A stretch of 64,000 nucleotides of DNA from an uncultured Prevotellaceae bacterium (GTDB lineage Bacteria > Bacteroidota > Bacteroidia > Bacteroidales > Bacteroidaceae). The stretch covers positions 11,454-75,453 of the forward strand of contig CAUQEF010000008.1 in the NCBI GenBank assembly GCA_963517315.1, read 5' to 3'. Below the pieces are notes generated by a model that saw only the letters and a program-made list of their open reading frames with translations, ran no database searches and was not told where the DNA came from. This document shows positions 1 to 64,000 of this stretch, one piece after another (within the stretch, counting starts at the first letter, position 1; every line of letters starts with the position of its first letter). A program made the translations under genes and the position numbers.

Positions 1-278
1 CACATGGCCGGTCCTTTCGAACGGTTGAGCATGCGGAATTGAATGGCGGTAGCATCCGTCACTTCGCCCATTTGTCCGCCGAGCGCATCCACCTCACGGA
101 CGATTTGTCCCTTGGCGATGCCGCCGACGGCCGGATTACAGCTCATTTGGGCTATTTTGTTCATGTCCATCGTGATCACCACGGTGCGAGCACCCATGCG
201 CGCAGCCGCACAGGCTGCCTCACAACCGGCATGTCCGGCACCGATCACGATGACATCATAATGAAAAGTCGTATCCAT
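1..278 (-). CDS. mnmG: tRNA uridine-5-carboxymethylaminomethyl(34) synthesis enzyme MnmG/GidA, 5' part (runs off window)
   Basis: Manual translation from ATG at 278: [29 protein letters not shown]...[24 protein letters not shown]...[13 protein letters not shown], the classic GidA N-terminus. Not in the ORF track. Confidence 0.96.
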
Positions 279-285
279 AACTATG

Positions 286-293
286 CAAAGATA
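286..293 (-). promoter_or_regulatory. Bacteroidetes sigma70 -7 element (TATCTTTG) for mnmG
   Basis: Matches TAnnTTTG, 7 nt before the ATG. Confidence 0.7.
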
Positions 294-343
294 ATGATTT
301 TGTGGCAGATAGGCGACTGACAGCCTGACGGCGGGCGGCTATG

Positions 344-388
344 AAAAAGCCCCTTCGCGCGCCGAAAGTCCCGGCGAGGTGAAGGGGA
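344..388 (-). terminator. Probable intrinsic terminator of thioesterase gene
   Basis: CCCTTC..CGCCG-loop-CGGCG..GAAGGG stem followed by CTTTTT on the minus strand. Confidence 0.5.
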
Positions 389-475
389 GAAGAGTTGCCT
401 GTCGATGAAATCGGACATTATGGGCGATTCGTACGACAAGGGACACTCTACAAGAGCGTCGGAAAGTTTTTCGGT

Positions 476-904
476 TCAGAGACCAAATTTTTCGTTCAGC
501 TCCGCACAATCGGCCAAACGACCGTTCACCACCGACACAATATCGGTTTGCGCGCGGACGCAAACTTGCTCTTTGGCATAAGAGGGGTCGGTTGCTGCGC
601 GAACCGGGTCGACACTGCGCACAATCTCTTGGAGGAACGAATAGCGCAACCCGCGTTTTTCCATAGCCAAGCGCACTTCAAAATAGTCGCGCGGTTGGAG
701 GGAGCGTTTGAATTTGAGTTCGGCTTGCGCCACGACAACGTCGATGCCGCGGCGGTGAAGATCGGCAAACTCTACGCCGCGCGATTCGATGAACTCGTGC
801 CGGCATGCTTCGAAATAGTGGAAGTAGTTGGCATTGTTCACAATGCCCTGAATGTCGCATTCGTAATCGCGAACGCGCATGGGAAAAGAAAAAATGAAAT
901 CCAT
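476..904 (-). CDS. Acyl-CoA thioesterase (4HBT/YbgC-FadM family)
   Basis: MDFIFSFPMRVRDYECDIQGIVNNANYFHYFEACRHEF hot-dog-fold motif; start trimmed to ATG 904. Confidence 0.88.
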   Translation of the reverse strand: MDFIFSFPMRVRDYECDIQGIVNNANYFHYFEACRHEFIESRGVEFADLHRRGIDVVVAQAELKFKRSLQPRDYFEVRLAMEKRGLRYSFLQEIVRSVDPVRAATDPSYAKEQVCVRAQTDIVSVVNGRLADCAELNEKFGL

Positions 905-939
905 GATAATAGTATTTATAATGGGTTGATAGGTAGGAA

Positions 940-1044
940 AAAGCAGGGGACTTTTGCGCGAAAGTTGGGAACTTTTTCTGAAAAACGGCCGACTTTTTTG
1001 CGCTACGCGCGCAGTTTCGGCCGACTCATCGCGAGTCTTTACCG
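940..1044. repeat. 21-bp-period degenerate palindromic array (AAAGTn5ACTTTTn5)
   Basis: ACTTTT at 950, 971, 992; degenerate at 1013, 1034. Confidence 0.8.
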
Positions 1045-1215
1045 GAAACGGGGCTTGTTGCGCTGCTTTTTGGCTCGCCGCGTTGGGGCACATTCGCGCC
1101 ATTTTTGCGCCGAGCGCATTCGGTGTGCCGCGAAAAGCCTTGTTTTCGGCGCAGCGTGAAGAAATAAATGAAAGAGCGTGAGAAAAGAAGAAGATTGGGG
1201 GCGGCGCGTAAATCA

Positions 1216-2643
1216 TCAGCGGTGAGCATTGCGCATGAAGTGAGCGCCAAACCGACAGCGGAGACAATCTTTTCGGTCGCAGTAGTGGAGTTTCAACTGG
1301 AGCAACGCCTGCGTGTCGGCCGCATGCCGAGCGGTGAGGCCGGCTTCATGCCAAGCCCGAACGGTGGCATTGCTTTCCGGTTGGAGTTGTTCCAACCATT
1401 CGAGTGCTCGTTCGGCGCGCTCGTCGTCATGGTGTGTGCGGGCGTAGGCAAAGAGAGTCGGAATAACAGCGTTGATGAACAAAAGGTCGATCGAGTTGCG
1501 CGAAAGACACGAAACTTGCCGGCGGTCTTCTGAGTTTCCCCTTCGGCGTTTTACAAGCCGGTTGTTTCGCGTTGTCGGCTCTCCGGTGGACGATGATTCG
1601 ATGGAATCGCCATTTTTTAGTTCTCCGGTTATATTGGGAATGTCAACGCATTTCGTGATTTTCCCTTCTTTTTCACCGAAGGTGTAATGCGTTTGCCAAT
1701 AGGGTAGTGTGTTGAATTTGAATTGGTTACGCAATTCGTCGAGCGCTTCGCACTCTCTCACCGCCGCAAAGGATAAATGCCCCGATACGTAAAGCGCAGC
1801 CATTTGCGCCAGCCGAACGTGCGGAAAATTCTGTGGACGAAGCCTCAGAAAACGCCATTCGCTCGATGAAATCGGTGAGATTACAAATTTCTGTCTTAAA
1901 AAGTGATATTCTTTTTCGAGACGTAAGAAATGTTCATCGTGTTGTTGCGGAGGAATTGTTTCAGTGTCGAGGAGTCCCGCTTGGCCGAAAAAGAGCGCTT
2001 CTATTTGGAAAGCGTTGTCTCGGTGCTTGGCCATGTGCTGCGGATCGAGGGTTGCGGCCCAAAGTTGGAAAGCCTCCGCGTTTTTCCCGAAGCCGAAAGC
2101 GCGCGCCAGCGTGATGAAGAACGTGCGCTCCCAATCGCCGGCCGTTTCTCGAAGCCAATATAAGATGCGTTCCGTTTTCTGCTCGAGTCGCTCCACTGCG
2201 AGCGAGCAGAGCCACGCCTTTCGTGCAAAATCGTCGATCTCACCGAGCGTTTCTCGGCAAGCAGGGTAGTGCGGAGCCGAGCATAAGGTTTGAAATTGTG
2301 CGGTCAAGGCCTCGGGCACGCCCATTTCCCACTGAGGCAAGGTGCGTCCGTTCTCGGTCTGCACGGCGCAATCGGCGATGCGCACCACATGCAGCACCAC
2401 ATTGTTGTAGTTTTCGTCGTTTTCATGGCCGTGTCGAAACCAATCTGAGGAACGTTCGTGGATTTCGACGTTGCCGACCCACAGCTGTCCGCCGATTTTT
2501 ATTTTCGCATTGAAGAAATCAGGGCCCGCGTCGTGATTGTGCAGTCCCGTGTCGAGGATTTCGAGCGAAAGACCGTCGGCGGTGCGCATCGGCTCCGGGA
2601 GAAAGAGCCGGTGCTGCCAGGCATAATGTAGAAGAGCTTCCAT
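1216..2643 (-). CDS. DUF2851 family protein
   Basis: MEALLHYAWQHRLF...GPDFFNAKIKIG...WVGNVEIH..SSDW..HGH..D..YNNVVLHVV, RLRPQNFPHVRLAQ, C-terminal YCDRKDCLRCRFG. Confidence 0.9.
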   Translation of the reverse strand: MEALLHYAWQHRLFLPEPMRTADGLSLEILDTGLHNHDAGPDFFNAKIKIGGQLWVGNVEIHERSSDWFRHGHENDENYNNVVLHVVRIADCAVQTENGRTLPQWEMGVPEALTAQFQTLCSAPHYPACRETLGEIDDFARKAWLCSLAVERLEQKTERILYWLRETAGDWERTFFITLARAFGFGKNAEAFQLWAATLDPQHMAKHRDNAFQIEALFFGQAGLLDTETIPPQQHDEHFLRLEKEYHFLRQKFVISPISSSEWRFLRLRPQNFPHVRLAQMAALYVSGHLSFAAVRECEALDELRNQFKFNTLPYWQTHYTFGEKEGKITKCVDIPNITGELKNGDSIESSSTGEPTTRNNRLVKRRRGNSEDRRQVSCLSRNSIDLLFINAVIPTLFAYARTHHDDERAERALEWLEQLQPESNATVRAWHEAGLTARHAADTQALLQLKLHYCDRKDCLRCRFGAHFMRNAHR

Positions 2644-2715
2644 GGCGGTGCGCGTTGGTGAGAAACGGCGACAGGAATTGCCCTTCAAAAATAGACAATT
2701 GCTGTCTTGTGTTCA

Positions 2716-2772
2716 CAAAAATAGGACTTTCTGCTCAAAAATGCAAGTCTTGTTTGATTTTTGCCGATTTCA
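2716..2772. repeat. Weak copy of 21-bp-period array
   Basis: AAAAATAGGACTTTCTGCTCAAAAATGCAAGTCTTG; T-tracts about 21 bp apart. Confidence 0.4.
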
Positions 2773-2904
2773 TCGAGAACCGGCCCCGGGAATGACGCGA
2801 AAAAGGCGAAGCCCGGCCGGTGGTTTGCGCTTATTTTCTGATTATCAGGGGACGAGCCGTCGGAAAAAAGCGCACGCAGAATCGCAATAGTCCGTGGTAA
2901 TTTG

Positions 2905-2912
2905 TATTTTTG
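2905..2912 (+). promoter_or_regulatory. -7 element (TATTTTTG) for DUF2723 operon
   Basis: TAnnTTTG consensus about 120 nt upstream of the ATG. Confidence 0.6.
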
Positions 2913-3030
2913 CACGAAATAGTGCCCATCGGTGGCGACGAACCACCTCGTCGCTGCGCGCGATCGGCGCACACAGCGATCTTCAGTAAGCAATAATACG
3001 CAACATTAGCATTATCACTGTACGTGTGAA

Positions 3031-6000
3031 ATGAAACAATTCAAACTCCTCAACAACGTCGTGGGTTGGTTGGTCTTCTTAGTCGCCGCCTTTACCTACG
3101 TTTCCACGGTCGAGTCCACAGCATCATTCTGGGATTGTCCGGAGTTCATCACTACGGCCTATCGGCTTGAAGTGGGGCATCCGCCCGGAGCGCCCTTCTT
3201 TATGCTCACGGGCAAGTTCTTTTCGCTCTTTGCCTCCGGTCCTGAGCAAGTGGCCTACTGGATCAATGTAATGAGCGCCCTGCTCTCGGCATTCTGCATC
3301 CTGTTCTTGTTCTGGAGCATCACGCATTTGGCGCGTAAGTTGCTTTGCACCGATGGTGTGGTCGAAACCGTTAGCCAAACGCAGACGATTTTGGCCAGTG
3401 GTGTGGCCGGTGCTTTGGCCTACACGTGGAGCGACACCTTCTGGTTTTCCGCCGTCGAGGGCGAAGTCTACGCCTATTCGTCGATGTTCACGGCCTTGGT
3501 GTTCTGGCTCATCCTGAAATGGGAAGACAATGCCGACTCTCCGCACGCCGATCGCTGGATTGTGTTGATTTTCTACCTCACCGGTTTGTCCATCGGTGTG
3601 CACTTGCTCAATCTGCTGTGCTTGCCGGCCATCGTTTTGGTCTACTATTATAAGAAAACCCCCGATGCCAACCTCAAAGGTTCGCTGATGGCACTCGGCC
3701 TCAGCATCGTGTTGGTGGCCGCCGTCCTCTATGGTGTCGTGCCCGGCATCGTGAAAGTGGGCGGATGGTTCGAACTTTTCTTCGTCAATGTGCTGGGATT
3801 GCCGTTCAACAGCGGTATGATCATCTACATCCTCGTCTTGATCGGCGTCGTCAGCGCCGCCTTGTGGTCGACCCTCCAAAGCAATCGGGTGCGCACCGTG
3901 GCGCTTTATCTCGCCAGTGTGGGCATGCTGGGCATTCCGTTCTACGGCAAAGGCTACGTCATGCCCTTGTTGCTCGGTGCCGTTGTGCTCTGCGCGCTTT
4001 GGTTCCTCCTGCAATGGAAGAAAAACGGCCAATATGTGGTGCGCAAGCGCGCGCTCAACACCTCGTTGCTCTGCATGTTGATGCTCATGATCGGCTATTC
4101 GTCCTACGCACTCATCGTGTTGCGTTCGGCACAAAACACGCCGATGGATCAAAACTCGCCCGAAGACATCTTCTCGCTCGGCACTTATCTGAACCGCGAG
4201 CAGTACGGTCAGAAGCCCCTCCTCTATGGTCAAGCCTTTACCTCGCAGGCTGTGGGTCAGGACAAGGAGGAAAGCGTGCAACGTCACGAGAAGAAAAATG
4301 CGAACGAGCCCGACAAGTACGACATTGTCGAGGTGAGCGGCCAGCCCGTCTACCCCTCTGCGCAGAAAATGCTCTTCCCCCGCATGTTCTCTCGCGCCCA
4401 TGCCGGTCTTTACCAGCAATGGTTGGGCGGCGTCGACACCAAACCCGTGGAAGTTCGCGGACAATATGAAGGTCAATCCTACGATTTCACCGGCGAAATG
4501 CCCTCGCAGTGGGACAACCTCCGCTTCTTCCTGTCCTATCAGGTGAATTTCATGTACTGGCGCTACTTCATGTGGAACTTTGCCGGCCGTCAGAACGACA
4601 TTCAAAGCTACGGAGAACTCGAACACGGCCAATGGATCACCGGTATTCCCTTCATTGACAACGCCCTCTACGGCGATCAGTCGAAACTCCCCGCCGATCT
4701 GCGCGAAAACAAGGGGCACAACGTCTTCTACTGCCTGCCCTTGTTGCTCGGACTCCTCGGCATGTTCTGGCAAGCCTACCGCGGAAAGAAAGGCATCCAG
4801 CAGTTCTGGGTCGTTTTCTTCCTCTTCTTCATGACCGGTTTGGCCATTATCCTCTATTTGAACCAAACTCCGAGCGAACCGCGCGAACGTGACTACGCCT
4901 ATGCGGGCTCTTTCTACGCGTTTGCCATTTGGATCGGTTTGGGCATCGCCGCTCTCGTCGAAGGTCTGCGTCGTTTCGGCAAATTACCCCATCTCGCCGC
5001 CGCCGGCATCGCATCGGTTGTGGCACTCGCCGTGCCTTTGCAGATGGTCAGCCAGACTTGGGACGACCACGACCGCTCCGGTCGCACCGCCGCCCGCGAC
5101 TTTGGCATGAACTATCTCTACTCGCTCGATGAAAAGGGCAACCCCGTCATTTTCACCAACGGCGACAACGACACCTTCCCCCTCTGGTACGGCCAAGACG
5201 TGGAAGGCGAGCGCACCGACGCCCGCGTTTGCAACCTCTCCTACCTGCAAACCGACTGGTATATCGACCAAATGCGCCGTCCGGCGTGGAACAGTCCCTC
5301 ACTGCCCATCACTTGGAAGCGTTGGGAGTACGTCGACAACACCGGCCACGACTTCTTCATGGTGCGCCCCGAGCTGAAAGAACAGCTCTTGGTGCTCAAA
5401 AAAGATTTCCAAGCGCAGGGTAAAAAAGACGATCCCTTCGAACTGAAGTATATCATCGACAATTTCGTGCGCAATCCCGAGATTGCCTGCGTTCCCACCG
5501 ACTCCATTGTGCTGAGCGTGGACAAAGCCGCCGTATTGCGCAGCGGCATGAAACTCCCCCACGGCAAGGACAGCATCCCCGAGAAGATGCACATCTCACT
5601 TCGCGGCAAGCGTGTGCTCACCAAGAGCGAGATGATGGTCTACGAAATGCTGGCTCACCACAATTGGACGCGCCCGCTCTACATGAGCACCACGCTCGGC
5701 GGCGACAACCAAGCCGGTTTGGACAACTACTTGATGCTCGAAGGCCTCGCCGCCCGCATCACGCCCTTCAATATGGGCGGCAATGTGGTGGACACCGAGC
5801 GGATGTACGACAACTTCATGAACAAGTTCCGCTACGGCAACGTGGCCGATCCGAAAGTCTACGTCGACCAAACCGTTATGCGCCCCTGCTACACGCATCG
5901 CCTGCGCATGGCTCAATTGGCTCAGCAATTGATTAAAGAAGGCAAGCGCGACAAGGCGCTGAAAGTCTTGCAGAAGTGCGAACAAGTGCTGCCCCCGAGC

Positions 6001-6402
6001 CAAGTGCCCTACGAGGTGTGGTCGCTCGGCATGGATCCGAAAACCCAATTGCTCACACTGCCCGAATGCTACCGCGAATTGGGTAAGACCAAGGAGGCCG
6101 AAACCATCTTGAAGTCCGTGGCCGATCGCGCAATGGCCTATTTCGACTGGTACAACAGCTTCTCCGAAAGCCGTCTCTCGTCCATGTCCGGCGACATCAT
6201 GCAGCAATACCAAATGCTGAGCATGGCCATCGACGGACTGAGCAAGTGCCAATCGCCGCTCGCCGAGAGCTACACCAAGCACATCGATCGTCTTCAAAAC
6301 ACCCCCGCCGGTCGTGTATTGATCTCCGCGATGAACGCGCGCCGTGCCGCAGCCGCGCAACGCTATCTGCCTGAGGACGCCGCCGATTATGTCGGTGAAT
6401 AA
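3031..6402 (+). CDS. DUF2723 polytopic membrane protein (TMEM260-like GT-C glycosyltransferase)
   Basis: SFWDCPEFI, VGHPPGAP, FWFSAVEGEVYA, QPRERDY-like EPRERDYAY, FTNGDNDTFPLWY motifs; many TM segments. Confidence 0.88.
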   Translation: MKQFKLLNNVVGWLVFLVAAFTYVSTVESTASFWDCPEFITTAYRLEVGHPPGAPFFMLTGKFFSLFASGPEQVAYWINVMSALLSAFCILFLFWSITHLARKLLCTDGVVETVSQTQTILASGVAGALAYTWSDTFWFSAVEGEVYAYSSMFTALVFWLILKWEDNADSPHADRWIVLIFYLTGLSIGVHLLNLLCLPAIVLVYYYKKTPDANLKGSLMALGLSIVLVAAVLYGVVPGIVKVGGWFELFFVNVLGLPFNSGMIIYILVLIGVVSAALWSTLQSNRVRTVALYLASVGMLGIPFYGKGYVMPLLLGAVVLCALWFLLQWKKNGQYVVRKRALNTSLLCMLMLMIGYSSYALIVLRSAQNTPMDQNSPEDIFSLGTYLNREQYGQKPLLYGQAFTSQAVGQDKEESVQRHEKKNANEPDKYDIVEVSGQPVYPSAQKMLFPRMFSRAHAGLYQQWLGGVDTKPVEVRGQYEGQSYDFTGEMPSQWDNLRFFLSYQVNFMYWRYFMWNFAGRQNDIQSYGELEHGQWITGIPFIDNALYGDQSKLPADLRENKGHNVFYCLPLLLGLLGMFWQAYRGKKGIQQFWVVFFLFFMTGLAIILYLNQTPSEPRERDYAYAGSFYAFAIWIGLGIAALVEGLRRFGKLPHLAAAGIASVVALAVPLQMVSQTWDDHDRSGRTAARDFGMNYLYSLDEKGNPVIFTNGDNDTFPLWYGQDVEGERTDARVCNLSYLQTDWYIDQMRRPAWNSPSLPITWKRWEYVDNTGHDFFMVRPELKEQLLVLKKDFQAQGKKDDPFELKYIIDNFVRNPEIACVPTDSIVLSVDKAAVLRSGMKLPHGKDSIPEKMHISLRGKRVLTKSEMMVYEMLAHHNWTRPLYMSTTLGGDNQAGLDNYLMLEGLAARITPFNMGGNVVDTERMYDNFMNKFRYGNVADPKVYVDQTVMRPCYTHRLRMAQLAQQLIKEGKRDKALKVLQKCEQVLPPSQVPYEVWSLGMDPKTQLLTLPECYRELGKTKEAETILKSVADRAMAYFDWYNSFSESRLSSMSGDIMQQYQMLSMAIDGLSKCQSPLAESYTKHIDRLQNTPAGRVLISAMNARRAAAAQRYLPEDAADYVGE

Positions 6403-6417
6403 TCTATTGCTCCGCGC

Positions 6418-7029
6418 ATGATCATCGAACAACCCGCCTTTTTTCTCCGTTGGCTCTATCCCCGCGCTTTGTGGCGGATGGATCCTTCGGAGCGCGCGGT
6501 GTATCTCACTTTCGACGACGGCCCCATCCCCGAAGCCACCCCCTGGGTGCTCGATGTCCTCGACCGTTACGGCGTGAAGGCCACGTTCTTCATGGTGGGC
6601 GACAACATTCGCAAGCACCCCGACGTGTTTGAAATGGTCAAAGCCCGCGGCCATCGTTTGGGCAACCACACTTTCAACCACATCAGCGGACACTTGCACG
6701 GCATTCGCTCCTACGTGCGCAACGTCGAGCAGGCCAACGAATACCTGCACACCAATCTTTTCCGACCGCCCCACGGCTGGATGAAGTGGAAGCAGTATTT
6801 TGCCATTCTTCGCCGCTACAAAGTCGTGATGTGGGACGTCGTTACGCGCGATTACTCCACGCGGCTCAACGCCGACGAGGTGTTTGCCAACGTGCGCCGC
6901 TATGCCCGTCCCGGAAGCATCATCACTTTTCACGACAGCCTGAAGAGCATCGACAAACTCCGCACCGCCCTGCCGCAATCCATCGAGTGGTTGCTGGCCG
7001 AAGGCTACACTTTCAAAGTTTTCGATTGA
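6418..7029 (+). CDS. Polysaccharide deacetylase (CE4/NodB)
   Basis: YLTFDDGP, GNHTFNH, LFRPPHG, IITFHDS motifs. Confidence 0.93.
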   Translation: MIIEQPAFFLRWLYPRALWRMDPSERAVYLTFDDGPIPEATPWVLDVLDRYGVKATFFMVGDNIRKHPDVFEMVKARGHRLGNHTFNHISGHLHGIRSYVRNVEQANEYLHTNLFRPPHGWMKWKQYFAILRRYKVVMWDVVTRDYSTRLNADEVFANVRRYARPGSIITFHDSLKSIDKLRTALPQSIEWLLAEGYTFKVFD

Positions 7030-7123
7030 CCGCCCAACGATCGATGCACACTGCCGTTGGGTTGTCGCGTCGAAACAAAGGGAGCAAGGGCGGCGTTCGG
7101 GCAAACCACCCGTGCGAAAGGCA

Positions 7124-7246
7124 CGCGGCGACAACTTTTGCTCGCTGCCGGTGCGTTTTCGTTGCAAAGTCCGCAACCTTTGTCGAAAACACCACGACTT
7201 TTTGTCGAAACAAGGGGACTTTCGCGCAAAAGTTCCCAAGAAAAAA
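7124..7246. repeat. 21-bp-period degenerate palindromic array
   Basis: T-tract half-sites at 7134, 7155, 7176, 7197, 7218. Confidence 0.85.
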
Positions 7247-7253
7247 TCAGCCC

Positions 7254-8267
7254 ATGTCCGATTATCTTCTTTCTCCCGCATATATCAAAGCCGAGGCACA
7301 GCGCCTCGGCTTTGTTGCCTGCGGACTTTCGCCCGCCGAACCCATGGATGCCGCGCATGTCGCCCGCCGTGAGCGCTGGCTCGCCGAGGGTTGTCACGGC
7401 GAGATGAGCTATTTGGCGCGCAATGAGGAGAAACGCCGCGATCCGCGCCTGTTGGTCGAGGGCGTGCGCACCATTGTGTCCGTTGCGCTCAACTACCACA
7501 CGCCCGATCCCCTCGGTGCCGACGGCCGTCCGCGCCGTTTGTCCATTGCCCGCTATGCCCGCGGTCAAGACTACCACGAGGTGATGAAATCGCGTCTTTT
7601 TGCGCTCCTCAATGCGCTGCGGGCGCACTACGAGAGCGTGGGCGGTGCGGACGCCGAGGCCATCTTTTCCACCGCGCGCGCCTTCACCGACACCGCCCCT
7701 GTGGACGAACGCTACTGGGCTTGGCGGTCGGGCTTGGGATGGATCGGGAAAAACACGCAACTCATCATTCCCGGTGCCGGTAGTCGCTTCTTCCTGGGCG
7801 AACTCTTCCTGCCTTTCGCCGCCGAGACCTACGACCGTCCCGTGGAATCGCAGTGCGGCACCTGCGATCGCTGCCTGCGCGTCTGTCCCACGCAGGCTTT
7901 GAGCCGAGAACTTGGTCTCGACGCGCGCAAATGTCTCTCCTATCTCAGCATCGAGTACCGTGGTGAGACGCTCCCCGAGGGCACCGGCCGCAAACTGGGG
8001 CACATGTTCTACGGTTGCGACCGCTGCACCGACTGCTGTCCGTGGAATCGGCTCTCCGTCCCCACCGATGTGGCGGAATTCTATCCCTCTGATGCCTTGG
8101 CGGCCATGTCGCGCGACGATTGGCGCGGTCTTACGGTCGAACAGTACCGCACGCTCTTCAAAGGATCGGCCGTCAAGCGCGCGAAGTACGAGGGCTTGAT
8201 GCGAAACATCCGAGCGGCTTTTCCGACCCCCACCGCTGCGGAAACGAAACCCACGCCCGAGGATTGA
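7254..8267 (+). CDS. queG: Epoxyqueuosine reductase QueG
   Basis: IARYARGQDYH, DTAPVDER, GLGWIGKN, CGTCDRCLRVCPT and GCDRCTDCCPWN Fe-S motifs; start trimmed to ATG 7254. Confidence 0.95.
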   Translation: MSDYLLSPAYIKAEAQRLGFVACGLSPAEPMDAAHVARRERWLAEGCHGEMSYLARNEEKRRDPRLLVEGVRTIVSVALNYHTPDPLGADGRPRRLSIARYARGQDYHEVMKSRLFALLNALRAHYESVGGADAEAIFSTARAFTDTAPVDERYWAWRSGLGWIGKNTQLIIPGAGSRFFLGELFLPFAAETYDRPVESQCGTCDRCLRVCPTQALSRELGLDARKCLSYLSIEYRGETLPEGTGRKLGHMFYGCDRCTDCCPWNRLSVPTDVAEFYPSDALAAMSRDDWRGLTVEQYRTLFKGSAVKRAKYEGLMRNIRAAFPTPTAAETKPTPED

Positions 8268-8368
8268 ATGTCCACGGCTTCATAACGCGTCTTTTCCTCC
8301 TTGCTGTGTTCTTCGTGGACTTTCGGCGGGGTTTCCCCGTTTGGGAGTAAAAACACGCGTGTAGGCGC

Positions 8369-8408
8369 AAAAAATAATCCCCTCGCAACCGGAGTTGCGA
8401 GGGGATTT
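8369..8408. terminator. Intrinsic terminator between convergent queG and beta-galactosidase
   Basis: AATCCCCTCGCAAC-cgga-GTTGCGAGGGGATT perfect 14-bp stem with A-tract on the left. Confidence 0.85.
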
Positions 8409-8436
8409 GCTGTTTACAGCCGATAGGCGGCGCGGA

Positions 8437-12774
<4,338 letters not shown>

Positions 12775-12863
12775 TCAAGCCCAACTCGCTACCGAACGGC
12801 GTGTCGGCGTGAGGGAAAAAGCATGAGCGGGCATTGGCGCGCGAAGTCAAACCCATGATAGCA

Positions 12864-12900
12864 CCACAGCCTCATTGTTCGAGCGACAATGAGGCTGTGG
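12864..12900 (-). terminator. Strong hairpin downstream of 12941-13465 gene
   Basis: CCACAGCCTCATTGT / ACAATGAGGCTGTGG 15-bp stem. Confidence 0.65.
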
Positions 12901-12940
12901 ACGGAAGAGAGGGCACGAAATCGTGACTGTGGGCGCGGGC

Positions 12941-13465
12941 TTAGTTGTCGATCATCTGTTCGATTAACTGATAAATGCCTTGTTGGCGGCGCCACGCTTT
13001 GTCGGACAAACGATAGTTGACCACCGGCTGCCCTTTGTGGCTGAAGCGGAACGTCAGCGGCTCGTTTTCTCGGAGCAAACTTTGCCATAAAGCATAAGGC
13101 ACTTGGACGGAAACCCGCAGTTCCCATTTCGATTTTCGCGGTTCTAAGTACAACCGTTCGGCGGGAAAGGTGCAGTGCTTGCCTTGGGCATCTCGAAAGC
13201 TGAGGCTATCCACCCTTTGCGGTTGGGGAAAGCGCAGCGAAGCGTTGAGCCGCAGCGAATCGCCGGGGTGGATATCGGTCACGTCGAAGGAGAGTTGGCT
13301 GCCTTTGAGCGCCCCTTCCTCTCGGCATTCGGCTTTGTCGGGCAGGACAAAGTACAGCATCCCCAGTTCTGTCGGTTTGGAAATGATGTGTTTGATGAAA
13401 TTCTCCGCTTGCAAGGGAGCAAGAGCGGCAAGGAAGAAGAGCGTGGACAGCAATAAACGCTTCAT
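12941..13465 (-). CDS. Hypothetical secreted protein
   Basis: Signal peptide MKRLLLSTLFFLAALAPLQA; no recognised domain. Confidence 0.75.
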   Translation of the reverse strand: MKRLLLSTLFFLAALAPLQAENFIKHIISKPTELGMLYFVLPDKAECREEGALKGSQLSFDVTDIHPGDSLRLNASLRFPQPQRVDSLSFRDAQGKHCTFPAERLYLEPRKSKWELRVSVQVPYALWQSLLRENEPLTFRFSHKGQPVVNYRLSDKAWRRQQGIYQLIEQMIDN

Positions 13466-13591
13466 CGGAGCAGGAATTTTCGGATGACGTGAGAAAGCGA
13501 GAGGAAACAGTCCGTCAGAGCAAACCGAGGCGAGGCCGCCGAGACAAAACCTCTGCGACCTCGTCACAATATAGGGTGCTCTTCGGCACGT

Positions 13592-13909
13592 TTATTGGCC
13601 GTATACGAAAACCGTGTACTTGGAAAAGACGCCGAAGACGGTGGTCTTCTGGCTGTCGATGTGGCTGATCTTCTTGATGCCGGCTCTTTTGGCCGCGGTG
13701 TTGATCGAAGCGTCGCCCATGACGAGAAGACCAAAGTAATTCACCGCTTCGGCTGTTCCTACTTTGTTGCCTACGGGATTGGCCGTTGCTGTTTCGCCGG
13801 AATAGAGGTCGGTGTACAATACGCCGAGGCCGGCGGGGGTGTTAATCGTTGCGCAGCTCGTGAAAGAGAGAGCCGCCGTTGCAAGGAGCGCGAGAGCAAG
13901 TTTCTTCAT
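13592..13909 (-). CDS. TRL-like family lipoprotein
   Basis: Lipobox FTSC; KVGTAEA..FGLLVMGDASINTAAKRAGIKKISHID..VYG pattern typical of TRL-like proteins. Confidence 0.8.
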   Translation of the reverse strand: MKKLALALLATAALSFTSCATINTPAGLGVLYTDLYSGETATANPVGNKVGTAEAVNYFGLLVMGDASINTAAKRAGIKKISHIDSQKTTVFGVFSKYTVFVYGQ

Positions 13910-14182
13910 TGTCGTAAGGGGGATTGATGAGGAGAGGGCGCAGCGATATTCTCGCCGCGGGTGTTCAAGTTTTGTGCGACTCGTTTCTGCTCGTCATAGA
14001 GAGGAAGCGAAAGATCTCGTCGGCGTGCTGAACTCCACTGCAAAGGTGGGAAATATATTTGGGCCAAGCAAGGTCGGTGATGAGAAATGTTTGAGATGAA
14101 ATCCCTCGGCTGCGCGCAGTTCGTGGCGAGGCCGCCGGTCGGCGTGCGAGAGGGAGAGAGACCGCGCGACGAGGCCGGAGAA

Positions 14183-14262
14183 AAAGTGGCCGTGTTTTGA
14201 GCGAAACCGGCCGACTTTTGCGCGAAAGTTGGGATGTTTTTTTCGCTTCTCCGCGGGTTTTG
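14183..14262. repeat. 21-bp-period degenerate palindromic array
   Basis: Half-sites at 14193, 14214, 14235, 14256; 14213-14234 is identical to 949-970. Confidence 0.85.
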
Positions 14263-14576
14263 GAGGAGAGGGCGCAGCTGTTGTCGCCGACTCGCCGCCG
14301 GTGTCGCTGAACCTGCGCGTGGCGGTGGGAAAGATGGGCGTGCCGTGCGGCATGTTCTCGCCCCGGTGCAGATGATTCGCAGGTCTGACGCGGCGCTTGG
14401 CCTGCGGCGAAAAAAACGGCAGCCCCCGCGCCGAGAGAAGGGTGCGGGGGCTGCCGTTGAGGGGAGGAAGAGCGGGCGAAGAGCGCAGGGGGGAAAGTCG
14501 CGCGCGTGCCGCCGATCGTTTCGTCGTGCGGCGTCGTGCCGAAAGTGGAGGCGGCGGGGCGTCGTGCGGCGCTGGG

Positions 14577-15260
14577 TTATCGATTCACCACGCGCGCCGA
14601 GATGATGCGCACCTCTTCGAGCGGGCGGTCGTTGGCATCGGTGGCCACGCGCTGTATTTTGTCGATCACGGCGAGGCCTTTCACCACTTCGCCGAACACG
14701 GTGTACTGCCCGTCGAGATGCGGTGCGCCGCCGGTGTGTTCGTATTCTTCGGCCATGGCGGGGGTGATGGTGCCCTCCTGACCGGTGGCCTCATCGACGC
14801 GGGCACGAATAGGAGCGAGGAGTGCCGGTGTGAAGGTCTTGCCCCAAACGATGTAGAACTGCGTGGCGCTGCTGCGCCGGCCGGGGTTCACGTCGTCGGC
14901 CTCGCGCGCCATGGCCAGCGCGCCGCGGCGATGATAGTGATAGGGAAGATCGAATTCCGGGGGGAGGGTTTCTTTGCGGTCGGCTTCGCCCAGCCGAGTG
15001 CCGGGAGCGGCGTGCCGTGAGGTGGAGTCGCCCGTCTGCACCATGAAGTCGCGGATGACGCGGTGGAAGAGCAGCCCGTCGTAGTAGCCGGCACGCACCA
15101 GTTGTTCGAAATGCCGGGAGTGAATGGGCGTGTCGGGCAGGAGGCGCACGGTGAAGTTGCCGGCGGTGGTGACAAACTCCACGCGAGTGTCGCGCCGCGC
15201 TCGGCCGGGGAGCGGAAAGAGGAGGATGAGGGCGAAGAGGAAGGCAAAGAGGCGGAGCAT
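14577..15260 (-). CDS. Cyclophilin-type peptidyl-prolyl cis-trans isomerase (exported)
   Basis: YYDGLLFHRVIRDFMVQTGD, HRRGALAMAR, SSATQFYIV, HLDGQYTVFGEV. Confidence 0.93.
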   Translation of the reverse strand: MLRLFAFLFALILLFPLPGRARRDTRVEFVTTAGNFTVRLLPDTPIHSRHFEQLVRAGYYDGLLFHRVIRDFMVQTGDSTSRHAAPGTRLGEADRKETLPPEFDLPYHYHRRGALAMAREADDVNPGRRSSATQFYIVWGKTFTPALLAPIRARVDEATGQEGTITPAMAEEYEHTGGAPHLDGQYTVFGEVVKGLAVIDKIQRVATDANDRPLEEVRIISARVVNR

Positions 15261-15272
15261 GGTGAGCAAAGA

Positions 15273-16472
15273 TTAGGCGGCGGGGAGTTCTTTCTTCTTT
15301 TCTCCCGTGTCGCAGGTGCGGGCGTAGTGGCTGATGGAGAGGATGATGCCGAAATAGATGCCGGTGATGAGGTTCGACGTGCCGCCCTTGGAGATGAGTG
15401 GGAGAGGTTGTCCGGTGACCGGCACCAAGTCCACGGAGACGGCCATGTTGGCGAGGGCTTGGATGAGGAGGATGATGCCGATGCCCATCACGATGAAGGC
15501 CGGTGGTCGGCCGGTGCACTGTTTGGCAATAAGGTAGGTGCGGGTGAAGAGGGTCATGTAGAGCGCCACTACCAGAAAGCAGCCTAAGAGACCGAGTTCT
15601 TCGCCGATGATGGCAAAGATGAAGTCGGAGTAGGCGGCAGAAAGGTAGTCGCGCTGCACCGAACGCCCTGGGCCGCGACCGATCACGCCGCTGCGGGCAA
15701 AGGCGATGCGGGCGTGGGTGACTTGTCGGTTCTTGTCGGTGATGACATAATCGCGGGGATTTTCAGGCTGCTTTTCACTACTCTTCATGCGTGACTCCCA
15801 CGTGCTGAAGCGTTGGGTCACGGTGCTGTTGGCACCAAAGATGATCCAGAACGAAGCCAAGGTGAGAATGGCCAGCACGGTGAAGGCGGCGATGCTTTGC
15901 AGGAAGTTGCGCCAAGGCACATTGCCGATGAAGAGAATGACAAAAACCGAGACCACGAGCATGGCGGCGGTGGAGAGGTTCTGCGGCGCGATGAGGGCAA
16001 AAGAAATAAAGGTGGGGATGAGCACCGAAAAGGAGATCTTTCGGGTGGTGCCGTCGGCTTTCTGCGCGTTGGCCGTGAAGGCGGTGACATAAAGGATGAG
16101 GCAGAGCTTGTTGAGTTCGGAGGGTTGGAAACTGAATCCGAAGATCGTGAGCCAGCGTGCACCGTTGTTGATGTTTTGCCCCGCGAAATAGGTGACACCG
16201 AGCAGGACGTAGGAAATGATACCGCCGATGGCTGCGAGGTAAAACAGGTAGCGAAAGTGAATGTATTGCACCACGAAGGCGGTGAAGCCGGCCAGCACTA
16301 AGTAGCATGTCTGCCTGATCAGCGGAGAGAAGTAGCTGTTTTCTTTGATGGTCAGGTAACTGCCGGCGCTATACACCTCGATGAGTGAGATGAAACACAG
16401 GAAGATGAAGATGGTCCATACCGTGAAGTCGCCGGCAAAGAGGCGGGGGCGTTTTTGGAGGATGAGGTTCAT
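15273..16472 (-). CDS. ftsW: Cell division SEDS protein FtsW
   Basis: NNGARW..FSFQPSE, AYSDFIFAIIGEELG, PVTGQPLPLISKGGTS; follows murD. Confidence 0.92.
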   Translation of the reverse strand: MNLILQKRPRLFAGDFTVWTIFIFLCFISLIEVYSAGSYLTIKENSYFSPLIRQTCYLVLAGFTAFVVQYIHFRYLFYLAAIGGIISYVLLGVTYFAGQNINNGARWLTIFGFSFQPSELNKLCLILYVTAFTANAQKADGTTRKISFSVLIPTFISFALIAPQNLSTAAMLVVSVFVILFIGNVPWRNFLQSIAAFTVLAILTLASFWIIFGANSTVTQRFSTWESRMKSSEKQPENPRDYVITDKNRQVTHARIAFARSGVIGRGPGRSVQRDYLSAAYSDFIFAIIGEELGLLGCFLVVALYMTLFTRTYLIAKQCTGRPPAFIVMGIGIILLIQALANMAVSVDLVPVTGQPLPLISKGGTSNLITGIYFGIILSISHYARTCDTGEKKKELPAA

Positions 16473-16499
16473 GGGAGGGCGATGGACAGTGGGCAGCGC

Positions 16500-17888
16500 T
16501 TATGCGCCGCGTACAAGGTTTTTGAATTGTTCGCCGCGGTCTTCCATGTTCTTGAACAGGTCGAACGAGGCGCAGCAGGGCGAAAGGAGTACGGTGTCTC
16601 CGCGCTGTGCCAGCCGACGGCAGGCGGCGACGCAGTCGGCCATGCTGTGGGTGTCGGCCACGGCGATGCCGTTGGCCTTGGCGAGCGCGTCGAAGACTTC
16701 GTGGAGCTTGGTGTTGTCGGCGCCCAAATAGACGAGGGCGCGACATTTGCGCCGCACGAGGTCGTGGAGGGTGGTGTAGTCGTTGCCCTTGTCAAGACCG
16801 CCGACGATGAGCACGGTGGGGGCGGTTTGCGCGTCGAGCGCCACGAAGCAGGCATCGACGTTGGTGGCCTTGGAGTCGTTGACATAGTGCACACCGTCGA
16901 AGGTGCCCACGCGTTCCAAACGGTGTTCCACGCCCGGGAAATCGGAAAGGCAGCGGGCGAGGGTCTCGACCTCGACACCCGCCGCGAGGGTGGCGAGGGT
17001 GGCGGCTTGACAGTTGCGGAGGTTGTGCTTGCCCGGAAGCGAGAGTTGCGAGAGCAGTTGCGAGAAAGCGCGCGGTTGTTCGACCACGAGGCGCGCTCCT
17101 TCGCCGAATCCGTAGCTGTCATCGCCCTCAACTCCGCTGCCGTAGGCGGCGAGGCCGCTGCGCTGCCGGTCGGCAAAGGGCAACGGCTGTGCGAGATGCG
17201 CGTGACGTGCCAGTTCGGTGGGGATGTATTCGTCGTCGGCCCAATAGACGAAGTAGTCTTCCGGTTGCTGGTTGCGGATGATGCGCATTTTCGATTCGAC
17301 GTAGCGCTGCATCACGTAGCCGTAGCGATCGAGATGGTCGGGGGTGATGTTGAGCAACACGGCGATGTGGGCGCGGAAGTCGTACATGTTGTCGAGCTGG
17401 AAGGAGGAGATTTCGAGCACAAACCAGTCGGGATCGCCCTTTTCGTCGTTCTCAGCCACGCGCAGTGCCATGGAGCGGCCGATGTTGCCGGCGAGCTCCA
17501 CGTTGTAGCCCGCTTCGCGCAGGATGTGGTAGATGAGCGACGTGGTCGTGGTCTTGCCGTTTGAACCGGTGATGCAGAGGAATTTCGCCTGCGTGTAGCG
17601 GGCGGCAAACTCTAATTCCGAAACGACGGGAATACCCTTCTCGGTCAACGCCTTCACCATGGGGGCATCGTCGGGGATGCCGGGGCTTTTCACCACTTCG
17701 TCCGCGTCGAGTATCCGTTCGGCGGTGTGCGTGCCTTCTTCCCACGGCAGTGCGTGGGCGTCGAGCAGGCTTTTGTAGTGCGAACGAATGGTGCCGCGAT
17801 CGGAAACAAAGACTTCATAGCCTTGGCGCTGGGCGAGAATGGCGGCGCCGACTCCACTTTCGGCGGCACCGAGAACGACAAGTTTCAT
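16500..17888 (-). CDS. murD: UDP-N-acetylmuramoyl-L-alanine--D-glutamate ligase
   Basis: VVKSPGIP, ITGSNGKTTT, NITPDHLDRY, VNDSKATN, LLSPCCASFD. Confidence 0.96.
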   Translation of the reverse strand: MKLVVLGAAESGVGAAILAQRQGYEVFVSDRGTIRSHYKSLLDAHALPWEEGTHTAERILDADEVVKSPGIPDDAPMVKALTEKGIPVVSELEFAARYTQAKFLCITGSNGKTTTTSLIYHILREAGYNVELAGNIGRSMALRVAENDEKGDPDWFVLEISSFQLDNMYDFRAHIAVLLNITPDHLDRYGYVMQRYVESKMRIIRNQQPEDYFVYWADDEYIPTELARHAHLAQPLPFADRQRSGLAAYGSGVEGDDSYGFGEGARLVVEQPRAFSQLLSQLSLPGKHNLRNCQAATLATLAAGVEVETLARCLSDFPGVEHRLERVGTFDGVHYVNDSKATNVDACFVALDAQTAPTVLIVGGLDKGNDYTTLHDLVRRKCRALVYLGADNTKLHEVFDALAKANGIAVADTHSMADCVAACRRLAQRGDTVLLSPCCASFDLFKNMEDRGEQFKNLVRGA

Positions 17889-17906
17889 AGTTTCGGGGGA
17901 AAAGGG

Positions 17907-19178
17907 TTATCGAATTTTGAGGGTGATGATGGTCAGTGCGGCCAAAATGATGGTGGTGATCCAGAAACGAACAGTGATCTTCGCTTCGTGCCAAGCGCCC
18001 TTGGGCCAGTTGCGCACAAGATAGGTCGAGGTGGGATCGAGTTGCGAATCGAGTCGGCGGAACGAGTCGTGGATGGGGGTGCTCTTGAACACTCGGACGC
18101 GACGACCGCGGCGCTTGAAGAACTTGAACACCTGCGTTTGGACGATGACACTCACGCTCTCGAAGAGGAACACGCCGCAGAGCAGGGGCACGAGCAACTC
18201 TTTGTGGATGATAATGGCCAATACGCCGATGATGCCACCGATGGTGAGCGAACCGGTGTCGCCCATAAACACCTGCGCAGGGTAGGCGTTATACCAAAGG
18301 AAACCGATGAGTGCGCCGACGGTGGCGCAGATGAAGATGACCAGCTCCTGCGATCCGGGCACAAACATGATGTTCAGATAGGAAGCATACTCGACGTGGC
18401 TCGAAACGTAGGCCAGTATGCCGAGCGCAATGCAGATGAAGGCGCTGTTGCCCGCGGCCATACCGTCCATTCCGTCGTTGAGATTCGCGCCGTTTGACAC
18501 GGCAGTGGTGACAATGATGACCATAATGACGAAAACCACCCAACCGGCCGTCTGTTTGTGTTCACCGAGGAAACCGACGAGATCGGCATAGTCGAAATTG
18601 TTGTTCTTCACAAAGGGAATGGTGGTCTTGGTGCTTTTGACGGCTTCGCCTTTGTGGATGATTTCGATCTTGTCGCCCACGCGACCGCGCTCCATATTTT
18701 CGCGGATCACGGCATCGGGACTGAGATAGAGGGTGAGTCCGACGATGAGCCCCATGACCACTTGCCCCAAAATCTTGTAACGGCCGGCCAACCCTTCTTT
18801 GTTTTTCTTGAAGATCTTGATGTAGTCGTCGAGAAAACCGATGATGCCGAACCACAGGGTGGTGGCGATCATGAGCAGGGTGTAGATGTTGCGCAGACGG
18901 CCGAGAAGGAGGGTGGGAATGAGGATGGCCACGATGATGATGATGCCACCCATGGAGGGAACGCCCACTTTGTTCACGCCAAAGGGGTCGATGCTGGCAT
19001 CGCGGGCGGTCTCACCGATGTTGCGACGCTTCATCCATTTGATGAAATACTCGCCGAACCACATGGAAATGATGAGGCCGAGAATCAGTGCAAGGAGTGA
19101 ACGGAAGGAAATGTAGCTCCACAGCGCCGAACCGGGGATCCCGAATTGTTCGAGTGCACGAAAAAGGTAATAAAGCAT
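17907..19178 (-). CDS. mraY: Phospho-N-acetylmuramoyl-pentapeptide transferase
   Basis: PSMGG, IGFLDDYIK, SNGANLNDGMDG, PAQVFMGDTGS. Confidence 0.96.
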   Translation of the reverse strand: MLYYLFRALEQFGIPGSALWSYISFRSLLALILGLIISMWFGEYFIKWMKRRNIGETARDASIDPFGVNKVGVPSMGGIIIIVAILIPTLLLGRLRNIYTLLMIATTLWFGIIGFLDDYIKIFKKNKEGLAGRYKILGQVVMGLIVGLTLYLSPDAVIRENMERGRVGDKIEIIHKGEAVKSTKTTIPFVKNNNFDYADLVGFLGEHKQTAGWVVFVIMVIIVTTAVSNGANLNDGMDGMAAGNSAFICIALGILAYVSSHVEYASYLNIMFVPGSQELVIFICATVGALIGFLWYNAYPAQVFMGDTGSLTIGGIIGVLAIIIHKELLVPLLCGVFLFESVSVIVQTQVFKFFKRRGRRVRVFKSTPIHDSFRRLDSQLDPTSTYLVRNWPKGAWHEAKITVRFWITTIILAALTIITLKIR

Positions 19179-19225
19179 GGTGAAAGGAGAAAAAAGTGGG
19201 GAAGAGACGATAAAAAGGCCGTTGG

Positions 19226-20674
19226 TCAGCAGCCAAAGGCGGCTCGTACTTCTTCGTGATCGTCGAAATGGTGTTTGACGCCTTCGATTTCTTGGTAAGG
19301 CTCGTGGCCTTTTCCGGCGATAAGGATGACATCTCCGGGCTGTGCCATGGCGGCAGCGGCGCGAATGGCTTCGCGGCGATCGGTGATGCTGAGGGTTTTG
19401 GCGCGTTGCTCGTCGTCGAGACCGGCCAACATGTCATGAATGATGTCTTCCGGGCGTTCGAAGCGGGGATTGTCGGAGGTGATGATCACTTGGTCGGATT
19501 GTAGTGCCGCTTCTTGCGCCATGAGGGGACGCTTCCCCTTGTCGCGGTTGCCGCCGGCGCCGCAAACGGTGATGATGCGGCCGTTTTTGCCGATGACATC
19601 GTGAATGGCTTGCAGCACATTGGCCAAAGCGTCAGGTGTATGGGCGTAGTCGATCACGGCGCTGAAGCCTTTTGGCGAACGAATGGCTTCAAAGCGTCCG
19701 TTGACGGGGCGAAGTCCCGACATCACGCGCAGGATTTCGTCCCGATCGGTACCGAGCATCACGGCGGCGCCGTAGACACACAATAAGTTGCTGACATTGA
19801 AACGGCCGACGAAGGGGACGCTCACTTCGCGTCCGTCGATTTCGAGGAGCATGCCCTCGATGCTTTCTTCGATGATGCGACCTTTGAAGTCGGCTGCCGC
19901 ACGTGTGCTATACGTCTTCACATTGGCCGCGCAGTTTTGCACCATAATCATGCCATTGCGGTCGTCGGCGTTCGTAATGGCGAAGGATTCCTTACTCAAA
20001 CCGTCGAAAAACATCTTTTTCGCGTCGCGATAGTGCTCGAAAGTGCCGTGATAGTCGAGGTGGTCGCGGGTGAGGTTGGTGAAAAGTGCGCCTTCGAAGT
20101 GCAAACCGCCGATGCGGTGCTGATGAATGGAGTGCGACGAGCATTCCATGAAGGCATAATCGCAGCCGGCTTCGACCATTTCGGCCAAAAGCGCGTTGAG
20201 CGAGATCGGATCGGGGGTGGTGTGGGTGGCTTCCACGGGGCGATCGTCGATATAGTTGCACACCGTCGAGATCAATCCCACTTTATAGCCCAAACCGCGG
20301 TAGAGTTGATAGAGCACGGTGGCAACCGTCGTCTTGCCGTTGGTGCCGGTCACGCCGACGAGGCGAAGTTTGCGCGAGGGGTCGCCGTAAAAACGGGTGG
20401 CGATCGTGCCGACCAAACTTTCGGTGTCGGCCATGCGAACGAGGGTGAGGGAGTTCGGAGCTTCGACGGGCTCGCACACCAAAACGGCGGCGGCTCCGTT
20501 CTCAATGGCCTTGTCCACAAACGCGTGGCCGTCGGTTTGGGTGCCTTTGACGGCCACAAAGAGGAAACCCGGGCGGACACAGCGGGAGTCAATGGCAATG
20601 CCGGTGATGTCGGTCTCGAGGTTACCGACGAACTCGACAATTTCTGTCGATAAAAGTAGATCCTTTAAGTGCAT
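19226..20674 (-). CDS. murE: UDP-MurNAc-dipeptide--meso-diaminopimelate ligase
   Basis: [36 protein letters not shown] (mDAP-specific), AGKGHE. Confidence 0.96.
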
Positions 20675-20683
20675 GATGTAGGA

Positions 20684-23221
20684 TTATGACTTAGCGCCCT
20701 TGGGCGTTTTTTTATTGGGAGAGGGTTCGCGCTTTTCGCTTTTGGAGGCGGAAGAGGAATTTGTGGAGCGCGAACTGCCGGATGAGGCGGTGGTTTTGGA
20801 AGATGAGGAGGAACTCTTGGAGGGCGAGGAAGGTATCAACTTTTGTTCCTTGTGCTTCTCATTCGTCGCGGGATGAGATGGGCTTGCTTTCGTCGTTTTT
20901 TTCGTTTCGCTACTCGTTTTGGTTGATTGCCGGGGCTTGTCCGTTTCAGCGTGCGACGATTCTTTGGGTTGCTGCGTACTGTCTTTCTTTTCAATGGGCA
21001 GACCGTACATGCGTCTGAATGCTTGATCTTCGTTCTCCGAGAGATGTCGTTCGTCGTTGAGCGAAAGCAGTAAGCCGACACGCATTCCGCGTTTGATCTG
21101 CGCACCTGGGGCGATGCTTTGCCGCACCACATGCCCGACACCGGTGGCTTTGACGTGCAGCCCCATGCGTTCGAGCCGATAGACGGCATCGCGGAGTCCG
21201 TAGCCGATAAGCGACGGCATGCCCTGCGTGTGGCTTTCTTGAGTGAGGACAACGCGCTTGTCTTCGCCCGCATTGCTGCCCCACACAATACCCGAGGCCG
21301 TGACGGGAAGTCCCTGCTGTCCCATGCCGAAGGCGTTGAGCACATGGTTGAGCGCGTTGAGATTGCCGGCGGCCATAAAGGGCAGCGTGTGTCGTTGAGC
21401 GGTGCTGTCGCGTGCTGCCCGATAATCGGGATTGAGGTCGCGTGCCATCACCGTTTCGGCGATTTTTTTGAACACCGGCCCGCAGTGGGCGCCACCATAG
21501 GCGGGAGCCGTTTTCTCAATGCAGACAATCATGGAGTATTTTGGTCGGTCGGTCGGAAAATAGCCGGCAAAGCTCACCAAATAGTTGGCCGCAAAACCGT
21601 GTTTACTCCAGATTTGTGCTGTACCGGTCTTGCCGGCTATGCGGAAATACTTCGAATAGGCCGCTTTCCCCGTTCCACTGTTTTTCTCCACAACGCCTTC
21701 GAGGCAGGTCTGAATGTCGCGGAGTGTTTGGTCTTTGCACATCTTTTCGCGCAAAACCACTACGGGAAAATCTTTCACCACCTCGTCGTTGCGTCTGATC
21801 TCGGTGACAAAACGCGGTTGCACGAGCTTTCCGCCGTTGGCCACGCCGTTGTAGAAGGTCAAAGTGGAAATCGGCGGCACCTGTGTTTCGTAGCCGATGC
21901 TCATCCACGGGAGCGTTGTGCCATACCATCGGCTGGGATTGTCGCGTTTGTAGCGAATGCGCGGCACGCGGTAGCCGGGAATGGGAATGTGCAAGTCTTC
22001 CATGACGCCGATGCGCTGCAGCCCTTCCACAAACTTGTCGGGATCGCGTCCATAGGCGCGGTCTATGAGGCCACTCACCCCCACATTGGAAGAGCGTTTG
22101 ATGATTTCCGGCACTGTCATCACACCGTTTCCCCCTTTTCGCCAGTCCGAATCGCGCATCTTGCGGCCGTAGATGTCTTTCACGCCCGATCCGGTGTCGT
22201 AGGTGGTGTTCATCGTGATTTTGCCGTCGTCCATCGCCACCATGAACGACATCGGTTTGAACACCGATCCCGGTTCCATCATGTTAGTCACGGCACGCGG
22301 TTCAATTTCTGCGTATGATCCGTCTTTGAGGCGCGAGAGCGACGAGATGGCCTTCACGTCTCCCGTTGCCACTTCCATCAAGATGCACATGCCGGCGCGG
22401 GCGTTGAGGCTTCGGAGTTGGTCGCCGAGTACTTTTTCTGTGAGGTCTTGTATGCCCACGTCGAGAGTCGTGACCACATCGCAACCGTCTTCGGCCAGCG
22501 TGTCCACAATATTAATACTGCGGTTCGACACCTTTTCGCGGTGAAACACGCCGGGACGTCCGCTCAGTTCGGCATCGAAGGCCAATTCCAGTCCGCTCAG
22601 TGCCGAATCGTTGTCCGTTCTCAGTTTTCCGACAGTGCGCGCAGCCAAATTTCCGTAAGGATTTTTGCGGCGGCGGAACTCCTCCGCTCGAAACCCGCCC
22701 TTACTCACCGGTAGGCGGAAGATCGGCAATTTTTTCAGTTCGGTGAGTTGGAGATAAGTGACTCGTTTGGGATAGAGCGAGATGTTGTGCTCTTTCCGGC
22801 GGCGGCCTTGTAGGATACGCAGCCGCAGTGTGTGGGGATTCACGTTGGGGAGAATCCGGTGCACGCCGTTGACAATACTGTCCATGTAGAAATGGAGCAG
22901 AGAGTCGCGAAGGTGCTGATCCTTCACCTTGCGTGCCGAGTCCGGTTCCCACGACATGGGATCGAAGTAGATGCGATATTCCGGCAAAGAGGTCGCCAGC
23001 ACCTGCCCGTCGGCCGAAAGGATATTGCCGCGGGTGGCCGGCAGCGGTTGGTTTTCGCTTTCAAACTTTTGCCCCACCGCCAGCCAATAATCGCGAGCCA
23101 CGATCATGAGGTAGCCCGCTTTGAGCAGAATCACCACACTCGAAACGGCAAAGAGTATGCCGATGATCTTGTAGCGACGCAGTGCTCTTTTCGTGTTGTA
23201 TTTTGGTTGATTGTCAGCCAT
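20684..23221 (-). CDS. ftsI: Class B penicillin-binding protein (FtsI/PBP3) with PASTA domain and long S/K/T-rich tail
   Basis: RGNILSADG, EPGSVFK (SxxK), SSN, KTGTAQ; dcw position. Confidence 0.92.
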   Translation of the reverse strand: MADNQPKYNTKRALRRYKIIGILFAVSSVVILLKAGYLMIVARDYWLAVGQKFESENQPLPATRGNILSADGQVLATSLPEYRIYFDPMSWEPDSARKVKDQHLRDSLLHFYMDSIVNGVHRILPNVNPHTLRLRILQGRRRKEHNISLYPKRVTYLQLTELKKLPIFRLPVSKGGFRAEEFRRRKNPYGNLAARTVGKLRTDNDSALSGLELAFDAELSGRPGVFHREKVSNRSINIVDTLAEDGCDVVTTLDVGIQDLTEKVLGDQLRSLNARAGMCILMEVATGDVKAISSLSRLKDGSYAEIEPRAVTNMMEPGSVFKPMSFMVAMDDGKITMNTTYDTGSGVKDIYGRKMRDSDWRKGGNGVMTVPEIIKRSSNVGVSGLIDRAYGRDPDKFVEGLQRIGVMEDLHIPIPGYRVPRIRYKRDNPSRWYGTTLPWMSIGYETQVPPISTLTFYNGVANGGKLVQPRFVTEIRRNDEVVKDFPVVVLREKMCKDQTLRDIQTCLEGVVEKNSGTGKAAYSKYFRIAGKTGTAQIWSKHGFAANYLVSFAGYFPTDRPKYSMIVCIEKTAPAYGGAHCGPVFKKIAETVMARDLNPDYRAARDSTAQRHTLPFMAAGNLNALNHVLNAFGMGQQGLPVTASGIVWGSNAGEDKRVVLTQESHTQGMPSLIGYGLRDAVYRLERMGLHVKATGVGHVVRQSIAPGAQIKRGMRVGLLLSLNDERHLSENEDQAFRRMYGLPIEKKDSTQQPKESSHAETDKPRQSTKTSSETKKTTKASPSHPATNEKHKEQKLIPSSPSKSSSSSSKTTASSGSSRSTNSSSASKSEKREPSPNKKTPKGAKS

Positions 23222-23247
23222 ATTCAGCGCATCTACACCTTTCGATT

Positions 23248-23781
23248 TTATTTGTCGTCTTCTTTATTGACCGTCAGTTCATAGGGACTTTCGGTGGGAG
23301 TGCAAAGTGTGGAGTCTGGCAATCGGTCTTCGATGTTAGACCGTAGCGTACGTTCCCTCAATTCGCTCGAACGCGTCAACGCTTTGTAGCGCCAGTCGAG
23401 CACTTCCTTGTTGAGACGGTCGTTCTCGATCATTTCTGCCCGCGTGATGTAGCCGAGTGCCACATAGATCAGCACAAGTATCACGATGCAGAGAAAAAAT
23501 CCCCAGTTGTTGCGAAACTTTTCACCGATGGTGGTGCCTTTCACCAATTCCACCAATGCTTTGCCACTGAAAGAAAGTTCATCGTCGTTCACCGAGATGA
23601 GAGACGACAGCACCATTTCGTCGTCGTTCTCTTTGTGCATCGTTTTTGCGGACTGCTTTTTCGCCCGGTCTTCCTGATTTTCGGTCAAGAGCTCTTCGGC
23701 CGGTGCAGCGTCGGCATCCGCGGCTTGCAGATGGTCGGCGGTCATGTCGGGAGTTGTGTTTTTTTCCATAGATAAGTGCAT
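23248..23781 (-). CDS. ftsL: FtsL-like cell division protein
   Basis: Single TM helix followed by coiled coil; between rsmH and ftsI; start may be 23769. Confidence 0.75.
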   Translation of the reverse strand: MHLSMEKNTTPDMTADHLQAADADAAPAEELLTENQEDRAKKQSAKTMHKENDDEMVLSSLISVNDDELSFSGKALVELVKGTTIGEKFRNNWGFFLCIVILVLIYVALGYITRAEMIENDRLNKEVLDWRYKALTRSSELRERTLRSNIEDRLPDSTLCTPTESPYELTVNKEDDK

Positions 23782-23792
23782 CCGTTAGCGAT

Positions 23793-24710
23793 TCAGCATT
23801 TTTCGGCCACGCGAAGTTTCGCGCTGCGGCTTCGAGGATTTTCGGCTTGTTCCTCGGCGCCGGGAATAATCACTTTGTTGTTCACCGGTCGCAGCGGTGA
23901 CAAGCGGTTGCCGTAGAAGTCCTGCTCCACTTTCCCCTCAATGTTGCCGGCGCGCATGAAGTTCTTCACCATTCTGTCCTCGAGACTGTGATAGGTGAGA
24001 ATCGAGAGGCGTCCTCCCGGCTTGAGCACACGAAGTGCCCCTTCGAGCAAGGCACGGAGCACGTCCATCTCGTGGTTCACCTCGATGCGCAAGGCTTGAA
24101 ACACCTTGGCCAAGTCCTTTTTCTCGCGCTCTTTCGGCACAAAGGGTTGCACGCAGGTGAGCAAATCGGCAATTTCGGCGAAAGGCTTTGCGCCGCGCGC
24201 CTTCACCACGGCCGAGGCCAAGCGTCTGGCGTTTTTCAGTTCGCCGAACAGGTGGAAAATGCGTGCCAAATCTGCTTCTTCATATGTGTTGAGCACCTCC
24301 GCCGCGGTCATCCCGCCGCGGGTGTTCATGCGCATGTCGAGCGGCGCGTCGAAACGGAAGGAAAACCCCCGCGTCTCGTCGTCAAAGTGGTGACTCGAAA
24401 CGCCCAAGTCCGCCAATACGCCGTCCACACCCTCTGTTTCGCCGTGATAGCGCATCCAGTTCGGCAGGAAACGAAAGTTTGCCGCCACGAACGTGAAGCG
24501 CTCATCGTCCGGCACGTTGTTTCGGGCATCGGCATCCTGATCGAAGCTATAAAGTCGGCCTTCCTGACCGAGGCGTCGGAGGATTTCGCGGCTGTGACCG
24601 CCCCCGCCGAAAGTCGCATCGACATAAATGCCGTCGGGACGCAGGTTGAGGCCGTCGACGGTCTCGTTGAGCAGTACCGGGATGTGGTAGGTGGAACAAA
24701 GAGTGGGCAT
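23793..24710 (-). CDS. rsmH: 16S rRNA m4C1402 methyltransferase RsmH/MraW
   Basis: HIPVLL, DATFGGGGHS, DLGVSSH, PLDMRM, FQALRIEVN, YHSLEDR, NPRSRSAKLR. Confidence 0.97.
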   Translation of the reverse strand: MPTLCSTYHIPVLLNETVDGLNLRPDGIYVDATFGGGGHSREILRRLGQEGRLYSFDQDADARNNVPDDERFTFVAANFRFLPNWMRYHGETEGVDGVLADLGVSSHHFDDETRGFSFRFDAPLDMRMNTRGGMTAAEVLNTYEEADLARIFHLFGELKNARRLASAVVKARGAKPFAEIADLLTCVQPFVPKEREKKDLAKVFQALRIEVNHEMDVLRALLEGALRVLKPGGRLSILTYHSLEDRMVKNFMRAGNIEGKVEQDFYGNRLSPLRPVNNKVIIPGAEEQAENPRSRSAKLRVAEKC

Positions 24711-24738
24711 GTGGTGTGATTTACGATATAGTAGCGAG

Positions 24739-24746
24739 CAAAGTTA
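24739..24746 (-). promoter_or_regulatory. -7 element (TAACTTTG) heading the dcw operon
   Basis: Consensus match 28 nt before the rsmH ATG. Confidence 0.7.
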
Positions 24747-25196
24747 GTAATAAATCTGCAGATATTCCCGGCGCTTTGCCGAATTTTGCCCGCCCCCTGC
24801 AACGCCGCTTCAGCAATGAGAAGTCAAGTTACTGATTTCAAATCAAGTAGGTTGTGATTTTTTCTGCTCGAAATCCCATTCTTTCAGCCCCTTTGAGGGG
24901 CTGGTTCATATAGAAGAGGAGTCGCGCCGAGTTGTGCCGAAAACGCAGTGCGTTTTGCGTATTCTTTCACCGCATTTTCCACTCGATTTTCCGTTTTTCG
25001 CCCGTCCGAAGGCAGCGCTCGGCTGAGTCGATCGTAGATCTTGCGCCACGGTGGCGAGCAGCACATGGGGAAAGCGAACCGTGCTGCGGTGAGGACGGTA
25101 GCACACCGTCTGCTCGCGTGCGAAAACACAAAAGCGCACCTTGCCGCTTGGGCAAGATGCGCAATGAGAGAGGCGAACGGCGTCGCCGTCGTGCAG

Positions 25197-25943
25197 TTAT
25201 TTTTTACCTTGGTTGGCCACAGCCTCTTGGAGCTTCTTGATTTCTTCGGGATCGCCGAGGAAGTAGTCCTTCACGAGGTTGAGATCATCGTCAAACTCGA
25301 ACACGTAGGGAAGTGCCGTGGGGAGGTTGAGGCTGATGATGTCCTCGTCGCTGATGCCCTTGAGGTGCTTGATCACGCCGCGGAGGCTGTTGCCGTGCGC
25401 CACCACGAGGAGGTCGTCTACCTTCTTGAGAGTGGGGAAGATCACGGCCGTCCAGTAGGGAAGGGTGCGACCGATGCAGTCTTTGAGCGACTCGGTGCGG
25501 GGAAGTTCGGCGTCAGCCACTTCGGCGTAGCGATCTTCGTACTTCGCGTTGCGTTCCTTGTCGTCTTCGGCGATGGGATCGGGGGCGATGTCGAAGCTAC
25601 GACGCCAAACCAACACTTGTTCTTCGCCATACTTGGCAGCCGTCTCGCTCTTGTTGAGGCCTTGGAGCATGCCGTAGTGCTTTTCGTTCAAGCGCCAAGA
25701 CTTCTGCACGGGGATCCAGTCCGCATTCATTGCGTCGATCACGTTGTTGAGGGTCTTGATGGCACGCTTCAGGTAAGAAGTGTAAGCCATACCGAACTTG
25801 AAGCCTTCTTTCTTCAGGAGTTCGCCGGCTTTGCGCGCTTCTTCCATACCCTGTTCGGTAAGGTCTACGTCGGTCCAACCGGTGAAGCGGTTTTCGAGGT
25901 TCCACTGGCTTTGGCCGTGGCGGAGCAAAACGATTCTTTTCAT
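25197..25943 (-). CDS. gpmA: 2,3-bisphosphoglycerate-dependent phosphoglycerate mutase
   Basis: [43 protein letters not shown]; -7 element at 26030-26037. Confidence 0.97.
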
Positions 25944-26245
25944 TGTGTATGCTGTGATTTGTATAGTGTGATGCAGCGGAAAAGCACCCGGGCGGGTTGC
26001 GCTCGGCCACACTGCGCGCAGGTGCATTGCAAAGTTACGCCACAAGCCCGACATAACCAACCTTTGTCTGCAAAAAAGTCGCGGTGTTTTGCAACCCTCG
26101 CCTCTGTTCATTCGTTGTTTGTGGATGTCAAAACACATCGTGGGAGATATATCGAGAGCGCTTTATTCTTCGGTTCATTTGGTGGAACGCCCGAGAATTT
26201 GCATCTTTGTTGTCTCATCCCAACATCACAATATATATTATCACT

Positions 26246-26713
26246 ATGCAAATCGGAGACAAAGTGCCCGAAGTTCTCGGGCAGGATCAGGAAGGTCGCG
26301 AATGGCGCATGAGCGATTTCTCCGGCCGCAAGGTCATACTTTATTTTTATCCCAAGGATTCCACCCCCGGTTGTACGGCCGAAGCCTGCTCGCTGCGCGA
26401 TCATTTCGGCGAGTTGCAGGCCTTGGGTTACGACATCTTGGGCGTAAGCGCCGATTCGGCCGAGAGCCATCAGAAGTTTGCCGCCGCCCAGTCCTTGCCC
26501 TTCCCCCTCATTGCCGACACCGACAAGCGACTCATCGAAGCCATGGGCGTGTGGGGCGAAAAGAATCGCTACGGCCGCATCACCGTCGGCCTCTTGCGCA
26601 CCACCTTCCTCATCGACGAACAGGGATGTGTGGAGCGCATCTTCACCCCCGGACAGATTCGTACGAAAATCCACGCCGAACAAATCCTGAAAGCCGTCGC
26701 TCCCAAAGACTGA
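26246..26713 (+). CDS. bcp: Thioredoxin-dependent thiol peroxidase (BCP/PrxQ)
   Basis: LYFYPKDSTPGCTAEAC; start trimmed to ATG 26246. Confidence 0.93.
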   Translation: MQIGDKVPEVLGQDQEGREWRMSDFSGRKVILYFYPKDSTPGCTAEACSLRDHFGELQALGYDILGVSADSAESHQKFAAAQSLPFPLIADTDKRLIEAMGVWGEKNRYGRITVGLLRTTFLIDEQGCVERIFTPGQIRTKIHAEQILKAVAPKD

Positions 26714-26771
26714 AGCCGACTTTCTAATCCCGTCCCGCCCTTACCGCAAAGTCTGCGCGTGGGCAGCAGCG

Positions 26772-26818
26772 AAAACCGCCGCACTCGACATCTTCTTCGA
26801 GTGCGGCGGTTCTTGTTT
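26772..26818. terminator. Bidirectional terminator between bcp and DUF1697 gene
   Basis: AACCGCCGCACTCGA / TCGAGTGCGGCGGTT stem with flanking A and T tracts. Confidence 0.85.
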
Positions 26819-26848
26819 ACGGCCGTTTGCTGCGATTGGTGGGTAGCC

Positions 26849-27394
26849 TCATCCTTTTCCCTCCAGGATGTCTGCTATCTTTTCGTAGGTCTTTCCGTTT
26901 CTGATTGTAATGTACTTGTAAAAAACTTGTTTCGTGAGTTGCTTATGGTAGGTCGATTTCAGATATTCAGCTTCATCATATTTTCCCCAAAAGATCGCAT
27001 TCTTGCCCAGATGAACGATTTCATTGTGGAACTCGGATTCGTTGATGAAATCCACAATGGCTGATTTGTCCATGCCATTGGAAACAAAAAGAACATCTTT
27101 TCTTGCCAAGTCTTCTTGCCACCAATCTGGCAATGCAGCTCTTTCTTCTAAATACTCCTCTCTGCTTATCACAGTAAATGGGATAGAGAAATCGTAGTTT
27201 CGGTCTAATAATCGTGCAATCTTCGAGATGCAATTTTCGGGATTGAGTGTACTGCTGAAAAACAAATTTCCGCTATTGATGTAAGAGTCCACTTTTTCAA
27301 ACCCCTCATCCAAAAGTTTTTTCTTCAGCTCACTCATCATCACTTTGTTCTTTCCGCCTACATTGATTCCTCGTAGCAAAAGTACATATACCAT
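26849..27394 (-). CDS. DUF1697 family protein (AT-rich)
   Basis: YVLLLRGINVGGKNKVMM..YINSGNLFF..ITIRNGKT; ORF is open to 27427. Confidence 0.9.
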   Translation of the reverse strand: MVYVLLLRGINVGGKNKVMMSELKKKLLDEGFEKVDSYINSGNLFFSSTLNPENCISKIARLLDRNYDFSIPFTVISREEYLEERAALPDWWQEDLARKDVLFVSNGMDKSAIVDFINESEFHNEIVHLGKNAIFWGKYDEAEYLKSTYHKQLTKQVFYKYITIRNGKTYEKIADILEGKG

Positions 27395-27586
27395 ATCGCT
27401 TATCTTCTTAAAAAACTCACGGCTCATTTTAGGTTGAGCCTTCTATTCACCCATTGTCGCAAACGACGAAAAACGCAGCTCGATTCTTTGCCCTTGACTT
27501 TCTCGTCATGCCAACGGCGGTGCGCCACGCCGGCACCGTCGTCCCCGTTTTCGCACTAATGACCGACCACTGAGGGCAGGCCGTCA

Positions 27587-28252
27587 TTACTTTTCGGAGC
27601 CCGCCACGGTGGAGTCGCGCAAAACCAGTCGACTTTCGGGGCCGAGGTTGAAGAGCAAGTCCACAATGCTCAGGTTCGGCAGAAAGCCGTTGCGGTCGGC
27701 AAACACCTGATAGTAAGGCACCGGGCGAAACGTGGGGTCGAAATCCGGTGACACCTTGGGACGAATCTTTTCGCGCCAATCCATGCAGCCGGGCATTGCT
27801 TCCGCGAGCAGATACTCCCCCTCGTTGGCGCTCCATTGCGGCTCGATGTCGAGCAGACGCAGCACCAATCGCTGGAAAGCCGCGTTGAAATCAACCAATC
27901 GGTCGAAGGGCGTGCGATAGATTTCGGCAAACTCGTCCACGTAATACTCGAAATACGGCGTGCGGTCGTAGGCCGCCGTCAGCGCGTTGAGGTGCATCTC
28001 GCGCCAGCGTCCGTGTTCCGAAAGGCGCATCTCGCGCATCGGCGTCTTCGAGTCGCCGCCCTCGCTTTTGCTGCGCCCCTGCACCGGCACGGTGAGCGCC
28101 AGCACGCCGTCGGCCGTGGCGATCAGGCAGCGGTTGCGATAGGTCTGCTTCACATAGTGGTCGCAACGCTCCTCGATCACGGGGCAACCGGCGAAGAGCT
28201 TCGTATAATAATGTATAGGCCCGAGATAGGCCGAAGAAAGGAGATGAATCAT
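27587..28252 (-). CDS. WbqC family protein
   Basis: LLSSAYLGPIHYY, KQTYRNRCLI, TPYFEYY, YYQVF..FLPNLSIVDLLFNLGPE. Confidence 0.9.
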   Translation of the reverse strand: MIHLLSSAYLGPIHYYTKLFAGCPVIEERCDHYVKQTYRNRCLIATADGVLALTVPVQGRSKSEGGDSKTPMREMRLSEHGRWREMHLNALTAAYDRTPYFEYYVDEFAEIYRTPFDRLVDFNAAFQRLVLRLLDIEPQWSANEGEYLLAEAMPGCMDWREKIRPKVSPDFDPTFRPVPYYQVFADRNGFLPNLSIVDLLFNLGPESRLVLRDSTVAGSEK

Positions 28253-28403
28253 CGTGCGAAAGGGGGAAAGAAGGCGCAGCCCGCGGGCGCAGTCGGCCAA
28301 AAACGGCCGCCGCCGCTCGGCACGTGGCGGAGCTGCGGCGGCGGAGAGGGAGCAGTGCGGCGACAATCTGTGGAGACAGGCGCAAAGCCCACCGAGTATC
28401 GGT

Positions 28404-29834
28404 TTATTGGATGTCGGCCACCCACTTAAAGAAGCGGTTCCAACGAATTTTGCCGTCCATCAGACCGTAGTCTTTGTCGAGCGAAATCCACACCATCAGC
28501 GGTTTGCCCACAATGTGGTCTTCGGGCACAAAACCCCAGAAGCGCGAGTCGGCCGAGTTGTCGCGGTTGTCGCCCATCATCCAATAGTAATCCATCTTGA
28601 AGGTGTAACTCTTGGCAGGGCGGCCGTTGATCAGGATTTGGTTGCCGCGCACCTCGAGGCGGTTGTTCTCATAGACCGCGATGCAGCGTTCATACATCGG
28701 CAGGTTAGCCAAGGTGAGCTGCACCGTGGCGCCGCGTTGCGGAATCCACAAGGGGCCGTAGTCCGATACGGTCCATTTCTTCGCCAGGTTGAGGGGGAAG
28801 AGCCATTGGTCGAAGCTCGGTGCTTTCATCGGCTTGTCGCAGAAGTCGGGCATGCGCTCCAATTTGCGACGCAAGTCTTCGGTCAGCGGCATGGTCACCG
28901 TGCCGGCCTCGTTGCGCTCGAGATCCTCGGCCGTAATGCCGTTTTCTTTGCAGAAATCGGGCGTCAGCGGGCGGTTGAAGTGCACGAGATAGTTGAACTG
29001 CACGTCTTTCGGTTGCGGTTGGGCGCGGCCGTCGAGATAGATCACGTTGTTTTTGATCTGCAACGTCTGTCCCGGGCCGCCGACGCAGCGTTTCACATAA
29101 TTCTCGCGGCGGTCGACCGGCCGGGTGAGGATGCCGCCCACCTCCGGTCGGGTGTGGAGCAAGTTGCGCCCCACGGTATAGATCTTTTCGTAGGCCACGC
29201 GCTGCAAAGCGGGCGAAAGCGTGTCGACCGGCTCAGTCACGCCGAGCGCCTGCGCACCGGTGGAGTAGACCAACTGGTAGTAATCCTGTGCTTGGAAGTT
29301 GTTGGCCACCGTATCGCCCGAGGGGTAGTTGAACACCACAATGTCTCCGGGCTTCACTTGCCCGAATCCTTTCACACGACGGTAGTCCCACTTCGGCCAT
29401 TCGACGTAGCTCTTGCCGCCGCCCAACCACAGGGGCAGATTGTGCTGGGTGAGGGGCATGGTCAACGGCGTTTGCGGAATACGCGGCCCGTAGCTCAGTT
29501 TCGACACCAGCAGATAGTCGCCCGTCAAGAGCGTTTTCTCCAAAGACGAGGAGGGGATGACGAAATTCTGGAAGAAGTAGAGGTTGATGAAGTAGATGGC
29601 CACCAAAGCAAAGACAATGGCATCGACCCAGCCCATGATGAGGCGCACCACGCTGCTGTTCGAATTGCGCCACCAATACCAGTTGATGAAACGCGTGGTG
29701 TAGAAATCGATGATGAAGGGCACGAGCAACAAGCCCCACCACGATTCCACCCAATAGAGGAAGAGCAGATAGAGCGAGAGGACAATGCCGAGCGTGATCC
29801 ACTGTCGAGTGGTGATTTTGGCCTTGTTATCCAT
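28404..29834 (-). CDS. lepB: Signal peptidase I
   Basis: FVIPSSSLEKTLLTGD, NYVKRCVG, MMGDNRDNSADSRFWGFVP. Confidence 0.95.
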   Translation of the reverse strand: MDNKAKITTRQWITLGIVLSLYLLFLYWVESWWGLLLVPFIIDFYTTRFINWYWWRNSNSSVVRLIMGWVDAIVFALVAIYFINLYFFQNFVIPSSSLEKTLLTGDYLLVSKLSYGPRIPQTPLTMPLTQHNLPLWLGGGKSYVEWPKWDYRRVKGFGQVKPGDIVVFNYPSGDTVANNFQAQDYYQLVYSTGAQALGVTEPVDTLSPALQRVAYEKIYTVGRNLLHTRPEVGGILTRPVDRRENYVKRCVGGPGQTLQIKNNVIYLDGRAQPQPKDVQFNYLVHFNRPLTPDFCKENGITAEDLERNEAGTVTMPLTEDLRRKLERMPDFCDKPMKAPSFDQWLFPLNLAKKWTVSDYGPLWIPQRGATVQLTLANLPMYERCIAVYENNRLEVRGNQILINGRPAKSYTFKMDYYWMMGDNRDNSADSRFWGFVPEDHIVGKPLMVWISLDKDYGLMDGKIRWNRFFKWVADIQ

Positions 29835-29981
29835 AAGTTTTGATCGGTAAGTTCAGGTTTCGGTGCGCGCCGTTTCGTGGCCGGGTGTTCGCCCTTCGGC
29901 GGTTGTTCGGTGCCGGCGCGTTCCGCCCTCGCGCAGTGTGCCGTCACACCGCGTTCGGTCGGCCGAAAAGAGAGTCGTTGG

Positions 29982-30737
29982 TTAGAAATCGAAAAGGTCG
30001 TCGGTCGAAAGCAGACCGGTGTGCTTCGCCGTATATTCGGCCGCGAGCACCGCCCCGAGGGCAAACCCGCGACGCGAGTGGGCATCGTGGGTGATGGTGA
30101 TGCTGTCGGCCTCCGAAGTGTAGGTCACCGTGTGGATGCCCGGCACCTCGTCGCGGCGCACTGCGTCGATGCGCAGTGTGTCGGCCGTGTTGTCGCGACT
30201 GCCCGTGATGGAGCCGTCGGCTTCGTGCACCTCGCCTTTCACCCACGCCGTTTTCCGATCCAATCGTTCCACGATTTGCTCGGCCAGCGTGATGGCCGTG
30301 CCCGAAGGCGCGTCGAGTTTGTGCACATGGTGCGTCTCTTCCATCGAAACCTCGTAGTCGGGATAGGCATTCATGATCTGTGCCAAGTATTTGTTCACGG
30401 CCGAGAAGATGGCCACGCCGAGCGAGAAGTTCGATGCCCAAAAGAGCGTGTGCCCCTCGACGGTGCAAGCGTGGCGCACGTCGGCTTCGTGCTGTGCGAG
30501 CCAACCGGTCGATCCGCTCACGACCTTCACGCCCTGTGCCCAGGCTTGTCGGTAGTTGTCGTAGGCCGAGGTGGGAGTCGTAAATTCGATGGCCACCTCT
30601 GCCGAGCGGAAAGCGTCGGTGTCAAAGTCGGCGCGGTTGTCGACATCGATGATGGCCACGATCTCGTGCCCGCGCGATTGGGCGATGGATTCGATCATTT
30701 TGCCCATCTTGCCGTATCCGATGAGTGCTATTTTCAT
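29982..30737 (-). CDS. dapB: 4-hydroxy-tetrahydrodipicolinate reductase
   Basis: IGYGKMG, ETHHVHKLDAPSGTA; -7 element at 30760-30767. Confidence 0.96.
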   Translation of the reverse strand: MKIALIGYGKMGKMIESIAQSRGHEIVAIIDVDNRADFDTDAFRSAEVAIEFTTPTSAYDNYRQAWAQGVKVVSGSTGWLAQHEADVRHACTVEGHTLFWASNFSLGVAIFSAVNKYLAQIMNAYPDYEVSMEETHHVHKLDAPSGTAITLAEQIVERLDRKTAWVKGEVHEADGSITGSRDNTADTLRIDAVRRDEVPGIHTVTYTSEADSITITHDAHSRRGFALGAVLAAEYTAKHTGLLSTDDLFDF

Positions 30738-30832
30738 AAGAAAGGAGTTTACTGATGAGCAAATTTACACGTTTATCGGCGGAAAGACAAACATTTAGGG
30801 GCTTTTCGTCCTTCGCGTCCGCCCCGAAAAAC

Positions 30833-30915
30833 AAAAGCACCGCACGTTTTCGGAAAAACATGCGGTGTTTCTGAGAAAAGTCCCCAACTTTTCGCGAAAA
30901 CCTGCGGACTTTTGC
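30833..30915. repeat. 21-bp-period degenerate palindromic array
   Basis: Half-sites at 30845, 30866, 30887, 30908. Confidence 0.85.
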
Positions 30916-31048
30916 CGGCAAGCAGCGCGCCGTGGCGGCACACCACCGATGAATCAGGCTGTTTTGCGGAACTTTCCGACAAATCGAACGGTTTTATTGG
31001 GGAAGAAGGGGGAGGGCAAAGTATGCAGTGGCGCAGTCCAAAAGAAAA

Positions 31049-32080
31049 TCAGAACCAGAGCGCGCCGCTCTCCTTGTCCACTTCGCCGAGAATGTGGGCG
31101 AACCAGTCGGTCGTGGCCAGTTCTTCGGAGATGCCGTAGGCGCGAGCGGTGGAAAGCACCAAGCGCTGTTCGGTCGGGCGGAGTTTCGCGTAGGGCACTG
31201 CGTCGAGGGTTTCCCATTCGCCCGTCTCTTCGCGCGAGGCGTAGACCACAAACGGCACGCGGAGCACCACTTCGCGGTGAGCTGTGGCCAACTGTCCGGC
31301 CGTGGGGGCGAAGAAGGGCGAGGGTTTGCCGCCGGGGAATTTCGCATCGCCGTCGAAGTGGAAGAGCGTCACGGTGAGGACGAACGATTTGCGCGGCTTC
31401 TTAAACTGGAAGAAGCCCTTCATGCCGATGGGGTTGAGCGGTTCGAAAATGTTGCCGAGGGCATTTTGTCCCGTCACCTTCGATCCGACGAGTTGCGCTG
31501 CGGGAATCGTTTTGCCCGTAGCCTTGTCGGTGGTCGATTTGAGGATACCGTCGGTGGGATTGGTGTCCATGTAGACATAGTTGAGGAGCGAATCGGCGAT
31601 TTGATCGTCTTTTTCGACGGTTCCATCGAAGGTGGGCTTCACATCGGCCGGCACAAAAAAGTGCTGGTGCGTGCGGCTTTCGCCGTTGGCTGCGATGGTG
31701 GCGGTGATGTCTTGGCCTTTCGCATCGTAATACTTGATCCAAAGGCCGTAGGGATAGAGGTATTGCCTGGAACTCAGCACGCGGAAGGCTTCGGCACTGC
31801 CTTTTTCGAGTTCCCACGCGTCGCCTTTTCGCACAAAGGTGAGGTGCTGCACGGCTTTCTTGTAAGTGATGCCTTTCGCGTCGGCGTCTTGGTGGAAAGC
31901 CACGCCGTGAAAGTGCCCGCCGGCCAAGGTGAGTTCGGCGCGCACGGGCTCCACTTCTGCGCCGGTGTGGGTTTCGGGCGCGGGTTTCGGAGTCGGATTT
32001 TCGTTGTTGTCCTTTTGGCAAGCGCCGAAGGCGAAAGCGGTGGCGGCGAGCAGGAGCACGCCAAAGATTTTACGAATCAT
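31049..32080 (-). CDS. His-motif lipoprotein associated with TonB-dependent receptor
   Basis: Lipobox FGAC followed by QKDNNE; GHFHGVAFH and HQHFF motifs. Confidence 0.85.
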   Translation of the reverse strand: MIRKIFGVLLLAATAFAFGACQKDNNENPTPKPAPETHTGAEVEPVRAELTLAGGHFHGVAFHQDADAKGITYKKAVQHLTFVRKGDAWELEKGSAEAFRVLSSRQYLYPYGLWIKYYDAKGQDITATIAANGESRTHQHFFVPADVKPTFDGTVEKDDQIADSLLNYVYMDTNPTDGILKSTTDKATGKTIPAAQLVGSKVTGQNALGNIFEPLNPIGMKGFFQFKKPRKSFVLTVTLFHFDGDAKFPGGKPSPFFAPTAGQLATAHREVVLRVPFVVYASREETGEWETLDAVPYAKLRPTEQRLVLSTARAYGISEELATTDWFAHILGEVDKESGALWF

Positions 32081-32164
32081 AGGGCTGAAAATTGAGATGA
32101 AGGATTAGCGTTGTGGTGAGGATACGCGCGATGAAGTCGGGATTTCGGCGCGTGAGTGTAGGTT

Positions 32165-32917
32165 TTATCGGCTTTTCACGGGAAAGCGCATGGCGATGTC
32201 CCACGCGTCTTCTTGCAACTGCCCGGGGGTGGGCGCATAGAAGGGCGAAAGGCTGTGATTGCGCTTGCTGAACTTAGAAACGCGGGCGTGCATCAGGCGA
32301 ATGTAGATGTGCAGGTCGCGTGCCTCCTTGAATTGGAAAATGCCCTTGAAGCCTATCGGGTTGACGTCGCCCGTCAGTTTCGTGCCGGGGGTGGAAAGTT
32401 CGTTATACCACGGGGTGGTGTCGGCATAGGTGTAGTGGTAGACACGATCGCTGCGCTGTTCGTCCGGGCGGGCGACGCTGTCGGGCGTGAAGACGGCATC
32501 GGGGATGAAAAAGTGCTGGTGAATTTTGTCTTGTCCGTTGTCGATGAATTGGCGGGTGATGTCTTCGCCCGCGAGATCGAAGTAGCGGATGCGCAACTCG
32601 TAGGCATGTTGCGTGCCTTCGGCGCGGCGCACTTGGAAACCCGCAGGCGTGCCGGCCAAGGGCGCCCAACCCAATTCGGGTTGCAGGGCATAGGTGATGG
32701 TCTGTTCGCGCGTGTCGGCCGTTTCGCCCGCATCGGGGGTGAAAATCGTGCCGTCCCACGCGCCGTGGCGCAGGGTGAGTTCTACGCGAGTGGGGTCGCC
32801 GTGGTCTTTGCTGCGGCGTTCGTCCATGGGCGCTTCGGGTTCGAGCGAACAAGCCGCGGGGAGCAGCGCAGTGCAGCCGAGGAGGAGGGAAAAGAGGAGG
32901 GAAAGATGGATTCGCAT
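32165..32917 (-). CDS. His-motif lipoprotein, paralog of 31049-32080
   Basis: Lipobox PAAC; HQHFF, YxYxDTxP, NPIGxKGxFQFK, SPFxAPTxGQL shared with its neighbour. Confidence 0.85.
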   Translation of the reverse strand: MRIHLSLLFSLLLGCTALLPAACSLEPEAPMDERRSKDHGDPTRVELTLRHGAWDGTIFTPDAGETADTREQTITYALQPELGWAPLAGTPAGFQVRRAEGTQHAYELRIRYFDLAGEDITRQFIDNGQDKIHQHFFIPDAVFTPDSVARPDEQRSDRVYHYTYADTTPWYNELSTPGTKLTGDVNPIGFKGIFQFKEARDLHIYIRLMHARVSKFSKRNHSLSPFYAPTPGQLQEDAWDIAMRFPVKSR

Positions 32918-32987
32918 AGCGCAAAATATTCGATGAAGGGGTGGTTTTTAGACGCAAGTTCGCGCAAATAAGAGGTCAGCGCGGGAC

Positions 32988-35318
32988 TTAAAACTCCCAA
33001 GTGAGCAGGAAACGCACATCGCTGCCGAGGTCGTGGGCGTAATAGCGGAAGCGGTTGGTATATTCGCGGTATTCGCGGTTGAAAAGATTGTCGGCCGTGA
33101 GCAGGAACTTGATTTTGCGTCCGTCGGGCAAGACCCAATTCACGCCGGCCTCCGCACCGAAGAGATGATAGGCCGCGGGGGTGAAGGCGATCAAGTCGGT
33201 GGCGGGATCGAAATGTGTTTGTTTCGCCACATATTTGTGCGAGGCCTTCACATAGAAGTCATGCAAGTGCGCCACGCTGCCGAGTCGGAGCGTCACGGCG
33301 TCGGAGAGTCGGAAGGAAGGGATGAAGGGCAGCGGCTTTTGCTTCGCGCGGTCGTCGGCGCGCACCCACGATGCACCGCCTTCTACCGTCAAACGCGGCA
33401 AAACTTGCCATTTGGCTTCGGCATCGACGCCGCGGAAGAACGCATCGGTGGCGCGATATTGGAAAACGGGGTAAGCGCCCGACACCATCGTGATGACTTC
33501 CGAGGTGGGCGCGTCGAAGATGTAGTTGTCGATCCACTGCACATAGCCGTCGACCGAGGCCGAGAAGCGCGGACGCGAGAAGCGGAGCGACGTAACCCAC
33601 TTCGTGCTCACTTCCGGCCGCAAGCCGGCATCGCCGCGTGCGAAGAGTCCGCTCGAATGCTCCACGCCGTTGCTGTACAACTCGTGGACGTGCGGCGCGC
33701 GCCAGGCCGATCCCACATTGGTCAGTACGTCGAGTCCCGGCAAGACGTGGGCGTGCGCACCGAGGGTGTAGGTGACATTGTTATAATGGTCGAGTTTCCC
33801 GTAGGGGCGGCCGTAAAGATCGATGCCGCGCGCGTTGAGGCGCTGATGGTCGAGGCGCGCGCCGGCTTCTGCGCCCCATTCGTTGCCGGAATACTTCTGA
33901 ATGGCGAAGACCCCGGCATTTTGCTGCACATAGTTCGGAATGATCGGCACCACGCCCGTGCCCGGCGTGTTGGTGTTCTTGACATTGGCATAGAACAGGC
34001 CGGCTTCCGTCGTCCAGTGGTCGGCATACGACTGTTGCCAGCGGCCGTCGGTTTGAAAACTCTCCAACTGCAAGTCGAGGGTGGGCACGTGCGAGCGGAA
34101 GTTGCGGCGCTGGTTGAACTCGCGGCGGTCGTCGTGCTGATAGGCGGCTTGCCATTCGAGCGTGCCGCCCGTGGGAAGGGCGTAGCGCGTGTGGAGTTTG
34201 GCCACTTGGTGCACCACTTTTTGGTAGGGATAGTCGATTTGGCGCGTCCAAGGGTAGACTTCCGTCGGGCGGCCGATGCGAATGCGTTCGCGCAGCAGTT
34301 GTTCGTCGCCCATCTGCGCACTGAACAGTACGCTGATGCGGGTGGAGAAGAGGCTGTAATAGGCATCGGCTTCAAAGCGGTCGCGTTTCCACCCGAAAGC
34401 CACCGAACCGTTGGCTTCGCGCAGGCCGGTGTTGTTGAGCAGATAGCGTGCCGTGGAACGATCGCCGCCGTTGATGTACGTGCCCTGTACGCGCCACGCC
34501 GCACGGCCGCCCGCCAAGGGCAAACCCGCGTCGGCCGTTCCGGTCAGGGCGAGGCGTCGGCCGTTGCTGCCGTAGAGCGCCGAGACGTTGCCTTGGGGCT
34601 GCGAACGCATATAGGGGAGGGCTTTGCCGTCGAGTTGGATCACCCCGCCGAGGGCTTCCGAACCGTAGCGCACGGCCTCTGCGCCTTTCACCACATTGAT
34701 GCGGCCGGCTGTGTTGGCGTCGAGTTCGGGCGCGTGATCCACGCCCCATTGTTGTCCCTGCTGGCGCACGCCGTTGTTCATGATGAGCAGACGCGTGCCA
34801 TACATGCCGTGGAGCACCGGTTTTGCGATGGTGGCGCCGGTTTGCACCATGCTCATTCCTTTGATCTGTTCGAGGGTGGAGGCAAAGGAACTGCCGAGAT
34901 TTTTCTGCACCTCCGCTGCCGAGAGCGTTTGCGTGGCAGTATTGCTCGAGTGGACGATGCGTCCGGTCTGCACCACGGCCTCGTTGAGGCGGTTGGTCAG
35001 GGCGGTGAGCGCCACGCGTAGAGGGCGGTGGCTGCGCACCTCGTCGATGGCGATGCGGCGGTCGACATAACCCACGGCGCTCACCGTGAGACTGTCGCCG
35101 TGGAGGGCTTTCTCGTTGAGCACGAGCAGACCGGCGGCGTCGGAGCGCCACAATTGACTGCCGCGGCGCACCACGGCGCCCGAAACGGGGAGACCGGTGT
35201 CGCGATCGGTGATGAGCAAGCGCGGCGCACCCACCGGTTGGGGTTCGGCGGCGCGCACGCCGGCGGGAATGACCGCGGCGGCGCAGAAAAGAAGGCTGGG
35301 AATAAGAATCTTGGACAT
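32988..35318 (-). CDS. TonB-dependent receptor (probable metal-ion transporter)
   Basis: Signal peptide, plug motif KPVLHGM..QQWGVDHAPE..VVKGAEAVRYGSEALGGVI, DNLFNREY, terminal W-E-F; start uncertain (35318 or 35366). Confidence 0.92.
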   Translation of the reverse strand: MSKILIPSLLFCAAAVIPAGVRAAEPQPVGAPRLLITDRDTGLPVSGAVVRRGSQLWRSDAAGLLVLNEKALHGDSLTVSAVGYVDRRIAIDEVRSHRPLRVALTALTNRLNEAVVQTGRIVHSSNTATQTLSAAEVQKNLGSSFASTLEQIKGMSMVQTGATIAKPVLHGMYGTRLLIMNNGVRQQGQQWGVDHAPELDANTAGRINVVKGAEAVRYGSEALGGVIQLDGKALPYMRSQPQGNVSALYGSNGRRLALTGTADAGLPLAGGRAAWRVQGTYINGGDRSTARYLLNNTGLREANGSVAFGWKRDRFEADAYYSLFSTRISVLFSAQMGDEQLLRERIRIGRPTEVYPWTRQIDYPYQKVVHQVAKLHTRYALPTGGTLEWQAAYQHDDRREFNQRRNFRSHVPTLDLQLESFQTDGRWQQSYADHWTTEAGLFYANVKNTNTPGTGVVPIIPNYVQQNAGVFAIQKYSGNEWGAEAGARLDHQRLNARGIDLYGRPYGKLDHYNNVTYTLGAHAHVLPGLDVLTNVGSAWRAPHVHELYSNGVEHSSGLFARGDAGLRPEVSTKWVTSLRFSRPRFSASVDGYVQWIDNYIFDAPTSEVITMVSGAYPVFQYRATDAFFRGVDAEAKWQVLPRLTVEGGASWVRADDRAKQKPLPFIPSFRLSDAVTLRLGSVAHLHDFYVKASHKYVAKQTHFDPATDLIAFTPAAYHLFGAEAGVNWVLPDGRKIKFLLTADNLFNREYREYTNRFRYYAHDLGSDVRFLLTWEF

Positions 35319-35852
35319 GCAAATAAGGGATACAATGGGCAGGAAGCTCCGCAGTGGTCGAGCCATTGCGGGGCAGTGGGAGAAGGCGTTACGGGGTGGG
35401 GCGTTTTCGTGCGGCGGGCGACTGCCGGCGGCTGTTGTCCCGCGCCGGACTGCGTGGTGCAGGGCGCATGGGGAGAGGACATCTCGGCTTTCCCTGCCGA
35501 TGAGGGAGAAAGAGCGCGGGGGAGGAGGGCGCAAAGATTTCACCGGAGGCGAAAGAACCATGCGCCCCCTTCTGCCGTGCGCTCACTGAGGTGGCGCGCC
35601 GAGAGGACGAAGGGAGGCCTGTGCGAACTGCCGCCGACGAGGCGCTTCTTCCGATACGCCGGTTACAGCACAGGAGAATACGGCGTGCAGCCCGACTCCG
35701 GTGACCGTCAGAAGGCGGGAGTGCGGGCAATGAAGCCGTGCGACATCTCATCGGCAGGCCGTTTTGCGCAGAAGGGAGAACGCAGTGAATCTACATTGCG
35801 CACTCACGCAGCGGAAACGGGCGAACGCTGAAAAGAAAAAGGGGAGAAAAAA

Positions 35853-36335
35853 CTAAACGTGGGGCGGCCCGCGCAACACTGCGCGTTCCGTCACCGTGTG
35901 ATAGACCGAGGGGCTATCGCTGAGAAAGGGTGTTTCTGGTGTGGAAACGAAAAAACAAAATTGGGCAACCGTGGGAACGGTGTAAGGGGAGGGCAGGAAA
36001 TGACAAATGCTGCAATGGCGATGCTTGTCGCCCGAGTCTTGTCCCTGTTGATCGTTGTGATGTCGGCATTTGGCCGCTTTTTTGCCCACGCCTTGGGGCA
36101 AGGCGGTCGTGCCACTTGCGCTGCGAAGGCCTTGCCGTGCGGCTTGTGCCGCGGCTTCGCGCAAGCAGTCGAGACACACCGTGGCGGTGCCCTGAGCGGC
36201 GGTCTCTACCGTGGTGTAAGTCGGCACACTGTCGTGGTAGTGAAGGGACTTCACCACCAATTGAGGCAGCAGGGCGAGGAGCATGATCCAAGCCAGTGCC
36301 ACTTGACGACGGAGGGTGCGGAGCTTTGCTGACAT
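35853..36335 (-). CDS. DUF2946/CruR-like upstream ORF with CxxC motifs and C-terminal RGPP putative arrest motif
   Basis: N-terminal hydrophobic helix then HYH, CLDC, CRHH, HRHCSICHF, ending LRGPPHV-stop; directly upstream of a TBDT. Confidence 0.78.
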   Translation of the reverse strand: MSAKLRTLRRQVALAWIMLLALLPQLVVKSLHYHDSVPTYTTVETAAQGTATVCLDCLREAAAQAARQGLRSASGTTALPQGVGKKAAKCRHHNDQQGQDSGDKHRHCSICHFLPSPYTVPTVAQFCFFVSTPETPFLSDSPSVYHTVTERAVLRGPPHV

Positions 36336-36342
36336 GTGTGCG

Positions 36343-36350
36343 CAAAGTTA
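36343..36350 (-). promoter_or_regulatory. -7 element (TAACTTTG) for uORF-TBDT operon
   Basis: Consensus match 7 nt before ATG 36335. Confidence 0.72.
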
Positions 36351-36447
36351 GGGAGGAAAGCGCGAAAGAGCAAACGGCAGGATGAAAAATGTGTTGTTTT
36401 TCACCGCATTTTGCGACGTTGGGAGCATCGCGTGCGTCATTGAGCCG

Positions 36448-36530
36448 AAAAAAACGTGGGCTTTTCGGAAAATAGTTGTGGACTTTCGACAGAAAGTGGG
36501 GCGCTTTTTCTGCTTTCTTCCCTACTTTTT
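36448..36530. repeat. 21-bp-period degenerate palindromic array
   Basis: Half-sites at 36461, 36482, 36503, 36524. Confidence 0.75.
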
Positions 36531-36615
36531 CTCGCTCGAAGAGTAGTGAGCGGCACGCCATGGAGTGGTTTGTCGAAGTTTCGGGCGTGTGGTGGTCTTT
36601 CATGGTGGAGGAAGA

Positions 36616-36656
36616 CAAAGACGGCTCAGACAAATATATTGTCTGAGCCGTCTTTG
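36616..36656 (-). terminator. Strong hairpin downstream of small peptide gene
   Basis: CAAAGACGGCTCAGACAA-atata-TTGTCTGAGCCGTCTTTG perfect 18-bp stem. Confidence 0.75.
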
Positions 36657-36781
36657 CAGAGCGCAAGGCTGTTTTGTTTTTGAAGCCCGAGATCATTGGG
36701 GTGCGAAATGAGTGGTTTCCGCACAACAATGGGCACAACCTGATGGCGATGCGCTCATGGTAAAAACCGGATGGGGTGGGA

Positions 36782-36982
36782 TCAGAAATCCGTGAAGTCG
36801 CCGAAGCCGGTGGTGGCATCGTCTGTTGATTCGGCTTCTCCCCAAATGGGATTGACATAGTCCTCTTGGGTGAGCACCTGTGTCTTTTTCGTAATGTTGA
36901 GCCCTCCCATAGAAAGAGTGTTCATTACGGGTTCAGCATTGAGCTTAATTTCTCGGAGGGTAGGGGTGGTGTAGAATTTCAT
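36782..36982 (-). CDS. 66-aa MKxYxxP-type small peptide
   Basis: MKFYTTPTLREIKLNAEPVM...NPIW...; paralogous to 37909-38076; followed by a hairpin. Confidence 0.7.
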   Translation of the reverse strand: MKFYTTPTLREIKLNAEPVMNTLSMGGLNITKKTQVLTQEDYVNPIWGEAESTDDATTGFGDFTDF

Positions 36983-37503
36983 ATGTAGGATGAGTTTTAT
37001 GGCAGAATGATTTTCGGTGCGCGCGGCTGTCTTGAGTTGGGAGTCGCTTTGCGAATGCCGGGTGCACCGGTATAAAAACTTTTTGTTTACACGAAATGCT
37101 TGATACCACAGTATGGCGGTATGATATACGAATGGCGAGCAGCAACTGCAGCCGAAAGGTTATTTTCCGAGCACTTGTTGATCCGTACCTTATTGGCAAC
37201 TGTTGCTATTGCTGGAGAGAGTGTGCAAAACGTGGGCATTGGAGTCGGAGAATGCCCGTTGCGACGAAAAGGACTGCGGAAGTGCTGTTCTCTTTATGGC
37301 AGAGGGTAGTCGGAATCAGAGCGAATTCCATGGTGCATCCTGCAACGAGAGAAAACGTGTGGTAACAAAGGAGACTCCGAAGCCGTGCTATACCCTTGTT
37401 GGACTTATTTTTCTATGATAATAGATAAATGCTTTTCGCGAATATAAGTGCTATCGTTGTAATGACCAAGTTTGTCGGGCAACGATGTCGCGTTTATTTG
37501 GCA

Positions 37504-37583
37504 AAAATGTGCCATTTGCTTAGTTACACCTATCATTTTACATGTTAAAACGAGGACTTTGCTCAAAAGTTGGGGAGTTTTTC
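37504..37583. repeat. 21-bp-period degenerate array
   Basis: T-tracts at 37514, 37535, 37556, 37577; core GGACTTTGCTCAAAAGTTGGGGAGTTTTT. Confidence 0.6.
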
Positions 37584-37728
37584 AGATGGCTCGCCAAAAA
37601 CATTTCTACAAAAGAGGATATGCTGGTTTAAGTAATGCAAGATCTCGACTTTTCCTACCCTGTGCATGTTGTGCCACTGTGTGTGGGGAGAGTAAGTGCT
37701 GCGGTATGTCCTGCGCATCGTTGGGCAA

Positions 37729-37768
37729 TAAAAAAAAGCGTCCACTGACCTGAAGGTGAGTGGACGCT
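37729..37768 (-). terminator. Intrinsic terminator of T9SS cargo/peptide operon
   Basis: AGCGTCCACT..AGTGGACGCT stem followed by a long T run on the minus strand. Confidence 0.85.
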
Positions 37769-37908
37769 CGAATTTGAACTTTTCTGTGCACGCTAATTGA
37801 AGTGACGTGGGAAAAGGTGGGAGTGTTTACATTTTCTTGCCGCGGGGCTGCTCAATTTTCGCTTCGCTCATTGGAATGCCTCGCGCGGCTGATAGAAAAC
37901 ATTGAGAA

Positions 37909-38076
37909 TTAGTCTTCGTTGTTGTTCCAAATGTCGCTGCCGAGTTGTTGCTCGGGAGTATGCTGTTGTCCGGGCTTCATCGTTCCGCTACCGGGCTTGG
38001 CTTCGAGCGAACTACTGAGCATCGTCTCCGTGTGGAGAACAACATCTTGAATCTGGGGTGCAGAATACTGTTTCAT
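37909..38076 (-). CDS. 55-aa MKxYxxP-type small peptide (absent from ORF track)
   Basis: Manual translation MKQYSAPQIQDVVLHTETMLSSSLEAKPGSGTMKPGQQHTPEQQLGSDIWNNNED; ATG 13 nt after the upstream stop. Confidence 0.75.
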   Translation of the reverse strand: MKQYSAPQIQDVVLHTETMLSSSLEAKPGSGTMKPGQQHTPEQQLGSDIWNNNED

Positions 38077-38089
38077 ATTGATGTCATGC

Positions 38090-39817
38090 TTATTTTTGAA
38101 CGAACTTTTTACCGTTCTTGACGTAAACTTGTCCTTTGACGAGCGATTCTACGCGGCGGCCGGCGAGGTCGAATACTTCCTCTTTGGCTTCATCTACGGT
38201 AATACCTTCAACAGCGGTGGGAAGAACGAAGGCCGTGGGGAAGAACTCCTGCGTGCCTGCACCGTTCTTGTAGATCACGGCTTTGAAGGCGCGAACACCG
38301 TCTTCCAAGGGCTTGAATACCAAGCTACCTCCTTCAACCGTGAGGCCATAGGCGTTGGCGAGATTCTCGTTAGAAGAAACAGCGTAACCTTTCAAAGCGT
38401 TGTCTGAGATCGGAGCGGCGTTGGCAATCTTTTTAACGGTGAAAGTACTGTTGGGCGTGCCTTTGCGGAGCAACACTGCGGTCTCGGCCGGAATCTGCTT
38501 AGTGCTTACTTGTTTGAACTTGACAAGGTTGTTTTCGTCATTGAACTTACCGGCGTATACTTCAACGTCTGCGGGTACTTCAACGGCGGTGGGGGCGTAG
38601 AAGGAAACCAAACCGAGTTCGTCGGTCTTCAGCTCAAAAGTGTTCGCTTCTTCAAGGAAGAGGTGGCTCTCCGACTCATTCGCCGTAAGGGAGATACCGG
38701 TGTTGCGATCGAGCTTCACAAACTTGTCGCCGACTTTGATGCTGTAGCTACCGGCATCCAACACCTTCTCAAGCTTACCTTGTGCAATCAGCGATTGTTG
38801 TTCGTTTTTAGCGAGCTTGTAATCGTATTTTCCGAGTGCGAAGCCATTGTCAAGTCCCGTGAGGTGCTGTCCGTCAAAGAAGAAAACAGCGGCTTCACTC
38901 TTCTGGGTGGTCAATGTATATCCATTTTCTGTGGCTTTGAGATACTTCGCTTCCAAGGGAGCACCACCGGCAGCCGCATCGATATCTACGCGAGTGCCTT
39001 TCCTTTTTGCGTTCTCGCGAACGGCGTTTTCGTAGATCGACTTTGTAGAAATCGTTACGTAAGTTCCTGCGCTCGGGAGATTGATCTTAACAGCGTTCTT
39101 ACCTTTCTCCAATCTTTCTAACTCGCTGTATACATTTTGGGCGCTGAATCGTTCGTGGCCCTCCAAGTAAAGGCGATAAGTTGCATAATCCCAATCCACG
39201 GATGAAATGCTCGTAGGACGAGGGTATTGACCGAGTCCATTTCCAATAAACTCGTTATCTTTATGCTGATCAAGATAGCGATGAGCTTGGAAGAGGGCAA
39301 AAGCATTCAATGTTTTTTCTGCTTTTTCCAGAATCTCTGCAGGAACGGTTCCGAATTTTCCTTCATACTCGAACACAGCATCCGCACTATGGGTTGTTTC
39401 CAGAGTGAGTTGACCATTTTTGTTCGTGAGAAACAACGGTTTACCCTGAGTTGTTTTCAGATAATGTTTTCCGTCAATCGTAACATATTCGAAGAATTTA
39501 TAGGGCTTCCATGTTCCGATTGTACCATTTTCACTGTATTCAATCGATTCATAATCGTCCGGATCCGTTTTACTCACAACCAAGATCGAGAGTTTATCCT
39601 CCGTAGAACTTGCGTCCGGTTGGACCAGATTCGCTTGGGACTTGTCTGCTACACAAGAAAATTTGTGATTGCTACTCATTGCAAGGTAGCCATTCCCAAT
39701 TTTGAAGTAGTACTCTTTCGTTACATCTTGGAAAGGATGTTTTTCCGCCTTTCCCTTCATCGTTCCCATTCCGAACAGAAGAGTGATCAGAAAAAGCAGG
39801 AGGTAATTTTTTTTCAT
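38090..39817 (-). CDS. Secreted protein of unknown function with short T9SS-type C-terminal domain
   Basis: Signal peptide MKKNYLLLFLITLLFG; C-terminus TAVEGITV..VFDLAGRRV..KGQVYVKNGKKFVQK; -7 element TATATTTG at 39939-39946. Confidence 0.85.
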   Translation of the reverse strand: MKKNYLLLFLITLLFGMGTMKGKAEKHPFQDVTKEYYFKIGNGYLAMSSNHKFSCVADKSQANLVQPDASSTEDKLSILVVSKTDPDDYESIEYSENGTIGTWKPYKFFEYVTIDGKHYLKTTQGKPLFLTNKNGQLTLETTHSADAVFEYEGKFGTVPAEILEKAEKTLNAFALFQAHRYLDQHKDNEFIGNGLGQYPRPTSISSVDWDYATYRLYLEGHERFSAQNVYSELERLEKGKNAVKINLPSAGTYVTISTKSIYENAVRENAKRKGTRVDIDAAAGGAPLEAKYLKATENGYTLTTQKSEAAVFFFDGQHLTGLDNGFALGKYDYKLAKNEQQSLIAQGKLEKVLDAGSYSIKVGDKFVKLDRNTGISLTANESESHLFLEEANTFELKTDELGLVSFYAPTAVEVPADVEVYAGKFNDENNLVKFKQVSTKQIPAETAVLLRKGTPNSTFTVKKIANAAPISDNALKGYAVSSNENLANAYGLTVEGGSLVFKPLEDGVRAFKAVIYKNGAGTQEFFPTAFVLPTAVEGITVDEAKEEVFDLAGRRVESLVKGQVYVKNGKKFVQK

Positions 39818-40273
39818 CTGCGTTTAGCTTTATGAGTGATACATTGAAAAATTAATAGGTCGCGAGAAATGGAAAAAGAAATGATGAAACTTCAGCCGAA
39901 AAGTCAAATGGGCTTCTGTTCTGTTCTATTTTTCGCGGCAAATATATGAATTTATTGTCTGATGCGACAAAAGTTTCTCGCTAAAAAGGAGATAAATTTC
40001 TGTATGCTCCGTGTTTTGTCATTGAAAGGCCTGGAAACGCCCTCTTTTTGCGATTTATTGCGAGCAGTGTCCCGCAAGTTTGTTTTTTTAGCGATCAATA
40101 GTTGCGCGCATCAACAAGAGGAAAGATCTGTTTTACGAAAAGACAATGCGAGCGGGCACCGTAGTGCTCACTCGCATAGCAGGTTCGATCCTTATTCGGC
40201 CCTTGGGGGAGAAAATATCGGATTCGCTTAAGGATTTTTTGAAGTATCTTAGAGGTGAGGCTTCAACAAGCCG

Positions 40274-42511
40274 TCAAGCCCACAGACTTGCGAGGCGGAA
40301 GGTGAGCCACGCCGCGAGATAAGCCACGGCCGTGGTGTAGAGCATGGAGAGTATTGCGTATTTCCACTGCCCGCTCTCGCCGCGAATGGCCGCGATGGTC
40401 GCCAAACAGGGAAAATAGAGCAAGGCAAACACCATATAGCTCAATGCCGCCGCAGGAGAAGTAGCCTCGCGCAGGGCGGTTGAGATGGCTTGATCGGCCG
40501 CTTCGTCGTCGCCCGTGCCGGCGGCCGCTGCGCTCTTCTCGTCCATGTGATAGAGCACGCCGAGTGTCGAAATCATCAGCTCTTTGGCCGCCGCGCCCGT
40601 GAGGAGACCGACGCCCATGCGCCAGTCGAAACCGAGCGGCGCAATGACCGGCTGTATAAGATGTCCCGCCTGTCCGAGATAAGATTGCTCCTGCCGCTCG
40701 AGATCCGAGAGTTCGCGCTCCGGTTGCGGGAAGTAGCCCAAGATCCACACCACGATCGAGGCCACCAAGATGATGCCGCCCATCTTTCGCAGGTACTGTC
40801 GGCCCTTTTCCCACGTGTGGCTCAGCACACTCGCGGCCACCGGTCGGCGATAGGGCGGAATTTCCATCACGAAATGGCTCTCTTCGCGGCGGCGGATGAA
40901 GAAGCTCAGCAGATAGGCCGAGAGCAGCGCCATGAAGATGCCGCCGCAGTAGAGGAGGAAGAGCACCAAGGTAGCGTTGTCGGGAAAGAAGGCCAGCGTG
41001 AAGACCGTGTAGACCGTGAGACGGGCGGAGCACGACATGAACGGCAGGGTGATCATCGTGAGCAGGCGGCTTTTGCGGTTCTCGATGGTGCGCGTGGCCA
41101 TGATGGCCGGCACGTTGCAACCGAAACCGGTGAGCATCGGGAAAAACGACTTACCGTGAAGTCCCACGCGGCGCAAAATCGGGTCGAAAAGCAGGGCGGC
41201 GCGTGCCAAATAGCCCGAATCTTCGAGAATGGAGATGAAGAAATAGAGAATCAAGATCTGGGGCAAGAACACAATCACGGCACCCACGCCGCCCACCACG
41301 CCCGAAGCCAGCAAATCGGAGAGCCACCAACCTTTGGGCAGCGCTTCGGTGAGCGTCTTGGTGAGCCACGCCACGCCGTTTTCCATCCAGTCCATCGGAT
41401 ACTGGCCGATGGTGAACGTCGTCCAGAAGACGAGCAGAATCACGGCGAAGAAAAACAGGTAGGCCAAGGGGCTTTTCACCAAATGGCGGTCGACCCACCC
41501 GGTGAAGCGCACCGCCTTCCCCTCGTGCAGGCGGTAGATGTCCGCCAAGTAGTGGTGTACCAACGCATGCGGGTCGGCCGGCGAGTGGGGGTCGTCGGCC
41601 GGCAGCGCGGGTTGCTCCTCTCTCCGGTCGTAGGCCTCGATCACGGCCTCCGCCAGCGCTTGCAATCCCTCTCCGCGGCTGGCCACGCAAGGAACAAAGC
41701 GCATGCCCATGTGCTCCGAGAGGCGTTCCACATTGAGCGTCGAACCGCTTTCGGCAAATTCGTCCCACAAATTCAGTGCCCCCACCATGGGTAAGCCGAG
41801 GCGACGCACCTGCAAGGTGAGCAAGAGGTTGCGTTCCAAGTTGTTGACGTCGAGCACGTTGATCACCGCGTCGATTTCGCCCTTCAAGAGTTCGCTCATC
41901 ACATAAGCCTCCTCGGGCGAGTAGGCGCGGAGCGAATAAGTGCCGGGCAGGTCGACGAATCGCACCGTGCGCCCCGCGATGTGCGTTTCGCCCACGACGC
42001 TCGCCACCGTCACCCCTGCATAGTTGCCGGTGCGCTCGTGGCCGCCGGCCAGCGCGTTGAACACCGTCGTCTTTCCGCAATTCGGGTTGCCCACCAAAGC
42101 CACCGTGATCGTACCTTCGGCTTTCGGGGCCAACGGTTTTCGCGGCGAACAACCCGGGCAAGCACCGCAACTTCCGCTGTCACACCCCGTGGCCGGCAGA
42201 ATCGGTGCCGTGGGGAGGCGGAAAGCTTCGTGTCTTTCGCCCGGTGTGCGCGCCACGCGGCGCTCGTCGGCATAGTTTTCGTCGGGACGTTCGGTGCTCA
42301 CCTCGATGAGTTGTGCTTCGCTGTTGCGGAGCGCCACGCGCTGTCCGAGCATGGCGTAGATTACGGGCGAACCGCCGGGCGTGCCGTAGACGCGCGTCAC
42401 CTCCTGTCCCGGCACGAAACCGAGTTCTTCGAGGCGGATGCGCAGCGAGGGACTGCCCTTGGTGGCGGTGACGTAGGCGGTAGCTCCGTCGGTGAGATGA
42501 GAGAGATTCAT
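40274..42511 (-). CDS. feoB: Ferrous iron (or Mn) transporter, FeoA-FeoB fusion
   Basis: N-terminal FeoA (RLEELGFVPG..VALR), GNPNCGKT, GNYAGVTV, DLPGTYSL, LEDSGYLAR, GFGCNVPA, PFMSCSAR. Confidence 0.94.
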   Translation of the reverse strand: MNLSHLTDGATAYVTATKGSPSLRIRLEELGFVPGQEVTRVYGTPGGSPVIYAMLGQRVALRNSEAQLIEVSTERPDENYADERRVARTPGERHEAFRLPTAPILPATGCDSGSCGACPGCSPRKPLAPKAEGTITVALVGNPNCGKTTVFNALAGGHERTGNYAGVTVASVVGETHIAGRTVRFVDLPGTYSLRAYSPEEAYVMSELLKGEIDAVINVLDVNNLERNLLLTLQVRRLGLPMVGALNLWDEFAESGSTLNVERLSEHMGMRFVPCVASRGEGLQALAEAVIEAYDRREEQPALPADDPHSPADPHALVHHYLADIYRLHEGKAVRFTGWVDRHLVKSPLAYLFFFAVILLVFWTTFTIGQYPMDWMENGVAWLTKTLTEALPKGWWLSDLLASGVVGGVGAVIVFLPQILILYFFISILEDSGYLARAALLFDPILRRVGLHGKSFFPMLTGFGCNVPAIMATRTIENRKSRLLTMITLPFMSCSARLTVYTVFTLAFFPDNATLVLFLLYCGGIFMALLSAYLLSFFIRRREESHFVMEIPPYRRPVAASVLSHTWEKGRQYLRKMGGIILVASIVVWILGYFPQPERELSDLERQEQSYLGQAGHLIQPVIAPLGFDWRMGVGLLTGAAAKELMISTLGVLYHMDEKSAAAAGTGDDEAADQAISTALREATSPAAALSYMVFALLYFPCLATIAAIRGESGQWKYAILSMLYTTAVAYLAAWLTFRLASLWA

Positions 42512-42580
42512 AAGCTGTTATGTCGTGAGGGAGGGCGGCGCAAGTGGCCACCCTGCCCCTTATATATAAGGAGTGGTGTG

Positions 42581-42588
42581 CAAAGTTA
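42581..42588 (-). promoter_or_regulatory. -7 element (TAACTTTG) for feoAB; divergent pyk element TAAGTTTG at 42731-42738
   Basis: Consensus matches upstream of both divergent genes. Confidence 0.7.
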
Positions 42589-42782
42589 CGGCTTTCTTCC
42601 GCGCGGTGCAATACCTACTTATGGTGATTGTGTGGCGTTGAATTGCAAAGAGGGTGTGACAAGTTGCAAACAGTCAACCTTTTGCAGGGAAAAAGGGGAG
42701 AACTGAACAGAAAGTCCGTATTTTTTTTCGTAAGTTTGCAGAGCAAAGACTATACCATACAGTACTCGAAATCTCCCCGATA

Positions 42783-44249
42783 ATGAAACAAACCAAGATC
42801 GTCTGCTCGATCAGCGACTTGCGCTGCGACGAAAATTTCCTCCGCAAGTTGTTTTTCGCCGGTATGAACGTCGTGCGCATGAACACTGCCCACGCCTCTG
42901 CCGACGGCATCAAGAAAATCATTCGCAACGTGCGCGCCGTCTCGCCTCACCTGGGGCTGCTCATCGACACCAAGGGACCCGAAGTGCGCACCACAGGACT
43001 CAGCGCACCCATCGACTACACAGCCGGTGAGTGCGTTCGCATTTGCGGCTGTCCCGATGCCGACACCACCCACGATGTCATCAACGTGTCCTATCTCCAC
43101 TTCGTGCGCGACGTGAAAGTCGGCGACCACGTTCTCTTTGACGACGGCGCCATCGACATGCTCGTCACCGCGAAGGACGAAACGTCCCTCCACGTCACCG
43201 TACAAAACGACGGCACGCTCGGCGCGCACAAGAGCGTGAACGTGCCCGGCGAGCACATCGACCTGCCCGCCCTCACCGAGCGCGACAAAGAGAACATCCT
43301 CCTCGCCATTGAGGAAGACATCGATTTCATCGCCCACTCCTTCGTGCGCAGCGCCGCCGACGTCAAGGCCGTGCAGGACATTCTCGACGCCCACGGCAGT
43401 GACATCAAGATCATTTCCAAGATCGAAAACCAAGAAGGCGTGGACAACATCGATGAAATCATCGACGCGTCCTACGGTGTGATGATCGCCCGCGGCGACC
43501 TCGGCATCGAGGTGCCCATCGAGCGCATCCCCGGCATCCAGCGCCAGATCATTCACAAGTGTGTGGTGAAGAAGAAGCCCGTCATCGTGGCCACGCAGAT
43601 GCTCCACACCATGATCAACAATCCGCGCCCCACCCGCGCCGAGGTCACCGACATTGCCAACGCCATCTACTACCGCACCGACGCACTCATGCTCAGCGGC
43701 GAAACGGCTTCGGGCAAATATCCCCTCGAAGCGGTGCAAACGATGGCCGCCATCGCCGAACAGGCCGAACGCGACAAGATGCGCGAGCACGACCTCGACC
43801 CGATGGTCGACACCACCGACCAACGTGAGTTCTTGGCGCACGCCGCCGTCGAATCCACGCGCCAACTCGGCGTGAAGGGCATTCTCACCGACAGCGAAAC
43901 GGGACAAACGGCACGCGCCCTCGCCGCTTTCCGCGGTCCCACGCCCGTCATCGCCATCTGCTACAAGGAGAAGACCATGCGCCTGCTCAACCTTTCCTAC
44001 GGCGTGATCCCCATCTACCAGAAGAAGCATGTGTCGGCGCAATACACCTTCACGGCTGCCGTGCGTATGATGCGCCAAAAAGGCTTCCTCGAACTCAACG
44101 ACAAGATCGCCTACCTCAGCGGTAGCTTCGGCGACGGCGGCGGTACGAGCTTCTTGGAGATCAACAAGGTGAGCACCATCTACGACAGCAAATATCGCTT
44201 CCACTTGCCCGAAGGCGTGCACGTCGACGAACTTGCGCCTTCCAAATAA
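42783..44249 (+). CDS. pyk: Pyruvate kinase
   Basis: TKIVCSI, RMNTAH, DTKGPEVRT, IISKIEN, MIARGDLGIE, ATQML..PTRAEVTD, MLSGETA. Confidence 0.97.
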   Translation: MKQTKIVCSISDLRCDENFLRKLFFAGMNVVRMNTAHASADGIKKIIRNVRAVSPHLGLLIDTKGPEVRTTGLSAPIDYTAGECVRICGCPDADTTHDVINVSYLHFVRDVKVGDHVLFDDGAIDMLVTAKDETSLHVTVQNDGTLGAHKSVNVPGEHIDLPALTERDKENILLAIEEDIDFIAHSFVRSAADVKAVQDILDAHGSDIKIISKIENQEGVDNIDEIIDASYGVMIARGDLGIEVPIERIPGIQRQIIHKCVVKKKPVIVATQMLHTMINNPRPTRAEVTDIANAIYYRTDALMLSGETASGKYPLEAVQTMAAIAEQAERDKMREHDLDPMVDTTDQREFLAHAAVESTRQLGVKGILTDSETGQTARALAAFRGPTPVIAICYKEKTMRLLNLSYGVIPIYQKKHVSAQYTFTAAVRMMRQKGFLELNDKIAYLSGSFGDGGGTSFLEINKVSTIYDSKYRFHLPEGVHVDELAPSK

Positions 44250-44307
44250 TTCCCCTCGCTCCGCTGTGCCGCTGCTCTCGGGCGCAGCCTTTCGAGCACC
44301 ATACATT

Positions 44308-44349
44308 AAAAACGACCGCGACCGAACGCTCTGTTCGGCCGCGGTCGTC
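44308..44349. terminator. Terminator between convergent pyk and DUF6804-like gene
   Basis: ACGACCGCGACCGAAC / GTTCGGCCGCGGTCGT stem with AAAA flank. Confidence 0.75.
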
Positions 44350-44385
44350 CGCGTTTGTGCGAAAGGTGAGTCGCGCTCGGCAGAC

Positions 44386-44682
44386 TCACCGTTTTTTCCG
44401 CCACAGATAGAGCAGCCAGGCGGCTACTGCCACGTCCACCACGTTCCACAGCGGGCGGCCGAGCGCCACCTTGAGGAAGGGCTGAAACAGCAGCGCCAGC
44501 GCCACGAAAGTCCAAGCCCTGTTGTTGCTCGATCGGTCGAAGTGCTGCACGGCAAGCAGGGCAAAGCCGCCCGCCGCCACGAAGCGGACAAGTTGAAAGA
44601 AACCATAGGGCAACGGCAAGAGGCAGGCGACGAGCAGAGCGGCCAGTGCCGGGAAAAGGATTTGGGGATAGGAGGATTTCAT
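44386..44682 (-). CDS. Small membrane protein (DUF6804-like)
   Basis: LCL.PLPYGFFQLVRF..LALLFQPFLKVALGRPLWNVVDV; -7 element TACATTTG at 44826-44833. Confidence 0.8.
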   Translation of the reverse strand: MKSSYPQILFPALAALLVACLLPLPYGFFQLVRFVAAGGFALLAVQHFDRSSNNRAWTFVALALLFQPFLKVALGRPLWNVVDVAVAAWLLYLWRKKR

Positions 44683-44867
44683 CGGTGCTAAATTTGAAGA
44701 GAGTTAAGTGGTGAACCAACGCATTCACGCCGTATCTCCGCAGCCTGCCTGCCGGCGGTGCGATGTCGGTGTGCACCGCCGGCAGCAAAATGCAGCCTGC
44801 CGGCGCAGGTTGGCGCGCGTTTTGGCAAATGTAGCCATTTTGTTTAGACACGCGCTGCGGTGCGATG

Positions 44868-44950
44868 AAAAAACGGTCGCCTATCCATAAAAAGTGCGCT
44901 CCTTTTGCCAAAAACTTGGCGACTTTTCTCGCCTTGTCGGCCACTTTTGG
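44868..44950. repeat. 21-bp-period degenerate palindromic array
   Basis: Half-sites at 44901, 44922, 44943. Confidence 0.75.
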
Positions 44951-45052
44951 GCAGTGTCGCGCTTTGGCGCTTTGCAAGCCCGCTCGCGGCGCCTGATCTT
45001 GCCCCACGAATGAGTCCCTGCAATCGCGCTCGCAGCGCGCGAGAGCAGGCGC

Positions 45053-45171
45053 AAAAACAAAAGTGGCCATCCTCCGCTGAGGACAGCCATCTTTCGAACA
45101 TAGACATAACAATTTAAATTCTTACTCTGACGACAACCGTTACCGAGGCATCGGTCTCTTCTATCAGAATG
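45053..45171 (-). ncRNA. Candidate ~120-nt small RNA
   Basis: -7 element TACCTTTG (45177-45184), 5' hairpin, AU-rich middle, 11-bp terminator stem with TTTTGTTTTT; no ORF inside. Confidence 0.55.
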
Positions 45172-45450
45172 CACTGCAAAGGTAGAGACTTTTTCCACCT
45201 TTGGCAATACCCATTTGCAGTGATTTTGCACGGTGGGGAACAGAATGTGCTATTTTGCCGAAAAGAGGATGATTTGTCGCCGTTTTGGGTTGTAAATCTT
45301 TGTTTGTCAGTGTGGTAAAGGAGTTTTGTTGAGAAGCTCGGTCTCTTCCTACCTGATTATGCGTCGCATTTTTTCACTAAAAAGTAGGTATTGCCTCCTC
45401 ACATTTGGGTAGTGCGCGGTCGGAAGGGGAGATTCGCGACCGTGTGCCGA

Positions 45451-47322
<1,872 letters not shown>

Positions 47323-47420
47323 ATGAAATGTGTGTTTGTGTGTTGTGATGTTGCAAATAAATGTGGGGGACTATTCGGCATGCAGCGCCGCCCTACCAAA
47401 ACGGCGGGGCGGCGCTGTGT

Positions 47421-48158
47421 TTAGTCGAATAGAGGTTGGTGATGGGGGTGGGGGCGATCGCGATAGGCATCGCGGGCGGCCTTCACCAGATGGATGCAGT
47501 GCTGTGGATCAGCCTGTCGGAAATCGGCATAGTGGCGGGCGAGACTCTCGAAGAACTCGGGCGGCCCCACCAGACGGCCGAGGTTTTGGCATCCGCGCTC
47601 CACACTGATTTTTTTGCCCCATTTGAGAGCGTTGGTGTCGAGGAGCGAGAAGTGGAAGCGCTCGCCGATGCGGTCGAACAGGATGTTGCCCGCGGAGAAG
47701 TCCTTGTGCAAAAAACCACTGTTGTGGAGGTGTGCGGCAAAACGGGCGAAACTCTTCGTCACCTCTTCGCGGAAAGCCCCTTCGAAGGTGGGGATGTCAC
47801 GCATAGAATGGCGGTAGTCCGAATAGAGGCTCACATAGTAATGCGTGGCGTCGAGCAAACCGTGGCGATCGCAGAGGAAGGCCACCGCTTCGGGGCTTTC
47901 AAAACTGCGCTCCTTGAGCATCAGTGAGGTGACAAAGGCGCGCTTGGCCTTGTTCGTTTTGTAGAAACGGGTGGCCACGCGGTATTTGAGCGGCATGCGC
48001 CCATAGCGTTTCACGGCCAGTCGCAGCCCGTCGATTTCGACCAGGCGAATGACGTTGCGCCCATGGTAGATTTCCTTGCCGACACTGTCAAAGTGCCGCG
48101 CCACCTCAAGGAGTTGATCGCGCAGGTGGTGGTATTTGGGGTTAAGAACGATGTGCAT
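47421..48158 (-). CDS. Lipopolysaccharide/Kdo kinase (InaA/WaaP-like) family protein
   Basis: GRNVIR, AVKRY, HKDFSAGNIL, SLLDTN kinase-like motifs. Confidence 0.82.
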   Translation of the reverse strand: MHIVLNPKYHHLRDQLLEVARHFDSVGKEIYHGRNVIRLVEIDGLRLAVKRYGRMPLKYRVATRFYKTNKAKRAFVTSLMLKERSFESPEAVAFLCDRHGLLDATHYYVSLYSDYRHSMRDIPTFEGAFREEVTKSFARFAAHLHNSGFLHKDFSAGNILFDRIGERFHFSLLDTNALKWGKKISVERGCQNLGRLVGPPEFFESLARHYADFRQADPQHCIHLVKAARDAYRDRPHPHHQPLFD

Positions 48159-49825
48159 CAGCTGAGTCCTGTGATTTCTCCGTTGATATAATCAATGTTG
48201 AGCGCCTGAGGAGTCTTGGGCAGTCCGGGCATGCGCATGATGTCTCCGGCAATCGCCACGATCATTTCCGCACCGGCGTTGATCACCACATCGCGGATGA
48301 GAAAGTCAAAGCCTTCGGCCGCGCCAAATCGTGTGGGATCGTCCGAGAAGGAGTATTGCGTCTTGGCGATGCACACCGGGAAGTGGCTCATGCCGAGCGA
48401 TTCGGCGAGGCGCAGGCGGGTGAGGGCGGGCTTGGCGAAGGTGACAGTGGCCGCACCGTAGAGATTGCGCGCCACCTTTTCGATCTTCGTGCGCAGGTCG
48501 TCGCCGTCTTCGTAGGCAAAGTGCAGGGGCGCAGAGGGCGTTTTTTCGACGGCGTCGACCACAATCTGTGCCATCTCCTCAGCGCCGGCACCGCCTTCAG
48601 CATAGGCGTTGTTGATCACGAAGGGTGCTTGGAGCACCTCCTCGCAGTGTTGGCGCAGGAGTGCCATTTCTTCGTCGGTGTCGGCGGCAAAGCGGTTGAA
48701 GACGATCACCACATTTTGGCCGAACGAGCGGAGGTTGCGCAGGTGCTTGTCAAGATTGGGTAGTCCGGCGCGGAGGCCTTCGAGATTGGGCTGCGCGATT
48801 TGGTCGAGGGGCACACCGCCGTGCATCTTCAGGCCTTGTGCCGTGGCCACGAGCACGGTGAGTGCGGGTTGCAGGCCGGCTTTGCGGCATTTGATGTCGT
48901 AGAACTTCTCCGCCCCGAGGTCGGCGCCGAAGCCCGCTTCGGTGATGACGTAGTCGGCGTGCGACATTGCCATCTTGGTGGCCACAATGGTGTTGCAGCC
49001 GTGGGCGATGTTGGCAAAGGGACCGCCGTGTACGAAGGCGGGGGTGTTCTCCGTCGTCTGCACGAGGTTGGGTTCGAGGGCATCTTTGAGGAGCACCACG
49101 ATACCGCCCGCCACGCCGAGATCCTTCACGGTGAAGGGTGTGCCGTCGTAGCGATAGCCGAGGAGAATGTTCTCAATGCGGCGGCGCAGGTCGGCCTCGT
49201 CGGCGGCCAGACAGAGGATGGCCATGAGTTCGCTGGCGGGGGTGATGTCGAAGCCGGCTTGTGTGGGGATGCCGTTGACCGAAGGGCCGAGACCGGTGAC
49301 GATGCTGCGGAGCGAACGGTCGTTGACGTCGAGCACGCGCCGCCAGAGCACTTCTTTCAGTCCGAAGCCTTCGGCGCGATGCTGGTAGATATAATTGTCG
49401 AGCAGCGCCGCGATCATGTTGTGCGCAGCGGTGATGGCGTGGAAGTCGCCGGTGAAGTGGAGATTGATCTTCTCCATGGGCAGCACTTGGGCGTGTCCGC
49501 CGCCGGCGGCGCCGCCTTTCATGCCGAAACAGGGGCCGAGCGAGGGTTCGCGCAGGGCAACGACGGTTTTGCGGCCGATGCGGTTCAGTCCGAGGGCGAG
49601 TCCGATCGAAACGGTGGTCTTGCCGATGCCGGCGCGGGTGGCCGAGATCGAGGTGACGAGGATGAGGCGACTGTTGTGCGCTTGCGTTTCGTCGATGAGG
49701 CGCAGGGGCACTTTCGCAATGTATTTGCCGTGCTGTTCCAAGTCTGCTTCGTCGATGCCGATTTGGGCGGCGATGTCGCGGATGGGGAGCAGCGGGGTGG
49801 AGTGAGCGATTTCGAGGTCGGTCAT
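48158..49825 (-). CDS. fhs: Formate--tetrahydrofolate ligase
   Basis: [68 protein letters not shown]. Confidence 0.97.
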
Positions 49826-50037
49826 ATAAAGGTTGGGGGGAGAGAGGTGAAAGAATAAGGCAAAAGAGCGCCCCTTTCGCGACAACTCGTGAAAGGGCAA
49901 TGCAAAAATACGAAAAAGCCCCGAGCTGTGTTGACGTTTTGTGCAGTATTTCACGCAGATAGGTGCGGAAATGCACATTGTCGCTCACAGAAAGGGGTGC
50001 AAAGCTGAAAATGTAGGGTCGTCAAAGCAAAACCGCC

Positions 50038-50078
50038 CCTCGACGGTCGGAATACCGATCGTCGAGGAGCGAAAAAAG
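50038..50078 (-). terminator. Terminator downstream of T9SS adhesin-like gene
   Basis: CCTCGACGGTCGG-aata-CCGATCGTCGAGG stem. Confidence 0.7.
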
Positions 50079-50115
50079 GAGATCCGCACGAGGCGGCGGT
50101 GTAGAGAGGTGTCGA

Positions 50116-51342
50116 TTAGCGCACGACAGTCTTCACACCGTTGATGATGTAGACACCGCGTTCAGCCTTTTCGACGCGGCGGCCGTTGAGGTCGAAGATC
50201 ACCGTGCGGCCGTTGGTCGTGTGGGCTTGGCGCACCGCTTTGGGTTCTTCGGCCACCTTGAAGTTCTTGATTTCCCAAGTAGCAGCGCCCGCGGTGGTGC
50301 TGGTGTACTTGAAGCCGAACTGCACCTTCTTGCCCGTGTAGGCCTTCAGATCGATGGCACCGGAGTTCACATAGACGAAGTTCTTTGCGCCCGGCCACGT
50401 CTTCACTTCGAGGGGTTGCCATTCGCCCGTAGCGCCTTCGCGGATGTAGAGACCTTGGGTCGAAGCGTCGGTCTTATAACCGATGGCATGTTCGAAGGTG
50501 AGGAACGAAGTCTTCTTGAGTTCCACCTCGGGAGAGATGGCCCATGCTTCCGTGTCGGCGTTCTTTCCGGTTTTGCCGCCATAATGTCCCGTTGCTTTCA
50601 GACCGTATTTGGTCGTTTGCATCCAAACCGCCTTCAAACCCTCGGGGAGTTCGCCCTGTTCGAGCGTCCAGCCTTCGGCGTTGTCGGTGAGTGCCTTTTC
50701 GTAAACGGTGGCACCGACGGGTGTTTCGGGTTTGGGATCGGGTGCAGGTTGAGGTTCGGGATCAGGCGTGGGCTTGGGCTGAGGCTCCGGTTTGGGATCG
50801 GGAGCGGGCGTTCCGCCTTCGGCCGTGAGCATCACGTCGTCGATGAGCACAGCTCCCTTAGAGTCTTTCTTGTTGGCGACGAACACATCGACAGAAGCGT
50901 CTTCTTTCAACTCAAATTTGAAAGTGAATTGCTTCCATTCGTTGTTGTCGACTTTCAGGTCTTCTCCATAGGAATAGGCCTTTAAACCGGAAGTGCCGGT
51001 TTTGTGCCATCCGCCGTTGACGACGGCTTCACTCACCGCCTTGGCGTAGAATGAAAGCGTGTAGTTGCCGGCTTTGAGATCGAGCGCGTTGCTGTGGTAG
51101 CGCACATTTTGCCCTTTACCTTTTACTACTTTATGTTCTACTTCGAGCGCTTTTCCACTGCGGCCTTCGGCGGCCTCTTTGACGGCTGCACTCGAGGGAC
51201 TTCCCTTGGCCGTTTTTTGCCATTGGGCGGGAATTTTGCCGTCCCAGCTTTCGAAGTCACCGTTCTTCACGAGGTTGTCTTGAGCGGCGGCGGTGAGACC
51301 GGCGGCCAAGAACATAGCGATAGAGAGTAAAGATTTAACCAT
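50116..51342 (-). CDS. Secreted non-catalytic protein: CBM4/9-like domain, Pro-rich linker, cleaved-adhesin-like domain, short T9SS CTD
   Basis: NLVKNGDFESW..YTLSFYAK..LIDDV; PAPDPKPEPQP repeats; WAISP..IDLKAYTGKKVQFGFKYTS; IFDLNGRRV..GVYIINGVK. Confidence 0.82.
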   Translation of the reverse strand: MVKSLLSIAMFLAAGLTAAAQDNLVKNGDFESWDGKIPAQWQKTAKGSPSSAAVKEAAEGRSGKALEVEHKVVKGKGQNVRYHSNALDLKAGNYTLSFYAKAVSEAVVNGGWHKTGTSGLKAYSYGEDLKVDNNEWKQFTFKFELKEDASVDVFVANKKDSKGAVLIDDVMLTAEGGTPAPDPKPEPQPKPTPDPEPQPAPDPKPETPVGATVYEKALTDNAEGWTLEQGELPEGLKAVWMQTTKYGLKATGHYGGKTGKNADTEAWAISPEVELKKTSFLTFEHAIGYKTDASTQGLYIREGATGEWQPLEVKTWPGAKNFVYVNSGAIDLKAYTGKKVQFGFKYTSTTAGAATWEIKNFKVAEEPKAVRQAHTTNGRTVIFDLNGRRVEKAERGVYIINGVKTVVR

Positions 51343-51413
51343 ACGACAGGTTTTAGAATGAAACTTACCGCGAATATGCGAATTTCTTTTCTTCAGAACA
51401 AACAAAATGTACG

Positions 51414-51458
51414 AAAAAGCACCCCAATGTGGCAAAATGCCACCAAATTGGGGTGCTT
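51414..51458 (-). terminator. Terminator of tauE-like/DUF1634 operon
   Basis: AAGCACCCCAAT..GTGGCA-aaa-TGCCAC..ATTGGGGTGCTT nested stem followed by T-run on the minus strand. Confidence 0.7.
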
Positions 51459-51471
51459 GACGCTTAAAATC

Positions 51472-51556
51472 AAAAATAATGGGGGACTTTTGTGGAAAAG
51501 TTGGGGAGTTTTATGCGAAAGTCGCGACGTTTTCTCTTTTTCTTGCCCACTTTTCA
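51472..51556. repeat. 21-bp-period degenerate palindromic array
   Basis: Half-sites at 51486, 51507, 51528, 51549. Confidence 0.85.
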
Positions 51557-51931
51557 AAAACCGCCGATGGAGTTGCTCACAATGACGGTCAACACGATGG
51601 CGGTGATGGCCGCGTAGAGCCAATCGCGTTCGAGCATGAAGTCGAGGAGCGAGAACACCACGCGCAGGATGGGGGTGAGAATGAGCGCCACCACGCCGAG
51701 TTGGATGCAGCTGTAAGCGTCGAAGGCCGCCACACCGCGCACGATGCCCGTGAGGGTGGTGAAGTGGGTTTGCGCAGCGGCCGTGGCGGGGTCGAAATGG
51801 CGGTAGTCGGGCACGGGATCTCCGCCGTGGGCGATGAGATAGTAGAGACCTCCGAGCGCGGCGAGCACGCAGGCCAACGTCACGCCGCGGCGCAGCGTGT
51901 TGCCGATGAGTTGTTGGATGTCAAATTGCAT
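51554..51931 (-). CDS. DUF1634 membrane protein
   Basis: IGNTLRRGV..IQLGVVALILTPILRV; typical partner of TauE/SafE. Confidence 0.85.
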   Translation of the reverse strand: MQFDIQQLIGNTLRRGVTLACVLAALGGLYYLIAHGGDPVPDYRHFDPATAAAQTHFTTLTGIVRGVAAFDAYSCIQLGVVALILTPILRVVFSLLDFMLERDWLYAAITAIVLTVIVSNSIGGF

Positions 51932-51944
51932 AGCTGGCGAGGCA

Positions 51945-52787
51945 TTAGTGGTTGAGGCCGCCGGTGAAGCCCATGTAGATCATGTTGAGGGCGACGGCGA
52001 GAATGGCGAAGAAGAAGATTTTGCGCAGCAGCGACACGTCCATGCGTTTGAGCAGCCGAGCGCCGGTGAGCGCGCCGAGGAGTACGCCGATCAGGATGGG
52101 AAAGGCGATGCCCGGCACGATGTTGCCGCGCTGAATGTAGACCACGGCCGAGGCGCAGGCGGTGACGCCGATCATGAAATTAGAGGTGGTGGTGCTCACT
52201 TTGAACGGCACTTTCATGCAGTTGTCCATGGCCAGTACCTTGAGCACCCCCGATCCGATGCCGAGGATGCCCGAAAGCAGGCCGGCCAAGAGCATCACGC
52301 CGAAACCGCCCGCCACGTTGGTGAGTCGGTAGGGCACGGGGTGTCCGTTTTTGTCGGGATAGGTGCCGTAGAGTTGGAGGCGTTCGGCCAAGGCGCTGCC
52401 CTCCACGCCTGCGTGATCCTCGTGTTTGCGACGCTGCGAGAGGGCGGTGAGGATGAGCACCGCGCCGAAGATGACGGCCAGCACGGAGTTGTTGAGATAG
52501 ATGGCCACGGCGGCGCCGGCCACCGCGCCGAGGGTGGTGGCGATCTCGAGGAGCATGCCCAAACGGATGTTGGTGATGCCCTCTTTGACGTAGGCGGCGC
52601 CCGAACCGCTGGAGGTGGCGATCGAGGCCACGAGGGCGGCGCCGACGGCATAGTGGAAGTCGACCCCGAAACAGAGGGTGAGCAGAGGGATGACGACCAC
52701 TCCACCGCCCAGGCCCGTGAGCGAGCCGAGCAGGCCGGCGGCGAAGGCGCCGACAAGGAGGATGAGGCTGAAGGTAAGTATGGTCAT
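51945..52787 (-). CDS. Sulfite exporter TauE/SafE family membrane protein
   Basis: GSLTGLGGGVVVIP, ATSSGS, SGILGIGSG, KVSTTTSNFMIGVTA. Confidence 0.9.
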   Translation of the reverse strand: MTILTFSLILLVGAFAAGLLGSLTGLGGGVVVIPLLTLCFGVDFHYAVGAALVASIATSSGSGAAYVKEGITNIRLGMLLEIATTLGAVAGAAVAIYLNNSVLAVIFGAVLILTALSQRRKHEDHAGVEGSALAERLQLYGTYPDKNGHPVPYRLTNVAGGFGVMLLAGLLSGILGIGSGVLKVLAMDNCMKVPFKVSTTTSNFMIGVTACASAVVYIQRGNIVPGIAFPILIGVLLGALTGARLLKRMDVSLLRKIFFFAILAVALNMIYMGFTGGLNH

Positions 52788-53260
52788 TGGAGAAAAATAG
52801 AAGAGGAGTGAAGGAGAAAACAGCGCGAAATTACGAAAAAGTGGACTGTTTTCCGCGGCTTGGGGTGGGCGATGCCGGCGAAATGCACAGGTCGGGGTGA
52901 ATTTAACGGACGCGCACGGTGCATTGTCGCTGAGTGTCACACCGAAGGGGTACTTTTGCCACATCAGTGACTCGTAGCAGTCGTCGTCCCTTAGCAGTGC
53001 GGTTTCCGGCCTCGGCCGATGAGCGGAGGATGCAGGCGGCGACGCCCTGTCCCCAACCGGTTATCCTTGACGATCTCATACTATGACACCCCGGTTCGTT
53101 TTGTTTTGTTCGCCTCCACCGCACGAGTCGGCACGCTGCCCGGCCGTCACGCCGCCCACAAGGAGGGTGAGCGTCGTAGCACAGCGTCTTTTTTTGTTGC
53201 CGCCGTCCGCCGGCTTGCCGGGAGAACCGGTCGTTCCGCGGCAGATTTGTTTTTTTACGA

Positions 53261-53302
53261 AAGAACTCGGTGATCGAAATCATTCGGTCACCGAGTCTTT
53301 TT
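53261..53302. terminator. Terminator hairpin downstream of S41 protease
   Basis: ACTCGGTGATCGAA / TTCGGTCACCGAGT stem with T-tract on + and AAAG on the left. Confidence 0.75.
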
Positions 53303-53328
53303 GTTTTATTGCGTGTGCTTCTCGCCGA

Positions 53329-54960
53329 TCAGCGCGAGCGTGTGCCGGCGGGGATGCTGCGATTCACCGAAAGTTGGCGGAGGGCTTCTTTCACCACATC
53401 GTTTTTGCGGTTGATGAGGGTGTAATACTCGTTGCGATCCCACACATCGTAGGCGATGAGGCACTTGAGCACGAATTTGAGGTCGTCCATCGTCGCTTGT
53501 CGTTCGGCTTCGTCCTTGGGCGTCACCTTTTTCTTGGCCGCTTCGTCCTCCACGCGGGCAATCAGTTCGGCGGGAACTTCAAACTGCTTTTCGAAATCGT
53601 CGAAACGCTTGTAGCGTTCCAAGAGCGTGGTGCGGTTTTGATCGACATAGCGCAGGGCGGCGTCGTTGAAGAGGTTGTGTCGACGCATGGCCATGTAGTA
53701 TTTGGTGTAGGCCGCCGTGTCGAGGGGCACAAAGACGTCGGGCATGATGCCGCCTCCGCCGTAGACCTTGCGGCCGTCGACCAAGGTTTTGAACACCTGC
53801 GTGGAATCGAGGTGAATGGAGTCGGCGTGGAGGAGTTCGCCGTGCTTGAATCGCTTTTCGAGGTCTTGCGAGTAGTCGTCCTTCTGGCCGGGGGTGTAGG
53901 GTTTCTGAATGCAGCGGCCGGAGGGGGTGAAATAGTGACTGGTGGTGAGGCGAATCATCGAGCCGTCGGGCAGATCGATGGGGCGCTGCACGAGTCCCTT
54001 GCCGAAGGTGCGGCGCCCCACGACCAAACCGCGGTCGTGGTCTTGCACCGCGCCGGTGACGATCTCGGCGGCCGAGGCGCTGAACTCATCGACGAGGACA
54101 ACCAAACGCCCCTTGCGGAAGAGTCCGCCGGGGAGGGCGTCGAACACCTGTTTCGGTGCGGCGCGGCCTTCGGTGTAGACCACCAGATCTTTGGGGTTGA
54201 GGAATTGGCTGGCCACTTCGACGGCCGCTCCGAGATAGCCGCCGCCGTTGCTCTCCAAGTCGAGAATGAGATCCTTCATGCCCTGCTTTTGGAGTTGGCG
54301 GATGGCCTCGCGCACCTCTTTGCCCGAAGTGGCGCCGAAGCGGTCGAGGCGGATGTAGCCGACGCCCGGCGCAATAATATAGGCGGCGTCGAGGGTGTTC
54401 ATCGGAATCTTGTCGCGGGTGACGACAAAGGTGAGGGTTTCGCCCACGGAAGGGCGGACGATGCCGAGGCGCACCTTCGTGCCTTTCGGGCCGCGGAGGA
54501 GTTTCATGATGCTGTCGCGCTCGAGTTTCACGCCGGCGATGGGGCGTCCGTCGACCGAGACGATGCGATCGCCGTTGACGATGCCGGCTTTTTGCGACGG
54601 CCCCTTGGCGATGGTCTGAATCACCACGAGGGTGTCTTCGAGCATGTTGAACTGCACGCCGATGCCTTCGAAGTTGCCTTCGAGAGGTTCGTTCATGCGG
54701 CGCGTTTCTTCGGGGTTGGAGTAGGCCGAGTGGGGATCTAACTTCGAAAGCATGCCGTTGATGGCATTTTCGACGAGCTTTTTCTGATCGACACTGTCGA
54801 CATAGAGTTGCGTGACGGCCAACTGCGCGATGGTCAATTTGCGCAATTGGTCAGGATCGGGCTGTTCGGGGAAGAGCTGCCGCTGGGCTGCGGCGGGAAG
54901 TAGGGTGAGCAGGGCAATGACGAGCGTCAGAAACCTTGCGGCGAAGGAGGAGAACTTCAT
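53329..54960 (-). CDS. S41 family C-terminal processing protease (PDZ)
   Basis: LDPHSAY, FEGIGVQF, LILDLESNGGGYL, SASAAEIVTGAVQD, GRRTFGKGLVQ. Confidence 0.93.
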   Translation of the reverse strand: MKFSSFAARFLTLVIALLTLLPAAAQRQLFPEQPDPDQLRKLTIAQLAVTQLYVDSVDQKKLVENAINGMLSKLDPHSAYSNPEETRRMNEPLEGNFEGIGVQFNMLEDTLVVIQTIAKGPSQKAGIVNGDRIVSVDGRPIAGVKLERDSIMKLLRGPKGTKVRLGIVRPSVGETLTFVVTRDKIPMNTLDAAYIIAPGVGYIRLDRFGATSGKEVREAIRQLQKQGMKDLILDLESNGGGYLGAAVEVASQFLNPKDLVVYTEGRAAPKQVFDALPGGLFRKGRLVVLVDEFSASAAEIVTGAVQDHDRGLVVGRRTFGKGLVQRPIDLPDGSMIRLTTSHYFTPSGRCIQKPYTPGQKDDYSQDLEKRFKHGELLHADSIHLDSTQVFKTLVDGRKVYGGGGIMPDVFVPLDTAAYTKYYMAMRRHNLFNDAALRYVDQNRTTLLERYKRFDDFEKQFEVPAELIARVEDEAAKKKVTPKDEAERQATMDDLKFVLKCLIAYDVWDRNEYYTLINRKNDVVKEALRQLSVNRSIPAGTRSR

Positions 54961-55481
54961 GTAAGGGGAGCGTTGTTGGGAGTTTCGGGGAGGAAGGCGC
55001 TGACATCTTTGCCGAAGGAGAGCAGTTCGCGCACCACGGTGGAGGAGATGTCGGCATATTGCGGTTCGGTGAAGAGGAGCACGGTCTCGACGTCGGAGAG
55101 TCGGTGGTTGATGCCGGCGAGGTCGCGCTCGTATTCGAAGTCTTTGACCGAACGGATGCCACGCAACACGAAGCGCGCGCCAACTCTGAGCGCGAGGTCG
55201 GCTGTGAGGTCGTCGTAGGCCTCGACCGCCACGCGCGGCTCGTCGGCATAGACGCGGCGGATGGCTTCGACGCGCTCGGCGGGGGTGAAAAACGAGCGTT
55301 TGTTGATGTTGTAGCCCACGCCCACCACGACGCGGTCGAAGAGCGCGAGGGCGCGGCGCACGATGCTGGCGTGTCCGATGGTGAAGGGGTCGAAGCTGCC
55401 GGGAAAAAGCGCTACTTTTTCGGTCGGACGGCCGACCTCGTTCAGAGGCTCGTGCGGAGCGTTGGTCGAAAGAGAGGACAT
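54957..55481 (-). CDS. coaD: Pantetheine-phosphate adenylyltransferase
   Basis: ALFPGSFDPFTIGH, LRGIR..DFEYE, ISSTVVREL; start approximate. Confidence 0.94.
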   Translation of the reverse strand: MSSLSTNAPHEPLNEVGRPTEKVALFPGSFDPFTIGHASIVRRALALFDRVVVGVGYNINKRSFFTPAERVEAIRRVYADEPRVAVEAYDDLTADLALRVGARFVLRGIRSVKDFEYERDLAGINHRLSDVETVLLFTEPQYADISSTVVRELLSFGKDVSAFLPETPNNAPLT

Positions 55482-55581
55482 GAGGGGGAAACGTGAGGAG
55501 GGGATTGCGCTTGCGGTCGAGCGGCGACTGCTTCCTGCCGCTGTTGGGCAAAAAGGGGTGCGCCGTGGTCGAAAGCGGGGA

Positions 55582-57651
55582 TTATTCTGCGGCGGCGTCG
55601 ACAATGTCTTCTTCGATGACGAGGTTGTCGATGATGAAGTTTTGGCGTTCCATGGTGTTCTTGCCCATATAGTAAGCCAAAAGTTCCTTTACCTTGTCGC
55701 TTTTGTGGAGCGTGACGGGTTCGAGTCGCATATCCGGGCCGATGAAGTTCTTAAACTCGTCGGCCGAGATCTCGCCGAGTCCCTTGAATCGGGTGATTTC
55801 GGGGTTGGGCGAGAGGCGTTGCACGGCGGCGACGCGCTCTTCTTCGTTGTAGCAGTAGACCGTTTCATATTCGGTGCGGGCACTGCCGCGCGCCTTCTTC
55901 GCGCCGGCGTTTTTGCCCGTCGCGTTTTTGCCGGCGGCGGTCTTCTTCTTGCCCTTGTCGTCGGCGTTGGTCTCGGCGGGTGCGGCCTTTTTCTTGTTGC
56001 GCACGCGGAAGAGCGGCGTTTGCAGGATGTAGACGTGGCCTTTCTTCACCAAATCGGGGAAGAACTGGAGGAAGAACGTCATCATGAGCAGGCGAATGTG
56101 CATACCGTCCACGTCGGCGTCGGTGGCGATGATGACTTTGTTGTAGCGCAAGCCGTCGAGCCCGTCTTCGATGTTGAGTGCCGCCTGCAAGAGGTTGAAT
56201 TCCTCGTTCTCGTAGACCACTTTTTTCGTCAGTCCGTAGGAGTTGAGGGGCTTTCCGCGGAGAGAGAACACGGCTTGCGTGTTGACATCGCGGCATTGCG
56301 TGATGCTTCCGGAGGCCGAGTTGCCCTCGGTGATGAAAATGCTCGAGTCGAAGCGCAGATCCACCGCTTCGTCCTGTCCGCGCTTGGGCTTGGGCGGCGC
56401 ATCGTTGAGGTGCACGTGGCAGTCGCGCAGCTTTTTGTTGTGGAGGTTGGCCTTTTTGGCGCGTTCGCGGGCGAGTTTCGTCACGCCGGCGATGGCTTTG
56501 CGCTCTTTCTCGCTCTCCTGAATCTTTTGTTGCATCACTTCCGCCACGTCGAGGTGCTTGTGGAGATAGTTGTCCACCTGTTCCTTGACGAAGTCGCCCA
56601 CAAACTTGTTGACGCTCACGCCGCTCAGGGCGAAGGGCTTGCCATTCTTATCCTTGTCGGGCGCCATGGTGAGCGAACCGAGTTTGATTTTCGTTTGCGA
56701 CTCGAACATCGGTTCGATGACCCGCACGGCGATGGCCGCCACCAGTCCGTTGCGCACGTCCTGCACGTCGTAGTTCTTGCCGAAATACTCCTTGATGGTG
56801 CGGGCGATGTGCTCTTTGAAGGCACTCTGGTGCGTTCCGCCCTGCGTGGTGTGCTGTCCGTTGACGAACGAGTAGTATTCCTCGCCATACTGCCCGGTGT
56901 GGGTGAAGGCGATGTCGATGTTTTCGCCTTTGAGGTGGACAATGGGGTAGAGCCCCTGCGAGGTCATGTTGTCGGTGAGGAGATCCTCCAGACCGTTGCG
57001 GGAAATGATGCGGCGGCCGTTGTAAAAAATGGCCAAACCGGTGTTGAGATACGTGTAGTTGCGGAGCATCGTTTCGACGAACTCCGCGTGGAATCGGTAG
57101 TTGAGGAAGAGGGCGGGATCGGGCTCGAAGAAGATGTACGTGCCGTTCTCTTCTTCCGTCTCGCCGGTGCGGTCGTCGACGAGTTTTCCGCCCTCGAAGG
57201 TGGCTTCTCTGAACTGTCCGTCGCGACAGGCGCGGGCCACAAAGCGGTGGGAGAGGGCATTGACGGCCTTCAAACCCACCCCGTTCAGCCCGACCGAGGC
57301 GGTGTACTGATCGTTGTCGTACTTACCGCCGGTGTTCAACTGCGAAACGGCGGGAATCAGGCTGCCGAGCGGGATGCCGCGGCCGTAGTCGCGGATGGAA
57401 GCCGTGCGATCGTCCGTGATTTCGACTTCGATTTTCTTACCGAAACCCTCGTTAAACTCGTCGATCGAGTTGTCGATGCTCTCTTTGAGCAGCACATAAA
57501 TACCGTCTTCGGCATGCGATCCGTCGCCGAGTCGGCCGATGTACATACCGGGGCGCATGCGAATGTGGGTCATGTCGTCGAGGTGGCGAATGGTGTCTTC
57601 GCTGTAGTCGGCGGCATTGCGGGAGTTGACGTCGAGAAGTTCGTCGGACAT
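55582..57651 (-). CDS. parE: DNA topoisomerase IV subunit B
   Basis: [58 protein letters not shown]; parE-coaD-S41 order. Confidence 0.93.
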
Positions 57652-57776
57652 GGGGAGGAGTTGTGGGGTGAAAGAAAAGGGAAAGAGGAGGAAAACGAAA
57701 AGCGGGGGCGGGAGCGTGCAGGGCGGCGCAGCGCAGGGTCAGCGTAGAGGCATGGCCGTGCGTCGTCGCCCTCGTC

Positions 57777-58928
57777 TCACGCCTCGATGGGCTTCTCGTA
57801 GCAGCGGCGGCGCTTGTGCACCACATGGTCGAGGTGCTTCCACTGGTCTTGGCTCTTGTTGTTGGTTTCGAGCTGCGGATGACTTTCCGCCCACTTGAAG
57901 CCCATCTTCTTGGCGATGGGGATAATGTCGGCAAAGAGCATGGCGTTCACCCCCTTGCTCTGATATTCGGGCAGCACGGCCACGAGCAGGAGGTCGATGA
58001 TCTTGGAGCGCTTCAGGTAAATGGCCTTCAACAAGTGCCACCATCCGAAGGGGAAGAGTTTGCCCTTGGCTTTTTGCAGCGCATGGGCGAGCGATCCCAT
58101 GCCCACACCCATGGCCACCGGTTCGCCCTCGGCCGTTTCGACCACGGTGAGCAGGCGAAGGTCGAGGAACTGCAGGTATTGGTCGGCATACTTGTCGACC
58201 TGTGCGCGGTTGATCTCACTGAAACCGAAGAGGGGGGCATAGGCCTTGTTCACCACGTCGAAGATGCGGTAGAGGTAGCCCCCTTCGCGAATTTCCTTCA
58301 CACTCTTGAACTTGCGCACACGGAGGTTGAGACGCTGACGCACGATCTCCGCCACGCGGAAATACTTCGCCTGGTCGGCTTCGTGTCCGTCTTCGGGCAC
58401 AAAAATTTTGCGTTCCACCCAGTCGATCTCGTGGGTGTAGCCGTAGTGCTCGAGGTGCTGCGGATAGTAGGGAAAATTGTAGATCGTCGACATGGTCGAG
58501 AGCTGATCGAAGCCGTCGATGAGCATGCCCTCCGCGTCGAGGTCGGTGAAACCGAGGGGACCCACGAGTTTGGTGCAGTGATGTTTGCGCGCCCAGTCTT
58601 CGGCTTGACGCAGCAAGGCGCCGCTCACTTCCAAATCGTCGATGAAATCGATCCATCCGAAGCGTGCCGTCTGTTCGTTCCACGTGCGGTTGGCCTTGTG
58701 GTTGATGATGCACGCCACGCGCCCCACGATTTTCCCGTCGCGTCGGGCCAAGTAGAAATCGGCTTCGCAAAATTCAAACGCCGGGTTCTTTTTCGGGTCG
58801 TACGTGTCGAGCATATCCTCGAGCAGATCGGGCACGGCGTAAGCGTTGTCCTTATAGAGTTCGTAGTTGAAGCGGATGAACTGTTTGAGCTCCGCACGGT
58901 TTTGCACTTTGGTGATTTCTACCGACAT
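57777..58928 (-). CDS. GNAT-fold N-acetyltransferase (Bacteroidetes YghO-like)
   Basis: IVGRVACIINHKAN, RFGWIDFIDD, GPLGFTDLD.EGML, YNFPYY, VAVLPEYQSKG; -7 element at 59016-59023. Confidence 0.85.
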   Translation of the reverse strand: MSVEITKVQNRAELKQFIRFNYELYKDNAYAVPDLLEDMLDTYDPKKNPAFEFCEADFYLARRDGKIVGRVACIINHKANRTWNEQTARFGWIDFIDDLEVSGALLRQAEDWARKHHCTKLVGPLGFTDLDAEGMLIDGFDQLSTMSTIYNFPYYPQHLEHYGYTHEIDWVERKIFVPEDGHEADQAKYFRVAEIVRQRLNLRVRKFKSVKEIREGGYLYRIFDVVNKAYAPLFGFSEINRAQVDKYADQYLQFLDLRLLTVVETAEGEPVAMGVGMGSLAHALQKAKGKLFPFGWWHLLKAIYLKRSKIIDLLLVAVLPEYQSKGVNAMLFADIIPIAKKMGFKWAESHPQLETNNKSQDQWKHLDHVVHKRRRCYEKPIEA

Positions 58929-59439
58929 GAGGTATCGCAGGTTAGGGTGGAGAGCTGCACACGCCGCGCCGAGGTCGCGAAGTGCTTTTCTGCGGGTGTG
59001 CATGCGGTTAGCTTGCAAATTTACGTTTTTCTCGCCAAACGCCTTGCGTTTCGCTCGTTTTTTTCTGTGTCCGGCAGCGGCATGCCCACGATTTTTCCCT
59101 CTCCCCTCCGCTTTGCGCCCCTCCCCTCCGCGAGAGCGTGCGCCTGCGTTGTCGGCTTTGCCGCACAACGCCCACGACCGTGTTGAAAACCGGTCGTTTT
59201 TTGTTTTTTTGTTTTCGTTTTTTTTTATCCCTCTCGCTCCCCCAAGGGGGGAGGGTTCTTTTTTGAGGGGTTGAACAACAGCTTCAGTATCACTTCTTCT
59301 TTATTCTATTATTATATGGAGTCGGTCGTACACACCCCGTGTACATTTGTCCATGCCGGGGTGTGGCTTTTGGTGCACACTTGCCAAAGGGCGAAAAACG
59401 CATCGCGCCACCGCCTTTTTCCTCGGCAAGTGCTTTCTC

Positions 59440-59522
59440 GCAGTTCCCTCATTTGCCGCGAAAGTCGCCCACTTTTCTGAAAAAACAGCGGACTTTTTTC
59501 CAAAACGTCCCCACCGTTTTCC
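59440..59522. repeat. 21-bp-period degenerate palindromic array
   Basis: Half-sites at 59450, 59471, 59492, 59513. Confidence 0.75.
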
Positions 59523-59678
59523 TCCTCGCACGGTGGGGGAGGAGCATCACCACAAAATGTGTCGCTCGGAAGGCAAAAGCGTTATTTTCGTAGACTTGTG
59601 TGTGAAAAATGCTCGCGTGTCGAAAAAAAAAACTACTTTTGCCGTAGAACTATCATTAAACCTCTTGTCAACCCCACC

Positions 59679-62600
59679 ATGCAAAAAAGACTACTTCTTT
59701 TCTTCATGGCGCTGTTCACCTCGGTGGCGGCGCTCACGGCGGCGGGGCTTCCGAAACTCAGTAGCGGGAGCGACGTCACGTGGTATTTCATCAAATTCGC
59801 CAACAGCGGCAACGTGATCGAAGCGCGTGCCGATGCGCAGAATGTGAAGCAAGCCGGCATGACCGGTCGCGGCGCACAGCTCTGGAAGTTTGAGGGCAAC
59901 CTATCCACCGGCTGCACCATCACCAACAAGCTCGGCCAAAAGCTCTACGTCACTTCGCAGGCGCAGCGCGGCATGGTGATCGCTTCGCAAAAAGCCAAGA
60001 GCAACACCTCGTTTGTGGTGGCCGTGTCGAAGAAAGACAGCCGCCATTTCGAAATCCACCCCGCCGGCCACAACGACATCTCGTTCAACCAATGGGGCGG
60101 CCCCGGTGTGGGACAGGAAGTGGGCCTCTGGGTGGCCGACAACGATGTGAACAACGTCCTCTCCTTTGAAGGCGAGAGCGCGTTCGACAGCTATCGCAAA
60201 CTCCCCGCCCTCATCCCCTATCCGCAGGACCTCAAACTCAAAGAGGGCACGACGCTCAACGCCAAAACGCTCAACGCCGTGACCTTCCCGGCCGACAGCC
60301 TCAAGGAACTGGCCGCCGACTTCGCCACCCGCTTGGGCAAGGCCACCGGCACCGCCGTGACGACGAAAGCCTCGGGCGCGACGGCCGAAGCCGGTGCGGT
60401 GAGTCTGCTCACCGACCGCACGCTGGCCGCAGAAGCCTACCAACTCACCGTCACTGCCCAGGGCGTTGAAATCCGCGCTTCCGGCCACGCCGGTTTCTTC
60501 TACGGCCTGCAAACGCTCAGCCAGTTGCTCCCCCCGGCCTTCTTCGCCGGCACCCCCGCCCCCGCGGCCGATTGGACAGTGCCCGGGCTTGCCATCAACG
60601 ACAAGCCCCTCTTGCGCCACCGCGGCTACATGCTCGACATCGCGCGCCACTTCTTCGACAAGACCGAGGTGAAGCGCATCATCGACATGCTCGCCCTCTA
60701 CAAGATGAACCGCCTGCACTGGCACTTGACCGACGACCAAGGCTGGCGCATCGAGATTCCCGAATATCCCAAGCTCACCTCCGTGGGCAGTCGCCGCGCC
60801 GGTTCGTTTGTGAACGACGGCATCAACCCTTGGTTCTTTGACGACACGGAATACGGTCGCGGCATGTACTACACGCTCGATGATCTGCGCGAGATTGTGG
60901 CCTACGCCGCCGCGCGCAACATCGAGATCATGCCCGAGATCGACATGCCCGGTCACATGGTAGCCGCCTTGGCCGCCTATCCCGAACTCTCGTGCCTGCC
61001 CAAACAACAGTACAAGGTGCGCATCACCCCCGGCATCTCGCACGACGTGCTCAACGTGGGCGACGACAAAGTCATCGACTTCCTCAAGACCGTGTTCGGC
61101 CACGTGGCCGAAGTCTTCCCCGGCAAGTACATCCACCTCGGCGGCGACGAATGCCCCACCGACCGTTGGAAGAACAACGCCCTCTGCCGTCAGCGCATCA
61201 AGAACGAAAAGCTCTCGGGCGTGGAGGAACTCCAACCTTGGTTGGTAGAGCATCTCGCCGAGTTCTTGGAAAAGAAATACAACAAGCAAATTGTGGTGTG
61301 GGACGAACTGATCGCCAAGGACAAGACGAAGTTCTGGAAGAAGCCCACCACGAAAGTGAAGCCCCTCATCATGGCGTGGAACTTGCCCGACGGCAAGCGT
61401 TGGGACAAGCCCACCGAACAAGTGGCCGCCGACTACGGTTTCCAAAGCGTCATGTGCCCCTACAACCGCCTCTACCTCGACTGGATGCAAGTGAGTGCGG
61501 GCGAGGCCGACGTGAACGAAGTGTATCGCGGCGGTTGGGGCGATGGTTCGGTGAACAGCGTGGCCACGGTCTACAACTACGATCCGCTCGCCAACCTCGG
61601 CAATCGCTCGCAACTGGCTCTCGGTGTGCAGGGCAACATGTGGACCGAAACCACCAACAACAACGCCGAGCTCGAATACCAGCTCCTGCCCCGTCTACAA
61701 GCCCTCTCCGAAATCGCTTGGCTGCCCGCCAAACAAAAGGATTGGACCTCGTTCTTGCTCCGTCTGCAAAGCCATTCGTCCATCTTCGAGGCGATGAACT
61801 TCACCTACGCCAAGCACTACTTCTTCCCCCCCGAAGCCAACGAGTTTGATCAAGTGGTGGCGCAGGCCGAAGGCTACTTGAAGGCCATCAAGCCCGGCAA
61901 GGTGGGTCACGTTTCGCAAGACACCTACGCGAAGTTTGTTAAAGCCCTGAACGCCGCCAAGACCGCCGGCGCCTCCGCTCCCGGTGCGGCGCAGAATGTG
62001 CGCAACGCCATCAACGCGCTCCGCGAAAGTCCCGTCGTGCAGCCCGAAGCCGGCAAGGCCTATCGCCTCGTTTCGGCCTCCACTTACTATAAGAAGAAGT
62101 ATGTGGGCTCTGTGCTCTACGAAACAGGCAGCGAACTGCGCGTGCACTACGCCAAACAAGACGCTGCGAACGAACTCTTCAGCTTCGAACCCTCGGGCGC
62201 CGGCTATGCTCTGCGCGCCGTGCGCAGCGGCAACTTCGCCCAGCTCCCCACCTACGACCAAGCGGCGACCATGAGCACCAAGCCCGGCACGCCCTTGCGC
62301 ATCGATGCTGCCAAGCACCGCAGCGGCAACTACGAGTATGTGCCCGGTGTGGTGGTGATCTCGGCAGTGGAAGGGTATCAATCCGCTGCGGGATCGAACA
62401 CCAAGCGCCTTTTCATCAAGAGCTTCGGCGGAAACGACAAGGCGAACGACATCCCCAACGTGAACCGCGTGGTGGCCTTCGACGATCCCTCCCTCTGCAA
62501 CCCCGGCACGTGGTATATCGAAGAAGCCGACTTCCGGGTCATGCTCAACGGACTGCTCACGCGCTGCAACAATACGCTGGCCGACGCACAACCCGACGTG

Positions 62601-63329
62601 CCCGGACAGCCCTCGCGCGTAGCGGTGGCCTTCCTCACCGATGTGGTGAAGCGTATCAACGCCACCTTGGCGCAGCCCGGCGAGGTGACGCAGCAGATCT
62701 ACAATGACTACTTGGCACTGTATGACCAGTATCTCCGCTACCCCCGCACCACACCGATCGAAGCCCTCGATCAGAACTACCTCTACGTGATTCGCAACGC
62801 CTACTACGACGACTATGTGGCACGCCTCGACGCCAGTGGCAACATCTACCCCTCGAAGGTGGTGAGCGGTGCGACGATCCCGTCCAACGCCCTGTGGTAT
62901 GTGGTGAAGGCACACAACGCCATCTACATCATCAGCAAGGTCGGCGACAAGGCCGCCACGGTCTACCCCGTTCGCGAAGGCACCACGGTGAATACCGTGC
63001 CCGCTTCCAACACCGCCGGTAAATATGCTTGGAAAACGCGCCTCTTCTCCACGAGCAACGGCCGCACCGGTGTGAACATTCTCGACGAGAGCGGTCGCTT
63101 CAGCTGGTTTGCTCAGCCCGCCAACTACAAAACGGTGGTGCTCAAGCCCGCCGAGCAGAACGGTGCGATTTGGACCTTTGAGAAAACCGACTTCACCGTC
63201 GGCATCAACGAGGTGCGCGCCGCCGCTGCCAAAGTGTCGGGACAAAGCCACGACCTGCTCGGACGCCCCGTCGGTGCTGATGCCCACGGTATCGTGATCG
63301 AGCGCGACGGCACGAAGCGCGTGCGCTGA
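59679..63329 (+). CDS. Multidomain GH20 beta-N-acetylhexosaminidase with T9SS-type C-terminus
   Basis: HRGYMLDIARHFF, HWHLTDDQGWR, PEIDMPGH, HLGGDE, GVQGNMWTE; terminal HDLLGRPV..GIVI; -7 element TACTTTTG at 59634-59641. Confidence 0.93.
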   Translation: MQKRLLLFFMALFTSVAALTAAGLPKLSSGSDVTWYFIKFANSGNVIEARADAQNVKQAGMTGRGAQLWKFEGNLSTGCTITNKLGQKLYVTSQAQRGMVIASQKAKSNTSFVVAVSKKDSRHFEIHPAGHNDISFNQWGGPGVGQEVGLWVADNDVNNVLSFEGESAFDSYRKLPALIPYPQDLKLKEGTTLNAKTLNAVTFPADSLKELAADFATRLGKATGTAVTTKASGATAEAGAVSLLTDRTLAAEAYQLTVTAQGVEIRASGHAGFFYGLQTLSQLLPPAFFAGTPAPAADWTVPGLAINDKPLLRHRGYMLDIARHFFDKTEVKRIIDMLALYKMNRLHWHLTDDQGWRIEIPEYPKLTSVGSRRAGSFVNDGINPWFFDDTEYGRGMYYTLDDLREIVAYAAARNIEIMPEIDMPGHMVAALAAYPELSCLPKQQYKVRITPGISHDVLNVGDDKVIDFLKTVFGHVAEVFPGKYIHLGGDECPTDRWKNNALCRQRIKNEKLSGVEELQPWLVEHLAEFLEKKYNKQIVVWDELIAKDKTKFWKKPTTKVKPLIMAWNLPDGKRWDKPTEQVAADYGFQSVMCPYNRLYLDWMQVSAGEADVNEVYRGGWGDGSVNSVATVYNYDPLANLGNRSQLALGVQGNMWTETTNNNAELEYQLLPRLQALSEIAWLPAKQKDWTSFLLRLQSHSSIFEAMNFTYAKHYFFPPEANEFDQVVAQAEGYLKAIKPGKVGHVSQDTYAKFVKALNAAKTAGASAPGAAQNVRNAINALRESPVVQPEAGKAYRLVSASTYYKKKYVGSVLYETGSELRVHYAKQDAANELFSFEPSGAGYALRAVRSGNFAQLPTYDQAATMSTKPGTPLRIDAAKHRSGNYEYVPGVVVISAVEGYQSAAGSNTKRLFIKSFGGNDKANDIPNVNRVVAFDDPSLCNPGTWYIEEADFRVMLNGLLTRCNNTLADAQPDVPGQPSRVAVAFLTDVVKRINATLAQPGEVTQQIYNDYLALYDQYLRYPRTTPIEALDQNYLYVIRNAYYDDYVARLDASGNIYPSKVVSGATIPSNALWYVVKAHNAIYIISKVGDKAATVYPVREGTTVNTVPASNTAGKYAWKTRLFSTSNGRTGVNILDESGRFSWFAQPANYKTVVLKPAEQNGAIWTFEKTDFTVGINEVRAAAAKVSGQSHDLLGRPVGADAHGIVIERDGTKRVR

Positions 63330-63659
63330 TAGCCCGCTCCACAGATGAGGCGCCCACTTGTGCGCGCCACCCCCTCCTTCTTCTCCCCGTTTGCCCCATC
63401 GGTAAGCGGGGAGTTGTTTTGTGGAGAGGTGTCGCGAGCGGCTTTGTCGGGAAAACATCGCGGCGCAAGAGAGGGGGATGCCCGATTGTGGACGCTCTGC
63501 CCAACGAAACGTCGTCGCGGGCAGACAAAAATCACGGTAGTGGGGCACATGTGCCGAGAAATCACTATCTTTGTCGCCACACCTCATCTCACAGCATTTG
63601 AAAAACACAGCGCCCGCTTGCCCCATCGGCAGAGCGTGTGCTCCAACCTGATTGAAAAC

Positions 63660-64000
63660 ATGACCACCGCTCTTTCTTCGGCTTCGATGCCCGTGAAACT
63701 CGAAGCCCCCATGTGCATCAACGTCGTGCGCCTCCAAGACTATCTGCTCGCGCCCGACGAAGTGGTGCTCTTCGACTGGCTGCTGGTGAAGCAAGCCTAT
63801 GTATTCAACTACAAACCCTTCTACTATTCGCAGCGGCGCATCGAAAAGGAGACGCGCATCGGTCGCCGGCGTTTTGAAACGATCTTGCGCACGTTCAAAG
63901 ACCAAGGATGGTTGTGGAGCGAAGTGATGCACAAAGGCCCCGAACAGGGACAAGTGCGCCACTATGCCGTGGACTATCGCCGGCTCAGTGAGCACTTGGA
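63660..64000 (+). CDS. Putative winged-helix DNA-binding protein, 5' part (runs off window)
   Basis: Manual translation MTTALSS..CINVVRLQDYLLAPDEVVLFDWLLVKQAYVFNYKPFYYSQRRIEKETRIGRRRFETILRTFKDQGWL; -7 element TATCTTTG at 63566-63573. Confidence 0.65.
   Translation, partial: MTTALSSASMPVKLEAPMCINVVRLQDYLLAPDEVVLFDWLLVKQAYVFNYKPFYYSQRRIEKETRIGRRRFETILRTFKDQGWLWSEVMHKGPEQGQVRHYAVDYRRLSEHL

Follow-up and report, generated by a model that had tools for sequence, protein, structure and literature searches.

Here we report a 160-aa ORF (35853..36335, on the minus strand like all features given below) that is probably a cis-acting, metal-sensing ribosome-arrest leader similar to CruR, controlling a metal-uptake operon of a TonB-dependent receptor and two putative surface lipoproteins. 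The ORF lies in a 64,000-nucleotide stretch of a contig from an uncultured Prevotellaceae bacterium (the window), and it was characterized by ORF calling and by comparison with homologues and orthologues. A sequence-only reading had proposed a CruR-like arrest upstream ORF (uORF) at this position. Conservation of a terminal motif, of its spacing from a CxxC and of the operon-first position, together with the lack of a canonical promoter element inside the operon, is consistent with this proposal at the sequence level. As a whole, the earlier interpretation is partly supported.

Parts and geometry of the leader

The leader starts with a hydrophobic helix (residues 3–31, 36243..36329), predicted to be a signal anchor or signal peptide, directly followed by HYH (residues 32–34, 36242-36234). 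A variable insert (36057..36176) carries a lineage-specific extra CxxC, CLDC (residues 54–57), and CRHH (residues 90–93). It is followed by HRHCSICHF (residues 105–113) and, two codons before the stop codon, by RGPP (residues 155–158, 35862..35873), a putative arrest motif by analogy with published RGPP sequences. The CxxC common to the family, CSIC (36003..36014), is positioned 43 residues before RGPP and is a putative metal site. The sequence-only reading had named the ORF and each of these elements, and all of them were found in place. In an AlphaFold model of the leader, the helix at residues 3–31 forms a block with pLDDT of 83–96, and the remainder is of low confidence (pTM 0.32); beyond the helix the model is unstructured and uninformative.

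Overall, mean column identity in the leader family is 22%, and conservation is limited to the Cys residues, HxH and the terminal motif, with tighter constraint on the N- and C-terminal thirds of the leader than on the middle. H32 is invariant and H34 is kept in at least 90% of the leader alignment; the N-terminal helix and HxH are kept in nearly all family members, and a hydrophobic segment is present in all 65 orthologous leaders scored. The codons for RGPP differ synonymously between relatives. The CLDC/CRHH insert is retained in close homologues and missing from the next-closest orthologues that share the receptor clade. The second CxxC and the His clusters had been suggested to give a different or broader metal specificity; a non-copper metal is likely (see below), but the extra CxxC is lineage-specific and therefore does not set metal specificity.

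We found 126 orthologous receptor loci and fetched 80, of which 5 had too little upstream DNA and 75 were scored. A leader was present at all 75, one being frameshifted and one having an extended tail. The distance from the CxxC to the motif was 43 residues in 141 of 158 unique leaders and 42–44 in 152 of them; similarly, among the best 150 of 3,006 library matches, 139 of the 146 motif-bearing leaders had a spacing of 43. By contrast, the distance from the helix to the CxxC is free, ranging from 22 to 79 aa. A variable helix-to-CxxC distance combined with a fixed CxxC-to-motif distance fits CruR-like sensing near the tunnel exit, and speaks against the earlier suggestion that the chain senses metal once exported. 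The pattern CxxC-(41–47 aa)-[RHN][AGS]PP near a stop codon occurs in a single one of 17,132 genome reading frames of at least 60 aa, the leader itself. Leaders of this branch were present in 110 of 301 genomes of the host's family and in 39 of 301 genomes of Bacteroidota.

The operon and its receptor

The Bacteroidota -7 promoter-like element TAACTTTG (36343..36350) ends 7 nt before the leader ATG, as the sequence-only reading had noted, and matches TAnnTTTG, which we take to be the consensus of this element. There are 1,308 such matches in the genome, with no peak of ATG codons at +7, so that the element is weak evidence alone. The call is supported by its conservation ahead of orthologous leaders: an element lies within 200 nt before the helix in 49 of 65 orthologous leaders, compared with 6 of 63 in the gap between leader and receptor, and in close relatives it is found 9 nt before the ATG. 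The transcript that carries the leader is probably near-leaderless. A consensus scan found no TAnnTTTG, and hence no canonical element between leader and receptor, from 36350 to 30767, where the next match lies ahead of dapB. A sigma-70 scan is uninformative for Bacteroidota. Also before dapB, an intrinsic-terminator-like hairpin of 13 pairs with a U tract (30838..30867) is the probable end of the operon; the terminator count of the region is not above that of shuffled sequences, which makes the hairpin weak evidence taken alone. For expression of the locus, no RNA run was listed among sequencing runs, and two runs with a small share of matches probably contain DNA of relatives.

The receptor (32988..35318), of the ZnuD/OprC type, most likely begins at the ATG at 35318, where the encoded N terminus is signal-peptide-like and conserved in two relatives. 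A start at 35561, which gives the longest ORF, was rejected, its N-terminal extension not being conserved. The untranslated gap between leader and receptor is therefore 534 nt long (35319..35852). It has a pyrimidine run immediately after the leader stop codon and is C-rich (203 C, 134 G), and between species its sequence conservation ends at about 40 nt. No riboswitch or other RNA family reached the gathering score in the window, and the fold of the gap (z -1.9) is not accompanied by sequence conservation.

As had been claimed, the next genes on this strand encode a TonB-dependent receptor, with Pfam plug and barrel domains over the cut-off, and two lipoproteins. Lipoprotein 1 (250 aa, 32165..32917) has a conserved HQHFF motif and a predicted Ig-like beta-sandwich, and lipoprotein 2 (343 aa, 31049..32080) is its paralogue; in many relatives a single lipoprotein of about 540–620 aa replaces the pair. 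We found no Pfam family or solved relative for them, nothing came up with Foldseek at E ≤ 0.001, and the best VIA match (Z 6.9) is a generic Ig-like sandwich. Among the best 120 of 336 homologues, the only name is 'putative lipoprotein'.

A six-sequence receptor profile places ZnuD at the top among solved structures (E 1.8e-39). Receptor residues D194-H195 align to ZnuD D99-H100, E553 aligns to ZnuD H499, and the E340 region is outside the alignment; the plug DH could be identified in 76 of 80 loci. A search of the genome, which is 92% complete, gave no COX1, multicopper oxidase, Cu/Zn-SOD, NosZ, NiFe-hydrogenase or urease. Copper is unlikely because these six copper and nickel enzyme families were not found, and a non-copper metal is likely the one sensed. 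ZnuA is encoded in the genome. Given the arrest-leader model, zinc would be the most likely metal, at about an even chance; Fe(II), Mn or Co would be a lesser but real possibility, and Cu or Ni a smaller one.

Alternatively, the same switch might sense and import Fe(II), Mn or Co, or several divalent metals, which we consider unlikely for the system as a whole. Glu in place of ZnuD H499 would make the site more oxygen-rich, haem-receptor models score highest for the receptor in NCBIfam (above the ZnuD model, all below cut-off), about 4 kb upstream the same strand carries a FeoA-FeoB gene, and the genome yields only one weak Fur-family match. On the other hand, the receptor shares its plug DH with ZnuD. 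Sensors of the Cys2/His-rich kind prefer thiophilic metals, which also counts against this alternative.

Proposed mechanism and alternatives

We propose that a single transcript, begun shortly ahead of the leader ATG, extends to the hairpin at 30838 and that the ribosome stalls at RGPP, as published RGPP sequences would suggest. According to the fixed geometry, the CxxC of the stalled chain would sit just beyond the exit tunnel, about 46 residues from the peptidyl-transferase centre. Metal bound by the CxxC, perhaps with nearby His residues, would fold the chain and pull the arrest free. By analogy, release would turn the downstream genes off, most simply by Rho terminating transcription within the long gap, so that the importer would be made only under metal scarcity. 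Stalling would thus hold the operon on, and binding of metal, most likely zinc, would end the stall.

Rho is encoded in the genome. Ahead of the motif, C-over-G skew was positive in 54 of 65 loci; at four-fold degenerate sites it exceeded that of the receptor in just 26 of 66. Selection for a Rho loading (rut) site was therefore not detected. The C-rich gap, downstream of the stalled ribosome, could load Rho with or without a stall.

A CutF- or SecM-type switch, in which periplasmic conditions or export force are sensed and a stalled ribosome unmasks the receptor start site, appears somewhat less probable again than the iron, manganese or cobalt alternative. The export signal is essential in CutF, and the near-universal helix and HxH of the leaders would suit such a switch. 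Against the unmasking part, the gap between leader and receptor ranges from 41 to 621 nt across orthologous loci (median 184). Pairing of the stall site with the receptor start was stronger than in controls at none of 65 loci, a test that is biased because the controls are GC-richer than the start regions. Across 61 loci, start accessibility did not change when the ribosome footprint was blocked (median change of 0, with gains over 0.15 in 3 loci and losses of that size in 2); at the locus in the window it went from 0.59 to 0.60. Start-site unmasking was thus not supported as the output step, although sensing in the periplasm may still occur.

Compared with the proposed non-copper leader, a true copper switch of the CruR-CrtA kind is improbable. 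The architecture equals that of CruR and the spacing nearly does, and a PDB search with the single receptor sequence matches OprC best, OprC ranking above ZnuD for the receptor alone or for a three-sequence profile. The CxxxM copper ligands of the OprC plug are absent, the aligned receptor residues being Q/W and D/H without Cys or Met. CrtA also imports Cu via His, without Cys or Met (PMC12914433), so the absence of the OprC site does not exclude copper. However, CrtA serves haem-copper oxidases, and neither these nor members of three further cuproenzyme families searched for were found here; Bacteroidota reportedly lack Cu-related uORF classes (PMC12992588).

Finally, the ORF might encode a stable metal-binding accessory protein anchored in the membrane, whose RGPP would be incidental or would only tune the protein's own synthesis. 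This reading could account for the conservation of the helix, the His clusters and the Cys pairs and for the extra CxxC kept in close homologues, but it is very improbable given the low column identity, the model unstructured past the helix, the status of RGPP as the 4-mer that many bacterial phyla avoid most, and a 43-residue ruler that makes sense only with a stalled ribosome.

Motif variation and comparison with known systems

Orthologues had been expected to keep both the CxxC and R[AG]PP. The CxxC is kept at its fixed spacing, but R[AG]PP fails in 44 of 75. New here is the motif that replaces it in these 44, which is Arg-free, mostly N-x-[HN]-[SA]-PP, and accompanied by a conserved upstream V-Y-R. 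One orthologous operon thus carries a natural R[AG]PP/HAPP/HSPP/NSPP series, a ready test set for Arg-free arrest. In 301 order-wide genomes, all leaders recovered with the H/N profile carry R[AG]PP; they come from 23 genomes, just 2 of which besides the source genome belong to the host's family. HAPP and QAPP are Arg-free cores capable of arrest (PMC10987492, PMC12992588); Arg is irreplaceable in ApcA, ApdA and ApdP. HSPP and NSPP appear in neither main text of PMC10987492 and PMC12992588, and the passages of these papers dealing with arrest motifs describe no V-Y-R...N extension. The supplements of PMC12992588 and PMC9973294 that we covered contain no Prevotella terms; their remaining supplementary lists may name these leaders. 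Tentatively, the leaders may represent an undescribed zinc-sensing nascent-chain attenuator, a protein counterpart of a zinc riboswitch, spread through Bacteroidota. One Prevotella branch would then use a longer, novel arrest sequence, V-Y-R-x-x-x-S-[IV]-N-x-[HN]-S-P-P, which would replace the otherwise essential Arg motif, stall via tunnel contacts 8–15 residues upstream and keep the 43-residue metal ruler. No zinc riboswitch is known (Roy et al.).

With ZnuD of Neisseria meningitidis (PDB 4RDR), the best structure match of the wider profile, the receptor shares the plug Asp-His. The relationship is distant (84 bits on the ZnuD model NF038289, cut-off 950), and the receptor has Glu at the position of ZnuD H499. 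ZnuD is Zur-regulated and not under the control of a leader. The DUF6769 proteins (PF20558) are related Bacteroidales His-rich RAPP leaders, weakly matched by the leader profile, but they are found ahead of RND efflux pumps and have no CxxC-43 ruler; the leader itself gave no match to PF20558 at E ≤ 5.

The core motif class is shared with RQH-family arrest peptides (ApdA/ApdP, HAPP, QAPP; PMC10987492, PMC12992588). These and the Bacteroidota NSP-stop and NAP-stop peptides monitor Sec/YidC, unlike the metal role proposed here, and NSP-stop arrests at termination, whereas the leaders described here have 2–6 sense codons after the motif. CutF of Rhodobacter capsulatus has a CxxxC, depends on export and induces a detoxifying oxidase through stem-loop melting (PMC9973294). 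CutF and the in silico CutF-like set resemble our leader as small, exported Cys/His proteins with a C-terminal proline motif (PMC9973294; bioRxiv 10.1101/2025.02.05.636593), but a start-hiding stem-loop melted by a stalled ribosome was not detected here. The CutF-like survey found numerous members in Bacteroidota as well as TonB neighbours, and suggests non-copper members (bioRxiv 10.1101/2025.02.05.636593).

The closest likeness is to CruR (Bp2923, DUF2946/PF11162), which lies upstream of CrtA/BfrG in Bordetella pertussis and has a CxxC-motif spacing of 45, where ±2 was tolerated and +5 was not (PMC9426467). Its arrest was demonstrated in vitro; RGPP gives the most robust arrest and acts in several contexts (PMC12992588). 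The leader has the features of this class, namely a membrane helix or export signal, a terminal R[AG]PP near the stop codon, preceded at fixed spacing by a CxxC, and the first position in an operon with a long gap before a TonB receptor. In a Pfam search against DUF2946, a check suggested earlier, the leader fell short (10.3 bits against a cut-off of 23.7, E 1.3), with 4 of 21 relatives matching at E ≤ 1 (best 0.0012); the DUF2946 set accounts for 20 of 30 ESM Atlas feature matches, and UniRef labels one Bacteroides orthologue 'DUF2946 domain-containing'. The two differ in spacing, 43 being at the edge of the CruR range (45, within 1–2 residues), in the RGPP found here, in the H/N-based motifs of orthologues, in the gap (534 nt compared with 162) and in the cargo, a ZnuD-like receptor with lipoproteins rather than CrtA with PepSY_TM. 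With that receptor, no PepSY_TM and none of the tested cuproenzymes found in the host genome, the downstream genes show no link to copper homeostasis. The class of arrest leaders is already published, including in silico Bacteroidota members, and TonB-linked RAPP/RGPP uORFs have been counted in silico across Gram-negative phyla (PMC10987492, PMC12992588). In the literature we found, the demonstrated metal-sensing arrest leaders all respond to copper and come from two Proteobacteria. If our proposal is correct, a Bacteroidota branch heading ZnuD-like importers would extend the CruR mechanism to another metal and give gut and oral Bacteroidales a candidate means of sensing metal starvation.

The leader gene and its operon

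The 160-aa leader ORF (35853-36335, minus strand), its motifs and the promoter-like element (36343-36350) all lie at the coordinates given by the sequence-only reading. In a genome scan, CxxC, fixed spacer and terminal motif occurred together in 1 of 17,132 reading frames, and a leader profile search of the genome found no second leader. Compared with two relatives, the leader has changed mostly synonymously or not at all in its N- and C-terminal thirds and freely in its middle insert. With 35318 as the most likely receptor start, the leader-receptor gap measures 534 nt; conservation of this gap is limited to ~40 nt after the leader stop. The Bacteroidota -7 promoter element has the consensus TAnnTTTG, and a minus-strand scan with this consensus found no match between 36350 and 30767. 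A terminator-like hairpin lies 3' of the second lipoprotein gene, weak evidence when taken alone. The closest named records are from Prevotellaceae, with receptor identities of 89-94%.

An HQ[H]FF stretch is nearly invariant in the unnamed family to which the two lipoproteins belong. Their model is a confident beta-sandwich (pLDDT 90), for which no clear solved structural relative was found, and they may act in metal capture. Upstream of the leader are a 66-aa ORF (36782-36982, minus strand; no Pfam match), whose homologue in relative locus L141 occupies the same position and which sits behind the gene for a 575-aa secreted-type protein, and, at ~4 kb, a FeoA-FeoB fusion gene (40274-42511, minus strand). 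A paralogous receptor, 35% identical and followed by several lipoprotein-like genes, is encoded at ~109000-117150 (minus strand) of contig G000:C1 in the source genome.

Terminal motifs among orthologous leaders

Among the best 80 of 126 receptor relatives, upstream DNA was too short in five loci; all 75 others carry the leader. The R[AG]PP ending is retained only in part: RGPP (11) and RAPP (20, including RAPPP of L159) stand against HSPP (35), HAPP (5) and NSPP (4), a mix that is biased because two receptors with Arg-free (H/N-type) leaders contributed to the search patterns. Re-reading by eye gave RGPP in L143, RAPP with a 31-residue tail in L154 (3039-3449), and a frameshifted leader with HSPP in another frame in L175 (2700-3420); the latter two could reflect faulty assembly or be natural regulatory variants.

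R-type leaders are homologous to those of H/N type (hhalign 99.2%, E 2e-19). Counting from the first motif residue, H/N leaders share V(-10) in 29/33, Y(-9) in 31/33, R(-8) in 27/33 and N(-2) in 32/33; the sole position common to R leaders is L(-1), in 22/23. Common descent accounts for part of this sharing among H/N leaders, but their neighbouring positions reach 20-35%. In a quick receptor tree of 77 rows, every H/N row falls inside one 54-row group (SH-aLRT 99), which also includes, at an unresolved node, a 12-row RAPP group, mostly Bacteroides; the tree thus fixes neither the number nor the direction of motif switches. No H/N motif was found outside the taxonomic family in the genomes searched. 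A RAPP-leader/receptor/lipoprotein cassette is near-identical across several Bacteroidales records (L152-L159) and is followed in L154 by an integrase-like ORF (7122-8456, by eye), which together suggest a mobile element.

A profile of 21 leaders, seeded upstream of receptor homologues, matched 110/301 genomes of the taxonomic family, 39/301 at phylum level and 3,006 library clusters. We inspected 110 family-search loci (107 of 121 matches, one receptor-search locus and two duplicates), which ended in RAPP (75), RGPP (19), RGPPP (1), HSPP (9), NSPP (5) or HAPP (1). The gene 3' of the leader is usually large and mostly a TonB receptor, with RND efflux genes in five of the 110. All 29 phylum-level loci inspected ended in R[AG]PP. 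Of 158 unique leaders, 141 have a CxxC-to-motif spacing of 43, 10 of 44, one of 42 and one of 46, and 5 have none; helix-to-CxxC distance varied from 22 to 79. Because kin are not independent, all these counts are descriptions rather than statistics.

Several loci differ in arrangement. RND efflux operons in L132, L133, L135, L136 and L137 are headed by His-rich R[AG]PP leaders that lack the CxxC ruler; of these, L132 and L135 were scanned, and both match DUF6769. These leaders are probably export-side counterparts, on which our literature search found no relevant paper. At phylum level, the gene after the leader in L226, L248, L234, L237 and L244 resembles, by eye and from its first residues, that of an ABC ATPase or a lipoprotein instead of a receptor. 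L091 (443-763) has an independent HAPP leader lacking N(-2), before a different receptor type, in a genome with three leader matches.

Metal specificity and output of the proposed switch

A metal other than copper is probable because copper demand is missing: COX1, multicopper oxidase, Cu/Zn-SOD, NosZ, NiFe-hydrogenase and urease were not found in the genome (92% complete). ZnuA is present. A six-sequence receptor profile placed the Neisseria zinc receptor ZnuD first (E 1.8e-39; copper receptor OprC 1e-30), while OprC ranked first with a single receptor sequence and with a three-sequence profile. The plug DH aligns with ZnuD D99/H100 and E553 with ZnuD H499, at the same 14-residue numbering offset, and the OprC plug Cys/Met are missing from the aligned receptor. 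CrtA, the copper importer behind the Bordetella leader CruR, likewise lacks Cys/Met and serves haem-copper oxidases (PMC12914433), so the argument against copper lies in missing demand, not in receptor sequence. NCBIfam scores were all sub-threshold, with haem-receptor models on top. We regard the operon as a probable zinc-type uptake operon. Close homologues retain the extra CLDC, but the Alloprevotella orthologues that come next lack it. More distant receptors have leaders with another second CxxC, at 64-66; in a subset of L061-L131 these leaders precede receptors with QQWGD[ED]HG-type plugs, possibly a second metal class.

Arrest is most robust with RGPP in four contexts, and the P and A sites of the ribosome arrested on CruR hold motif codons three and four (PMC12992588); regulation by CruR is lost when five residues are added and does not need the signal peptide (PMC9426467). 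The fixed ruler would place CxxC just outside the exit tunnel, as in CruR, and arrest released by metal would turn importer expression off, a sensible sign for an importer. For the output, Rho termination would be the simplest analogy, with chances of about even; Rho is encoded in the genome. C>G skew before the motif is present but is lost at synonymous sites, and the unusually long, C-rich gap of the window (orthologue median 184 nt) could load Rho whatever the stall state. Start-site unmasking by a stalled ribosome found no support across 65 loci.

Relationship to known leaders

By analogy, the leader would work like CruR, but it lacks CruR's copper-neighbour feature and, in the proposed DUF2946 HMM check, fell below the Pfam cut-off; for these two reasons we call it CruR-like and not DUF2946. 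The UniRef name of a Bacteroides orthologue and 20 of 30 ESM Atlas matches do point to CruR/DUF2946 kinship. Our literature search found no experimental study of such leaders in Bacteroidota. HAPP, QAPP, RSPP and NSP-stop are already known arrest motifs (sources include PMC10987492 and PMC12992588; PMC6288298 is a further cited paper). HSPP (literature search) and HSPP or NSPP (main texts of PMC10987492 and PMC12992588) were not found as arrest motifs, and the supplements could list these genes.

In conclusion, the leader is, from its sequence, a real and well-conserved CruR-like candidate for arrest. Its class is already anticipated in print, by CutF-like proteins that occur in Bacteroidota beside TonB genes and may bind ligands other than copper (bioRxiv 10.1101/2025.02.05.636593; for CutF, PMC9973294) and by TonB-linked RAPP/RGPP uORFs across Gram-negative phyla (PMC12992588). 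What the present system adds to these is a probable non-copper metal and a natural series of Arg-free motifs among orthologues.
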